In this document: in pieces, positions 1 through 64,000 of the stretch
How the letters are laid out: every line of letters starts with the position of its first letter
Numbering within the stretch: position 1 is the stretch's first letter
NCBI GenBank assembly: GCA_963739455.1
Contig: CAVUAK010000001.1
Coordinates: forward strand, 1,984,001-2,048,000
Direction: 5' to 3'
DNA: 64,000 nt
DNA from: an uncultured Gemmatimonadales bacterium
GTDB lineage: Bacteria > Gemmatimonadota > Gemmatimonadetes > Gemmatimonadales > GWC2-71-9
Translations under genes and position numbers: made by a program
Notes under the pieces: model-generated
Told to the model about the DNA's origin: nothing
The model's input: the letters and a program-made list of their open reading frames with translations, nothing else
The model's database searches: none

Positions 1-506
1 CTTGCGATCGACCAGGGCGCGGACCGCGGTGCCGTCATCGCCCTGGACAGCGTGGTCGCAGCTCCGGTCGCGGGGGGCCTGGCGCTTGAGCGGACTTGGC
101 CCTGGGTACGGAGAACGGCAGCGCACAATGGTCTAACTCATTGGGGGAAAAGGTCTTGATTAACCCCCTTGGTGCCTGGCGCACCGGGGAGGACCTCGAG
201 TTGTATGCCGAAGTGTACGGTGCGGCAGCGGGCGCGCCTCTTGCTATTGAACTGGTGGCCACCCGGCGGAAGAGCGGGACGGGCTTCGTTCGAATCGGCA
301 AGAAGGGGAGGTCGCTGACCGTGAAGAGTGACGAGCTCGCGCGTGGGCCATTGAGCCCCATCCGGAAGACGGTGTCGCTGGCGAACCTTGCGCCAGGGAA
401 CTACGTCATCGCGCTGCGCGTCACCGATGCGGCGGGGACCGTCGTCGAGCGGCAGCGCAGCATCCTGGTGCGTCCGCCGGCCAAGCCGCTGTCCGGTTCG
501 CCGTGA
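1..506 (+). CDS. C-terminal part of a hypothetical protein (starts before the window; apparent indels near 88-95)
   Basis: Frame 1 reads LAIDQGADRGAVIALDSV..GGLAL and joins ORF 96-506 (ALG..NPLGAW..LELYAEVYG..LAPGNYVIALRVTD), an Ig-like beta-sandwich pattern. Confidence 0.55.
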
Positions 507-539
507 GCCCGCACAACCGCGCCGCGTAGAATCCTGCCC

Positions 540-2499
540 ATGTTCTGTTCCCGTTGTGGTACCGAGTTCACCGGCCAGCCGAAGTTCTGTCCCTCGTGCG
601 GCCTCGACGTCATGGCGACCACGCCGGTCGAGGCGGTCGGCGCCACGGGCGAGCGAACCGATCGGCAGATCGTGAGCGAGGCCCTCGCGGCCGAATACGA
701 GGTGCAGGACGAGCTCGGCCGCGGTGGGATGGCCCTGGTCTATCAGGCGCTGGAACGGGAGCTGGGTCGCGAGGTGGCGGTGAAGGTGCTGCCGTTCGCA
801 CTGGCCTTCGATGCCGAGTTTGTCGAGCGCTTCCAGCGCGAAGCGCGAACCGCCGCGCAACTCGAGCACCCGAACATCATCCCGATCTACCGCGTCGGTC
901 TCTCGGGGCGGGTCATCTACTTCGTCATGAAGTTCCTGCGCGGCGGCTCGCTGGCGGGGTTGCTGGAGAAGCGCGGCCGGCTCACGGCACCGGAAATCCG
1001 CCGTCTCCTGGTGGACTGTGCCAGCGCCCTCGCCTATGCGCACCAGCGGGGCATTGTCCATCGCGACATGAAGCCAGACAACGTGATGTTCGACGAGTTC
1101 GGCCAGGTGCTGCTCACCGATTTCGGCATCGCAAAGGCAATGTCGGGCGGGCGGCTGACCGGCACCGGCATGTCAATTGGCACGCCGCACTACATGAGCC
1201 CCGAGCAGGCGCGTGCGCAGAACATCGATGGACGCAGCGACATCTACTCCCTCGGCGTCGTGGCCTACCAGTGCCTCACGGGGCAGGTACCGTTCGATGG
1301 CGAGGACAGCTTCGCGATCGGGTACAAGCACATCACGGAACCACTGCCGCAGCTCACGCTGACCAGCGCAGACGATCGTCAACTGTACGAGACGATCCGC
1401 CGCATGATGATGAAGGACCCCGGTGATCGGCCCCAGGATTGCGGCGAACTGATTGCTTCGCTGCAGCGGCAGCCGACCGCGGCACCAGGGTCGCTCATCA
1501 GTGCGACGGCGGCACCGGCCGCCCCGCTGGTGTCGCCGACGGCAGGCCGGCCGACAACACCCATTCCCCCGGCCCGCACGCTTCACACGCCCCGCTCCGG
1601 TACCCGGCGCGCGCCCCCCGTCGAGCCGCTGAAGAGGGGCTCGTCGTGGCCGCTGCTCTTCGTGCTGGCCGCGGGCGCCGCGGGCGCCGGATTCTGGTAT
1701 GTGCAGCAGCAGGATGCCTCGGCCACCCCGCCACCGGCGACAGGTCGCGTGGATACAGTCGTGGTTCACGCACCTGCGCTTCCGGTTCCGGTCGCCGAGG
1801 TGCCCGATTCGGCCAGCGCCTCCGTCGACACTGCGCGTGGCGCGATGCCGGTGGCCACGGCCGACTCTGCCGTGGCCGCGGCTCCTTCACCCGCTCCCAC
1901 GGTCCCGGCTGCCGCGGCCGATAGTGGTGCGCTCAAGATCGTCGGCCTGCCCGCTGGTTCGAGCGTGCTCATCGATGGGGAGCCGGTGAACGAGGCCGTT
2001 ACCCGGCTGCCTGTCGGGCGTCACACCGTTGGCGTCTCGGCGCCGCTGCACAACTTCTATGAAGAGGTGGTGCAGATCGTTGCCGGTGACCTGTACGAGC
2101 TGGAGCCGGTGCTCGTGCGGCAGGGCGTTGCGACGGCGCGGCGCGGAATGGTCCAGCGCCGTCTCGCGGCCCGGGGCGTGATTCCGGCCGGCTGTGACAA
2201 GCCTGGTCCGACCTACAATGCCGACCACAGTTGCTATGACGTGCGGCCCCGGCCGATTGATGCGGGGAACGTGGCCCTGACACCGGACATCAAGGGAATG
2301 CCTTCACCGAGCACGCTCCTGGTTCGGGTGTCGGTGGACGGGCATCCCGCTGGAGGTGCGGGGGCTCCGCCCTTCCAATGACCTGCAGTACGAGGCCCTC
2401 GCGCGCGCATTCGCCGCCAACACCTCCTGGACACCGGCGATGCGGGATGGTGTCGCTGTGGAGGGGTGGACGAGCTGGGCCTTTACGCCGGTTCGCTGA
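540..2499 (+). CDS. Ser/Thr protein kinase: N-terminal zinc ribbon, kinase, TM helix, PEGA-like domain, TonB-C-like tail (indel near 2360)
   Basis: CSRC..CPSC; GRGGMA, VAVK, HRDMKPDN, DFG, GTPHYMSPE; TM WPLLFVLAAGAAGAGFWYV; the tail continues in another frame as WTPAMRDGVAVEGWTSWAFTPVR, stop at 2497-2499. Confidence 0.9.
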
Positions 2500-2582
2500 G
2501 GCGTAAGGGCGTGTTGACGTGAGGCGGTGTATTTTCCCCGCTTCGATCGGTTCAGCTCCAAGTCCTCAAGCCCTCACATCCA

Positions 2583-3086
2583 ATGTCCATTCATCCCACG
2601 GCCTTCATCGCCCCCAACGCCACGGTCCTTGGCAATGTCACCCTTGGCGCTGATGCGAGCGTCTGGTATGGCTGCGTGGTGCGCGGAGACAGCGAGGCGA
2701 TCGAGATCGGCGCCGAGACCAACATCCAGGACCTCACGGTGGTGCACGCCGATCCAGGTTCGCCCTGTCGGATCGGGCGTCGGGTGGCGGTGGGTCACCG
2801 GGCCATCTTGCATGCGTGCGTGGTCGAGGATCTCTGCCTGATCGGGATGGGGAGCATCATCCTGAACAACGCTCGAATCGGCACCGGAAGCGTGGTGGCC
2901 GCCGGTGCGGTGGTACCGGAAGGCATGATCGTGCCGCCAGGTTCGGTGGTGATGGGAGTTCCGGCGCGAGTGGTCCGTTCGGTGGACCCGATCCTGGCGG
3001 AACGGATCGCCGGTACCTGGTCACGGTACGTTGAGTTCGCGCGGTTGCATCGCAGGGGGGACTTCCGGGCGGTGCCGACACAATAA
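2583..3086 (+). CDS. Gamma carbonic anhydrase family (hexapeptide repeat) protein
   Basis: IHPTAFIAPNATVLGNV, VRGD, NIQD..VH, GHRAILHAC motifs. Confidence 0.92.
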   Translation: MSIHPTAFIAPNATVLGNVTLGADASVWYGCVVRGDSEAIEIGAETNIQDLTVVHADPGSPCRIGRRVAVGHRAILHACVVEDLCLIGMGSIILNNARIGTGSVVAAGAVVPEGMIVPPGSVVMGVPARVVRSVDPILAERIAGTWSRYVEFARLHRRGDFRAVPTQ

Positions 3087-3187
3087 TAGGACTGTTACGG
3101 CAGTGGCCTTGGCGCCGTGACGCAGTTGTAGCAGATTTGTGATGTGAGTATCGAAAAAGCGCGCTCCTACGTGGCATTCGCGGCGTA

Positions 3188-3216
3188 TTGTGTCGGTCCG
3201 GAGATTCTCCTAATAT
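3188..3216 (+). promoter_or_regulatory. Putative sigma70 promoter of nrdJ
   Basis: TTGTGT (3188-3193), 17 bp spacer, TAATAT (3211-3216), about 105 bp upstream of the ATG. Confidence 0.45.
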
Positions 3217-3322
3217 TGCCCTCCCTTGCCGAGCCGATGAGTGCTCACGGCGGCGCAAGGACGAGAGCCGCGGCGAGCCGCAGCCGCACCGTACAACACC
3301 GCTAAAACTGAGGTCAGTGCCT

Positions 3323-5845
3323 ATGAACGGGTCCACGCCACGGGACGAGGTCGGTCTGTCTCCGAACGCCATCACGGTGCTCGAGAAGCGCTACCTCCTG
3401 CGTGATGAAGCCGGCAAGCCGGTGGAATCGGCCGCATCCCTGTTCTGGCGTGTCGCTCGCACGGTCGCGGAACCGGACCGGAAGTACGGCGCATCCGAAG
3501 GCGCGGTCGAGGCCCTGGCTGAGGCGTTCTTCGACCTCATGTCCGAGCGCAAGTTCATGCCCAATTCGCCCACGCTCATGAATGCGGGCCGTCCCCTGGG
3601 CCAGCTCTCCGCCTGCTTCGTCCTTCCAGTGGACGATGCCCTCTCCAATGGGCAGGCCGGCATCTACGACACCCTTCGCTCGATGGCCCTGGTGCACCAG
3701 TCGGGCGGTGGCACCGGCTTCAGCTTCTCCCGGCTCCGCCCCAAGAACGACATCGTCCGCTCCACCATGGGCGTCGCATCGGGCCCGGTGTCGTTCATGA
3801 GCCTCTTCGACGCCTCCACCGACGTCGTCAAGCAGGGTGGCACGCGGCGGGGCGCGAACATGGGGATCCTCCGGGTCGATCACCCGGACATCCTGGACTT
3901 CATCAACTGCAAGGACGACATCACCAAGATCACCAACTTCAACATCTCGGTGGCGGTGACGGACGCGTTCATGCAGGCCGTGGAAGTGGACGAGGAGTAC
4001 GACCTGGTGCATCCCAACACCCGCAAGGTGGTGGGTCGCCTGCGCGCGCGGGACGTGTGGGAGAAGATCATCCACGGCGCCTGGCGCACCGGCGAGCCGG
4101 GCGTGTACTTCACCGATCGCGCCAATTACTACAATCCGGTGCCGCACCTCGGCTCCTACGAGGCGACGAACCCCTGCGGTGAGCAGCCCCTCCTTCCATA
4201 CGATGTCTGCAACCTCGGCTCCATCAATGTCGGCGTGTTCATCAAGGACGGCGACATCGACTGGGATGGGCTCCGCCAGGTGGTGCACCTCTGCACCCAC
4301 TTCCTCGAGAACGTGATCGACGCCAACAGCTACCCGCTGCCGCAGATCACCGACCTCGCCCATCGTATCCGGCGCATCGGCCTCGGCCTCATGGGCCTCG
4401 CCGACGCCTTCATCCATCTCGGCGTCGCCTACGATTCGGACGAGGCGGTTGATCTTGGTCGTCGTATCCAGGCCTTCATCGACGACGAGGCGAAGCGCGA
4501 ATCCGAGCGGCTGGCCACCATCCGGGGCGTCTTCCCGGAGTGGGAGCGCAGCATCTGGGGCCCGGACGAGACCTGTGCACGCGGCCCGAACGGCGAGCGC
4601 ATCCGTCCCATGCGGAAGCTGCGGAACTGCAACGTCACCACGGTGGCGCCGACCGGCACCATCTCCATCATTGCGAGCTGCAGCTCGGGTATCGAGCCGC
4701 TCTTCGCGGTGGCGTTCATGCGCAACCAGGCTGGTGTGCTCATGCCCGACGTCAACGAAGAGTTCGTGGCGATCGCGAAGAATGAGGGCTGGTACAGCGA
4801 AGAGCTGATGAAGCGCATCGCCGAGTCGGGCAACATCCGGTTTCCGGAAGTGCCGGCCAAGTGGCAGCGCGTGTTCGTCACCGCCAACGAGATCAAGCCG
4901 GAGTGGCACATCCGGATGCAGGCGGCATTCCAGGAGCACAACGACTCGGCCATCTCGAAGACCTGCAACTTCGCGAATGACGCCTCGGAGGCGTACGTCG
5001 AGGAGATCTACCGGCTCGCGTACAAGCTCGGGCTGCAAGGGTGTCACGGTGTACCGTGATGGCAGCCGCGACATGCAGGTCCTGTCCACCGGCTCGGTGG
5101 CGAAGAAGGTCCAGGAGCAGGCCACCTCCAGCGGCAAGTCCGAGGCGCGCTCCGACCTGGCCGGCATGACGCAACTCGGCGGCCGAGGCCGATGCGGCCC
5201 GCGCCGATCTCCATGGCGAGCTGGCGGAAGTGCGGGCCGAGAACGAGCGGCTCAAGCGGATGGTGCACGAGCTCGAGGCCGAGACGCTCAATCGTCGGCA
5301 GAAGCGCTCGCGTCCCGAGTTGCTGCGGGGCACCACGCGCCGCATCGAGACCCCGCTCGGCACGCTCTACGTCACCATCACGGAAGACGACCGCGCGCAG
5401 CCGTTCGAGGTGTTCATGAGCCTGGGCAAGGCGGGCGGCGCGCTGATGGCCGACGTCGAGGCGATCGGCCGGCTCATCAGCCTCGCGCTGCGGTCGGGCA
5501 TTCCGCTCAAGGAGATCTACCGCCAGCTGCGCGGCATCAGCTCCGACCGGGTCATGGGCCTCGGGCCGAGCAAGATCCTGTCGGTGCCCGATGCCGTCGG
5601 CATTGCCATCGAGCGCTGGCTGCAGGAGAAGCAGGGGATCCAGCAGGACCTGCTCACCACCAACGAGACCCAGGTACCGGTGGTGGCCGATCGTTCACCC
5701 GGTCATCTCCGGCGATGAGCAGCAGCTCGCCCTCGGGGGAATGCAGAACACGCTGGCGGGGGCCTGCCCGGATTGCAGCTCGCAGCTGGAGTTCGCCGAG
5801 GGATGCGCGAAGTGCCACGTGTGCGGCTACTCCGAGTGCGGTTGA
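3323..5845 (+). CDS. nrdJ: Adenosylcobalamin-dependent (class II) ribonucleotide reductase with TSCPD-like domain and C-terminal zinc ribbon (several indels at 5030-5710)
   Basis: FMPNSPTLMNAG, QLSACFV, GGGTG, RRGANMG, ATNPCGEQPL, TTVAPTGTIS, GCKGVTVYRDGSR, TPLGTLYVTI..PFEVF, CPDC..EGCAKCHVCGYSECG across ORFs 3188-5059, 4977-, 5230-5718 and 5591-5845. Confidence 0.93.
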
Positions 5846-5961
5846 TCTTCCTCGCGCGGTCCTGACAACCGCGATCCTGGAGGACGAGGCGCCCGCCGAT
5901 CATCGATCGGCGGGCGCTTTGGCTTAGATTACGGGCCGGCCCAACGGGAGCAGCGTGGCAC

Positions 5962-7424
<1,463 letters not shown>

Positions 7425-7432
7425 GTGATGGA

Positions 7433-7895
7433 ATGCACGTGCTGAGGCGCTTGCCACGGATCGCCCTGCTGCTGGCAGGCGCCGTTGCCTCTGTGGCAGC
7501 GGGCGGGCATGCCCAGGACAGGACAACGAGCGAGTCTATCCAGTTCCTCCTCGGTGATTCAACGCAGTACCGGGAGGCAATCACCGTCTTCCAGAAGGCC
7601 GTGAAGGGCCACGACGCGGCCCGGGTCGCCGCCCTGGTGAGCTACCCGATCAAGGTCACCATGGGAGGGTCGAAGCGAACCATCAAGTCGCCGCAGGCCT
7701 TCGTCGCGAAGTACGACAGCATCATCACGCCGGCCATTGCAGCCGCGGTCCAGGACCAGAAGTGGGACGACCTCTTCGTGAACTACCAGGGCGTCATGCT
7801 CGGCCGGGGTGAGGTGTGGATCAGCGGCGTCTGCCGGGACAAGAGCTGCAGTGAAGGCAGACGTCCGCGTGATCACCATCCAGCGAGCTACTTGA
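7433..7895 (+). CDS. Hypothetical exported protein (indel near 7855)
   Basis: Signal peptide [50 protein letters not shown]; alternate frame ends [12 protein letters not shown]. Confidence 0.65.
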
Positions 7896-8988
7896 TCGAC
7901 GCCATGTCGATCACGAAGCGGTACTTCACGTCGCTCTTCAGCATCCGCTCGTAGGCTTCGTTGATCTTCTGCATCGGGATCACTTCCACGTCGGACACGA
8001 TGTTGTGCTCCGCGCAGAAGTCGAGCATCTCCTGCGTCTCCTTGATCCCGCCGATGAGCGATCCTGCCATCGCACGACGCTTGAAGATGAGCGAGCCCAC
8101 GTTCGGGCGACGGGAGGCGGGTGTTCCGGCACGCCGAGCATGACCATCGTGCCGTCACGCTTGAGCAGGTTGAGGTACAGGTTGATGTCGTGCGTGGCCG
8201 AGACCGTGTTGAGGATGAGGTCAAGGCTCCCCGCATGCTTCGCCACTTCCTCGGGGACCCGGGAAACAACCACCTCACTCGCACCGAGGCGCTTTCCATC
8301 GTCCGTCTTCCCGGGCGAACTCGTGAAGAGCACCACTTCGGCGCCGAGTGCGTGCGCCAGCTTCACCGCCATGTGACCAAGGCCACCCAGGCCAACGACA
8401 CCGACCTTCTTGCCAGGGCCCGCATTCCAGTGCTTGAGCGGGGACCAGGTGGTGATGCCGGCGCAGAGCAGCGGCGCGGTGCCAGCGGGGTCAAGCTTGC
8501 TGGAGACACTGCAGCACGAAGTCCTGGTCGACCGTGATGCCGGTGGAATACCCGCCGTACGTCACGCCGCCGAGCACCTTGTCCTCGCTGTTGTACGTGA
8601 AGGTCTGGCCCTTCTGGCAATACTGCTCCAGGCCTTCGCGGCAGTCCGGACAGGTACGGCAGGAGTCCACCATGCAGCCGACCGCGGCGATGTCGCCCTT
8701 CTTGAACTTCGTGACGTCCTTGCCGACACTCACGACACGGCCCAGGATCTCATGGCCGGGAATGCACGGATAGGTGGTGCCCTGCCACTCGCTCTTCACG
8801 GTGTGCAGGTCGGAATGACAGACGCCGCAGAACAGGATCTCGATCTGGACGTCGCGCGGCCCGGGTGCGCGACGCTCGAAGGCGAGAGGCCCAAGCGGTG
8901 ACGTAGCATCGAAGGCCGCATAGGCCTGCGCCGGTACCGTGGCGGGACGGGAGCCGGCGGTGCTCGCAGGCAAGGTGGTGGCAGTCAT
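7888..8988 (-). CDS. Zn-dependent NAD(P)H alcohol/aldehyde dehydrogenase (YahK/cinnamyl-ADH family; several indels)
   Basis: [57 protein letters not shown] in ORFs 8491-8988, 7980-8372 and 7888-8100. Confidence 0.92.
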
Positions 8989-9123
8989 GTCGGGCTCCAG
9001 TTAGGGCAATAACGAGCGGCACCGCGGGCCGTCCAACCCGGCGGTGACGCGGCTCCATGTGCGTCGATGAACGTGCGTCCGGTCGTCCCGATTGTCAAGT
9101 AGTTGTTAAAGTGTTTAAGTTGA

Positions 9124-10206
<1,083 letters not shown>

Positions 10207-10222
10207 TCGGGTAGATTCGGTC

Positions 10223-10510
10223 ATGGGAAAGTCCAGGACATCACTGACGCCGGAGCAGCGGGCCGCCGCCTTCAAGGCGCTGGGCGAATCGACGCGACTC
10301 CGTATCGTCGACTTCCTGCGCGGCCGCGAAGAGGAGGCAACCGGCACCGAGGTCGCCGACGAAACCGGCATCAGCCTCGCGCTGCTGTGCCATCACGCCG
10401 ATGCCCTCGTCGAGTCCGGGCTCGTGGTCAAGCGCAAGGAAGGGCAGACCAGCTACTGGCGCATCAACCGTGATGCACTCGAGCTGCTGGTGCGCGACCT
10501 GGACGGCTGA
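10223..10510 (+). CDS. ArsR/SmtB family transcriptional regulator
   Basis: [53 protein letters not shown]. Confidence 0.88.
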
Positions 10511-10512
10511 CG

Positions 10513-11436
10513 ATGCTGACCCGGAATCTCCGCTATCTCGTGGCGCTGTCCGCTGAACGACACTTTGCCCGGGCGGCGGCGGTATGCGAGGTCACGCAGC
10601 CCACGTTGTCCGCCGGTATCAAGCACCTCGAGGAGGAGCTCGGCGTCCTGATCGTGCAGCGGGGCCAGCGCTTCGAGGGGTTCACCGCCGAGGGCGAGCG
10701 GATCCTTGCATGGGCACGTCGAATCCTGGACGACGTGGAGAGCCTGCACCAGGAAGTGAGCGCACTGCGGAACCAGCTGGTCGGCCGCCTGCGACTGGGC
10801 GCGATTCCCACCGCGCTTCCATTTGCGGCGCGACTGACCACGCCCTTCGCGGCAGCGCATCCCGGCGTGACGATCTCCGTTGCTTCCCTGAGCTCAGTCG
10901 ATATTCAGCGCGGCCTGGATGACTTCACGCTCGACGCAGGGATCACCTATCTGGACAATGAGCCCCTGGCGCGCGTGCGCGGCATTCCACTCTACCTGGA
11001 GCGGTACTTCGTCATGACGGCGGCGACGCTCGATGGAGGAGTCGAGCAGATGTCATGGAGTGACGCCGCGAAGTTGCCGCTTTGCCTGCTGACGCCCGAC
11101 ATGCAGAACCGGCGGATCCTCAATGCGAGCTTTGCCGCGGCGGGTGCCGCGGTGCAGCCGGGCATCGAGACGAACTCAGTGCTCGCGATCCTGGCGCATG
11201 TACGGAGTGGGGCGTGGGCGAGCGTGGTGCCGCAGACCTTCCTGCCATTCCTGCCGAGCGACGACGAGGTGCGTGCCATTCCGCTTGTCGATCCGGTCGT
11301 AACACACCAGGTGGGCCTTGTCGTGCCGGACCGCGAGCCGCTCACGCCGTCCGCGCGGGCGCTGCTCAATACCGCTCGTGCCGAGATCTCGGCGCCTCTT
11401 GGCATGCCCGCTGGTGTCGGCGCCGCATCGCGCTGA
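10513..11436 (+). CDS. LysR family transcriptional regulator
   Basis: LRYLVAL..HFARAA..VTQPTLSAGIKHLEEELG HTH plus substrate-binding domain. Confidence 0.93.
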   Translation: MLTRNLRYLVALSAERHFARAAAVCEVTQPTLSAGIKHLEEELGVLIVQRGQRFEGFTAEGERILAWARRILDDVESLHQEVSALRNQLVGRLRLGAIPTALPFAARLTTPFAAAHPGVTISVASLSSVDIQRGLDDFTLDAGITYLDNEPLARVRGIPLYLERYFVMTAATLDGGVEQMSWSDAAKLPLCLLTPDMQNRRILNASFAAAGAAVQPGIETNSVLAILAHVRSGAWASVVPQTFLPFLPSDDEVRAIPLVDPVVTHQVGLVVPDREPLTPSARALLNTARAEISAPLGMPAGVGAASR

Positions 11437-11449
11437 CGCCGGCACGACT

Positions 11450-12301
11450 TCAGGACCGCAGGAGCAGGGTAGTTCCCCAAGGGTCAGTCACCCGCGTGCC
11501 ATCTCCGGAATGCGTCACGACGTGGCCGGCCGCTTCCAGCCGCTGGGCGGCCGCTACGACAGCCTCGCGATCGGGCAGTACCAGCTCCCACTCAAGCAGG
11601 CGAGCATCATTGTCGCCCGGGCGCGGCGCGTCGTCGCCGGCCCAGATATTCGTCCCCAGATGATGGTGGTATCCGCCTGCCGAGAGAAACAGCGCGCCAG
11701 GGTAGCTCCACACAGTCGGCTCGAGTCCCAGGGCATCGCCGTAGAATGCCGCGGCCGTCTCGAGCGCCCCCACATGCAGGTGCATGTGCCCCATGACGGT
11801 GCCCGCAGGCATCCCGGTCCATGGTGCGGTGCCCCCGGCCGCCAACACGCTCTCGATATCGAGTGGCTTGGTCTCCACCACCATCTCGCCGTCCCGGCGC
11901 ACCCAGGTCGATCGGGCCCGGTCGGCATACACCTCGATCCCGAGGCCGTCAGGATCGTGCAGGTACAGCGCCTCGCTGACGAGGTGGTCCGATGCGCCCA
12001 CCTGGGCGTCGATACTCGCGAGGTGCCGCAGCAGTCGCCCCAGTGCCGCTCGGTCCGGCAGCAGGATCGCGAAGTGGAACAGCCCAAGATGGCCACGTCG
12101 CCGGACCGGGTTGGCGCCGGGGCGCTCCCGGAACTCGATCAGCGGGATCTCGCTCACCTGGTCTCCGAGCACCGCCTCGCTGGCGTGCCGGTGAAGCAGC
12201 CTCAGGCCAAGGACCTGCTGGTAGTACCGGATAGACCGGTCCAGGTCAGCCACCTGAAGACGCACGCGACCGAGATGCGTTTCAGCGGGGAGACGGGCCA
12301 T
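11450..12301 (-). CDS. VOC/glyoxalase protein, catechol 2,3-dioxygenase CatE-like
   Basis: LGRVRLQVADL, GLFHFAILLP, ASDHLVSEALYLHDPDGLGIEVY, MGHMHL, GGYHHHLGTNIW, DPWG. Confidence 0.9.
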   Translation of the reverse strand: MARLPAETHLGRVRLQVADLDRSIRYYQQVLGLRLLHRHASEAVLGDQVSEIPLIEFRERPGANPVRRRGHLGLFHFAILLPDRAALGRLLRHLASIDAQVGASDHLVSEALYLHDPDGLGIEVYADRARSTWVRRDGEMVVETKPLDIESVLAAGGTAPWTGMPAGTVMGHMHLHVGALETAAAFYGDALGLEPTVWSYPGALFLSAGGYHHHLGTNIWAGDDAPRPGDNDARLLEWELVLPDREAVVAAAQRLEAAGHVVTHSGDGTRVTDPWGTTLLLRS

Positions 12302-12465
12302 GTCATTGTCCTCGCATCGATGGTGTGTGCAGGTCGCCCAGGCGACTAACAGGTGGGGCGTTCCGTAGGAAGCTAGCGCATTTCCGGGCATGCAGCGGGC
12401 GCGGGATCAGGGCTTATATTCCGTGGACCGCACCACCTTCATTTGCACCCAGGAGACTTGCGCCG

Positions 12466-12738
12466 ATGACATCCGACTCGCAGGCCCGATCCCCCAAGCC
12501 GGTACCTGCGTCGCGGGTGGCGCGGGAACTGGCCCACCTGAGCGACATGCGCGCAAATGGTGAGCTCGATCGTGATGAGTATGAGCATCGCTTCTCACGC
12601 ATGATCAGCGAGCTGCGCGACCGTCGCATCGAGGGAAATCGCCAGGAGATCATTGCCGCCATCAAGCCACTGCTGGAAGATGGCCGTATCCACGCCGCCG
12701 AGTATGACCGGTTCGTCCAGCAGATGGGCCTGGTGTAA
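12466..12738 (+). CDS. Small hypothetical helical protein (SHOCT-like repeats)
   Basis: AGGAG RBS upstream; LSDMRANGELDRDEYE and LLEDGRIHAAEYD resemble SHOCT motifs. Confidence 0.6.
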   Translation: MTSDSQARSPKPVPASRVARELAHLSDMRANGELDRDEYEHRFSRMISELRDRRIEGNRQEIIAAIKPLLEDGRIHAAEYDRFVQQMGLV

Positions 12739-13617
12739 TGCAGCAGCGCCCGCTCGGCCGCGGGGCGCCGCCGGTCTCCGTGATCGGGTATGGCGGCATG
12801 CACCTGTCGCTCGCCGGTCGCCCGACGGAGGACGCGGCCATCCGGGTCATTCATGCAGGTCTCGACTGCCGGCATGACGCTCATCGATACCGCCGATGTC
12901 TACTGCCTGGACCAGAACGATATCGGCCACAATGAACGCCTTGTTGCCCAGGCGCTCCGCAGCTGGAACGGATCGCGCGAGCCAGGTCATCGTCGCGACC
13001 AAGGGCGGCATGATCCGCCCCGATGGTCGATGGGAGCGCGACGCCCGCCCGGAGCGCCTCCGCCGCTCGTGCGAGCGCTCGCTGCAGGCGCTGGGGGTGG
13101 ACCGGATCGACCTCTACCAGATCCACGCGCCCGACCATCAGGTGCCCTTCGAGGAGAGCGTAGGGGCGCTGGCCGACTTGCAGCGCGAGGGGAAGATCCG
13201 CTGGATCGGGCTCTCGAACGTCAGCGTCGCCGAGATCAAGGCAGCCGAGTCGATCGCCGAGGTGGCCACGGTGCAGAACCGCCTCAACCCGTTCTTCCGG
13301 GAGGCGATCGAGACCGGCGTCGTACGGTACTGTGGCGAACGCGGCATCGGGTTCCTGGCCTACAGCCCGACCGGCGGCGGCCGGCTGACGAAAAAGCTGC
13401 CGGGTCACGTGGTCCTGCAGCGGATTTCCGGAGAGCTCGGCTTTTCTCCCCATGCGCTCGTCATTGCGTGGGGCCTCGCGCAGGGGCCCAACGGTGCTCT
13501 CGATCCCGAGTGCCCGCACTGAGGCGCACGTGCGCGACAGCGCCGATCGCCGGCGACCTCGTGCTGAGCGATGCCGATCGCTGGGCCATCTCCGAAGCAC
13601 ACTTCGATCGATCCTGA
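12738..13617 (+). CDS. Aldo/keto reductase (several indels)
   Basis: VSVIGYGGM, LIDTADVY, ATKGG, SLQALGVDRIDLYQIH, GKIRWIGLSN, AYSP. Confidence 0.9.
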
Positions 13618-13620
13618 CGC

Positions 13621-14874
13621 ATGCCATTCGCCCCACGACGCCCCACGCCCACCGTCCATATCGGCGCCGTTGCCGTCGGCTCCTGTCATCCGATCGTGGT
13701 GCAGTCGATGACCAATACCGACACCGCCGACGTCGTGGGAACGGTGCGGCAGGTGGCCGAACTGGCCCGGGCCGGCAGCGAACTGGTGCGGGTCACGGTC
13801 AACAACGAGGACGCGGCCCGGGCAGTGCCACACATTGTCGACGGGCTCGATCGCATCGGCGTGCACGTGCCGATCATCGGTGACTTTCATTACAACGGTC
13901 ACCTGCTGCTCACCCGCCATCCGGACTGCGCCCGGGCACTCGCCAAGTTCCGCATCAACCCGGGGAACGTCGGTGGGAAGCACGCCGACACCAACTTCCG
14001 CGCGATCATCGAGGTGGCGCTGGCGCACGGCAAGCCGGTGCGTATCGGTGTCAACTGGGGATCACTGGACCAGCAGCTGCTGACCGAGCTGATGGACGCG
14101 AATGCCTTGCTCGAGGCGCCGCGTGACGCCCGCGACGTGACCATGGAGGCGATGGTGCAGAGCGCGATCCGCTCGGCGGCCTTTGCCGAGGGCGTCGGCA
14201 TGGCGCGCGACCGGATCATCCTCAGCGCCAAGGTGTCTGGCGTGCAGGACCTCATCGACGTGTACCGCATGCTGGCACGGCGGAGCGAGTATCCGCTGCA
14301 TCTCGGCTTGACCGAGGCAGGGATGGGAGCCAAAGGGGTCGTCGCGAGCGCGGCCGGGCTCGCGGTGCTGCTCCAGGAGGGGATCGGCGACACGATCCGC
14401 GTGTCACTGACTCCCGCGCCCGGCGGTGACCGCGCAGAGGAGGTGCGCGTGGCCCAGCAGATCCTGCAGAGCCTGGAGCTGCGGAGCTTCACGCCGCAGG
14501 TGACGAGTTGCCCCGGCTGCGGGCGCACGACGAGCACCTTCTTCCAGCACATGGCGCAGGACATCGAGAGCTACCTCCGGCAGAAGATGCCGGTCTGGGG
14601 CGCGGACCATCCCGGTGTCGAGGAGATGAAGGTGGCCGTCATGGGATGCGTGGTGAACGGGCCCGGTGAGTCGAAGCACGCCAACATCGGGATCTCGCTG
14701 CCCGGAACCTTCGAGGAACCCAAGGCGCCGGTGTATGTGGACGGCAAGCTCTTCGTGACGCTCAAGGGAGACAGGATCGTCCCGGAGTTCCTCGAGATCC
14801 TCGAGAACTACGTGACGGCGCGATACGGCGTGGCCGCCGGGGCGGGGACGACAGAGGGCGGCTCGGGTCGCTAG
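13621..14874 (+). CDS. ispG: (E)-4-hydroxy-3-methylbut-2-enyl-diphosphate synthase
   Basis: [63 protein letters not shown]. Confidence 0.97.
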
Positions 14875-14887
14875 TGGCCGTGCCGAC

Positions 14888-15598
14888 ATGATGCACCTCA
14901 ATGCCCCGCTGGCCGAGACGCTGCGCGACCGACCACTCGTTGCTCTCGTGCTGCTCTTTGGTGCCGGCCTGCTCACCAGCTTCACCCCATGCGTCTATCC
15001 CATGATCCCCATCACGGCCGGGTTGCTCGGCGGGGCAGGCGCGGCCGGGCGGCCCCCGAGGGCCCGACTCGGCATGGTTGCGCTCTATGTCCTGGGGGTG
15101 GCGCTCGTATATGCGACGCTTGGTGTCATCGCGGGCCTGACCGGTTCGATCTTCGGCGGTGTCAGCACCAACAAGTGGGCTCTCCTGGTCATGGCCAACC
15201 TGCTGCTGGTGTCAGGATTGGCCCTTCTGGACGTCTTCAGCGTACGGGCGACGGGTGGACTGCTCGCGTGGGCGACGCGCTTCACCGCCGAACGGCCGTA
15301 CGGCGCGTTCATGATGGGTGCCACGTCGGGACTGGTCGCTGCACCGTGCGGCGCCCCGGCATTCGCCGTGGTCCTGACGTTTGTCGCCGCGACCGGAAGC
15401 GCGCTGCTCGGCTTCGTCTATATGCTGGCGTTCTCGCTCGGCATGACGGCGGTCCTCGCGGCGGTGGGGGTCTCCGCCGGTGCGCTCGCAGCGCTGCCGC
15501 GGAGCGGGCCATGGATGCTCCGGCTCAAGCGCGCGGGCGGGGTGCTGCTCCTGGTCATGGCTCAGTACTACGTCTTTCAGGCGGGGCGCAATTCATGA
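14888..15598 (+). CDS. ccdA: Cytochrome c biogenesis CcdA / DsbD transmembrane domain
   Basis: SFTPCVYPMIP and AAPCGAP motifs; multiple TM helices. Confidence 0.85.
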   Translation: MMHLNAPLAETLRDRPLVALVLLFGAGLLTSFTPCVYPMIPITAGLLGGAGAAGRPPRARLGMVALYVLGVALVYATLGVIAGLTGSIFGGVSTNKWALLVMANLLLVSGLALLDVFSVRATGGLLAWATRFTAERPYGAFMMGATSGLVAAPCGAPAFAVVLTFVAATGSALLGFVYMLAFSLGMTAVLAAVGVSAGALAALPRSGPWMLRLKRAGGVLLLVMAQYYVFQAGRNS

Positions 15599-16089
15599 GG
15601 TGGCTTGGCGCGACTTTCCTGCTCGTCGCCATCACGGCCGGGCCTGCTCATGCACAGGATGAGGGCATCGCGCTGGGCACGAAGGCACCGGCGGTCGTCG
15701 TCAACGATATCGACGGCAAGCCAGTCAACCTGGCGGACTATATCGGCCGGAAGCCGGTTTTGCTCGAGTTCTGGGCCACCTGGTGCAGCGTCTGCGAGGC
15801 ACTGCTGCCGAAGGTCAAGGCGGCGCATGCCACCTACGGCGAGTCGGTCGAGTTCTTCGGGGTCAATGTCACTGTGAACCAGACCGAGGAGCGGGTGCGC
15901 AGGTGGATCGCCAGCAACAACCCGCCCTATCGCACGCTCTACGACGACAAGGGAGTGAGTACGCGCGCGTATGGTGCACCGGTCACTTCGTACATCGTGA
16001 TCATCGATGCGGCGGGAAAGGTGGCCTACACGGGCACCGGTGCGGACCAGGACATCTCGAGTGCCCTCGCCCGTGTCACGAAACACTAG
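15595..16089 (+). CDS. TlpA/ResA family thiol-disulfide oxidoreductase
   Basis: Signal peptide; LLEFWATWCSVC; ATGA overlap with ccdA. Confidence 0.9.
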   Translation: MRWLGATFLLVAITAGPAHAQDEGIALGTKAPAVVVNDIDGKPVNLADYIGRKPVLLEFWATWCSVCEALLPKVKAAHATYGESVEFFGVNVTVNQTEERVRRWIASNNPPYRTLYDDKGVSTRAYGAPVTSYIVIIDAAGKVAYTGTGADQDISSALARVTKH

Positions 16090-16687
16090 GCGCCTTCCGC
16101 TGCGGCGGGGCCTTAGCGCAGGGCTGGTCCTCGGTGGACTGGCGCTCTGCGGCGCGCCCAGGGCGTGGGGGCAAGCGGACTCCAAGGGGCCCCCGACGGC
16201 GCGGGTGGTGAAGGGTCCGGAAACGGGTCAGCGGGCGCCTGATTTCTCGTTGCCCTGGGCCAACCAGGATGCGGTGGGGTCGGAGGATCAGGCGTTCCGG
16301 CTGACCGACAACCTCGGCAAGGTGGTCGTGCTCGCCTTCTTCCCGCGCGACTTCACGCCGGGGAGTACGGCTGAGCTCAAGGGGCTTGCAGCAGTGGCCG
16401 ACTCTTCGGGCGCGGAGGTGGTAGTCGTGGCTGTCAGCAGCGATTCCCTGGAGACGCATCACCGCTTTGCCAGCAGCCTGGGCATCCGGTTCATGCTGTT
16501 GAGCGACCCGGACCAGCGGGTGGCGCGACGCTATGGCAGCGATGGCGCGGATGGCGTCGACCGGCCGACGGTTTATGTCATCCGGCCGGACGGCAAGGTG
16601 GCCTGGCGCGACCTGGCCCTCGACCCACAGGACAAGCGCGAGTTCGAGGCGTTGAGGAAGGCTGTGGCCAAGGCGGCCCAGCCATGA
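16073..16687 (+). CDS. Exported peroxiredoxin (BCP/AhpC-TSA) homologue lacking the peroxidatic Cys
   Basis: GQRAPDFSL..GKVVVLAFFPRDFTPGSTAE..VSSDS..LLSDPD; canonical motif PxxxTPxCTxE; start codon uncertain. Confidence 0.8.
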   Translation: MSRNTRRLPLRRGLSAGLVLGGLALCGAPRAWGQADSKGPPTARVVKGPETGQRAPDFSLPWANQDAVGSEDQAFRLTDNLGKVVVLAFFPRDFTPGSTAELKGLAAVADSSGAEVVVVAVSSDSLETHHRFASSLGIRFMLLSDPDQRVARRYGSDGADGVDRPTVYVIRPDGKVAWRDLALDPQDKREFEALRKAVAKAAQP

Positions 16688-17478
16688 GCCTCCGTGCTGC
16701 CCTTTTCGGACTGGGATGCCTGGCAGTGCCGCTCGCTCCCCGCACTGATGAACGTTGGCAGTTCGGCAACCTTGAGCAGGGGTATTGCATCACTTTCCTC
16801 GTCAGTCCTGATGATGCTCCGGGTGTCCTGCCCGACGATTCCCAGCCCGTGCGTCTCGATGCCATGAGCGACCCCACGCCGGTGCTGACGCGGGTCCTGG
16901 CGGATCAGCCCGAGTATGCCGCCTGGATGCCGGCTGCGCTGTGCGTGTACCGGTTTGGACGCGCCGACATCGCCGGTCGCGAGCTCGTGGCCTCGACGGG
17001 AAGCTCGGAAATGATCGGGTTTGTGACGTTCGCCGCGCGGGTGACGCCGGGGCAGCCACCAAACGGGCTGTTCGTCAGCGCGGTATTTACGAACGACAAG
17101 CGGGCTGTGAGGCTCACCGACTCCACGGCCATCCCGATGCGTCAGGTCAAGGCCAGCTTTGGCAAAGCGGCGCATGGCGATGACGAGCGCCATGTCATTG
17201 AGTTCGGGAAGACCAAGCTCATCTGGGACGGCCACACCGCATCCGACTCGGCGGTCGCGAGCGGCCCGATCGAGCGGGTCTGGGTCTTCAAGGGCTCAAG
17301 GAACCGGCCGGTCCTCGCGAAGTGGAAGCTGACGCCGGCCAGCAGCCGCTCCATGGTGGGGGCACTGGTCATCGTGGGGAAGGACAAGCTTGCCAAGCTG
17401 CTGCGGAAATCGCCCGTCCGGTATGCGGGCCCAATGTACCAGGGTGGGATTGGCGAACTGAGCCAGATTGCTGAGTAG
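16684..17478 (+). CDS. Hypothetical exported protein
   Basis: 264-aa ORF with a hydrophobic N-terminus, ATGA overlap with the previous gene; no family recognised. Confidence 0.65.
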   Translation: MSLRAALFGLGCLAVPLAPRTDERWQFGNLEQGYCITFLVSPDDAPGVLPDDSQPVRLDAMSDPTPVLTRVLADQPEYAAWMPAALCVYRFGRADIAGRELVASTGSSEMIGFVTFAARVTPGQPPNGLFVSAVFTNDKRAVRLTDSTAIPMRQVKASFGKAAHGDDERHVIEFGKTKLIWDGHTASDSAVASGPIERVWVFKGSRNRPVLAKWKLTPASSRSMVGALVIVGKDKLAKLLRKSPVRYAGPMYQGGIGELSQIAE

Positions 17479-17539
17479 CCCGGGCTGGATTGTGGGGTGA
17501 TGGGGAGGAAGGGATTCGACAGTGGCGCTACCGGTTCTT

Positions 17540-17860
17540 GCGCTGTGGAATCTGTTCGCAATCTGGAAAGTGTTGGCGATTTTACTTGGTAACGACACTG
17601 TCATCATCCGATATCCTGCTTGAGACATGGCACGCTAAGCCATTGATTCATATCAGAATACAAATTTTGTCCAAGCCTGCTTTGCGTTCCATTTCAATCG
17701 ATCACTCGATTTCCAATCCTCTGGGGCTCCGTTCAAATCGGCAGTTTTCAACATGTGGAAATCGGATGTCCTTGAAACAGGATTTCTCCCTGAGGTCTCA
17801 ACCAGGATTCGGTTTTTCATCTAAATGTTGAAAAGTCTTCCACACTCCAGTTGTGGGTAT
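17540..17860. promoter_or_regulatory. DnaA-box-like cluster plus IHF site (oriC- or datA-like locus)
   Basis: AT-richer intergenic gap; TGTGGAATC 17544, TTTTCAACA 17745, TGTGGAAAT 17754, TGTTGAAAA 17826, TCTTCCACA 17836, TGTGGGTAT 17852; TAAGCCATTGATT 17636-17648 matches the IHF consensus YAANNNNTTGATW. Confidence 0.55.
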
Positions 17861-17979
17861 TTCCGGCCCGGCCAAACAAGGCAAAGGGTGCCCCGCATCC
17901 TGGGTGGCGCGACAGCAAATGCGCCGGTCCGCGTACGACCGGTGCGCAAGCGTTCCCGTCGCGTTAGACTGCCCGCACC

Positions 17980-19453
17980 GTGACCCATTCATCGATTCGC
18001 AGGACCAAGATCGTCGCCACGCTGGGGCCCGCGTGGGACAAGCCGGAACAGATGAGCGCCCTGCTGGAGGCGGGCGTTGACGTCGTGCGCGTCAATTCCT
18101 CCCACGGCACCGCCGAGGTGCGTGAACGCTGGATTCGCGAACTGCGCTCGGTCTTTGACGCGAGGGCGGCTTACCAGGCGGCAGCCGTCCTCGTTGACCT
18201 CCGCGGGCCTCGCATCCGGGTGGGTTCGCTGCCCGAGGCGCGGCAGCTCGCCACCGGGTACCCGGGTCGTCTTCGCACCGGAGGCGGATGCCGCGCCCGG
18301 TGAGATCCCTACCACGTACGAGGGCCTGGCCCGGGATGTCGAGCCGGGCTCCACCATCCTTCTGGACGATGGCCTGCTGAGCGTCGAGGTTGAGGACGTG
18401 CGTGGGTCGCGGGTGACGGGTGTGGTGCGGTATGGCGGGCTGCTCAAGCCCAACAAGGGAATGAACCTCCCCGGGGTGGAGGTGAGCGCGCCAGCGATCA
18501 GTGAGAGGGATGCCGAGGAGGTCGGGCGCGCGGTGGCGGCGGGCGCCGACTACATCGCGATGTCGTTCGTGCAGCGGGGCGAGGACGTGGAGGCGCTCCG
18601 AAGGCTGGTGCCTTCCTCGGTCCGCATCGTTGCCAAGATCGAGAAGGACACGGCGCTCCGGAACATCAAGGGCATCCTGCGCGCGGCCGATGCAATCATG
18701 GTGGCCCGGGGCGACCTGGGGGTCGAGCTTGCCCTTCGAGGAGGTGCCACTGACCCAGAAGCGGCTCATCCGGGAGGCCAACATTCACGGCAAGCCGGTC
18801 ATCACGGCCACCCAGATGCTGGAGTCGATGGTTCATGCGCCGCGGCCGACCCGGGCCGAGGCATCGGACGTCGCGAACGCCATCCTCGACGGGACCGACG
18901 CCGTGATGCTCTCGGCGGAGACGGCCGTCGGTTCCTACCCCCGGGAGTCGGTCGAGGCCATGGTGACGGATCGCCAGAGAGCTGGAACAGCCAGCCGCGC
19001 GGGCGCAGCCCTGCGTTCGACATCGCGGTAGGTCGCCGGGTGGAGAAGACTGATCGCTTGCTCAGTGACGACGATGCCGCGGCCATGACGACCCGGACCG
19101 AGTCGGCGATCGCGGTGGCCGTCTGTGCGGCGGCCGAGCTGATGCACGCGCCGGCCATCGTCTGCCTCACGTCCAGCGGCTTCACGGCCCGCACCGTCGC
19201 GGCCTACCGGCCGTCCGTGCCGATCCTCGCCGTGACGCCCGAACCCGAGACCTTCCGGCAGCTCTCGCTCGTGTGGGGTGTGGTGCCGCTCCTGGTACAG
19301 CACTTCCCGAATTACGATGCCCTCCTTCCCGTCGCGCGGCAGCAGTTGCTTTCCCGCGGGCTTGCGTCGCTGGGAGATCGCATCGTTGTCACCGCCGGCG
19401 TGCCCTTCGACACGCCGGGCACCACCAACCTGCTCAAGGTCGAGGCGGTGTAG
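17980..19453 (+). CDS. pyk: Pyruvate kinase (indels near 18255, 18730, 18968)
   Basis: [86 protein letters not shown]. Confidence 0.95.
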
Positions 19454-19458
19454 CAGGC

Positions 19459-20232
19459 GTGCGCCTGACCTTCCTCGGGACGGGGACCTCGTTCGGGGTG
19501 CCGCAGGTCGGATGCACATGTGCAGTGTGCACCTCTACCGACCCGCGCGACCGGCGCACCCGCACCGGGGCGCTGGTTGATGTTGACGGCACCACGCTGC
19601 TCATCGATACACCTCCGGAGCTGCGACTCCAGTTGATCGCCGCCGGGCGATCGCATGTCGATGCCGTGCTCTATACCCACGAGCACGCCGACCACGTCAA
19701 CGGCATCGACGACCTGCGCATCTTCTCGGTTACGCAGCGCGCGGCCCTCCCGGTCTATGGAGCACCCGAGACGCTGGCGCGGTTGCGGGAGAGTTTCCGG
19801 TACATCTTCGATGCCGACATCACCGCGTATGAGGGAACCTCGAAGCCGCTGCTGGCGCCGCACCCGCTGGAGCCGGGGCAGTGGCAGCAGGTGCACGGCG
19901 TGCCCGTCCTGCCGCTGGCGTTCCGTCATGGCCACGGGCGGGTGTTCGGCTACCGCATTGGGGATCTGGCGTACATCACGGACGTGAAGGAAGTTCCCGA
20001 GGCCGCTCGCGCCCAGTTGCAGGGGCTCAAGGTCCTGGTGCTGAACGCCCTGTGGTGGCGTCCCCACCCGACGCACCTCAGTATCGGCGAGGCTGTCGAG
20101 GTGGCGCGCGCGGTCGGCGCCGAGCGCACCTGGCTGACGCACCTGACGCACGAGACTGGGCACGCCGAGTTGCAAGCCCAGCTTCCATCCAATGTCTTCC
20201 CGGCGCATGACGGCCTGATCGTGGAGATCTGA
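19459..20232 (+). CDS. MBL-fold metallo-hydrolase (PhnP/YycJ-like)
   Basis: FLGTGTSFGVPQVGCTCAVC, IDTPPELRLQL, THEHADHVNGIDDLR, LTHLTH, AHDG. Confidence 0.9.
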   Translation: MRLTFLGTGTSFGVPQVGCTCAVCTSTDPRDRRTRTGALVDVDGTTLLIDTPPELRLQLIAAGRSHVDAVLYTHEHADHVNGIDDLRIFSVTQRAALPVYGAPETLARLRESFRYIFDADITAYEGTSKPLLAPHPLEPGQWQQVHGVPVLPLAFRHGHGRVFGYRIGDLAYITDVKEVPEAARAQLQGLKVLVLNALWWRPHPTHLSIGEAVEVARAVGAERTWLTHLTHETGHAELQAQLPSNVFPAHDGLIVEI

Positions 20233-20235
20233 GCG

Positions 20236-21620
20236 ATGATGCGACTTGAATACGGACGGATGCTGCAGGAAGGTCTCGATGGCGTGCACGGCCTGACGCG
20301 GGACCAGCTCGCGGATCTGGGCCGGCGTTTTCCGGGGATACAGGCGGAGGTACGCGCCCGCCGCGCGGCCGGTGAATACGGATTCCACGACCTGGCGGAG
20401 CAGGGCAGTGCCATCCGGAGCATCACGCCAGTTCGCCAGTGGAGTGGGCCAGGCATTCGATCATGTCCTGGTGCTGGGCATCGGCGGGTCGGCGCTGGGT
20501 GCCCGGGCGTTGCTGTCCGCGCTTCGCGCACCGGCGTGGAACGAGCTGGACGACGAGGGGCGCGATTTCTATCCCCGGCTGACGATCCTCGACAACGTGG
20601 ACCCGGCGAGCGTGCACGCCGCACTCCGCCGCATCGATCCGCGACGTGTGCTCGTCAACGTGGTCAGCAAGTCGGGATCGACTGCAGAGACGATGGCGCA
20701 GTACCTCGTCGTCCGGGCCTGGCTCGAGGAAGCGCTCGGACCCGCCGCCACTCGCCACCTCGTCTTCACGACCGACCCGGAGCGGGGTGTCCTGCGGGAC
20801 ATTGCCCGGCGCGAGGGGATCGCAGCGGTCGACGTGCCACCCGCCGTCGGTGGCCGCTTCAGCGTCCTGTCGCCGGTCGGGCTCCTGCCGGCGGCGCTCG
20901 TCGGCATCGACATCGCGGCGCTCCTGGGCGGCGCGGAGCGCGCGCTGCGTGATGCGGAGTCGCCCGACCTGCTGCAGCAACCGGCCGGCACTCCATGCGG
21001 CGCTGCACTGGGCGGCGGACACGTGGCTTGGCGCGCGCATCGACGTGCTGATGCCGTACTGCGACCGGCTGCGGGATGTGGCGGAGTGGTATCGGCAGCT
21101 GTGGGCGGAGAGCCTGGGGAAGCGGCACGACCGGCGCGGTGCCGAGGTCTTCACCGGCCCAACGCCGATCGGCGCCGTTGGCGCCACCGACCAGCACAGC
21201 CAGGTGCAGCTGTTCATGGAGGGACCGTTCGACAAGGTGCTGACGCTGGTGTCGGTGGAGGATCACGGCATCGACGTGGCCATCCCTGGCCGGTCCGAGC
21301 TCCCGGCCGAGCTGGCCTACCTGCCGGGGCGCTCACTCGGCGAACTGCTCGCGGCGGAGTGCCGCGCCACGTCGGGTGCGCTCGCATCGGCGGGCCGCAT
21401 GCACACGGTGCTGCGCCTTCCCGAGGTGTCGGAAGACACGGTGGGCGAGTTGCTGATGTTCTACCAGCTGGCGACGGGATTCGCCGGCGCCTGGTACGGC
21501 ATCAACCCGTTCGACCAGCCCGGGGTAGAACTCGGCAAGCAGCTGACCTTCGCCGCCATGGGGCGTGCCGGCGGTGGTACTGTCCCGAAGCCGCCGCCAG
21601 ATCCTGGCGACTTCGCCTGA
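20236..21620 (+). CDS. pgi: Glucose-6-phosphate isomerase (indels near 20430 and 20985)
   Basis: LGIGGSALG, SKSGSTAET, VGGRFSVLS, QLWAESLGK, GATDQHSQVQL, NPFDQPGVELGK. Confidence 0.95.
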
Positions 21621-21699
21621 GCCACGCTTCGTCCCGGGCCTGGTGCGTCTAGTATTCGACGTCGGCCGCTGACGGGCGACGCATAAACGGGGGTGCACA

Positions 21700-22108
21700 A
21701 TGCGCGATCGCGAGCGCGAAGTCGTATATGTCGAGCGAGGCGGCGACGTCTCTGCCAAGTGGTTCCTGTGGGGCGCCCTGGCCGGCGCTGCCGTGGCGCT
21801 GTTCTACGCACCGGCCACGGGCGAGCAGACCCGTCGCGGCGTGCAGCGGCGCCTGCGGAAGCTCCGGGCGATGGCGGAAGAGAAGATGGACGAGCTCACG
21901 GAGCAGCTCGGCGATCGTCGGCAGCGCGTCGAGGACTGGATCGAGGACGCCAGCGAGGCGCTCGACCCCGACGAGGACGACGAGTTCGACGACGAGCGAG
22001 GAGGAATCCACGCCGGTGACGCCGCGGGCGGAACTCGAGCAGCGCCTGGCCCGGGCCCGCTCGCGGCGCCGTGGCGTGGCCGACGCATCGGAGGAACAGG
22101 GCGCCTGA
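21700..22108 (+). CDS. YtxH domain-containing protein (indel near 21997)
   Basis: FLWGALAGAAVALFYAPATGEQTR is the YtxH signature; tail continues in ORF 21728-22108. Confidence 0.8.
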
Positions 22109-22122
22109 GCGCGCCGCCCCGG

Positions 22123-23050
22123 GTGCGGAGCTGGCACCGCTCCGTCTGGGGCTTCGTTCGGCGCACCCTCGAATCGGCGGACGAGAACAACGTCCCGTTC
22201 CTGGCCAGTGCGCTGAGCTTCGACGCCCTGCTCGCGGTCGTGCCGTTCGTGCTGCTGCTGCTGGTGCTCTTCACCGTGGTGGTGCAGGGCCTGGCGCCGG
22301 ACGGCACCACGCTCGATCCCGACTCCCTCTTTCACCGCTTCCTGCCGCCGCACAACAACCTGCCGGGCCAGGATCCCTTTGGCCCGGTGGAGCGACTGCT
22401 GACCCGCATCTTCGAGAACCGCGGCAACCTGTCGCTGGTGGCGGTGCCGACGTTCCTCTGGTTCAGCACCCGCCTGTTCGCCAGCATGCGAAACTCCCTG
22501 AACTTCGTCTATGACGTGGCGTCCCGTCCCGGCACGAGCCGCGGCATCATCGTCACCTTCCTGCGGAACAAGCTGCGCGACGCGGCGCTGGCGCTGACCG
22601 TGGCCACGCTGTTCCTGATCAACACGGTGTTCTCGGCGGGCCTGGTGCTGCTCCGGTCGCGGAGTGAAGCCGCGGTGCTGCTCGTCGTACACCCTGCTCG
22701 TGAGCACGGTCGGGCGGTTGTTCACCGAGCTCGTCGGCTTCGTGTTCTCGGTCTCCCTCTTCTTCATCATCTATCGCTTCGCGTCGCCACGGCGCATGAG
22801 CGTCACGTCGGTGCTCGTCGCCTCGACCTTTTCGGCCTTCGGGTTCGAGATCGCGAAGCGGCTCTACGGGCTGTACCTGGCCCGGTCGGTGGTGCCGGCA
22901 TCGGCATTCGGCGGCGGGGCCCAGCTTGGCGCGCTGGTGCTGTTCGTGCTCTGGGTCTACTACATGGCGGTGGTGTTCCTGATCGGTGGTGTGGTCGCGG
23001 AACGGTGGGAATCGCTGAAGCTGCAGCGGAAGCAGGGCGCGGTGGCGTGA
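22123..23050 (+). CDS. YihY/virulence factor BrkB family membrane protein (indel near 22680)
   Basis: NVPFLASALSFDALLAVVPF, SLNFVY, FEIAKRLYGLY, LGALVLFVLWVYY; start uncertain. Confidence 0.85.
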
Positions 23051-23078
23051 GGAGCTGAGGATTGGCTATCTTGGGCGC

Positions 23079-23175
23079 GCCTCAGGTCCGAAGGGTGCCG
23101 GCGCGTGAATCGCGTCAGGACCTTGCCGGTAGCAGCGCTAAGCGATGTCCGGTATCGCTTCGGGGAGCCTGAGGC
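23079..23175 (+). ncRNA. ffs: Small bacterial SRP RNA (4.5S)
   Basis: Terminal stem GCCTCAGG / CCTGAGGC; core GTCAGG-ACC-loop-GGT-AGCAGC; typical position immediately upstream of dnaX. Confidence 0.9.
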
Positions 23176-23190
23176 ACTTTATTTCCCCCC

Positions 23191-24846
23191 ATGATCGCCC
23201 TCGCCCGCCGTTACCGTCCCAAGCGCTTCAGCGACCTCCTGGTCCAGGATCACGTCACCGCCGTGCTGCGTGGTGCCGTGGCGAGTGGCCGTGTCGGTCA
23301 TGGCTACCTGCTCACGGGGCCCCGCGGGGTCGGCAAGACGACGGCCGCGCGCATCCTGGCGATGGCGCTCAACTGCGCCAATCGCGATGCCCTGGGCGAT
23401 CCCTGCGGCGAGTGTGACAACTGTCGGCGCACGTGGAGCGGCTCAGCGGGTCTCGACGTCGTCGAGATCGACGCGGCCAGTCATCGCGGTGTCGATGATG
23501 CCCGTGAACTGCGCGAGCGTGCCATGTACGCGGCGTCCCAGGAGGGCCACTACAAGGTCTATATCGTGGACGAGGCGCACATGCTGACGCGCGAGGCATG
23601 GAATGCGCTGCTCAAGATCCTCGAGGAGCCGCCGCCGCGCGTGGTGTTCGTGTTCGCCACCACCGAGCCGCAGAAGATCGCGTCCACCGCTGCGCCCGTC
23701 CTGTCCCGGCTGCAGAGGTTCGATTTCCGCCGCATCGGGCCCGCTGCCATCCGGAACCGGCTCACGGAGGTGCTCGGTATCGAGGGCATCAAGGCCGAGG
23801 ACGATGCGCTGACGCTGATTGCGCGCCACGCCGACGGCGGCATGCGCGACGCCCTCTCGCTGCTCGACCAGTGCCTCAGCTTCGGTGAGGGCGGCGTGAC
23901 GGTGGAGCGCGTGCGCGAGGTGCTTGGCCTGGTTGCCGATGACACGTACGCCGAGGTCTGCCGGATCGTCGTGGAACAGGACGCCGCGGGGGTGTTCCGG
24001 CTGGTGGAGCGGGTGCTCGATTCCGGGGCCGACCTGGGTGAGTTCATGAACGGCGCCGCTGAAATGCTGCGAGCGCTGCTGATGGTGCAGGTGGGCGCGG
24101 AGCCCGAGGGCCTCACGGAATCAGCCCGGGCCATGCTGGAGCAGTATCGCACACGACTCGACCCGGGAGACATTCTCCGCATGCTGCGGCTGCTTGCCGA
24201 CAATGAGACGGCGATCCGGCGGAGCGGCAGTGCGCGCCTGGTGGTAGAGACGCTCCTGCTGCGCTGGGCAATGCTGGACCGGGTGGTGGACCTGCAGGCC
24301 GTGCTGGACGGAACACCTGGTGCGCCGCCGGCGAAGGCCGGGCGGGTTGCCGGAGCGGTGCCAGTTCCCGAGCCTGCGCGTCGTGCCCCGCCTGCAGTGC
24401 CGGCTGCCCCGCTGCCAGCTGCTCCGCCGCCGGCTCCGGTCGCGGCGACCATCGACCGGGTGACCTTCACCCTCGAGGCCCTGACGGCGGCATGGCCCGG
24501 CATCGTCGCGGCAGCGCGCGCGGAGAGCCCGCTCCTCGGCACGGCACTGGCGGCCACCATGCCCGCGATCGTGGCTCCGCCCCACCTCACGCTGCGGCTC
24601 ATCGACCTGGATGCCGGCCTGGCCCTCACCCTCGAGCGGCAGCGCGAGCGGCTGGCTGCCCTCCTCGTGCGGATCGTGGGGGCGCCAGTCGAACTCAAGG
24701 TGGCCGAAGGGGATGCGACGCAGCCCCAGCCCCCGAAGCGCCTGTCGGCGGAGGCGTTGCGCGCCGACCGCCTCAAGGGCCTTCGGGTACGGGATCCGGC
24801 TCTCGATGCGGCCGCAGAGGCGTTAGATTTGGAGATCGTGGAATAG
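23191..24846 (+). CDS. dnaX: DNA polymerase III subunit gamma/tau
   Basis: LARRYRPKRF, GPRGVGKTT, CGECDNC, EIDAAS, IVDEAHML, NALLKILEEPP, ATTE, GGMRDA. Confidence 0.96.
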   Translation: MIALARRYRPKRFSDLLVQDHVTAVLRGAVASGRVGHGYLLTGPRGVGKTTAARILAMALNCANRDALGDPCGECDNCRRTWSGSAGLDVVEIDAASHRGVDDARELRERAMYAASQEGHYKVYIVDEAHMLTREAWNALLKILEEPPPRVVFVFATTEPQKIASTAAPVLSRLQRFDFRRIGPAAIRNRLTEVLGIEGIKAEDDALTLIARHADGGMRDALSLLDQCLSFGEGGVTVERVREVLGLVADDTYAEVCRIVVEQDAAGVFRLVERVLDSGADLGEFMNGAAEMLRALLMVQVGAEPEGLTESARAMLEQYRTRLDPGDILRMLRLLADNETAIRRSGSARLVVETLLLRWAMLDRVVDLQAVLDGTPGAPPAKAGRVAGAVPVPEPARRAPPAVPAAPLPAAPPPAPVAATIDRVTFTLEALTAAWPGIVAAARAESPLLGTALAATMPAIVAPPHLTLRLIDLDAGLALTLERQRERLAALLVRIVGAPVELKVAEGDATQPQPPKRLSAEALRADRLKGLRVRDPALDAAAEALDLEIVE

Positions 24847-24881
24847 GGCTGTGTTTCTTACCCTTGCCGGTGGCAGTGAAC

Positions 24882-25196
24882 ATGGGAATGGTTGACCTTC
24901 AGCAGATGTGGCAGCTCGGCCAGCAGTGGCAGGGCCGCCTTCAGGAACTCCAGACCGAACTCGCCAACCGGACCTTCGAGGTCCAGGCCGGCGGCGGTCT
25001 TGTGCGCGTGACGGTCGATGGGCGTGGGAACATTCGCGACGTGCGCATCGACGCCGAAGCGTTTGCCGGCCGCGATGCTGACCTGCTGTCCGACCTGGTG
25101 CTGTCGGCGGTGGCTGAGGCGCAGCGCCGGGCGGCGGAACTGGTGCAGGCCGAAATGAAGAAGCTGCCGACCCCGCCAATCGGTCCGGGGCTCTGA
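24882..25196 (+). CDS. ybaB: YbaB/EbfC nucleoid-associated protein
   Basis: AGGGLVRVTVDG..LLSDLVLSAV; located between dnaX and recR. Confidence 0.9.
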   Translation: MGMVDLQQMWQLGQQWQGRLQELQTELANRTFEVQAGGGLVRVTVDGRGNIRDVRIDAEAFAGRDADLLSDLVLSAVAEAQRRAAELVQAEMKKLPTPPIGPGL

Positions 25197-25203
25197 ACCG
25201 AGG

Positions 25204-25794
25204 GTGAGCGTCATCGAGGCACTGGTCACCGAGTTGGCGCGCCTGCCCGGCATCGGGCGGAAGACGGCGCAGCGGCTCACGTTCCACTTGCTGCAGCAGC
25301 CTCCCGATCAGGTCGTTCGACTGGCCGCTGCCCTCCAGGTGGCTGCGGAGCGGGTGCGCCCCTGCGACACCTGCGGCAACCTCACCGAGTCCGTGCTCTG
25401 TTCCATCTGCGCCGACCCCCGTCGCGAGCCGACGCTGCTCTGTGTCGTCGAGGAGCCATCCGCGGTAGGGGTGGTCGACCGCGCGACCGGTTTTCGCGGG
25501 CGCTACCACGTCCTGGGGGGCCGCCTTTCACCGCTGGAAGGGGTGGGTCCCGAGGCGCTTCGCATGGACCAGCTGGTCCGCAGGGTGGAGCAGGACGGCG
25601 TGCTCGAGGTCATCCTCGCCACCAATCCCTCCATGGAGGGTGAGGTGACAGCCACCTACATTCAGCAGCTGCTGTCGGGACATGCTGTCCGGGTGACACG
25701 CCTTGCTCGCGGCCTCCCGATGGGTGGCGAGCTGGAGTATGTCGACACCGTCACGCTGGCACATGCGTTGACGGCCCGGCAGGACCTGCGTTGA
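25204..25794 (+). CDS. recR: Recombination mediator RecR
   Basis: LPGIGRKTAQRL, CDTCGN..CSIC, YHVLGGRLSP, ATNPSMEGEVTA, RLARGLPMGGELEY. Confidence 0.97.
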   Translation: MSVIEALVTELARLPGIGRKTAQRLTFHLLQQPPDQVVRLAAALQVAAERVRPCDTCGNLTESVLCSICADPRREPTLLCVVEEPSAVGVVDRATGFRGRYHVLGGRLSPLEGVGPEALRMDQLVRRVEQDGVLEVILATNPSMEGEVTATYIQQLLSGHAVRVTRLARGLPMGGELEYVDTVTLAHALTARQDLR

Positions 25795-26078
25795 TGCGCC
25801 TGCGTACCTGGGCGTTGCTGGGCGGTGCCCTGATTGGTGTGGCTGTTGCACGCGAGGTGAGCCGGAGGCGGGAGCGGTCGCATGGGGCCGACCTGTTTCA
25901 TGCCCGTGCGCCCATGCGGCACATGGCGTTGAGCTGGCTGGACCGGCATCCCAGCCGCGCCGCCTTGGCGCGACTACGGGAGTACATCGGATGGGAGCCG
26001 ATACCGATGCTGCAGCGCCGCGGGACCACGATCATTGAGCGGATGACGCGCACGCTCGGACAGGGGGACGCCGCATGA
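25791..26078 (+). CDS. Small membrane-anchored hypothetical protein
   Basis: Overlaps the recR stop and the mglB start; N-terminal hydrophobic helix followed by short amphipathic helices. Confidence 0.65.
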   Translation: MMRLRTWALLGGALIGVAVAREVSRRRERSHGADLFHARAPMRHMALSWLDRHPSRAALARLREYIGWEPIPMLQRRGTTIIERMTRTLGQGDAA

Positions 26079-26566
26079 GTGGCTCCTCCAGCTGGGCCTT
26101 CCGCGAGGAAGATGCGCGCCGCATCCAGAACATCCTCAGCGTGTTCCTGGCCGATTCGAGTGCCCGGACCGCGCTGATCGTGGATCGCACCGGCCAGCTC
26201 GTGTCCACCGTGGGTGAGCCGCCGGTGTTCGACTCGACGGCGTTTGCGACGCTCACCGCGGCCGACTTCAGTGCGAACGACCAGCTGGCGCGCATGCTGG
26301 GCGAGCCGGAGTTCGGCGCGCTGTTCCATCAGGGGGAGCGTGAGTCGATGTACCTTGCCGACGTGGCCCGGCGGGTCATCCTCGTCGTCCTGTTCGACAA
26401 TCGCACGACACTCGGCCTGGTGAAGCTGCGCGTGCGCACCACCGTGCCGGAGCTGGTCAAGGTGTTCGAGGACATGTTCAGCAGCCAGGGGAAGGCAAGC
26501 CAGCAGATGGAATCAGGGCTGCTGGGCGATGCCGAAGACGAGATCGACAAGCTGTTCGGGGTGTGA
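26075..26566 (+). CDS. mglB: Roadblock/LC7 domain protein MglB
   Basis: [49 protein letters not shown]; directly upstream of mglA. Confidence 0.92.
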
Positions 26567-26579
26567 GGGAGCGTCGTCC

Positions 26580-27254
26580 ATGTCGATGATCAACTATGCG
26601 TCTCGCGAGATCAACTGCAAGCTCGTGTACTACGGGCCCGGTCTCGGCGGCAAGACGACCAATCTCGAGCACGTCTACCAGAAGGTGGCGCCCACGGCGC
26701 GGGGAAAGATGATTTCCCTCGCGACGGAAACGGAGCGCACACTCTTCTTCGACTTCCTCCCGGTGGACCTCGGCACCATCCGCGGGTTCAAGGTCAAGTT
26801 TCACCTCTATACCGTGCCCGGCCAGGTCTATTACAACGCCTCGCGGAAGCTGATCCTCAAGGGCGTGGATGGCGTCGTGTTCGTGGCCGACAGCCAGATC
26901 GAGCGGACGGAGGCGAACATCGAGGCGATGCAGAACCTGTACGACAACATGGTGCAGCACGGCTATGACCTCACCCGCATTCCCTTCGTCATCCAGTACA
27001 ACAAGCGCGACCTGCCCAATGCCGCGCCGATCGCCGAGCTGCAGGCGGCACTGAACCCGGGCTGGCCGGTCGAGGACCCGCAGAAGCAGCGCGTCACCGC
27101 GGACCCATTCCGGCCCGGCGAGTTCATCGTGCAGCAGCAGGACGGGCAATGGATCGAGCGCTCCCCGTACTTCGAGGCGGTCGCGATGACGGGCGAGGGA
27201 GTATTCGACACCCTGAAGGCCGTGAGCAAGCTCGTCGTCAAGACGCTGGGCTGA
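26580..27254 (+). CDS. mglA: Small GTPase MglA
   Basis: [63 protein letters not shown]. Confidence 0.95.
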
Positions 27255-27919
27255 TGCCGCCGGCGGAGCTGTCCACGAAGACGTGGACCACCGCGAACAT
27301 CGTCACGCTGGTGCGGATCTGCTTCACGCCCGTCATCGCGCTCCTCCCGTTCATCGATGGATACTGGCCGAAGCTGATCTGCTTCATCGTGTTCGTGCTT
27401 GTGGCCTTCACCGACATGCTCGACGGCTACCTCGCGCGAAGCCGCGGCGAGGTGACGGACCTCGGCAAGCTGCTCGATCCCCTCGCCGACAAGCTGCTCC
27501 TCTTCGCTACCCTCATCCCGATCTACTGGATCTCGAAGGAACGCCAGGCGGAGTACGGCATCCCGGTGTGGGGCAGCATTCCCCTCTGGGCCACGCTGCT
27601 GATGATCGGGCGCGAGTTGGCGATGACGGTGTTCCGTCAGTGGGCCAAGGCGAGGGGCGTGGTGATCGCGGCCGGCGGGGCGGGCAAGCTCAAGGCGGTC
27701 TTCCAGAACATCTTCGTGGGCGCCGTGATTCTCTGGTTCGCCTTTCGCGATGCCCGGAAACCGCTTGGATGGGAAAACAACCGGTACGCCTACTTCTGGA
27801 ACCAGTTCCACGGCGGCTTCGTCGCGGTGACGCTGGTGATCGCGGTGGTACTGACGGTGTATTCGTTCGTTCAGTACCTGTATCGGAACCGGGCCCTGTT
27901 CAGCGCCGGTAGCAAGTAG
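27254..27919 (+). CDS. pgsA: CDP-alcohol phosphatidyltransferase (PgsA-like)
   Basis: TDMLDGYLAR..VTDLGKLLDPLADK, GKLK. Confidence 0.88.
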   Translation: MPPAELSTKTWTTANIVTLVRICFTPVIALLPFIDGYWPKLICFIVFVLVAFTDMLDGYLARSRGEVTDLGKLLDPLADKLLLFATLIPIYWISKERQAEYGIPVWGSIPLWATLLMIGRELAMTVFRQWAKARGVVIAAGGAGKLKAVFQNIFVGAVILWFAFRDARKPLGWENNRYAYFWNQFHGGFVAVTLVIAVVLTVYSFVQYLYRNRALFSAGSK

Positions 27920-27933
27920 TTCCTTCCCGCCGC

Positions 27934-29193
27934 ATGAAACTCGAGCTCCTCACCGTCGGCACCGAACTCCTCCTCGGCTTCACCGTCGATACCAACGGGG
28001 CGGAAATTGCGCGCGCGCTTGCGTCGATCGGTGTCGAGGTTGCACGGCGCACGTCCGTGGGCGATGACCGGGTCGCCATCCAGGACGCGATCGGCACGGC
28101 CCTCGATCGCACCGGGGCGGTCCTGGTGACCGGCGGGCTCGGTCCCACGCGGGACGACATCACCAAGCACGCCGTGGCCGACCTGCTCGGCCTGCCGCTT
28201 GAATTTCACGAAGAAATCTGGCAGGGCCTGCTCGAGCGTTTCCGCGGTCTTGGTCGCGAACCCTCGATGACGAATCGTTCGCAGGCCGAGGTGCCGCGTG
28301 GTGGCACGGTGCTTCGGAACCGATGGGGGACCGCACCCGGTCTCTGGCTCGATTCCCCGCGCGGCCTCGTCATCATGCTTCCCGGCGTGCCCATCGAAAT
28401 GCGCAACCTGCTGGCCCACGAGGTGGTGCCTCGCCTCGCTCCGCTTGGAGGGAAGCGCGTGGTGCGCTCGCTCACCGTTCGCACGACTTCCATTCCGGAA
28501 AGCACACTGGCCGAGCGATTGGGGGACATCGAGGACGCCGTGCGGCCACTCGGCCTCGCATATCTTCCCGGCCTCGAGGGGGTCGACCTGCGGCTCACCT
28601 CCTGGGGCGTTGACGAAACCGAGAGCGATGTGCGGCTCGTCGCCGCTGCGGAGGAACTGCGGCGACGCGCCGGCGAACATGTGTATGGAGAGGGCGAGGA
28701 GACGCTGGCTGGCATCGTGGTCGGGCTGCTCCGGGAGCGAGGCTGGACCATCGGTGTCGCAGAGTCATGTACTGGCGGTCTCCTCGGTGGCCGGCTTACC
28801 GATGTTGCGGGAAGTTCGGCCGTCTTCCGCGGAGGGGTCATCGCGTACGACAATGACGTGAAGGTCAGCGCGCTCGATGTCCCTGCAGAATGGCTGCACC
28901 TTCACGGTGCCGTCAGCGAACCAGTTGCGGCGGCGATGGCGGAGGGTGTGCGGCGCCGGCTGGCGGTGGATATTGGCGTCGGGATCACCGGGATTGCGGG
29001 GCCGGGCGGGGGATCGCCCGACAAGCCGGTGGGCACGGTGTGCCTGGCCGTCGCCGGACCGGTAGCCTCATGGTCCCGGCGCACGATCTTCCCCGGCAGC
29101 CGGCCCGAGGTCCGTGCCCGCGCGGTCCAGGCAGCCTTGTTCATGGTTCGACAGCGCCTCCTCCAAGGGGAGGTCGCGCAGGGTCCTGCCTAG
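27934..29193 (+). CDS. cinA: Competence/damage-inducible protein CinA (MoCF-like + NMN deamidase)
   Basis: VGTELLLG..DTNG, TGGLGPTRDD, GTAPG, LPGVP, AESCTGG, HGAVS, ITGIAGPGGGSPDKPVG. Confidence 0.93.
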   Translation: MKLELLTVGTELLLGFTVDTNGAEIARALASIGVEVARRTSVGDDRVAIQDAIGTALDRTGAVLVTGGLGPTRDDITKHAVADLLGLPLEFHEEIWQGLLERFRGLGREPSMTNRSQAEVPRGGTVLRNRWGTAPGLWLDSPRGLVIMLPGVPIEMRNLLAHEVVPRLAPLGGKRVVRSLTVRTTSIPESTLAERLGDIEDAVRPLGLAYLPGLEGVDLRLTSWGVDETESDVRLVAAAEELRRRAGEHVYGEGEETLAGIVVGLLRERGWTIGVAESCTGGLLGGRLTDVAGSSAVFRGGVIAYDNDVKVSALDVPAEWLHLHGAVSEPVAAAMAEGVRRRLAVDIGVGITGIAGPGGGSPDKPVGTVCLAVAGPVASWSRRTIFPGSRPEVRARAVQAALFMVRQRLLQGEVAQGPA

Positions 29194-29272
29194 CCGGCGT
29201 ACCCGGGTGGATGGTCACCCTGCCATTCCGACACCTCCTGACGGCATCTCCGTTGCTACTATCTTCCCGCTT

Positions 29273-29854
29273 ATGACCAGATTCCCCGATTTCATGGGCC
29301 CCTCCGGCCCCTCCGGCCCCTCCGGCCCCATCGATGGCCCCGGCACCCAGGCGGGCGATACGACCAGTCTTCCAGTCGAACCGGAGAGCTCCGCGATACG
29401 GAGGCTCGAGGAGGAGCTGGCTGAACTTCAGGATCGCCATGTTCGTCTTGCGGCCGAGTTCGATAACTATCGAAAGCGGTCCCTCAAGGAGCGGAACGAG
29501 CTGGGTGAGAGGGCCCAGGCGGCCCTTGTCGCCAAGCTGGTCGATGCGCTGGACGACCTTCACCGGGCCGTCAGCAGCGATCCTGCGACGACGCCGGTGG
29601 AGGCGCTCCGCGTGGCCATCAACGCCGTAGACCAGAAGGTCTGGAAGGAGCTCCAGGCGGCGGGCCTCGAGCGCATTGATCCCGTGGGGGCACCGTTCGA
29701 CCCGACGATGCAGGAGGCGGTGGGTATCGTGCCCACGGATTCGGCGGAACTGGAGCAGACCGTGGCGGCGACGTTCCAGGTCGGGTACCGGTTCAAGGGT
29801 GTCCTGGTGCGTCCCGCCCGCGTTCAGGTGTTCGCGGGGCAGGGTAACGCCTAG
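29273..29854 (+). CDS. grpE: Nucleotide exchange factor GrpE
   Basis: [35 protein letters not shown]. Confidence 0.93.
29297..29329 (+). repeat. In-frame 9-bp tandem repeat (GGCCCCTCC, 3 full copies plus a partial) in the grpE N-terminus
   Basis: Encodes [11 protein letters not shown]. Confidence 0.9.
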
Positions 29855-30954
29855 TGGCGACTGGCGACTACTACCAGGTGCTGGGTGTCGCCGACAGCGC
29901 CACCCAGCAGGAGATCAAGAAGGCGTACCGGCGGCTGGCCAAGGAACATCATCCTGACGCCAACCCGAACAATCCGCAATCGGCCGAGCGCTTCAAGCAG
30001 ATCTCCGAGGCGCACGGTACGCTCTCCGATCCCGACAAGCGGAAGCAGTATGACCAGATGCGCCGGCTCGGCGCATTCGACACGCGTGCGCGGCGCCCAA
30101 GCGGTGGCCCGGGCACGCGCCCATCCGGGGGCCCGTCCGTCGAGGAGGAAATCGATCTCGGCGACATGAGTGGTCTCGGTGGGCTGGGCGACATCTTCTC
30201 CTCCATTTTCGGTCGCGGCCGGCGCGAGGAGCAGCAGGGCGAGACCATCGAGTCGACGCTGGAGGTGCCGTTCCGCACGGCCGTCCTGGGCGGCAAGATC
30301 GCGGTGACGATGCCGGTGACGGATGCCTGTCCCACGTGTCACGGCAGCGGTGGAGCCCCCGGGGCCAAGATCGAGACCTGCGACGAGTGCAACGGGCGCG
30401 GCACCATCTCCTTCGGTCAGGGCGGCTTTGCAGTGAATCGTCCGTGCCCCAAGTGCCGCGGCCGGGGCAAGATTCCCTCGAAGCCATGCCCCACCTGCCA
30501 CGGCGCGGGAGAGGTGCGTACGGAGCGCACGGTGACCATCACGGTGCCGCCGGGAAGCGAGACCGGCACTCGCGTGCGCCTGAAGGGGCAGGGTCAGCCC
30601 GGGCGCGGAAGTTCGCAGGCCGGCGACCTGATCATCACCTTCCATGTCCAGCCTGATCATTTCTTCGAGCGCGACGGAGACGACCTGCTGGTGGAAATCC
30701 CGATCAACGTCGCCCAGGCGATGCTCGGTACCAATGTGCGTGTGCGGACCATTGACGGGAAAAAGGTGTTGCTCAAGGTGCCGCCTGGCACCCAGCCTGG
30801 GCGGAAGTTCCGGATCAAGGGGCAGGGGGTGGAGCGGAACGGCAAGAGGGGCGACCAGCTCGTGCAGGTGAAGGTGACGCTGCCCGAGAAGCTCACGCCG
30901 GAGCAGGAAGAGCTGATGCGGAAGTTCGCCGAGGCGGGGGGGATGGCAGGCTAG
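29854..30954 (+). CDS. dnaJ: Molecular chaperone DnaJ
   Basis: J domain with HPD; four CxxCxGxG zinc repeats; C-terminal [13 protein letters not shown]. Confidence 0.96.
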
Positions 30955-31518
30955 GTGGGTACGGGCAGGAGCGATGACGAAGTGGTTGCCGCCACGCGGG
31001 AATGGGTTGAAAAGGCCATCATCGGCCTCAACCTGTGCCCCTTCGCAAAGGCGGTGTACCTCAAGGAGCAGGTCCGCTTCATCGTGAGCCCGGCGCGCAC
31101 CACCGGCGCGTTGCGTGACGACCTGAGCGCGGAGCTCCGCTACCTCGCGGCGATGCCGGCCGAGGTGGTGGAGACGACGCTCCTGATCCACCCGCACGTG
31201 CTCACCGATTTCCTCGACTACAACGATTTTCTCGACATCGCTGAAGCCTCCGTGAACGACCTTGAGCTCGAGGGCGTGATCCAGGTCGCGAGCTTTCACC
31301 CTCGTTATCAATTCGAGGGCACCGATCCCGACGACGTGACGAACTACACCAATCGCTCGCCCTTTCCCCTGCTGCACCTGCTGCGCGAGGAGAGCATTGA
31401 GCGCGCTGTCGCTGCGTTTCCCGGAACTGAACAGGTTTACCTGAGGAACATCGACGCGATGCGGCGGCTGGGCCTGACGGGACTGGCTGCACTCGGACTC
31501 ATTCCCCGACTGGAATAA
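30955..31518 (+). CDS. DUF1415 family protein
   Basis: WVEKAIIGLNLCPFAK, ETTLLIHP, QVASFHP, NYTNRSPFPLLHLLRE. Confidence 0.88.
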   Translation: MGTGRSDDEVVAATREWVEKAIIGLNLCPFAKAVYLKEQVRFIVSPARTTGALRDDLSAELRYLAAMPAEVVETTLLIHPHVLTDFLDYNDFLDIAEASVNDLELEGVIQVASFHPRYQFEGTDPDDVTNYTNRSPFPLLHLLREESIERAVAAFPGTEQVYLRNIDAMRRLGLTGLAALGLIPRLE

Positions 31519-31522
31519 CTCG

Positions 31523-31795
31523 ATGCACACAATCAAGGTGCTTGCCGCCGGGTTCGCCCTGCTGGTGGCCTGCCTCCTGTTCGGGCGTTCCCTCGGACAA
31601 CCGGGCACAGGCCTGGTTCTCGGTGCCAAGCTTTTCGTGCCGTTGTGGCTCGTCGGCGCGGCGATCAACATGTGGATCGGTGTCTCGAGGGCCGGCTATT
31701 CCGTTGCTGACGAGGCGCCGGTTTTCCTGCTCGTGTTCGGGCTCCCGGCTGCAGTCGCGCTTCTGGTCGTCTGGCGCAGCGCGAGAGGCGCGTAA
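31523..31795 (+). CDS. Small integral membrane protein
   Basis: Three hydrophobic segments; NMWIGVSRAGYSVADEAP. Confidence 0.75.
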   Translation: MHTIKVLAAGFALLVACLLFGRSLGQPGTGLVLGAKLFVPLWLVGAAINMWIGVSRAGYSVADEAPVFLLVFGLPAAVALLVVWRSARGA

Positions 31796-31821
31796 CTGAA
31801 ATACTCCAAGGGGAGGGTGGA

Positions 31822-32118
31822 ATGATGAGAGGGAGTGCATTGGTGGCCGGCGGCGTGCTGTGTGCGGTGCTCGCGTGCCCTGGGGCGCTGATGGCGCAGC
31901 AGCCTACCGTATCCATTGATACCGACGGTCATGGAAACCTGTCCGCGGCCCAGGAATACGTCGCGATGGCGTGGAGGCGCATGGACAATGCGCAGCATGC
32001 CAACAACTACAACCTGGGCGGGCACGCAGAACGAGCCAAGGAACTGCTGGAGCAGGCCAATGCCGAGATAACTGCCGCCGCCGATCTGCTCAACGCGAGG
32101 CAGTTCCGCGAGAAGTAG
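31822..32118 (+). CDS. Small exported helical protein
   Basis: GGAGG RBS; signal peptide; HGNLSAAQ..LGGHAERAKELL. Confidence 0.7.
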   Translation: MMRGSALVAGGVLCAVLACPGALMAQQPTVSIDTDGHGNLSAAQEYVAMAWRRMDNAQHANNYNLGGHAERAKELLEQANAEITAAADLLNARQFREK

Positions 32119-32140
32119 CCCAGCCAGGACTCGCACCGCA

Positions 32141-32175
32141 CGGGGGTATCGACCGCAGTTCCGTCGGTACCCCCG
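32141..32175. terminator. Hairpin between convergent genes (likely terminator)
   Basis: CGGGGGTATCGAC / GTCGGTACCCCCG stem followed by CTTTCATT. Confidence 0.7.
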
Positions 32176-32188
32176 CTTTCATTGCCCT

Positions 32189-33643
32189 TTAGAGTGACTC
32201 CAGGAACTTTACGAGGGCGGTTCGCTCCTCCGCGGAAAATCGCTGCACCGCGCGACGCGACCGTTCGGCCTCACCCCCATGCCAGAGCACTGCCTCCATG
32301 AGCGAGCGCGCCCTGCCATCGTGCAGGAAGCGGCTGTGCCCATTCACAGTCTGGACCAGGCCCACACCCCAGAGTGGTGGCGTGCGCCATTCGCTACCGG
32401 TCGCCTTGAAGTCTGGACGGCCGTCGGCCAGGGCCTTGCCCATGTCGTGGATCAGCAGGTCGGTGAAGGGCTGGATCTGCTGGTTCGACACCTCGGGGAT
32501 GCCAGGCATGGTGCCTGTTCGTACCGACGGAAGGTGGCAAGAGGCGCATCCCACGCGGCGGAACAGCGCCTCGCCGGCAATGACCTGCCTGTCATTGAGG
32601 TTGCGACGCGCGGGGACACCAAGGGACTGGGTATAGAAGCCCACCGCTGCGACAATCGAATCGGAAACCTCGATCGGGTGGGCAGCGCATTCGGGCCGAT
32701 ACTCCTCGCATGACTCGCCCGGGAACAGCGTCGACGTGACGCCCATGTCACCGTTGTATGCCGCTGCGGCCTGCTGGATGAGGTTTGGCGTGTTCGCCTT
32801 CCATCCGAACCGGCCGATCGCTCGCGCCTGGCCGGTGACGAGGTCCTCCATGTAGTTGGGGCGGCCCGAGATGCCATCGCTGTTCCGGTCGCTCGGGTCG
32901 GCGTTCGACTCGATGGTCGAGGCCGGGATCGCCTCGAGCAACCCGAGCCCGAACACGACCGGGGCCACGCGAGGCGAGAACATCAGCGTGGCAGGCAGCG
33001 CCGCATAGACGCCGGTGAGGGTATAGCGCGGTGACTGGAGCGTGAAGGGCGTGCCGTCGGCGAAGGTGCCGCCCGAGTCCACGTAGGTGATGGATGCGGC
33101 GAGCTCGGGCTGGGAACCAGCCACAGCGCGCATCTGCAGCTGGCTGCCAAAACCGGGCACCGGCGCAGGTGCTTCCGCGCCGCGTGGGTTGCTGCGTCGC
33201 CCCGATCGCATGATGCCTGGCACGCTCGCCCGGAACAGCATGGACGCGAACGCTTCCCCCTGCTCCGGGGGCCTGCCCCTGCCATCAGCGAAATGGCAGG
33301 CCTCGCACGATTCGTTGTCGAACACGGGACCGAGCACGCCGGGCGCGAAGATCTCCTCGAAGCCGAGGTCGCCGACATCGTGCTTCACCAGTGAAGCGGC
33401 ACCGAGGTTGGGAGCGGCGTGGCCGAAAGCCTCGCCCGTGATGTCGAACACGGTGGTGGCGCCGCCGGCGTAGGCGTTCCGGTTGCGGTCGTTGCGGACC
33501 AGGCTCAGTTCATCGTCGGTGATCGGGCCGTCGGCCGCGGCTGGAGTATCTGCCGGCTGTTCGGGGGCGGAGGGGGGCGACTCGCTGCTGCACGAGGCAG
33601 CGGCGAAAAGCACAATGGTCAGGAATGCTCGGGACATGAGCAT
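32189..33643 (-). CDS. Di-haem oxidoreductase family (DHOR) lipoprotein
   Basis: Two CxxCH motifs (CEACH, CASCH), FGLGLLEAI, GRFGWKA, WRTPPLWG, LHDGRAR; lipobox-like AAASC; AGGAGG RBS. Confidence 0.9.
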   Translation of the reverse strand: MLMSRAFLTIVLFAAASCSSESPPSAPEQPADTPAAADGPITDDELSLVRNDRNRNAYAGGATTVFDITGEAFGHAAPNLGAASLVKHDVGDLGFEEIFAPGVLGPVFDNESCEACHFADGRGRPPEQGEAFASMLFRASVPGIMRSGRRSNPRGAEAPAPVPGFGSQLQMRAVAGSQPELAASITYVDSGGTFADGTPFTLQSPRYTLTGVYAALPATLMFSPRVAPVVFGLGLLEAIPASTIESNADPSDRNSDGISGRPNYMEDLVTGQARAIGRFGWKANTPNLIQQAAAAYNGDMGVTSTLFPGESCEEYRPECAAHPIEVSDSIVAAVGFYTQSLGVPARRNLNDRQVIAGEALFRRVGCASCHLPSVRTGTMPGIPEVSNQQIQPFTDLLIHDMGKALADGRPDFKATGSEWRTPPLWGVGLVQTVNGHSRFLHDGRARSLMEAVLWHGGEAERSRRAVQRFSAEERTALVKFLESL

Positions 33644-33868
33644 CCTCCTGTGGTGGGTGCCGCGGCACGCGGCGCCAGTTGTGAAGAGAAGTACGCGGGG
33701 TCGGCAGCGCGGGGGTTCCGTCAGCACCGACGGTCGCACGATGGGCCGCGATGGAGGGTCGCGCTACCCGCAACTTTCTGACAGTGAATGGAAAAAGCCG
33801 GAAGTGTCGAACATGTGCACGCGATCGCGTGCGCCACATCACGCTTGGAGGACTGGCCCCGGAGATTG

Positions 33869-36013
33869 TTACGTTGAGCGCGCTGCTCCTTCGCGCGCGT
33901 GGTCCATCAACAGCCGGTGCGTGCCACGTTCATCGGCTGGATTCGACGGACGGCGCTGCTCGTAGTTGCCGTCCGCCTGCAGTTCCCAGGCCTGACGATT
34001 GTCGTGCCACATCAACTCGAGCAGGTCGCGCACCGTGTTGCGGTGCACGGCGTCGAGAATCGGCGCCGCGGCCTCGATGCGGCGATCGAGGTTGCGTGGC
34101 ATCCAGTCGCCGGACCCGATATAGACCTCTTCCTGTCCGCCGTTGCGGAAGTAGAAGGCCCGGGAGTGCTCGAGGAAGCGCCCGATGATGCTGATGACCC
34201 GGATGTTCTCGCTCACTCCGCGCAAGCCCGGCTTGAGGCAGCAGATGCCGCGCACGATCAGGTCGATCTGTACGCCGGCGCGCGATGCCTCATAGAGGGC
34301 CGCGATGATGTCCGGGTGCACCAGTGCGTTCATCTTCGCGAAGATCCGGCCGCCGCGCCCCGCGCGCTGGTGCTCGATCTCTCGGTGAATCAGCGCCAGG
34401 AACCGGGTCAGCATGTAGCGTGGCGCTACCAGGATCTGCCGGTACTGCGCCGGCTGGCCGAACCCGGTGAGCACGTTGAAGAGGTCCGTCAGGTCGGCAC
34501 CCAGGGCGGGGTTGCACGAGAGGATGCCGAAGTCGGTGTAGAGGCGCGCGGTCTTGGGGTTGTAGTTCCCGGTCCCGATGTGGACATACCGGCGGATCAC
34601 ATCACCCTCACGGCGAACGACCAGCATCACCTTGGCGTGCGTCTTCAGGCCCGCCACGCCATAGCTGACGTGCACGCCCACATCCTCCAGGCGCTGGGCC
34701 CAGATGATGTTGTTCTCCTCGTCGAAGCGCGCCTGCAACTCGATAAGCACCGCGACCTGCTTCCCCCGTTCGGCAGCCTGCTGCAGCAGCTTGGCGATGC
34801 TCGAATCGCCCCCGGTACGGTACAGCGTCAGCTTGATGGCGAGGACGTCGGGGTCTTCGGCTGCCGCCTGGATGAACCGCTCCACGGTGGTGGCGAAGCT
34901 GTCATATGGGTGATGCAGGAGGATGTCACCCTCGCGGATGACCTCGAACATGTTGCGGCCCTGCGCCAGCCTGGCCGGCGTGACCGAGTGAAATGTCGAA
35001 TCCTTGAGCGCCGGGAGGTCGAGCACCGACAGCGACAGGAAGTCGGCGGTGTCGAGCAGGCCGTGCACTTCGTACACATCACTCGCCGTGAGCGGCGGGG
35101 CGATGTCCTGCTGCTCCTCGTTGAACTCGGCCAGCAGCAGCTGCCGGAGGGAGAAGGGCATCGAGGAGTGCACCTCGAGCCGTACCACCTCGGCGAAACG
35201 GCGATTGCTGACCTCCTCCTTGATGAGGCTCAGGAGGTCTTCCGCTTCCTCGCCGTTCTCGATGACGATGTCGGTGTTCCGGGTAATCCGGAACAGGTGC
35301 CAGCTCAGGATCTCGATGCCGGGGAAGAGGTACTCGAGATTGCTCCCCACCACCTGTTCCAGCGGCACGAACGTGTTGGGCTCGAGGCAGGGCACCCAGC
35401 GCGGCAGGATCTTGGGCACCTTCACCCGGGCAAAGCGGTCCTCGCCGTCGCTGCCGCGGAGCACCACGGCCACCGAAAGACTGAGGTTCGAGATGTAGGG
35501 GAAGGGATGACCAGGGTCCACCGCGAGCGGGGTGAGCACGGGGAACACGTTGGCCTGGAAATACCGGTCGATGTGCTCGCGGTTGGCGCGGTCGAGGTCG
35601 CCGAGGTGGCTGATGACCTGCACACCCTGCTCCGCCATCGCAGGGAGGACGTCGCGCATCAGCCCCTGCCGGTGCTGGGCGAGCTGCTCGCGCACCACCA
35701 CCGCGATGCGGGCAAGCTGGTCCTCGGCGGTGAGGCCATCGGGTGTGCGTTCGGTAACCCCGGCGGCAACCTGCCGCTTGAGCCCGGCGACACGCACCTG
35801 GAAGAACTCGTCGAGGTTGCTGCTGTAGATCCCGAGGAACTTGAGCCGTTCCAGCAGCGGGGTCCGCGGGTCGAGCGCCTCGTGGAGCACGCGGCGATTG
35901 AACTCGAGCCAGCTCAGCTCACGATTGACGTAGAGCGACGGATGCCGAACGTCGAGGTCGAGCAGCGTCGGCGCCGGGGCCGGAGTCGTCGAAGCTGGCT
36001 GTACCGTGGTCAT
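33869..36013 (-). CDS. ppk1: Polyphosphate kinase 1
   Basis: NRELSWLEFN, SNLDEFF, GHPFP, LHHPYDSF, KLTLYR, ELQARFDEE, KTHAK, GTGNYN, RFLEHSR, DWMPRNL. Confidence 0.97.
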   Translation of the reverse strand: MTTVQPASTTPAPAPTLLDLDVRHPSLYVNRELSWLEFNRRVLHEALDPRTPLLERLKFLGIYSSNLDEFFQVRVAGLKRQVAAGVTERTPDGLTAEDQLARIAVVVREQLAQHRQGLMRDVLPAMAEQGVQVISHLGDLDRANREHIDRYFQANVFPVLTPLAVDPGHPFPYISNLSLSVAVVLRGSDGEDRFARVKVPKILPRWVPCLEPNTFVPLEQVVGSNLEYLFPGIEILSWHLFRITRNTDIVIENGEEAEDLLSLIKEEVSNRRFAEVVRLEVHSSMPFSLRQLLLAEFNEEQQDIAPPLTASDVYEVHGLLDTADFLSLSVLDLPALKDSTFHSVTPARLAQGRNMFEVIREGDILLHHPYDSFATTVERFIQAAAEDPDVLAIKLTLYRTGGDSSIAKLLQQAAERGKQVAVLIELQARFDEENNIIWAQRLEDVGVHVSYGVAGLKTHAKVMLVVRREGDVIRRYVHIGTGNYNPKTARLYTDFGILSCNPALGADLTDLFNVLTGFGQPAQYRQILVAPRYMLTRFLALIHREIEHQRAGRGGRIFAKMNALVHPDIIAALYEASRAGVQIDLIVRGICCLKPGLRGVSENIRVISIIGRFLEHSRAFYFRNGGQEEVYIGSGDWMPRNLDRRIEAAAPILDAVHRNTVRDLLELMWHDNRQAWELQADGNYEQRRPSNPADERGTHRLLMDHAREGAARST

Positions 36014-36044
36014 GATGCGTCAATCCTGCCGGGTGCCTGTCCTG

Positions 36045-36407
36045 TCAGTCGCCATCCGGAATGAGCAGCGACAGGGCCGTGCTGATGACGCCGATGAAGA
36101 TGCCGCCGAGCACTGCCCACCAGAAGCCGTCGACCGCGAAGTGGAACCCCATCTTCTGCGAAACGTATGCCGTGAACAGTAACAGGGCCCCATTCACCAC
36201 CAGGGCAAACAGCCCCAGCGTCAGCAGGACAAGGGGGCAGGTCAGCACCATCAGGAGCGGCTTGAGAAAGGCGTTCAGTACACCGAACACCAGGGCGATC
36301 CCGCCCAGCTGCACCAGGGTGCCCTCGAAATGCAGGCCGGGGAGCAGCTTGACCGCAGCGAAAATGGCTACGGCATTGATCAGCAGGCGGATTATGAAGG
36401 CCATCAT
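36045..36407 (-). CDS. YvlD-like 'phage holin family' 4-TM membrane protein
   Basis: LNAFLKPLL..LTLGLFALVVNG..GFWWAVLG. Confidence 0.85.
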   Translation of the reverse strand: MMAFIIRLLINAVAIFAAVKLLPGLHFEGTLVQLGGIALVFGVLNAFLKPLLMVLTCPLVLLTLGLFALVVNGALLLFTAYVSQKMGFHFAVDGFWWAVLGGIFIGVISTALSLLIPDGD

Positions 36408-36431
36408 CAGCAGCTCCAGAGGGGGAGGTAT

Positions 36432-37496
36432 CTAGGCAATGACGCCGCCACCCAGCACGCGGTCGGTGTCGTCATACAGTACGCCCGACTGTCCAGGCGT
36501 GATGGCGCGAACGGCGGTCTCGAGCACCAGTGAAACACGGCCTTCCTCGGTCGAGACCACCGTTCCCGGAACGGCGGGCGCGCGATACCGCAACTGCACG
36601 CGACAGGCATCTCCGGGCGCCAACGGTGCGGCGAGCCAGTTGATCTCGTCGAGTGTCACCCGGTGGCCTTCGAGGTCCTCGATTGACCCGATGACCACCT
36701 CGCGCGCCTCGGGTCGGATCGCCACGACGTACCGTGCCTCGCTGAAACCTCCCGGCAGTCGCTTCCGCTGGCCGATCGTGAAACGGGCAAAGCCATCATG
36801 CTCACCGACCACCTCGCCCGTCGTGGTCACGAGCGGGCCGGGCGTCAGTGCCGGGGCGTCCGCCGGGAGGTGCTGCTCGAGGACGCCGACATAGTCATCG
36901 TCGGGAACGAAGCAGATCTCGACCGACTCGGGCTTGTCGGCGGTGGCAAGGCCGAGGCGGCGCGCGTAGGCGCGCGTCTCGCTCTTGGAGAGTTCGCCCA
37001 CGGGTGTCAGCATGCGCGCCACGACAGCCTGGTCAATGCCCCAGAGGAAGTAGCTCTGGTCCTTCGTGCGATCGCGACCACGGTACAGCGCGCCGTCGCG
37101 GGCGATGGCATAGTGGCCGGTCGCGATGGCGTCGCACTGGAGCTCCTGCGCATGTGCCAGCAGGTCGCGGAACTTGGTGAACGAGTTGCATCGCACACAC
37201 GGAATCGGGGTGCGGCCCCGACTGTACTCACTCACGAAGTTCTGGATCACGTGCAGCGAGAAACGGTCCTCGAGGTTCAGCACATAGTGCGGAATGCCGA
37301 GCCGGTGCGCGACGTCGCGCGCGTCATTGATCGAGTCGAGCGAGCAGCAGGGTCGGTCGGGAACCGAGTCCCCGTAACAGAAGAGCTTCATCGTGGCGCC
37401 CACGACGTCATAGCCCTGCTCGACCAGGCGCGCCGCTGCCACCGACGAGTCGACCCCGCCGGACATGGCGACGAGCACCCGACCGGCGCTATGCAC
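36432..37496 (-). CDS. mnmA: tRNA-specific 2-thiouridylase MnmA
   Basis: [46 protein letters not shown]. Confidence 0.95.
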
Positions 37497-38664
37497 GACC
37501 GAGCGCTCCGGCCAGCTTGCGCGCGCGGGCGACCACCTTGGGGAACGCCGCCGCAACGCGCTCCACGTCCGTCATCGTGCTTTCATGACCGAACGAGAAG
37601 CGGAGCTGGCCCAGGGCCAGGTCGCGTGGCACACCCATGGCGGAGAGCACGTGCGATGGCTCCACCGCGCCGGTGGAACATGCCGAGCCACCCGATGCGG
37701 CAACGCCCTGCATGTCGAGGTGCATGAGCAGGGTCTCGCTGTCGGCGCCGGCCACGGCGATGGTCAGGATGTGGGGCGCCCGGCTGCCGGCGGCACCGAC
37801 GGCAACGAGGTCGGGGACATCGCGAAGCAACAGCGTCTCGAGCTGGTCGCGCAACGCCGCCAGGCGGGGCGCTTCGGCGGCCTGCTCCGCGGCCGCGAGG
37901 CGGGCCGCACAGCCGAGGGCGACCGCGCCGGCGACATTCTCAGTGCCTGGGCGGATGCCATACTGCTGGCCTCCGCCGTGAATGATCGACTCCACCAGCC
38001 CGCGATCCCGGATGATCAGCGCACCAATGCCCTTGGGCGCGCCGAGCTTGTGCCCCGAGAGGGTCAGCAGGGCGACGGGGAGTTGCCGGAGGTCGACCGC
38101 GATCTTCCCGAACGCCTGTACGCCGTCGGTGTGCAGTGGCACGCCCGCGACACTACATCGTGCCGCAATATCCGTCATCGGCTGGACGGTGCCGACTTCG
38201 TTGTTGACCCACATGACCGACACCACGGCTGGCCTGCGCGCGAAGGCTGCCTCGAGCGCCTCGAGCTGCAGTGATCCGTCCGGGTGGACCGGGAGGATGA
38301 TTTCCTCCCCGCCCAGTGTGGCCACCGTGTGCGCCGCAGCCAGGATCGCCTTGTGCTCGATGGCTGAGACGGCCACGCATCGCGGCCGGCCGCGCGCGCT
38401 CGCCGCGAACGCTGCACCGATGATGGCGAGGTTGTCTGCTTCCGTTCCGCCGGAGGTAAAGACCACCTGCGTTGGTTCGCAGCCGACCGCCTCGGCGATT
38501 TCGCGCCGGGCCTGCTCGAGTCCGGCCCTCGCGGCGCGGCCGTATCGGTGCGAACTCGACGGATTGCCGAAGACATCGTCGAAGTAGGGACGCATCGCGT
38601 CGCGCACTTCGGCGCGAACGGGCGTAGTGGCAGCGTGGTCGAGGTAGGTCAGGGCCGGGTCCAT
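37489..38664 (-). CDS. Cysteine desulfurase (IscS/NifS family)
   Basis: [49 protein letters not shown]. Confidence 0.94.
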
Positions 38665-38719
38665 AAGGCCTGAAATATACACGACTTACGGGAGGGGCGA
38701 GTGGGCTGCAGATTGGGCC

Positions 38720-40525
38720 ATGCCTTCAGGGCCGCACCAGATACCCGATGACACCTTCCTGGCGCTGCAGCAGGCGCTCGCGGGCAGGTATTCCCTGGAA
38801 TCGGAGCTGGGCCATGGGGCAATGGGCATCGTGTTCCGCGCCCGGGAGGTGCGCCTCGATCGCCCCGTCGCCATCAAGCTGCTGCGGCCCGATCTGGCCA
38901 GCCGGAGTGACGTCCGCGAGAACTTCATGCGGGAGGCCCGCACCGCAGCGGGGCTCGACCACCCGAACATCGTGCCGATCTACCTCGCGGATGAAGTCGA
39001 GGGCCTCAGCTTCTTCGTCATGGCGTGCGTGGACGGCGAAACCCTGGCCAGACAGGTGGAGCGGAAGGGGCCCATGGCTCCCGGCGAGGCGGCGAGGCTG
39101 CTCCGGTCCATTTCCTGGGCGCTGGCATATGCCCACGCGCGCGGGGTGGTGCATCGAGACATCAAGCCCGAGAACATTCTCATTGACCGCGAAAGTCGCC
39201 GGCCGTTAGTGGCGGATTTTGGCATCGCAAAGGTGAACCGTCATCCGGGCAGCGCACAGGCAGGACAGGTTGTTGGCACGCCCGAGTTCATGAGCCCTGA
39301 ACAGTGTGCTGGGGATGAGGTCGACGGCCGCAGTGATCTCTACTCACTCGGGATCCTCGGTTACTACGTCCTGAGCGGTGTAGTCCCGTTCTCAGGGCCG
39401 GACATCCGTTCGATCCTGACCCGTCACATTGCGACTGATCCTCGCCCGCTGCGCGAACTCCGGACCGACCTGCCCCTCCATCTCGCCAGCACAATTGGCA
39501 GTTGCCTCGCAAAGGATCGCGAGAAGCGGTTTGCCACCGCGGAGGCCCTGTCGCAGGCGCTCGAGGAGTCGATGGACAGGCCGCGACTGGTACCGCTCCC
39601 CATACGCACCTATTTGCGTCGTTTCCGGCGACCGCAGTGGGAAATGCTGCTGCTGGCGAGCGTGGCTTGTGCCGCAGCCTTCGGCATGGGACAGATCCTG
39701 TTGCGCGGCCGCGGTGGGCTCACGACTGAGACGCTCGTCGCGGGCGCCGCGCTGGGGCTCGCGTGGCTCGCGTTCGCCGAGTTCCGGGAGACGCGCGCTC
39801 TGGTGCGCGCCGGGTACGGTCATGCTGACCTGATGCGGGCCCTGCGATCGGAGCGGGAGGCGGTGCGGCGTGAGCTCTGGGCCTCGAGCGACGATCCCCA
39901 GCCTGACCCGGCGCGTGTCCGGATGATGCGCGCCGTGTTCATCGGGGGAGCACTGGTGACACTCGCCTCACTCGCGGGGGCGGTCTTCCTGCAGCCTGGC
40001 CTGCCGATGCGCGAAGCGGTGAGCCGCATGCCCCTGCGCGTCGCCCTTCCGCTGACGGTGGCAGTCATCATTACGCTGGCCGGCGGCGCGCGACTCATCC
40101 TCGCGCGGGCCACCCTGTTTGGCGACGTGACCATTCGGATGTGGGACAGCCGGTTCATGCGCGGCGCGTTCGCGCTGGCGGGCATCGGCGTCGAGCGTCC
40201 CGAGGAATCGCGCAGCGACCGCCCCACCGAGGTGGCGGTGGGGTCGGCGGTCATGGCCCTGCTGGATTCGCTGCAGCCGACGATGGCGTCGGAATTGGGG
40301 GAGATTGGTGACTTGAGCCAGCGCCTGGAGGAGTTGGCGCGTGGGATTCGCGCGGAGATGCTCGTCCAGCCGTCACCCCGGCTCGATGATCAGTTGAGCG
40401 TGGCGGTGTCAGTGCTGGAGGAGTTCCGTATCGGGCTGCTGCGGTTGCGTGGGCCGACGTCCGACCGGGAAGGGCTTGACCGTGCCATTGCCCGGGCGCG
40501 AGCGCTGGTCGAGGTCAAGGGCTAG
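38720..40525 (+). CDS. Ser/Thr protein kinase with C-terminal membrane segments
   Basis: GHGAMG, VAIK, HRDIKPEN, DFG, GTPEFMSPE; about 4 hydrophobic helices downstream. Confidence 0.9.
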   Translation: MPSGPHQIPDDTFLALQQALAGRYSLESELGHGAMGIVFRAREVRLDRPVAIKLLRPDLASRSDVRENFMREARTAAGLDHPNIVPIYLADEVEGLSFFVMACVDGETLARQVERKGPMAPGEAARLLRSISWALAYAHARGVVHRDIKPENILIDRESRRPLVADFGIAKVNRHPGSAQAGQVVGTPEFMSPEQCAGDEVDGRSDLYSLGILGYYVLSGVVPFSGPDIRSILTRHIATDPRPLRELRTDLPLHLASTIGSCLAKDREKRFATAEALSQALEESMDRPRLVPLPIRTYLRRFRRPQWEMLLLASVACAAAFGMGQILLRGRGGLTTETLVAGAALGLAWLAFAEFRETRALVRAGYGHADLMRALRSEREAVRRELWASSDDPQPDPARVRMMRAVFIGGALVTLASLAGAVFLQPGLPMREAVSRMPLRVALPLTVAVIITLAGGARLILARATLFGDVTIRMWDSRFMRGAFALAGIGVERPEESRSDRPTEVAVGSAVMALLDSLQPTMASELGEIGDLSQRLEELARGIRAEMLVQPSPRLDDQLSVAVSVLEEFRIGLLRLRGPTSDREGLDRAIARARALVEVKG

Positions 40526-40534
40526 ACCACGGGG

Positions 40535-41251
40535 CTACATGCTCTGAACGCCAAGCCTGGTCACGTCGTCCACTACAAGTGTCTCGTGCGTATAGAAGGG
40601 CTCCCCATAGCGCGTGCGAATGAGCGATCCATAATGCGCATTCTGGACCTCGATCAGCGAATAGAGGTCCTGCCCGGTCGGGAAAATTTCCCCCGCCGCC
40701 TTCGCGCCGTCGAACTGGCTCCCGTAGCAGCGGATGGCCTTCATCTTCCGCTCGAACTGGTCGGTGATGTCGACAACGAATGTCGGCTTGAGTGGGTCCT
40801 CCCGGTAGGCCAGCGAATACAGCAGCTTGTGCGGCCGGTGCGGCGCACCTTCGGCCGGAAACCGGGAGAGGCCGGCGAGAAAGGCTGCGTCCCGGCCGAG
40901 TTCGGAGGCCACGCGGTGATCGGGATGACGGCCGACGGGGAAGGGAAGGATGACGACACGCGGCGCAAAGTGGCGGATATGGCCCGCCACGACGCGCCGC
41001 GTCTCTTCAGTATTGAACAAGCCGGCATCGGGCAGGCCGGCGTTCCTCCGCTCGGCCACTCCAAGTACCGCAGCCGCCTGCTCCGCCTCTGCCGCACGGA
41101 GCGCGGCGCTGCCCCGCGTCCCGCTCTCACCAGCCGTCAGGTCCAGGATGCCGGTGCGATGACCCTGGTCGACCGCCCGGAGCAGGGTGCCGGCACAGGT
41201 GAGCTCGACATCATCCCTGTGTGCGGCGATCGCCAGGATATCTACGGTCAT
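40535..41251 (-). CDS. bshB1: Bacillithiol biosynthesis deacetylase (PIG-L family)
   Basis: AHRDDVEL..GT, LDLTAGESGTRG, RHPDH, VDIT..K..AI..YGSQF, YGE. Confidence 0.85.
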   Translation of the reverse strand: MTVDILAIAAHRDDVELTCAGTLLRAVDQGHRTGILDLTAGESGTRGSAALRAAEAEQAAAVLGVAERRNAGLPDAGLFNTEETRRVVAGHIRHFAPRVVILPFPVGRHPDHRVASELGRDAAFLAGLSRFPAEGAPHRPHKLLYSLAYREDPLKPTFVVDITDQFERKMKAIRCYGSQFDGAKAAGEIFPTGQDLYSLIEVQNAHYGSLIRTRYGEPFYTHETLVVDDVTRLGVQSM

Positions 41252-41278
41252 CGTTCAGGTCATCTCCAGGAAGCAGGC

Positions 41279-42193
41279 TTATGCCGGCTGGGGCAGGGGA
41301 CGGCGCCGACGACGCAGCGTCCACCATGCACCGGTCACGATCAATCCCACCGGAATCACGACGCCAGACCAGCCGATCGCAAGGGTCACCAGTCCGAGGA
41401 ATCGTCCCCACGCCTGCCGCACCGCATCGACCAGCGGCGACTGGCCGGTCTGCTCCAGCACCGGCACCGGCTCATGCACCGACAGCGTCAAGCGGCTGGT
41501 TGCCGCCCTCGACTGGAGGTAGCGCAGCCGTCCCTCGTAGCGCTCGATCTCCTCGCGAACACGGGCCAGCTCCCGCTCCACCGCGAGGATATCCTGCAGC
41601 TTCCCGGGGCGATGTGCGAGCACGTCGATGAGGCGATCCTCGAGCCGGTGCGCGTTGGTGACCCGCGCGGCGATGTCGGTGTACTGCTCCCCCACGTCCT
41701 CGGTGGAGACCTGGACCGTTTCCAGCTTGCCGAGTCCATTGAGGCCGGATACCGCAGCGTCGAACCGCTCGTTCGGGATGCGCAACTCGATCGAGGCCGA
41801 GCGGAGGCGTTCGTCGCCGGCCTGGATGCTCGTGTTGGCCACGAAGCCGCCCATCTGCGCGGCGAGTGCCCTGACCTGATCGACGGCCGGGTTGAGCGAA
41901 CGCACCTCGATGCTGGCATTTCCGGTGCGAATCAGCATCGCCTCCACCGGCAGCGCAGCGACGGATGTTCCTGGAAGCGCGAATCCGGATCCGCCATCTC
42001 CTTCTGCCGCGAAGTCCCTCCGATCGAGCGTGCCGGCAACAACCTGGGCCGTCTCCATGCCTGGTGCGTCAGCGCTCGCCTGGGCTTTGGCGGCCTCCTC
42101 ACGACGGACCTCATTCATCGCGGTATTCTGGCCCATGTGGCACGCGGTGACCATGAGCACCGCAAGGGATGGAACGAGCACTGAGTGACGCAT
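41279..42193 (-). CDS. DUF4349 domain lipoprotein
   Basis: Lipobox-like VTAC; LIRTG..LRIP..EDVGEQYTD..LAVERELARVREEIERYEG; C-terminal TM. Confidence 0.85.
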   Translation of the reverse strand: MRHSVLVPSLAVLMVTACHMGQNTAMNEVRREEAAKAQASADAPGMETAQVVAGTLDRRDFAAEGDGGSGFALPGTSVAALPVEAMLIRTGNASIEVRSLNPAVDQVRALAAQMGGFVANTSIQAGDERLRSASIELRIPNERFDAAVSGLNGLGKLETVQVSTEDVGEQYTDIAARVTNAHRLEDRLIDVLAHRPGKLQDILAVERELARVREEIERYEGRLRYLQSRAATSRLTLSVHEPVPVLEQTGQSPLVDAVRQAWGRFLGLVTLAIGWSGVVIPVGLIVTGAWWTLRRRRRPLPQPA

Positions 42194-42270
42194 ATCCACC
42201 TTCGGTTCGGGTCGGGCAGGAGATGCAGCGGGCCTGGAACCGTGCACAGCGCACAGGATTGCAGTGCCCG

Positions 42271-43512
42271 CTACTCGTGCCGCAGTGCCTCGACCGGGTC
42301 CATCCGCGCCGCGCGGTTGGCCGGAACGAGCCCGAACACGAGTCCGATGCCGATGCTGACAGCCGAAGCCACTACCGCACTCCACAGCGGTACATCGGAG
42401 GTGAATCCAAACGCCTTCTTCACCACTTCCCCAAACAGCAGGCCCGCCATCACGCCGATCAGCCCGCCGAAGAAGGTCAGCGTCGCCGCCTCGACGAGGA
42501 ACTGCCAGAGGATTTCACGACGGGTGGCCCCCAGCGCCTTGCGGAGCCCGATTTCGCGCGTGCGGTCGGTGACGGACACCATCATGATGGCCATGACCCC
42601 GATCCCTCCGACCAGCAGGGCCACGCTCGACAGCGCGACCATGGCGACGAAGAAGTAGGTCGTGAAGTTCCCCACGACGCTCAGGATCTGGTCCTGCGTA
42701 ATGAGGTCGAAGGTGTTCGGCATGCCGGGCCTGAGGCTCCTGACCCGGCGGATTGCCACCGTCACGGCATCCTGCGCCTCGGTGACACCGGTCGAGAGCC
42801 GGGGCTTCACGGCAATGAAGAGGCTGTTGGTCTCGTCATAGCGATAGTTTCGCCGCACGGTCTGGAACGGCAGGACCGCGCCGTATTCCTGGCCCGGCGG
42901 CATGAAGATGTTGGATGCATTCTGGAAGATGCCGATGACGCGCATCGCCTTCGACCCGATGCGAATGGTGGCCCCGATGGGGTTCATCTGGCCAAACAGG
43001 CGGTGCGCCACCTCCTCCTCGATCAGGGTGACGTCATCGCCGTCCAGCTCGGCACGGGTGAAGAAGCGCCCCTTGAGGAGGGTGCCGCCCTGGATCTCGA
43101 GGTAGTGCTCGTCCGCACCGAACACGCTGAGGGACTGCGTGTTCACGCCCTGGTACTCGATGCGCTGGAAGATCTGCACCCACAGACCGGCATACGAAAT
43201 CTCCGGGAGCTGTGCCACGGCGGTGGCGTCGGCCTCATTGACCGGGGGGCGGATGCGCACCTCATAGGGAAGGCGGTCGGGATTGAGGGGCACCTGCGAG
43301 AAGAACCGCACCACGTAGAAGGTGGTGGGACCGGCTACCTCGACCGCATTGAAGATCTGCGTTCGTATGCCCTGTACCATCGAGGCAATCGTCATCACGG
43401 TGGCTACACCGATCACGACGCCCAGTATGGTGAGCGCGGAGCGCAGCTTGTTGGCCCGCATCGTGTCGAGGGCGATGACCATCCCCTCGACGACATTCGG
43501 GATCTGCGCCAC
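42271..43512 (-). CDS. MacB-type ABC transporter permease (4th in operon)
   Basis: LRSALTILGVVIG, LVGGIGVMAIMMVSVTDRTREIGLRKALGA, AARMDPVEALR. Confidence 0.93.
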   Translation of the reverse strand: MAQIPNVVEGMVIALDTMRANKLRSALTILGVVIGVATVMTIASMVQGIRTQIFNAVEVAGPTTFYVVRFFSQVPLNPDRLPYEVRIRPPVNEADATAVAQLPEISYAGLWVQIFQRIEYQGVNTQSLSVFGADEHYLEIQGGTLLKGRFFTRAELDGDDVTLIEEEVAHRLFGQMNPIGATIRIGSKAMRVIGIFQNASNIFMPPGQEYGAVLPFQTVRRNYRYDETNSLFIAVKPRLSTGVTEAQDAVTVAIRRVRSLRPGMPNTFDLITQDQILSVVGNFTTYFFVAMVALSSVALLVGGIGVMAIMMVSVTDRTREIGLRKALGATRREILWQFLVEAATLTFFGGLIGVMAGLLFGEVVKKAFGFTSDVPLWSAVVASAVSIGIGLVFGLVPANRAARMDPVEALRHE

Positions 43513-43516
43513 GCTC

Positions 43517-44761
43517 CTATTCCGCCCGGAGCGCGGTGATGGGATCGAGCCGCGCGGCGCGGGCCGCCGGATACACCCCGAAGATGATGCCCGTGGCCGC
43601 GCCCAGCGCCAGCGCCACACCGACCGACCAGAGCGTCACGCGCGCGGGCAGCGGCGTCAGGTTCGACACGAGATAGCTGAAGCCCCAGCCCGCCAGCACG
43701 CCCAGCACACCGCCGAGAAAGGACAGCGTCACGGTCTCCACCAGGAATTGCCGGTGAATGTCGCCGCGGGTTGCCCCGAGCGACTTCCGGAGCCCGATCT
43801 CATAGGTGCGCTCGTTGACCGACATCAGCATGATGTTCATGATGACGATGCCACCCACGACAATGCCTATGCAGACGACCCCGGGAATCATCCGGAAGAG
43901 CACGCGCGTGAGGGTCTTCCAGAACGCCACGAGCGCGTCGGCCTTGTCCACGGTGAAATCGTTCTCTTCCAGTGGCCTGAGCCGATGCGCCACCCGCATC
44001 GCCTCCTCGGCGCGGAGCATCGCGTCATCGATCTCGGCGGCGTCGCGCATCTTCACCGACACCACCGTGGTCTTGCGCCGGCCGTAGATGGACTCGAAGG
44101 TGCTGAGGGGCATGAGCAGGAAACCGTCAAACGACTGGCCCAGCACCCGGCCCTTCTGGGCGATCACTCCCTTCACCAGCAGCTCGCGACCCGCCACCCG
44201 CACCTTGCGGCCTACCGCCTGTGCTGGCTGGTCGAACAGCTTGCTGGCCACTTCCCAACCCAGCACCACGACAGGCCGGCGCTCGGTGACGTCCGGGTCG
44301 GACAGCGGATCCCCCGCGGCGAAGCTGTAGTCCTGGACCAGCTGGTAGGGAGGCGTGACGCCAAAGATCAGCACCGTGCCCACCGTCTTGTTCCGGTAGC
44401 TGACATCGTTGATCGGCGTGGGCCATCCCGATTGCAGGGACACCGCCTCTGCATCGGGAATGGCGTCCTGGACGGTCTCCGCGTCCCTCACGGTGATGAT
44501 CGGGCGGCGGCTGATCTTCTTCACCATCTCGTCGTCCAGCAGTCCCACTGTGATCGGCGTGCGGCGCACCTGGAAGGCATTGGTGCCGATCATCGCGCCG
44601 GTGAGGTTCTCCTTGACGTAGGCGTTCATGCCCTGGATCACCGCCACCACCACCACGAGGAAGGCAACGGAGACGATGATCCCGAGCAGCGTGAAGAAGG
44701 AGCGCAGCTTGGCCGACCAGATGGAGTCGAAGGCGATGCGGAGAGATTCAAGGAAGGACAT
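43517..44761 (-). CDS. MacB-type ABC transporter permease (3rd)
   Basis: [46 protein letters not shown]. Confidence 0.93.
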   Translation of the reverse strand: MSFLESLRIAFDSIWSAKLRSFFTLLGIIVSVAFLVVVVAVIQGMNAYVKENLTGAMIGTNAFQVRRTPITVGLLDDEMVKKISRRPIITVRDAETVQDAIPDAEAVSLQSGWPTPINDVSYRNKTVGTVLIFGVTPPYQLVQDYSFAAGDPLSDPDVTERRPVVVLGWEVASKLFDQPAQAVGRKVRVAGRELLVKGVIAQKGRVLGQSFDGFLLMPLSTFESIYGRRKTTVVSVKMRDAAEIDDAMLRAEEAMRVAHRLRPLEENDFTVDKADALVAFWKTLTRVLFRMIPGVVCIGIVVGGIVIMNIMLMSVNERTYEIGLRKSLGATRGDIHRQFLVETVTLSFLGGVLGVLAGWGFSYLVSNLTPLPARVTLWSVGVALALGAATGIIFGVYPAARAARLDPITALRAE

Positions 44762-44790
44762 TGACCGCAAGCTAAGCGACGGGTCCGGCA

Positions 44791-44858
44791 AGGGGTGAGG
44801 GGGAAGGACAAAGGGGTGAAGGGGAGATCATTCTCCTCCTCACCCCTCACTCCTCACT
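44791..44858. repeat. Purine/pyrimidine heptamer inverted-repeat element inside the ABC operon
   Basis: AGGGGTGA x2 facing TCACCCC/TCACTCC/TCACT repeats; AGGGGTGAAGGGGAGA can pair imperfectly with TCTCCTCCTCACCCCT. Confidence 0.65.
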
Positions 44859-44866
44859 GAAGTTCC

Positions 44867-46111
44867 CTACTCGAAACGCAGGGCCTCGACCGGGTCGAGG
44901 CGCGCCGCGCGGAACGCCGGGTAGAGACCAAAGAGCACCCCGGTAACCACGGAAGCAAGCAGGGAGACCACAACCGACCAGAGTGGAACGCTCGCCGGAA
45001 TGCTTGAAATCGACCGGATCAGGACCGCGATCAGGGAGCCCAGCGCCAGTCCGATGGCCCCACCGACCAGGGTCAGCGTCGCCGCCTCCACCAGGAACTG
45101 GAACATGATTTCCCGCTTGGTGGCGCCCAGCGCCTTGCGCACGCCGATCTCGCGGGTGCGTTCGGTCACCGAGATCATCATGATTGCCACCACGCCCACG
45201 CCGCCCACCATGAGCCCGACGCCCGACAGCGCCACCATGACGGCGAAGAAGCCGGCGGTGATGTTGTTGAACGAATCGAGGATCTTGTCCTGCGACAGCA
45301 CCGCAAAATTGTTCTCCTGCATCGGCTTGAGACCGCGCTTGGCGCGGAGGGCGGAGATTACTTCCTCCTGTGCCTCCTGGCTCGTGGCGCTGGCGGTCGG
45401 GAGCACCGAGAAATCCATCCACCCCTTCCAGTAGTCCGCCACCTTCACGAACGTCGTATGCGGCATTGCCATGCGCACTTCGTCGCCCCCCCCGAAGAGC
45501 GAGGACGCCTCCACGTGCACGCCGACGACGTCGAATGGCTGGCCGAATACCTTGATGCGCTTGCCGATCGGGTTCACGCCACGGGGGAACAGGCTCTCAG
45601 CCAGCTTGTCGTTGATCACGGCCACATGTGCGCCCGCCGCATACTCGGCCGCCGTGAAGTTCCGCCCCTGCACGATCTCGCCACCGGTTACCAATACCCA
45701 GCTGGCTCCCAGCCCGGCGATCTGGACTCCCTTCAGGTCGACGTCCTGATAGCTGACGGGACCATTGCTGTTCTCGCTCACGGCAACGTCCTGGACGGTC
45801 GGCAGCTGGCGCACCAGTTCCGCGTCCTCCACCGTGATCCACGGGTTCTTCCGCCACGGCGACAATTCATCCGACCCGTCGCTGATATTGAGCCCGCCCT
45901 GGAAGAATCGCTGCACGAAGAAGGTCTTCGGGCCGGCCGATTCCAGCATGGTGCTGACGCTGCGGTTGATGCCCGTAATCGCCGATGCCATCGCAATGAC
46001 GACCATGACGCCGATGGCGACCCCAAGAATGGTGAGGCCGGCCCGCACCTTGTTGGAGCGAACGGAATCCAGCGCAATGCCGACCCCCTCGGCCAGACGC
46101 TCGAGCTTCAT
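44867..46111 (-). CDS. MacB-type ABC transporter permease (2nd)
   Basis: [45 protein letters not shown]. Confidence 0.93.
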
Positions 46112-46118
46112 CGCCGCC

Positions 46119-47359
46119 TCACTCGGCCCGGAGGGCCACGATCGGGTCCAGCTTGGCCGCCCGGTTGGCCGGGTAGATCCCGGCCACCATGCCGACCACC
46201 ACCCCCACGACAACACCGAGCACGATGGACCACGGTGCAACGGCAGCGGGGAGTGGTGTCACCGCACGAACGACGAAGGCGAGGCCGATGCCAAGGGCGA
46301 TGCCCATCGCCGCGCCCACGGTGGACAACGTCGCCGACTCCACGACGAACTGCGCCAGCACATCCCGGCGGCGTGCGCCGAGGGCCTTCCGGATGCCGAT
46401 CTCGCGGGTGCGCTCGGACACGGACATCAGCATGATGTTCATGATGACGATGCCGCCCACGATCAGGGAGATCGATACGAGCAGCGGCAGGGCCGTGATG
46501 AGGATCTTGGAGATCTTGGTCCAGCCCTCCAGCGCGGCCTCGGAGGTCTGCAAGAAGAAATTGTTGTCCTGCCCAGGCTTGAGGTGCCGGCGGGTACGCA
46601 TGGCCGACTCGACCTCGCCCATGGCCAGGCTCATGGTGCCCGGTCCGCTCGCCTGGATGATGAGATGATCCAGCACATTGATCGGGCAGATGAACCGGCG
46701 CGCCGGGGCGGTGAAGGGCATGATGACGAACTTGTCCAGCGACAGCCCGAACAGCGTGCCCTGGCGCTCCACCACGCCGATGACGCGGTAGGGCAGGCCG
46801 AACATCGTCACTTCCTTGCCGATCGGGTCCACGCCCTTGAACAGCTTCTCCGCCAGCTCGCTGCCAATGACCAGGACGGGCAGGCCCAGCTGCATTTCCT
46901 GCGCGGCAAAGGGTCGTCCGGACGTGAGCACGTAGTTCTTGATGTCGAAGTAGGTCGGCTCGGTGCCCACCAGTTCGATGTCCTTGGCGGCGCGCCCGTC
47001 GTAGTTCACCGTTACACGGTCGGAACAGAAGTTCGCGTACACCACCGGCGTCCTGACATGCGCCTTGATATAGGCGGCATCCTCGTAGCTGATGCGCGGC
47101 CGGCGGGACCACTCACGCCACATGTCGTCGGTGACGTTGCCGCTGGTGAAGTTCGGGCGCTGGCGCAGCTGGAAGGTGTTCAGGCCAATGAGGGAATTGG
47201 CAAACTTGTCTTCCATGTAGTTGTTCATGCCCGTGACGATCGACACGACGGCAATGAGGAAGGTGACGCCGATCAGCACGCCGATGAGCGAGAAGAAGCT
47301 CTTGAGCTTCTGCGCGCGGATCGTCTTGAGCGCCAGGCGCACCGCTTCAAGCCATGGCA

Positions 47360-47360
<1 letters not shown>
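46119..47360 (-). CDS. MacB-type ABC transporter permease (1st)
   Basis: [43 protein letters not shown]. Confidence 0.93.
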
Positions 47361-48057
<697 letters not shown>

Positions 48058-48061
<4 letters not shown>

Positions 48062-49405
48062 GAGCGCTTCGCCTCCTTCTTCATGTCCGGCGCCTTCGCC
48101 TCCTTGACCTTCGCTCCGTCCTTCAGGTCGCGGATGGCCTGGTAGGTGCCGGCCACGATCACCTCGTCGGGGCGCAGACCATCGAGCACCTCGAAGAACT
48201 CGTCGCCGGCGATGCCGACCTTGACCGGGCGGAACGTGGCGATGCCGTCGCGCACCACGAACACGCCCTCACGCTCCTTCTTGGGCCCGCTGCCCTTGCG
48301 CGCTGTCGGTGCCGGCGCCCGCCGGGGCAGGGCTCGCCGCGGCGGTCTTCGTCATCCCGCCCTTCTCGGAGTCGGCCTTCCCTTCGTTGGGCACCGATTC
48401 ATGCTCGCGCACGGTCAGGGCGATGATCGGGATCGCCAGCACGTTGCTGCGCGTATCGGTCACGATGCGCGCCGTGCTGCTGAGGTCCGGGCGCACGTCC
48501 CGCGGCGGCGCCGAGAGCGTGATCTCCACGTCGAAGTCGACCGCGCGATCGTTGCTGCCACCCTGGCCCGAGCTCATGCCCGCGACCAGCTTGGCGCTGT
48601 TGCTGATCTTGCTGACACGGCCCACGAAAGTGGTGTCCGCAAAGGCATCGATCGTGACCTGCACGGAGTCGCCCAGGCTGACGCGAACCACGTCCGTCTC
48701 ATCCACCTGCACCTTGGCGATGATCGTCGACATGTCGGCGATCGTCATCAGGAGGGCCGTCTCCTTGGAGAAGGTGCCGGGGACGGCCACTTCGCCCTCT
48801 TCCACGGCGAGCCGCGTGACCCGGCCGGAGATCGGTGCGAAGAGGCGGGTGCGCGCCAGGTTGTCCTGCGCCTCCTTGAGGCCGGCGCGTGCCTGGGCCA
48901 CCTGGGCCTGGTTCGTCTCATAGATCGCGACGCCGACATCGTAGGCCTGCTGCGCCTGCTCGACCGACTCGGTGGAGATCAGGTTCGGGTTCGTCTTCTG
49001 GAGTTCACGAGTGCGGTCGAGCTGCCGAAGCGCCTGGTCGCGGTTGGCCTGCGACTGGATCAGCGACGCCTGACTCGATGCGAGCAGCGCCTGTCCGCGG
49101 TTGACGGCGCCCTCGAACTGCGCCGGGTCGATCTGGATGAGGAACTGGCCCTTGGTGACCAGGTCGCCTTCCTTGACCGCGATCTTGAGGATGCGACCGG
49201 TGACGTCGGCGCTGACGTCCACCTTCGTCTCGGCCTCGATCTTGCCGCTGGCCGTGACGGCGGCGACCAGGTCCTTGCGGCCCACTGGCTCCATCCGCAC
49301 TTCGGTCGCCTTGTTCTTCTCCTGCTGCTTCTTGAAGAAGACGCCACCCGCGCCGAGCGCGGCCAGGACCGCCACCGCGATGCCGAACTTCATGCCACGT
49401 GACAT
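48058..49405 (-). CDS. Efflux periplasmic adaptor subunit (MacA-like; indel near 48290)
   Basis: [34 protein letters not shown]; tail VFVV..VKVGI..GL in ORF 48058-48264. Confidence 0.92.
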
Positions 49406-49407
49406 GC

Positions 49408-50762
49408 TCAATTCCTTGCGTTGGTGTAGTCCCGGCCGATCGCCGCATACAGCGCGACGAGTGCCCGGTGATTGTCGTAGATCGCGTTGATGTAGGCGGC
49501 GTCGGCTCGCGTGACCGCGTTGAGCGCGTCCGAGAGCTCGAGCACGGTGCCGCTGCCGAGCCGATAGCGCTCGTTCGCCAGGTTGAGCTGCTCCGCCGCG
49601 GCGGTGCGACTCCGGTTCTGGACTTCCATGGTCTTGTAGGTCGTTTCCACCGCGAGCAGGCGGCTGGTCACGTCCGCGCGGATCTGCAGGTCGATGGCCC
49701 GCAGCCGCTCGGTGGCGTCCAGCTGGTCTGCCCGCGCCCGCTGCACCGATGCCTGACGACTGAAGCCCTGAAAAATCGGGAGCGAGAGGCCGACGCGCGC
49801 CTGCAGCGGATTTCCGGTGAAGTCGAACGGGAACGTATTGACCGTGTCGGTGGAGAACTGGTTCGTAAACCAGACCTTGCCGAGGGAGCCGGACAGTGTC
49901 GGAAAGAAGGCTGACTTTGCCGACTTGAGGGCTGCCTCGGAGGCGGCCAGGCGGGCCTCCAACGCCTTGATGCGCGGCTGATTGTCGCGCGCCTCGGCCA
50001 ACAGCGTCTGGAGGTCGAAGTTCGGCGTCTGGCACCGGGAACGAGTCGCTCAGGGCCACTTCCTGCACCGGCGCCGGCGGCTCGACGCCCATGCGGCGGT
50101 AGAGCTCGATCTTGGCGTCCGTCTCGGCCTGCAGCAGACCGGAGCAGGTCGACCTCCGACCCGTTGAAGGTCACTTCGGCCTGCCGCACATCGTACATCG
50201 ACGCCTGTCCCACCTTGTTCCGCGCGGTCGTAAGCACGAGGAACGCACTGTTGCGCCGCAACTGCTGCCGGGCCACCTCGCTGGTCGCCGCCGCCTGCAG
50301 GCCGTTCAGGTACTGGGTCACGACGTCGGCGTCCACCGCGATGAGCGACGATGCGATATCAGCCTGTGTGGCACGCTCGTTCGCGCTGGCCTGGCCGACT
50401 CCAAAAAATGTCGCGCCGCTCAGGTTATAGGTCGCTTCGACCGCAACGTTGGACCCGATGGACGACGGTTGCTGCAGCTGACCAGGGCCGATGACCTGCT
50501 GGCCGGCACCCGTGTAGCCAATCCCGGCGCTGGCGCCGAGGAACGGCACGAACGCTCCCTTGGCCGCCTTGACGTTTGCCTTGGCCGGCTTCAGCTGGTT
50601 CTGGGCTATCCGGTAGTCCGGATTGTTGTGCCGCGCCTGGGCCACCGCGTCGCGCAGCGCGAGCGTCGTGGTGGTCTTCGGCTTGGCGATCATCGTCGTA
50701 TCCTGCGCCGCCAACGGCGAGGCGGCGAGGGCAGCCATGGCAATTAGATGCCACCGGGACAT
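49408..50762 (-). CDS. TolC family outer-membrane efflux protein (indels near 50035 and 50145)
   Basis: Signal peptide, LRDAVAQA..NNPDY, AKSAFFPTLS, LSLPIFQG, ANERYRLG..LELSDA. Confidence 0.88.
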
Positions 50763-50865
50763 GTCTGTTCCTTCCGTTCGATTGCTTCGAAGTGCTGCAG
50801 ATGGGGCCACTTACGGCGGCACCATCAAGTTGGTTTCAATGTGAGACGACCGCGAGAAACGAAAA

Positions 50866-50897
50866 GTCCGTACATCCGGGTTACCGGATGTACGGAC
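50866..50897 (-). terminator. Rho-independent terminator
   Basis: Perfect 14-bp stem GTCCGTACATCCGG / CCGGATGTACGGAC with 4-nt loop, followed on the minus strand by TTTTCGTTTC. Confidence 0.8.
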
Positions 50898-50925
50898 AAC
50901 AACTTAGGAGGTTTCGCCGGAAAGG

Positions 50926-51579
50926 CTACGAAGGCAGCCTTGTCACGATCATCCCGGACTGGGGAAGGTCCATCCGGTCGACCCGCCCCTGCGCGTCCAG
51001 CTGCATGCGACCGTTGAGGTCGCCGGTGAGTTCGACGACCGCACCGCGCGTGCCTCCCTCGACGCGGCGCACCGTGATGTTCGAGCGCTTGCCGGTGCGC
51101 GGATAGACCGCAGTGACGCGGGTGCCGCCTGGCGTCGCGAGGTCGGCGATCAGCAGCAGCAGCGCCTGCAGTTGCTCGTCGAGCAGGATCACGCCAGGCC
51201 CGCCGGGGATCTCCTTGCCGCCGCGCGAGCCCTGGTCGCTGCTCACCGTGATGAAGATCCGGTTACCGCGCTGCGCGGCGCGAATCGTCTCGATGGCGCT
51301 TCCGCGGCGCACTTCCAGCTGCAGCTGGTCCAGCGTGCCGTCACTGCCACGCACGAGCGACCCGCGGAGGTTCTCCTGGGTCGCCGGAAACTTGCCCTCA
51401 AAGTCGAGCCGCATGCCGGTGGCGCCCGCGCTCGTGCTGTTGCGCAGCACGACGTGCTCGGTGCCTATGTCCTTGCCGTGCTGCTGCACGGAGTAGGTGG
51501 CGTCAAAGACGACCTGCGCCGCGAGCGAGGACGGTATGCTAAGTGCTGCGGCTGCAAGCAGGTGGCGCATGTTCATCAA
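50926..51579 (-). CDS. Hypothetical exported beta-rich protein
   Basis: Signal peptide MRHLLAAAALSIPSSLAA; IGTEHV; LDAQGRVDRMDLP; start uncertain. Confidence 0.7.
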   Translation of the reverse strand: MMNMRHLLAAAALSIPSSLAAQVVFDATYSVQQHGKDIGTEHVVLRNSTSAGATGMRLDFEGKFPATQENLRGSLVRGSDGTLDQLQLEVRRGSAIETIRAAQRGNRIFITVSSDQGSRGGKEIPGGPGVILLDEQLQALLLLIADLATPGGTRVTAVYPRTGKRSNITVRRVEGGTRGAVVELTGDLNGRMQLDAQGRVDRMDLPQSGMIVTRLPS

Positions 51580-52256
51580 ACCTCCGTATGAGCCGCGTCC
51601 ACGAGGAGCAGAATCTGTTCCAGAACGGCGTCATACAGTTCGCCGGCGCGTTCAGCGGTCGCGGCGCGGGCACCGCGAAGAAATGCGTCGGTACTGGCCC
51701 CCGGAGCGGACGACGATGGATCGCCGTTCACGAGGTCGGGCGCAATGTGCAGCAGCAGGGAGGTGGCGAGTTCGCCGGTGTGCTCCGAAGTGCTCGATGA
51801 GCTGAGGCGTGATCCGAGGTCGAAACCGAGCACGTCGATGGTGGTCAGCTGGGCGCTCTCGGTGCGCACAGTGCTGAGGGCCTCGAACTGGGCATCGTTG
51901 CCGACCGCGGTGAGCACGATGAAGCGGCGTATCCCTGCACCGTCCTCCCACGAGTCGATAAGTTCGTTCATGACCCGGTGGAGCGTCTTGCGCCGGAGCC
52001 CGACACCGCCGTTGTGCGAGCACTGGACCGGATAGACGCTGTACTCGAGCACCGGCGCGCACGCCAGCCGCCGAGCCGCGCAAAGATCATCGGCAAGGCG
52101 CTCGACAATGATGGAGTCGGAGCCAAGTGGGAGGTGTGACGCCGTGGCGGCGATGCCGCCGACGGGCACCACGATCGTTGGCTGCTCACGCAGCATCGCG
52201 CGCGCCTTGTCGGGCGTGAGGTCCTTCAACCGCCAGGGTCGTCCTTGATCGGTCAT
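51576..52256 (-). CDS. Creatininase family homologue with degenerate metal-binding motifs
   Basis: VVPVGG....HLPLGSD, APVLEY, H.GEL.TSLLLHIAPDLV, ATAERAGELY. Confidence 0.8.
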   Translation of the reverse strand: MTDQGRPWRLKDLTPDKARAMLREQPTIVVPVGGIAATASHLPLGSDSIIVERLADDLCAARRLACAPVLEYSVYPVQCSHNGGVGLRRKTLHRVMNELIDSWEDGAGIRRFIVLTAVGNDAQFEALSTVRTESAQLTTIDVLGFDLGSRLSSSSTSEHTGELATSLLLHIAPDLVNGDPSSSAPGASTDAFLRGARAATAERAGELYDAVLEQILLLVDAAHTEV

Positions 52257-55200
52257 CCAGTTCGCTGGTGGAGGTTTGCCCTCGGCGCCACGGTGCTGTG
52301 TGGCACCGAGTGGCTTCATGCCTTCGAGCGGCCCTGGGCCTGGGCCGCAGCCATCGCTGCGCTCGGCACGATGGTCCTGCTGCTTCCCGCTGGCAAGCTG
52401 GCCGCGCCGGGCGCTGATGGTCTCGCTGGCGCTCGTCACCCTCGTCATTCCACTGACACAACGCAGCCTCGACCGCATCGACCTGGGCTGGGAGGGTGAC
52501 CGTGGCGAGCGCGAGGCGCTGGTGAAGGCAGCCGGTGACCGCCTCGGCGGTGACCTCCGCTCCGCCCTGCAGCTGACCCAGCGCCTGGCCGACCTCGGCG
52601 CCGCCGCCGCCGAACGTGATCGCGATGCGGCCTTCCGGATCCTCGCGCGGGCGACAGCCTCAGAGCAACTCGAGTCCGGGATCGCGATCCTCGAGGCCGA
52701 CGGCACCCCGTGGGCCTGGGCAGGCAGTCACCGGCTTCCGCCACGCGCGGCCGGCGACTCGATCGCGTCAGCGAGCAGCCAATACTACGTGACGCTCGAG
52801 AGTCGCCGCCACTCCGGCCGCGACAGGGTCACGGTGGCCAACGTGCTCGTGTGGGCGCATCCGGCGGTGCCGGACCGCGCCGGAAGCCTGGCCGAGCGGT
52901 TCCGCGCCAGCACTGATGTGGCACTCGCCGTCTACCCGACCGACAGCGCGCCGGACAACACTGATGTGTTCGACTATTGCGAGCCAACCACGGCCGGCCG
53001 CCGGTGCCTCTTCAGCGCGCAGCCGCTTGCCACCGGTGCAGGCAGACGCCCGCGCACTCGAGGTGTCGCGAGGGGGCCGGGTGGCGGCGATCGGACTGCT
53101 GCTCGTGCTGGCACTTGGCCTGGTTGTCGAGGTCGGCTCCGCCGGCCGCTGGATGCTGGCGGTGCTCACGGCATGGCTCCTGGTTCGCGCGCCGGTGGGT
53201 TCGCTGCTTGGTGCCGGTGACCTCTTTTCGCCGGCGTCGTACCGGTTCAATCCCCTTGTCCCGCTCACCAACTCGGCAGGCACACTCGGGCTCGTGGGCG
53301 CGCTGTTCACCATGGGTGCGGTATGGCTGTGGCGTCGCCGCCTCCCGCGCCGATGGTGGAGCATGCTCATCGGCGCTCGGGCTGTTCCTCGGCATTCCGT
53401 TTGGCGTGAGCGCACTGAGCCGCGGCATCACGCCGCCGCCGGATGGGACGCCACTCGACCTGTGGCTCACCTGGCAGCTGGCCCTCTTCCTCGCGATCAC
53501 CGGACCGATGGTACTCGCCTCGGCGCTCCTCCGTGGCGATGCGGAGCCGCGCCGCGCCGGCTGGTGGTCATGGCTCGGCGTGGCCGCGGCGATTTCCGCC
53601 GCCGTCGCCGGCCTGTACCTCTGGCAGCCGTCGTCGGAATGGCCCTGGTGGTTCCCACTGCTGTGGACGCCGGTGCTGCTGGTCGCGAGCGTGCCCCTGC
53701 CGTCCGGCCAGGCGGTCGTCAGCATGGCGCTGGCGGCGGGGAGCCTCTCGTCGCTGTTCACGTGGCAGGCGGATCACCTGGGTCGCATGCAGCAGGCGGA
53801 GCGCGAGGTCTCGCGACTGGGGACCGAGGAGGATCCGGTCGCGCCGGCACTGCTACAGCTCTTCGCCAAGGCCGCACGAGAAGCGCCGCCGCCGGCAACG
53901 GCCACCGAGCTGTATGCGCTGTGGCGCACGTCGGTGCTTGCCGACCAGGGATATCCTGCGCGGCTCGCGCTCTGGACGCAGGATGCTGGCTGGGGCGCGG
54001 AGCTGGCGCTCGACTCGCTCGAGGTGGGACGACCGACGCTTGATTCGCTGCTGGCTGCGATACCGCGACCCGACTCGGTCGTCCGGATGGTGGCGCCTCC
54101 GGGGATGCACTACCTGCTCGCGACCACGCTCTCGAATGGAGCGGTGCTCGTCACCGTCATCGGCCCCGAGACGCAGCTCATCGTGCCCAGCCGTCTCGGG
54201 CGCCTGCTCGAGCCGACGGTGCACCGACCACCTTCCTACGTGCTCGCGCTGTCGCCGCCGATGGCGCAGTCCATCCCCACGGATGCACTGCGCTGGGAAC
54301 GCGAGGGATGGGTCCTGCGCGCCTCCCGCACGCTCGCGGTGGCCGATACGCGCCGCGAGGTATACGTGCAGATGGCGCTTCGCGGGCCGGTGCCGCTGCT
54401 GGTGCGCGGCGCCCTGCTGCTGCTGGTCAACATCGTGGTGCTGGTGCTGATCTGGTTGATGGCCGACTACTGCAGCGCGGCGACCAGTCCAGCGTTGGAT
54501 CGTGGCGCGCGGCGGCGCGCTCCTTCCGGGTGCGCCTCGCCGTGACGCTGGCGCTCTTCTTCCTGGTGCCGGCGGTCGGCTTCTCGGTGTGGGGTATCCG
54601 GCACTTCGCGCTGGATACGGCGCGCGTCACCGACGCGCTCATCAGCGGGACGCTGCGCGATGCGCTCCGCAGTTCCGGGGTGCTGGCCACGCGCGACTCG
54701 GCGTATGGCGCGCACCAGCTCGAGGCGCTCGGCCAGCGCATGGACGCCGACTTCGGGCTCTATGGCGGCGGGCGCCTCACCTCGACGAGCGCGCGGATCC
54801 TGCAGGACCTCGGCGTGCTGGGCGAGCTGATGAATCCGGACGCCTTCCGGCAACTGGCCTTCGGCGGCCAGCTCGAGGTGACCCGGATTGGTCCGCTCCC
54901 GACGCTTTCCGAGCGAGTGGGCTATCGGCTGCTGCTGCCGGGATCGCCGTCGCATCTCGGTGTGCTGGCCACGCCGCGCCGGCTGGGCGAACTCTCCACC
55001 GACTCGCAGTGGGACATCGCGCTGGGCGTGCTGCTGGTGCTGCTGCTCGGGCTCGCGGCGGCACTGCAGGGCGCGCAGTCTGCCGCGCGCGCACTCTCGC
55101 GTCCGGTGGCCGACCTGCGCCGCGCCGCGCTCGCACTTGGGGAAGGGAAGCCGGCGCCACCCCAGGAACGCAGTCCGCCGAGCGAGTTCGAGCCGGTCTT

Positions 55201-56244
55201 CGGCGCCTTCAACCGGATGGCGGCCGACGTGCGCGCGAGCCGCGAGGCGCTGGAGGCGGCGCGGCGGCGCACCGAGACGGTGCTGGCCACCGTGGCCACC
55301 GGGGTGATCGCCGTTGATGCCGGGGGACGGGTGCTGCTGGCAAACCGCCAGGCTGAGCAGCTTCTCGGCGTACCGCTGGCGGAGGGCGTGCGGCTGCGTG
55401 GCTACGTGAGCGAGGAGTGGATGCCGCTCGTGTCGGGGGTCGAGGAGGTGCTGGCGGGTCGGGAATCGGCGGAGGGACCGACGGAGCACGCCGTTGGCGG
55501 GTCGCCGCGTGAGCGCGCAGCACGCGCGGCTGGCCGGTCCACTCGGCGGCGTGGTGGTGGCGCTGACTGACGTCACCGACATGTCGTACGCCGCGCGCGT
55601 GCTCGCCTGGGGCGAAATGGCGCGGCAGGTGGCGCACGAGATCAAGAACCCGCTCACGCCGATGCGGCTTGGCATGCAGCACCTGCAGCGTGCCTGGCAG
55701 GACCGGCGCGGCGACTACGATCGCATCCTCACGGAAACGTCCGACCGCATGCTGGGGGAGATCGACCGGCTCGATCGCATCGCGCGGGCCTTCAGCCGCT
55801 TCGCCGCACCGAGGCGGTGCCGACGATCCGGTGGAGGCGATCGACATGGTCGCGGTGGCCCGCGAGGTGGTGCAGCTCTACGCCCTGTCGGATGCGGGGG
55901 CGCGGGTGGAGCTGAGCGCCCCGGCGGCGCTCGCCGGACGGGCGCGGCCGGACGAACTCAAGGAAGTGCTGGTGAACCTGCTGGAGAACGCGCGCAATGC
56001 CGGCGCGGCGAAGGTGCAGGTGTCGATCGAGGCGGGGCGTATCACGGTGACGGATGACGGATCCGGCATCCCCGCCGACGCGTTGCCGCGGGTGTTCGAG
56101 CCGCACTTTTCCACCAACACCAGCGGGTCCGGCCTCGGGTTGTCGATCGTGAAACGGCTGGTGGAAAGTTGGGGTGGTGCGGTCGCGATCAGCAGCGTGG
56201 TGAGGCGGGGCACGACCGTCACGATCCGGTACCTCCCCGCCTGA
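52245..56244 (+). CDS. Large multi-TM sensor histidine kinase (HAMP-PAS-HisKA-HATPase, NtrY-like; several indels)
   Basis: AFNRMAAD (HAMP), GVIAVD..ANRQAE (PAS), WGEMARQVAHEIKNPLTP, NLLENA, DDGSGI, FST..GSGLGL; start uncertain. Confidence 0.88.
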
Positions 56245-56327
56245 TCGCGCCAGGCGGATCGTGGCGTTTGGTACCGACGGGAGTGCTTGCGGTGTGGCGG
56301 CGCGAGGGGCGACCGCTACACTGGCAG

Positions 56328-57008
56328 ATGCTTGCCCGCGTCTGCTCCGCCGCCGTGCTCGGCATCGACGCCTACCTGGTAGACGTCGAGATCGACATCA
56401 GTAGCGGGATGCCCACCTTCAATACGGTGGGACTGCCCCAGGGAGCGGTCAAGGAAGGCAAGGAGCGGGTCGCGGCGGCGCTGGCCAACGCGGGATACGC
56501 CCTCCCGCTCCGGCGCATCACGGTCAACCTGGCCCCGGCCGACGTGCCGAAGCAGGGATCCGCGTTCGACCTGCCGATCGCGCTGGGCGTACTGATCGCC
56601 AGCGAGCAGGTGCCTGCGTCGCTCTCGGATGCCCATGGCCGACGGACCGTCGTAGCGGGCGAACTGGGCCTCGAGGGCGACCTTCGTCCGGTTCGCGGGG
56701 CGTTGCCCATCGCCCTCGCTGCGCGTGCCGCGGGCGCTGCGGCACTCATCGTCCCACTGGCCAACGTGCCCGAGGCGGCTGTGGTCGCCGGGATCTCGGT
56801 CCTTGGCGCTGGCTCGCTCGCCGAGGTCTGCAGGCACCTCACCGGTGAGTCTCTCCTCTCAGCGGCCGCGGTGGATCCGGCGCGATACCTCGCGGCGGCC
56901 ATTCGCGATGACGCTGACTTTGCGGACGTGCGTGGGCAGGCGGGGGCAAAGCGAGCACTGGAGGTGGCGGCCGCCGGCGCACACAACATCCTAATATTTT
57001 CACCTTGA
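56328..57008 (+). pseudogene. comM: 5' half of comM/yifB Mg-chelatase-like AAA ATPase, interrupted by an integrated element
   Basis: VGLP..VKE..RV, ITVNLAPAD..K.GSAFDLPIA, GELGLEG, DVRGQAGAKRALEVAAAGAHNIL then IFSP* instead of the Walker A GPPG.GK. Confidence 0.9.
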
Positions 57009-57052
57009 GGACCTAAGGACCGCTGGGTAGGTTCAACTCAAGGAGACAGCCA

Positions 57053-58714
57053 ATGAGCCCCACGAAGTCGAAGAACGAGCCCTCGGACAACAAACCCCGC
57101 GCCTTCAGTTACCTGCGCTTCTCATCCCCAGAGCAGTCAAAGGGAGATAGCTACCGGCGTCAGACCGAAGCGGCGGAGGCGTACGCAACCGCTCACGGGC
57201 TCACTATCGACAAGCGGAGCTATCGAGATCTCGGCATCTCGGCCTTCCGTGGGAAGAACGTGGAAGAGGGGGCCCTAGGGGAATTCCTCGAAGCGGTACG
57301 CCTTGGGATCATTCCGAAGGGCTCTATCCTGCTCGTTGAAAACCTTGACCGCATCTCTCGGCAGACTGCCCGCAAGGCATTCATGACGCTCAATGGCATC
57401 ATCGAGGCGGGCGTGGAGGTTGTCACGCTTTCCGATGGACGCCGGTACAGTCAGAGCACGCTGGATGAGGGCATGGTTGAGCTTCTCGCATCCATCCTGC
57501 TCTTCTCCCGCGCCAATGAGGAGAGCCTCACGAAGGCTCGCCGGATCTCTGCCGCGTGGTCGAACAAGCGGATGAAGGCACGTGTGCACGGCACGCCGAT
57601 GACGAAGCGCGTTCCGGCGTGGATGGAGCTGAAGGATGGGAAGTACCGCCTGATCCCGGAGCGGGCGAAGATTGTGAAGGACATCTTCACGCGCTGTCTC
57701 AAGGGCGAGGGACAGGCCCTCATTGCTCAGGAGTACAACAGGGCCAAGCTCCCAGCCTTCGGCAAGGCGAGCTACTGGCACAAGAGCTACATCCTCAAGG
57801 TTCTGGACAACCCCGCCGCCTACGGGACACTCGTTCCCCATATGATGAAGGACGGCAAGCGGGTCCCAGAAGGGCAACCGCTGAAGGGGTTCTATCCAGC
57901 CGCTGTGGATGAGGAACTCTTCCGCCGCACACAGGACGTGCGCCGTGCGCGGGGCTCGCGAAGGACCTCGCAAAGGCCCTTGAGGAATCTCCTTGGGGGC
58001 CTCGCCAAGTGCCCGAAGTGCGAATCCGCCATGACCATCGTAAACAAGGGAAAAGACGGAGGAGCAATCCGGCTCGTCTGCGTAAGAGCGAAGGCTTCGG
58101 CAGGCTGTCAGTATGTCACTGTAGTCTATGACGCTGTAGAGGCGGGGCTCATCACAGGACTGCACAACTCGGCGGTACCAGTCGCAGAAGGTGGCTGGGA
58201 TAGCTACGGCGTGAGCGGGCTTGAGTCGGACCTTGCTCTCGCGGAGACCAGCCTCGAAGTGGTAGACGCCAGCATCGAGAAGTTCATGCAAGCCATTGAG
58301 CAGGCGGGCTCCTCTGCGGCCATCACCGGGAAGATCCGCAGGCTGGAGGCTGAGAAGGAGGAACTTCTTGAAAAGCAGCGCACGCTGTGGGCTCAAATCG
58401 AGGAGGCGCGGCACCCTCTGACGGAGAAGAAGATGTCAGAGCTTCAAAAAGCCATTACAAAGGAGCCGCTGGATAGGAAGCTCATCAACTCACTCCTTCA
58501 TCAGATCTTCACGGAGGTCATCGTGGACTACGAGAAGGGCGCGCTTCGGCTGAAGTGGGCACACGACGGCTACACCGAGGTCGGATACTCTGCCGGATTC
58601 TATGGGTTCGAAGAGATGGTGGAAGTCGAGGCCAACACCTTTGTCACCAAGGCGGAGGCAAAGCGGATGATGCCGGTCTCGAAGAAGGATATTCGGAAGA
58701 AGAAGACCGCCTGA
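57053..58714 (+). CDS. Large serine recombinase (resolvase + recombinase + zinc ribbon + coiled coil)
   Basis: AFSYLRFSSPEQ..GDSYRRQ, DLGISAF, LLVENLDRISR, RANEES..K..R, CPKC..LVC..C; AAGGAG RBS. Confidence 0.95.
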   Translation: MSPTKSKNEPSDNKPRAFSYLRFSSPEQSKGDSYRRQTEAAEAYATAHGLTIDKRSYRDLGISAFRGKNVEEGALGEFLEAVRLGIIPKGSILLVENLDRISRQTARKAFMTLNGIIEAGVEVVTLSDGRRYSQSTLDEGMVELLASILLFSRANEESLTKARRISAAWSNKRMKARVHGTPMTKRVPAWMELKDGKYRLIPERAKIVKDIFTRCLKGEGQALIAQEYNRAKLPAFGKASYWHKSYILKVLDNPAAYGTLVPHMMKDGKRVPEGQPLKGFYPAAVDEELFRRTQDVRRARGSRRTSQRPLRNLLGGLAKCPKCESAMTIVNKGKDGGAIRLVCVRAKASAGCQYVTVVYDAVEAGLITGLHNSAVPVAEGGWDSYGVSGLESDLALAETSLEVVDASIEKFMQAIEQAGSSAAITGKIRRLEAEKEELLEKQRTLWAQIEEARHPLTEKKMSELQKAITKEPLDRKLINSLLHQIFTEVIVDYEKGALRLKWAHDGYTEVGYSAGFYGFEEMVEVEANTFVTKAEAKRMMPVSKKDIRKKKTA

Positions 58715-58740
58715 AGCGCAACTCCAGCAATATCCATGAC

Positions 58741-58763
58741 GAGGCCCCCGCGCAGGGGGCTTT
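58741..58763 (+). terminator. Hairpin after the recombinase gene
   Basis: GAGGCCCCC-GCGCA-GGGGGCTTT. Confidence 0.6.
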
Positions 58764-58796
58764 CCCATATTGCCTACCAACACCTCCCCGGAGCCT

Positions 58797-59477
58797 ATGC
58801 CTACCAAGAAGCCAGTGAAGAAAACCAAAGAGCAGCAATGGGCCGCTACGGTTGCCCGCTCGAAGCACGACATGAAGGCGAGCCGGGTCTACTGGAGCAA
58901 CTACATCGCAACCTTTCGAGGCACCCACGCTGAGGACATCAACCCACGCTCACGCACCCCCATCCCCCCACTTCGGACCTGCCCCCTCCCAGACCGTGAG
59001 GGAGCCCCGTCACACATCCTGCGAAACGAGGCGGGCGTTCCTGTCCTGCGGCTCGTGGTGGATGATGACCGGTGGTCCTTCTGCATGAGCGAGGAGGCAT
59101 TCCAACGGTTGCAGGCGGAGGGTCGGAAGTCCAAGCCCGAGGTGGCTGCTCAGAGTGACCGTGAGTGGGCTACTCTCGAAGCCCTCCCCTACACACCCCA
59201 TCGCCAGCCGGGAGAGTTCGAGCCTAGCCTCGCCCTTGATCCGGCCGCACGACAGGAACGGCTGGACCTTGAGAGCGAACGGCTGCGGAGGCTGAGGGCT
59301 TATCACGAGCGCAGAGTATTTGATCCAGAGCGCCAGCGGGGACAGGCGGCGGCAAATCGGCGGCAGGATGCCCGCTTCGAGGCGTACAGAGCCGCAAGGA
59401 ACATCCGAAACGAGGCTCTTGGGCTCCCGCTAGAGGAAAATCCTATGGATTGCGGAACGCACACTTCACCTGCTTAG
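58797..59477 (+). CDS. Hypothetical basic/Arg-rich protein of the element
   Basis: GGAG RBS before ATG 58797; open frame; no family recognised. Confidence 0.55.
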   Translation: MPTKKPVKKTKEQQWAATVARSKHDMKASRVYWSNYIATFRGTHAEDINPRSRTPIPPLRTCPLPDREGAPSHILRNEAGVPVLRLVVDDDRWSFCMSEEAFQRLQAEGRKSKPEVAAQSDREWATLEALPYTPHRQPGEFEPSLALDPAARQERLDLESERLRRLRAYHERRVFDPERQRGQAAANRRQDARFEAYRAARNIRNEALGLPLEENPMDCGTHTSPA

Positions 59478-59849
59478 GGCGTAGCTAGTGGTAAAGTTGC
59501 GCTCTTCAGTCCAATATTTCTGATGCAACTTGCCATCTCTCATGTCGATGGATACGACCCCCGCCAGAGGAGGCCCATAGGCGCAACTCCAGTTACGCTC
59601 ATCAAACACATCACAATTCGTAAACGTCTCCGTATCCCGCCCAAGGTCGCCCTCTCGGTCGCTGGCGTCCAAGACCCAAAGGACTTCCTTCTTCTCCTGA
59701 TCGAGCTTGTAGCGAACGACAAAAACGGTGGGGCTTTTCCTGTCAACGGCTGGCTCTTTCCGGGTCCAAGTATAGCGGCGTTCGACCATGCCGCAGCCAG
59801 ACGAGGCGAGCGCAAGTGCACCCAGCACCGCCCATCTAGCATGAATCAT
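59466..59849 (-). CDS. Hypothetical lipoprotein
   Basis: Hydrophobic stretch ending LALASSGC (lipobox); NCDVFDERNWSC. Confidence 0.7.
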   Translation of the reverse strand: MIHARWAVLGALALASSGCGMVERRYTWTRKEPAVDRKSPTVFVVRYKLDQEKKEVLWVLDASDREGDLGRDTETFTNCDVFDERNWSCAYGPPLAGVVSIDMRDGKLHQKYWTEERNFTTSYALSR

Positions 59850-60011
59850 CAAGCTGGATATCTGCTGTCTCATTCGAAAGCTCCTTGGCATACGCGAAGA
59901 GTGTGCGGTCTCGGCCGGGAACTGGCAAGGCGGCTAGGCCGATCGCCCCATGTACCTAGACAGAAGCGGTACCGCGAGCGACCCTTCGCACTACCCCTTA
60001 CGGATTCCAAC

Positions 60012-60473
60012 GTGAAAGTCTATCGGCTTCTCCTGCTCGCCTTGGCCGTGCTTCCACAGCTTGCAAACGCACAGCAAGATACGGCGCTCGCAAGGATGGA
60101 TTCGGCTAATGCCGTCCTTCAAGCCCGCCTCATCAAGGGCCGCGAGTGTACGAGTGAGGTGATGCCGGAGAGAGGACCAGTGACCAACTGCGATTTCATC
60201 TTGCCGGGGGCAATGCACCTCACGGCGGGGTCAGTCGGCACCGATAACCCCTCGGTCGTGGTGAACTGGACGGAGCGAGCCTACCGGTTCTACATCACTC
60301 AGCAAGACGGAGGCATGTGGGTGACGGTCTGGTACTCGGATGACCAACGTCCACCGGGAAACTGGAAGCATGGGGAGGCGTGCATCAACGTGAAGACGGC
60401 GCTAGTCTACCCAATCTCATGCGTGTGGGTCGTCATTGGGAATGCGAAGGGAAAGCCGAAGATCGGGAAGTGA
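60012..60473 (+). CDS. Hypothetical exported protein
   Basis: GTG start, signal peptide KVYRLLLLALAVLPQLANA, four Cys in the mature part. Confidence 0.65.
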   Translation: MKVYRLLLLALAVLPQLANAQQDTALARMDSANAVLQARLIKGRECTSEVMPERGPVTNCDFILPGAMHLTAGSVGTDNPSVVVNWTERAYRFYITQQDGGMWVTVWYSDDQRPPGNWKHGEACINVKTALVYPISCVWVVIGNAKGKPKIGK

Positions 60474-60553
60474 GATTTCTCCGGGGAATCTTGCGCTCGT
60501 GGGGTCGAAACGGGAGAATCGAGAAGGGCAATGGCGTCCTCTAGGAGGAACTG

Positions 60554-61192
60554 GTGGTAAGGTACACAGTGGCTCTATTGGTCGGACTCGCCCCGTTCTG
60601 CTGCGTCCCTGTTTGGGCGCAGATGACTCCTACCCCAAGCTCTTCCCAAAGTGCAGAGCCACAAAAGGCAGACCCCAATGCGCCGCTTCCTAAAGTAGGG
60701 GAGCCCACAGGGGACGCCATTCCTTTCTTCAAGGTTGATTACAACCAGTTCACCGACAGTACCACCCTCAAGGGACCGAGGTTGGATAAGGTGTCCTTCT
60801 ATGCGCGCATGGAGGCGAGCTTCCTCGGTCAGAAGTTGCCAGAGACTTTTCAGACTGTGTTGCGCTTCGAGTACAAGGACATCGGGAATGCGAGAGCGAT
60901 TCCGCTAGGAGCGGAGCTGTCACCCTTCAAGACGGGTGGGACGGTCTACCTCCTCTTTGATGGCGGTGCGGCTCGTGCTGCGCTCCCCATTGTAGCGACG
61001 AGGTTTGAGGCAGCAGCGACAACGCCAGTCTACAAAGGCTGGGCGGTGGTCTCGGATTCAGTTTTGCGGTTGATGAGCGCGTCAAAGAAGATTGAAGCGC
61101 AGTTCTTCGCTAGCCCAATGGGCAAGTGGACACTCCCGAACGACTCGCCGGGAGCGGCTCAGGTCCTCCTCCGACTGCTTGAGACCAAGTGA
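60554..61192 (+). CDS. Hypothetical exported protein
   Basis: AGGAGG RBS; signal peptide ending VWA; YNQFTDSTT motif. Confidence 0.7.
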   Translation: MVRYTVALLVGLAPFCCVPVWAQMTPTPSSSQSAEPQKADPNAPLPKVGEPTGDAIPFFKVDYNQFTDSTTLKGPRLDKVSFYARMEASFLGQKLPETFQTVLRFEYKDIGNARAIPLGAELSPFKTGGTVYLLFDGGAARAALPIVATRFEAAATTPVYKGWAVVSDSVLRLMSASKKIEAQFFASPMGKWTLPNDSPGAAQVLLRLLETK

Positions 61193-62130
61193 CAATTTTT
61201 TCATCGCGACTTCCAAAGTCCGTGATGCGCGACGGGCGCTCTGCTAGGCTCAAGAAGCTCTTAAGTGGTGAGGAAACTCAGCACGTCGAGTTCAAGAAAT
61301 CGGTTGGGTTAGTCGAATCAGCAGATTTTGTGCAGTTTGCAAATTCTTCTGATGGCGGCGAAATCCTCGTCGGTGTGGAGGAGGTTAAAGACGGCAATGG
61401 TCGAAGAATGCCCACGGTGGTTGGCTGCCTCACCACTGACGCGAACAAACGAAGTCTGCTGGACAAAGCGGGTTCATGTTCGCCTCCAGTAGACATCACG
61501 GTCCACGTGGAGAAGGTCGAGGGCAAGCAATTCTATCGGGTGGTGATCCCGAGTGGACTGCACAAGCCCTATTGCACAGCAAGTGGGACTTACGTTATCC
61601 GAAACGACGGCGAGAGGAAGGCTTTGCTCCCCGCACAGCTACTGAATCTTTTTCTTGAATCGCAGGGGACTACGTTCGTGGAACGCTTTAAGGAAGCTTC
61701 GAGGGGAATTGATGAGGCTCTGAAGGAGATGCGTAGTCGTATTGAGGAAGCAGGCAGTGCGACGGAGGAGCAGCTCAACCTCATCTCACGGGTTGCTGAG
61801 CACGCGAGTGAGACATCCGATGAAGCTATGAGCAATGCCGCTGATGCCGTCGCTGCAATTGAAGATGTCTCTGCTCAAGTCGATGCCGCTCACAATGACC
61901 TTCTTGAGAGTGTCCACAGCGCGAACCGGAGGCTGAAGAAGGTTCTCAAGCATCAAGGGATCTCAGATCCGGATGAGGATGACGCTGAGTATTGGCGGAA
62001 GTTTGCGGAGAAGCAGGAAGCGAAGGAGAGAGAGGCGGCGGCACTTCTCGGGCAAGCCGCCAGCCAAGAGAAGTCAAAGGGTTCCAGACCTTTGCGGTCG
62101 CGAAAGAACGCTTCGCGTAAGCGCAGTTAG
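61189..62130 (+). CDS. Schlafen/AlbA_2 domain protein with C-terminal coiled coil
   Basis: GEETQHVEFK, FANSSDGGEILVGVEE, PPV, IPSGLHKPYCT..GTYVIR; then long heptad-rich helices. Confidence 0.85.
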   Translation: MTIFSSRLPKSVMRDGRSARLKKLLSGEETQHVEFKKSVGLVESADFVQFANSSDGGEILVGVEEVKDGNGRRMPTVVGCLTTDANKRSLLDKAGSCSPPVDITVHVEKVEGKQFYRVVIPSGLHKPYCTASGTYVIRNDGERKALLPAQLLNLFLESQGTTFVERFKEASRGIDEALKEMRSRIEEAGSATEEQLNLISRVAEHASETSDEAMSNAADAVAAIEDVSAQVDAAHNDLLESVHSANRRLKKVLKHQGISDPDEDDAEYWRKFAEKQEAKEREAAALLGQAASQEKSKGSRPLRSRKNASRKRS

Positions 62131-62220
62131 GTGAGAATCGACATAGACCGGGCTGCTAGGAGTTGAGTGGTTTTCTGAGTACCTTGTGTTGGTAGGTATC
62201 CACCCCCTTCAAGGAGGCCC

Positions 62221-62532
62221 ATGACTACCCCCAGTGACCCCCCAAGTACCCCGCCACTCCCCTCAGCAGGCTCCCGCCCCGAAGACAAACCCCTCTCCTA
62301 TTGGCTCGACCTCGTAGCCTCCTGTATTCCTAGCAAAGATCCCAATGATGGTCCAACCGATTTCACTGGACGAATCCCGAAGACCGTGGAAGAGCGGGCG
62401 TACATCGGACATCTGGCGCGAGGCGGGACGTTGAGCTTCGAGATCTTTTCGAGGTGGTCAACGGAAGTGATGGATCAGGTCTTCATAGAAACGCTACAGG
62501 AGTTTCGGGAGGAGCGGGGGGCGAAAGCTTAG
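62221..62532 (+). CDS. Hypothetical protein
   Basis: Strong AAGGAGG RBS before the ATG; 103 aa. Confidence 0.6.
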   Translation: MTTPSDPPSTPPLPSAGSRPEDKPLSYWLDLVASCIPSKDPNDGPTDFTGRIPKTVEERAYIGHLARGGTLSFEIFSRWSTEVMDQVFIETLQEFREERGAKA

Positions 62533-63116
62533 ACCTCGCCGCGAGTCTTCTTGAGACGCCGCATGGCTTGTTGAATCGCCGTCGAGACATATTCGGGCTG
62601 GCGCTGTATCTGATGCCCGGAGAAGCGCAGGAGCGTGTACCCCTTCGCCTGTAGCGCATTCCCCACTCGATAGTCCTTCTCGCGCTGTGGTACCGTCGAG
62701 TGAAAGTCATGGCCGTCGCAGTAGATGGCGAGTGGCAGGGTCAGATGGAGCAAGTCAGGGTAGGTGTCTCCCGGTTCACACTCGCCCGCAATGCTCAAAT
62801 ACGGGATAATGAGTGCGCGGCCCCGCCTGAACTCCGACATGATTCCGCACCGAACAAGCAGCCGATCCATATCAAGCTCGATCTCCGACTCAACCATTAT
62901 CAGAGAAGCTGCTCTCTCCATGAGGACCGGCAGGATGTCGCGGAAGGAGAGCGCCTTCGAAGCTCGTGGGACCTTCCATGCGAGGAGGTCACTGAAGCGG
63001 TTGCAGAGGTCGGCAAGCAGCCGCTCTTCCCCCAAGGTGAGAGCTACCGCCGCGAGACGCGCGAGGGCGTTGTCGGTGGTCGGCTGGGGCTTCGGTGAAG
63101 GAGCAACTGAGGTCAC
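62529..63116 (-). CDS. DUF559/Vsr-like (PD-(D/E)xK superfamily) endonuclease-domain protein
   Basis: PDLL..LAIYCDGHDFH..QREKD..NALQAKGYTLLRFSGHQI. Confidence 0.82.
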   Translation of the reverse strand: MTSVAPSPKPQPTTDNALARLAAVALTLGEERLLADLCNRFSDLLAWKVPRASKALSFRDILPVLMERAASLIMVESEIELDMDRLLVRCGIMSEFRRGRALIIPYLSIAGECEPGDTYPDLLHLTLPLAIYCDGHDFHSTVPQREKDYRVGNALQAKGYTLLRFSGHQIQRQPEYVSTAIQQAMRRLKKTRGEV

Positions 63117-63805
63117 TTCTTGGCCCGTCGTGATTTCGGGGTTGGGGCCTTCCGTCGCGAGGGTTGCGTTTCGGCGCGGACTGTTTGCATGCCAAACTCA
63201 CTGTCCGATTGTGCTGAAACGTCCATTGTTAGGCCGGACGCCAATGCGGCATGAAAGAGGCCGTGTTGCTGAATGTCTATCTCGAAGAGATCCACCGCAT
63301 CATAGAGGGCGTGCGCGTCGAGAGACGAAAGCTCACGCAGCTTAGGAACGAGGGTGGCGGCAACCTTTGCTGGCTCAACTCGTGATGGGAAGGCCCGATG
63401 TTCGGGCTTCGCAATCTTGACCCATTCGTCGACAACGGCCCAGAGAAAGCGGGGGATTCTCTTGCGCTCAGAAGCGATCGCTTCTACGAGCAGAAAGGCC
63501 TCCTCACGAGTCAGGCGGAGTCCAAGCACGGTCTCGCGAGCGGTAGCGTAGTACCTCTCAAGATCTCGCCGCACTATTGCCGCAAGTGATTCGTCCGGCC
63601 AGCGCCGACGGCGAGCCACTTCCAAAGCCAGTTGTTCCCCGAGCCTCAATGAGATCGGGGGATTCCCAATATCAACGGTGTTGACGCCAACAGAGATGGT
63701 GAACCCGGACATGGGCTCACCGTCCTTCACGAACGGCCCCTGCGGACCGAAGGGTATCGGTTCGCCGATAAGGCCGGGAGGAGTCGTGGGCGGGTTGTCA
63801 GTCAC
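63113..63805 (-). CDS. Hypothetical protein with ribbon-helix-helix-like DNA-binding segment
   Basis: PISLRLGEQLALEVARR..SLAAIVRRDLERYY (beta-alpha-alpha pattern); start uncertain (GTG 63805 or ATG 63712); stop overlaps the nuclease start. Confidence 0.6.
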   Translation of the reverse strand: MTDNPPTTPPGLIGEPIPFGPQGPFVKDGEPMSGFTISVGVNTVDIGNPPISLRLGEQLALEVARRRRWPDESLAAIVRRDLERYYATARETVLGLRLTREEAFLLVEAIASERKRIPRFLWAVVDEWVKIAKPEHRAFPSRVEPAKVAATLVPKLRELSSLDAHALYDAVDLFEIDIQQHGLFHAALASGLTMDVSAQSDSEFGMQTVRAETQPSRRKAPTPKSRRAKK

Positions 63806-63830
63806 ACAGGAGGTCCAGTTAAGGTTCCCG

Positions 63831-63859
63831 AAGATACAGGTGTATACAAATGTCGTCAA
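63831..63859 (-). promoter_or_regulatory. sigma70 promoter with palindromic operator in the spacer
   Basis: Minus strand TTGACG, 17 bp, TATCTT (preceded by TG); TGTATACA palindrome at 63841-63848. Confidence 0.75.
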
Positions 63860-64000
63860 GTGTATTGGAAGGAGGAAGGCTCTGAACCGACCTGAGGCTG
63901 AGATTTTGTTGCGGGCACAGGAGCGCCTTGTTCTCCCCCTCAAGTGTGGTAGTAATCCCCCCTAGGGGGCCTTGTCAGGGGACCCACCAAATCGGGGCCG

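What the first reader, a model, noticed from the sequence alone, without database searches (positions are those of the whole stretch)
56328..64000. Serine-integrase element splits comM just before its Walker A motif
Seen: comM reads ..ALEVAAAGAHNIL, switches to AT-rich non-homologous sequence and stops at 57008. A complete large serine recombinase starts at 57053, followed by lower-GC orphan genes. Known: comM/yifB is a recurrent integration hotspot, its disruption lowers natural transformation, and large serine recombinases are sought as genome-editing tools. Inference: this is a possibly uncharacterised integrase/att pair in a poorly studied lineage. No capsid, terminase or conjugation genes are visible in the first 7 kb, so it may be a satellite or cargo island, and excision could switch comM back on.
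Basis: partly seen in the sequence, partly recalled or inferred. Interest (0 to 1): 0.72.

Follow-up and report, generated by a model that had tools for sequence, protein, structure and literature searches.

The report
comM island with doubled T7-scaffold mimic
A 16-kb mobile element has cut the DNA-recombination gene comM at a site that such recombinases commonly use; the unusual part is that it has no capsid genes yet carries a predicted DNA polymerase and a tiny protein made of two copies of a T7-type phage scaffold's tail, so it likely parasitises such phages.

Summary
The split is real. comM breaks at a CT dinucleotide (56,991-92) and resumes in frame 15,964 bp later on the same contig; rejoining gives HNILLIGPPGSGKT, as in same-genus alleles. 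The recombinase looks intact, but the insertion is ordinary: 60 of 80 related recombinase loci abut a comM half, and comM is a published top target.

The interest lies beyond the window. No capsid, portal, terminase or tail gene was detected. The element encodes a family-A-fold polymerase, an HNH nuclease, defence-like cargo and a 103-aa protein of two T7-scaffold C-terminal tails; 80 of 80 phage scaffolds checked have one tail. Three related comM elements in Gemmatimonadota carry other T7-type parts (RNA polymerase with repeated promoter-like motifs, SSB, scaffold tails, internal virion protein).

Best reading (0.5): a satellite of a T7-type podophage using a CpmB-like scaffold mimic. Rivals: shrunken prophage (0.25), anti-phage island (0.2). 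Excision, capsid binding and packaging are untested. Earlier notes of this scan reached the same idea on this genome, noted scaffold-tail satellites on other DNA, and found comM splits in at least 11 other genomes.

The parts
56328..56990 (+). comM (YifB/Mg-chelatase-like ATPase), 5' part, ending at ...GAHNI
56991..56992 (+). attL crossover dinucleotide CT (first two bases of the Leu codon after H-N-I); the element arm has its GGACC motif 16 nt to the right
57053..58714 (+). large serine recombinase, 553 aa, co-oriented with the comM 5' half
58770..59477 (+). 235-aa orphan directly after the recombinase; untested candidate for a directionality factor
   Evidence: no Pfam, PHROG, PADLOC or NCBIfam hit; role is inference from position only
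59466..61192 (.). orphan ORFs: 141 aa (-); 316-aa frame (+), real start probably later; 212 aa (+), with a signal-peptide-like N-terminus by eye
   Evidence: no family hits
61189..62130 (+). Schlafen/AlbA_2-domain protein (defence-like cargo)
   Evidence: PF04326 E 7e-14; no PADLOC hit
62529..63116 (-). DUF559/REase_MTES_1575-like nuclease
   Evidence: E 1e-5 and 3e-6
63113..63943 (-). 276-aa orphan frame (real start probably later)
   Evidence: no family hits
63944..64000 (.). The element runs on 9 kb past the window end. In window-equivalent numbers (C1 minus 1,984,000; L001 plus 56,000): two 31-nt imperfect repeats, candidate origin or operator, 65,008-65,242; 479-aa family-A-fold polymerase-like protein P0001, 65,872-67,311 (+); zinc-finger/HNH nuclease, 67,688-68,143 (+); 274-aa Cys/His-finger helical protein, 68,871-69,695 (+); 103-aa two-tail T7-scaffold protein P0004, 69,913-70,224 (+); about 690-aa GHKL/restriction-like protein, about 70,759-72,828 (-); attR core CT, 72,955-72,956; comM 3' part with Walker A and AAA+ domain, to 73,863 (+).
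   Evidence: repeats; polymerase: 18, 37, 39, 47, 52, 123; HNH: 11, 12, 142; 274-aa protein: 50, 84, 124, 126, 128; two-tail protein: 12, 36, controls 107, 136; GHKL protein: 11, 12, 13, 120; attR and comM 3' part: 5, 8, 12, 120, 130

Best explanation
A 15,964-bp element with its own large serine recombinase splits comM at the family's usual codon, and it is likely a capsid-less satellite of a T7-type (Autographiviridae-like) podophage. Shown: the site-specific insertion with matching att motifs; no detectable head, portal, terminase or tail gene; a polymerase-fold gene; an HNH gene; a protein of two scaffold tails. Inferred: on helper infection the recombinase would excise a circle and so restore comM; the polymerase would replicate it; the two-tailed protein would occupy the scaffold-binding site of the helper capsid protein, as CpmB does for SaPI1, and shrink or divert heads so that the 16-kb genome is packaged. 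The defence-like cargo would pay its way in the host.
For: Both tails match the C-terminal stretch of T7-type head-assembly proteins. T7 gp9 and the S-CBP3 scaffold have one tail each, at the C-terminus. 80 of 80 viral loci have one tail, the 75 complete ORFs are 219-279 aa, and 79 of 80 lie near a portal or capsid gene, so a 103-aa two-tail protein is a derived form. Five other short proteins with two or three tails exist (P0005, P0008, P0009, P0010, P0012). Related comM elements carry other T7-type parts. G423 (complete, about 14.9 kb) has a T7-type RNA polymerase, a gp2.5-like SSB, a one-tail 129-aa protein and two exact copies of a promoter-like 23-mer, with no capsid or portal hit. G336 (about 11.4 kb) has the same polymerase family plus an internal virion protein. 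G089 has an RNA polymerase and a protein with a weak tail match plus a second tail-like stretch. In 401 phylum genomes the only PF00940 and PF05396 hits were in these comM elements. The polymerase model matches Klenow/Taq (E 8e-5, 17 hits at E<=0.001) and virophage replication proteins. The scaffold-mimic mechanism has a precedent in CpmB (PMC5644958, passages).
Against: No small terminase or pac site was identified, and no AlpA/Stl-type regulator. This element has no T7-type promoter repeat. No helper was found: no capsid, portal or T7-type polymerase in the own genome, which is 84% complete. Most members of the recombinase clade show none of these parts, and the 29 complete ones are 3-11-kb islands. 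The four T7-module elements share no core gene besides the recombinase and do not resolve as one clade. A related recombinase serves a full podovirus prophage that also has a weak homologue of the polymerase (G428), and G089 has an internal virion protein and a fibre-like gene across an assembly gap; both fit decay from a prophage. Contexts of the other multi-tail proteins are unknown.
Confidence: 0.5

Rival explanations
1. The element is the shrunken remains of a temperate T7-type podovirus prophage that used this recombinase. The scaffold tails and polymerase are leftovers, and the island now persists as a cargo carrier.
For: G428 holds a roughly 35-kb podovirus prophage (portal, scaffold, capsid, tail tubes, TerL) with a related recombinase and a weak homologue of the polymerase, E 3e-7. 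The four Gemmatimonadota elements keep different subsets of T7-type genes. G089 may be a near-full prophage with a gap.
Against: Plain decay should leave one tail or pseudogene debris, not an intact 103-aa ORF with two copies that each keep the motif. No fragment of portal, capsid or tail genes was detected. The polymerase family also occurs in two metagenome loci with no capsid gene seen by eye, one beside a tyrosine-integrase-like gene (L114, L115).
Confidence: 0.25
2. It is an anti-phage island. The two-tail protein is a dominant-negative decoy that jams T7-type head assembly, and the element is not itself packaged through that protein.
For: Cargo includes AlbA_2, a DUF559 nuclease and a GHKL/restriction-enzyme-like protein. 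No packaging gene was found. A bivalent tail could cross-link capsid subunits as easily as resize heads (inference).
Against: The tail gene is co-oriented with the polymerase, HNH and 274-aa genes in one module, while the largest defence-like gene is on the other strand. Related elements keep RNA polymerase, SSB or internal virion proteins, which point to use of the phage cycle. PADLOC gave only partial restriction-enzyme matches.
Confidence: 0.2
3. The element is mainly a regulated switch for natural transformation: programmed excision restores comM when needed.
For: Excision at the CT core restores HNILLIGPPGSGKT, and the recombinase looks intact. ComM is a branch-migration helicase for transformation (10.1101/147660, abstract).
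Against: Insertion at this codon recurs across many phyla with unrelated cargo and in both orientations, as expected of a conserved landing site. No regulator or directionality factor was identified, and competence of this host is unknown.
Confidence: 0.05

Closest known systems
LSR-borne elements that target the Mg-chelatase/ATP-dependent-protease (comM/yifB) gene (Durrant et al., PMC10083194, passages)
   Same: Same target gene, site-specific recombinase architecture, and the same codon as related loci in other phyla.
   Different: Larger than the 29 complete relatives seen (3.0-10.9 kb; the 10-kb flank caps this), and it carries a polymerase-fold gene and a doubled T7-scaffold tail.
SaPI1 and its scaffold mimic CpmB (Dearborn et al., PMC5644958, passages)
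   Same: A small element-encoded protein that shares the C-terminal motif of a phage scaffold, in a capsid-less integrated element.
   Different: The motif is of T7 type and doubled within one chain, whereas CpmB is a dimer. No CpmA or TerS was found; the integrase is a serine recombinase in comM; binding is untested.
PICIs as modelled by SatelliteFinder (PMC10085698, passages)
   Same: Order of integrase, accessory genes, replication module and capsid-related gene; no tail or holin detected.
   Different: No AlpA/MerR/Stl regulator, primase-replicase or small terminase detected. Replication likely rests on a family-A-fold protein.
T7 islands of enterobacteria (Chen and Schneider 2006; only the citation was seen, in PMC2189734; content recalled)
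   Same: Recalled as small integrated islands proposed to be satellites of T7-like phages.
   Different: Recalled as tyrosine-integrase islands with tandem T7-like promoters. This element has a serine recombinase and no such promoter repeat.
TV-Pol family (Iyer et al., PMC2579912, abstract and two of three parts of the text)
   Same: Stand-alone 400-600-aa family-A-like polymerase without exonuclease, in a mobile element with a serine recombinase; two conserved aspartates and a conserved hairpin-position arginine.
   Different: The RxxxK finger motif lacks its arginine in all 4 aligned sequences, and no D5 helicase is adjacent.
VEIMEs and PLEs (PMC9618062, passages)
   Same: Some VEIME modules and PLEs use serine recombinases; some VEIMEs carry HNH or DNA polymerase genes and lack capsid genes.
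   Different: VEIMEs are packaged as concatemers without capsid resizing; the word 'scaffold' does not occur in that paper's main text.

Membership tests
comM-targeting large serine recombinase elements | Recombinase with Resolvase, Recombinase and zinc-ribbon domains | tested here: met
   catalytic-region residues invariant in 4 aligned relatives
comM-targeting large serine recombinase elements | Both comM halves flank the element and rejoin in frame at a 2-bp core | tested here: met
comM-targeting large serine recombinase elements | att arms with the family motif about 16 nt from the core | tested here: met
   GGACC on the attL arm; TGTCC (4 of 5) on the attR arm; family pattern
comM-targeting large serine recombinase elements | Recombination activity | not testable with these tools
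   needs a bench assay or junction reads
PICI | Integrase at the element end | tested here: met
   serine recombinase at 57,053; the tyrosine type of classic PICIs is recalled
PICI | AlpA/MerR/Stl regulator | tested here: not met
   no such hit in Pfam, PHROGs or NCBIfam scans of the element's ORFs; only one ORF under 60 aa was scanned
PICI | Primase-replicase module | tested here: inconclusive
   no primase or helicase hit; a family-A-fold protein stands in its place
PICI | Capsid morphogenesis gene | tested here: inconclusive
   scaffold-tail protein present; effect on capsids untested
PICI | Small terminase subunit | tested here: not met
   no PHROG or Pfam TerS hit; TerS diverges fast, so a remote one is not excluded
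cf-PICI or T7-type prophage | Own capsid, portal and large terminase | tested here: not met
T7 islands (features recalled) | Tandem T7-like promoters | tested here: not met
   best match 15 of 23 to the T7 promoter, as in the other elements scanned; no match within 8 mismatches to the G423 motif; a promoter of another specificity is not excluded
TV-Pol | Two catalytic aspartates, hairpin arginine and family-A fold | tested here: met
   D251, D419 and R221 invariant in 4 sequences; Foldseek matches; model pLDDT 69.5
TV-Pol | RxxxK motif in the fingers | tested here: not met
   K303 conserved, no arginine four residues before it in any of 4 sequences
Phage satellite (functional class) | Helper-dependent excision, replication and packaging | not testable with these tools
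   no helper or reads in hand

The most novel reading that the evidence does not exclude
comM-targeting serine-recombinase elements in Gemmatimonadota include an undescribed class of capsid-less satellites of T7-type podophages. They replicate with a family-A polymerase or run their own T7-type RNA polymerase, and remodel helper heads with a single-chain, two-tailed scaffold mimic that arose independently of CpmB, Sid and CapR.
Probability: 0.35. Interest if true: 0.8.

Novelty: new variant of a known kind. Interest (0 to 1): 0.55.

Why it matters
The integrase and att pair alone add one more member to the best-known LSR target class; it is usable as a tool candidate but unsurprising. The cargo matters more. 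Four searches found no paper describing a satellite with a T7-type scaffold-tail mimic, though the T7-island paper could not be read. If the two-tail protein resizes or blocks T7-type heads, it gives a 103-aa probe of how the scaffold tail sets capsid size. No solved chain matched that tail in the PDB sequence search. It would also show that T7-type phages infect and are parasitised in Gemmatimonadota, where only 1 of 401 genomes searched had a T7-type RNA polymerase.

Tried and rejected
Reads: no sequencing run was listed for the first 10 kb of the locus, so no junction reads were laid; this is no evidence either way.

Complex prediction of the tail with the T7 capsid protein was not available, so binding is unmodelled.

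Alternative crossover registers: a 17-20-nt inverted repeat suggests a centre 4 bp to the right (giving HNILMIG), and an AT core would give HNMLLIG. Both were rejected. Five of 6 same-genus alleles printed read HNILLIG and the sixth HNILLLG, and the family motifs are symmetric about CT.

The 274-aa protein: its three best structural matches were single-subunit RNA polymerases (T7 residues 42-252, Z 6.7, rmsd 5.1, 139 aligned; yeast and human mitochondrial, Z 6.1), but an unrelated chain scored 6.0, the model has pLDDT 62, profile comparison gave no support (probability 0.1%) and the viral library gave nothing. It is kept as a lead only. The Atlas could not read this sequence.

Longer or fused forms of the tail protein: none scored in a search of 306-2000-aa proteins, which is weak evidence and excludes typical 220-300-aa scaffolds. 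P0006 and P0007 were dropped by eye as repeat-protein chance hits. Five weak profile hits in other phylum genomes (E 0.001-0.01) were not followed up.

No close viral-contig or GenBank-phage relatives of the polymerase or the two-tail protein were found. The single recombinase found none in viral contigs; its alignment found 4 loci, none with T7-type genes by eye. No Rfam hit; sigma-70 and terminator counts were at chance. The recombinase tree was the quick version and left the T7-module elements in a polytomy. The TIGER paper (2020) and the T7-island paper (2006) were not held.
Full report
Observation. comM begins at 56,328, reads ...ALEVAAAGAHNIL and runs out through IFSP to a stop at 57,008; a 553-aa large serine recombinase (LSR) starts at 57,053. 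The window is G000:C1:1,984,001-2,048,000; numbers above 64,000 below are window-equivalent (C1 minus 1,984,000). A six-frame motif search of the genome found one GPPGSGKTM, about 16 kb further on the same contig. GC is 0.54-0.61 per kb across the interval and 0.69-0.73 in the 3 kb on either side. The host phylum is Gemmatimonadota, inferred from the taxonomy printed for the own-phylum recombinase relatives.

Attachment sites. Of 6 same-genus intact alleles printed, 5 read GAHNILLIGPPGSGKT and one HNILLLG. Joining the two junctions at CT (56,991-92 and 72,955-56) gives exactly the majority peptide, with 44-50 of 57 nt identical to those five alleles; the element is 15,964 bp core to core. In 45 attR-type junctions of related loci, including this one, the core position holds CT 32 times, TT 10 and AT 3, and a GGTCT-like motif lies about 16 nt from the core. 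Here the attL arm has GGACC at that distance and the attR arm TGTCC. A longer 17-20-nt inverted repeat is shifted by 8 bp, because each arm holds the motif twice.

The recombinase clade. A scan of one genome per species gave 107 relatives, of which the best 80 were kept. Of these, 43 have the LSR divergent from the comM 3' half, 17 have it behind the 5' half as here, 2 have an intact comM just upstream, 2 have comM further off and 16 show no comM, several being cut short. 29 elements were complete within the flank, 3.0-10.9 kb. Durrant et al. state that the Mg-chelatase/ATP-dependent-protease gene is targeted by 12.4% of predicted site-specific integrases (PMC10083194, passages; supplements not read). 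The insertion is therefore ordinary, and earlier scan notes record comM splits in at least 11 other genomes.

Cargo. No ORF scanned matched capsid, portal, terminase, tail or conjugation families, and T7 and S-CBP3 capsid and portal queries found nothing in the element or the genome. The left part holds orphans, an AlbA_2 protein and a DUF559 nuclease; the right end holds a GHKL/restriction-like protein. Between them is a co-oriented module: two imperfect 31-nt repeats (65,008 and 65,212), a 479-aa protein (65,872-67,311), a small ORF, an HNH nuclease (67,688-68,143), a 274-aa protein (68,871-69,695) and a 103-aa protein (69,913-70,224).

The 479-aa protein. It has no Pfam, PHROG or NCBIfam hit, but keeps R221, D251, K303 and D419-G420 in 4 aligned homologues. 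Its model (pLDDT 69.5) matches Klenow and Taq polymerases (best E 7.6e-5, TM 0.33) and virophage replication proteins. The nearest Atlas cluster with a family is DNA_pol_A at 0.76, a lead only. It resembles TV-Pol (PMC2579912) but lacks the arginine of RxxxK and a D5 helicase, so I call it a family-A-fold polymerase and infer, without proof, that it replicates the element.

The 103-aa protein. It has two stretches that match the last 35-40 residues of T7-type head-assembly proteins (PF05396 E 2e-10; phrog_1052 E 2e-14). As controls, T7 gp9 (307 aa) and the S-CBP3 scaffold (256 aa) have one tail at the C-terminus; a two-tail homologue matched one place in each of 892 phage records; and 80 of 80 viral loci (53 distinct C-termini) have one tail, in complete ORFs of 219-279 aa (75 complete), 79 of them near portal or capsid. 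The tail profile was built from the query and its homologues, so only its scores on phage proteins are independent. A search of 1.84 billion representatives gave 9 hits: self, two chance hits, five proteins of 111-174 aa with two or three tails, and one of 74 aa with one. Their contexts are unknown. That the T7 scaffold tail binds capsid is inferred by analogy with CpmB/80alpha and P22 (PMC5644958, passages); no solved chain matched.

Sister elements. 3 of 400 other phylum genomes have this LSR, all in comM. G273 is a plain 8-kb cargo island. G336 (about 11.4 kb) has the same polymerase family and a 1,193-aa internal virion protein, phrog_6651. G089 has a T7-type RNA polymerase and a 212-aa protein with one weak tail match (E 0.002) and a second tail-like stretch; across an assembly gap it has an internal-virion-protein end and a fibre-like gene. 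A fourth, G423/L035, is complete at about 14.9 kb: LSR, RNA polymerase (E 1e-214), gp2.5-like SSB, a one-tail 129-aa protein, a resolvase and defence-like cargo, with no capsid or portal hit. It has two exact copies of a 23-mer, 13 of 23 identical to the T7 promoter at the best shift, one after the polymerase and one before the SSB. Among 401 phylum genomes, PF00940 hit only G089 and PF05396 only this genome.

Results against the satellite reading. This element has no promoter repeat of that type, no TerS and no known regulator. A PHROG scan of 102 ORFs (of 346 extracted; those of 260 aa or more in loci without both ends) found a podovirus packaging and tail set only at L063, a tape-measure protein at L096 and a TerS at L081. 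L063 lies in a roughly 35-kb prophage with portal, scaffold, capsid, tail tubes and TerL, which also has a weak homologue of the polymerase. The T7-module elements are unresolved in the recombinase tree (3 changes needed; 295 of 500 shuffles as low; quick tree of 82 rows). No helper was found in the own genome, 84% complete.

Mechanism and odds. Integration is shown by anatomy; everything after it is inferred. The doubled, intact tail in a capsid-less element, the recurrence of T7-type parts in sister elements, and a size near 35-40% of a T7-type genome (39.9-45.9 kb) fit a satellite with a CpmB-like mimic (0.5). The similar size ratio of SaPI1 to 80alpha is recalled. A reduced prophage (0.25) or a decoy defence island (0.2) remain open; a dedicated comM switch is unlikely (0.05).

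Literature and novelty. Ten searches were run; those aimed at T7-type satellites listed none that describes a scaffold-tail mimic, judged from listings and abstract starts. Read as passages: PMC10083194, PMC5644958, PMC10085698, PMC9618062, PMC10134795, PMC2189734, PMC12884075. Abstract and outline only: 10.1101/147660. Abstract and two of three parts: PMC2579912. The T7-island and TIGER papers were not held and are recalled only; the first may already cover related elements. Verdict: known kind of insertion, new variant of satellite-like cargo, interest 0.55.

Noticed in passing
window-equivalent 72,952-72,954 and attR junctions of L030-L109: The element arm supplies an in-frame ATG one codon before the core in 16 of 45 attR junctions, against 0 of 16 intact alleles from this phylum. 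The ComM AAA+ half could be made as a separate protein, or the ATG is a by-product of the recombinase binding motif.
   Followed up: partly
57,004-57,020 and window-equivalent 72,935-72,954: A 17-20-nt inverted repeat between the att arms is offset by 8 bp from the core symmetry, because each arm repeats its motif with 8-bp spacing; possibly a past slip at the attR arm.
   Followed up: partly
L035:9,915-21,509 / L130 (G423): Complete 14.9-kb comM element with its own T7-type RNA polymerase, two exact promoter-like 23-mers, an SSB and a one-tail scaffold protein, but no capsid or portal hit; a possible new polymerase-promoter pair.
   Followed up: partly
L063, L135, L136 (G428:C17, about 21-56 kb): Podovirus prophage with a related recombinase and a weak polymerase homologue; the flanking gene halves look like comEC by eye (name recalled), another competence gene. 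No T7-type RNA polymerase was seen among its ORFs.
   Followed up: partly
G046, G049, G058, G059: comM matches come in two pieces that break near residue 67 of the protein, suggesting a second insertion site in this order; G058 has about 11.5 kb and G059 about 51 kb between the pieces.
   Followed up: no
window-equivalent 68,871-69,695; L038:11,606-12,298; L044:11,639-12,304; L095; L033: An orphan Cys/His-finger plus helical family recurs near these recombinases, in L038 before a ParB-like gene; its top three fold matches were single-subunit RNA polymerase N-terminal regions (Z 6.1-6.7, not clear of background).
   Followed up: partly
window 63,950 to window-equivalent 64,500: A stretch without a convincing ORF, rich in C/G runs and CTAG. 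CTAG occurs at 2.1 per kb in the element against 0.29 per kb on the contig. Candidate packaging or origin region.
   Followed up: partly
54,300-56,244 and window-equivalent about 73,560-73,650: Host genes near the element look frameshifted: the sensor kinase is spread over several frames, and a stretch of about 30 codons in the comM 3' half seems to leave and regain frame. Likely assembly indels.
   Followed up: no
L114, L115: The polymerase family also sits in cargo-rich metagenome loci with no capsid gene seen by eye, in L114 beside a tyrosine-integrase-like gene (by eye), so it is not tied to comM or to this recombinase.
   Followed up: no
L062, L073: Two loci have the recombinase beside an intact comM on short contigs, possibly a restored or duplicated target.
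   Followed up: no
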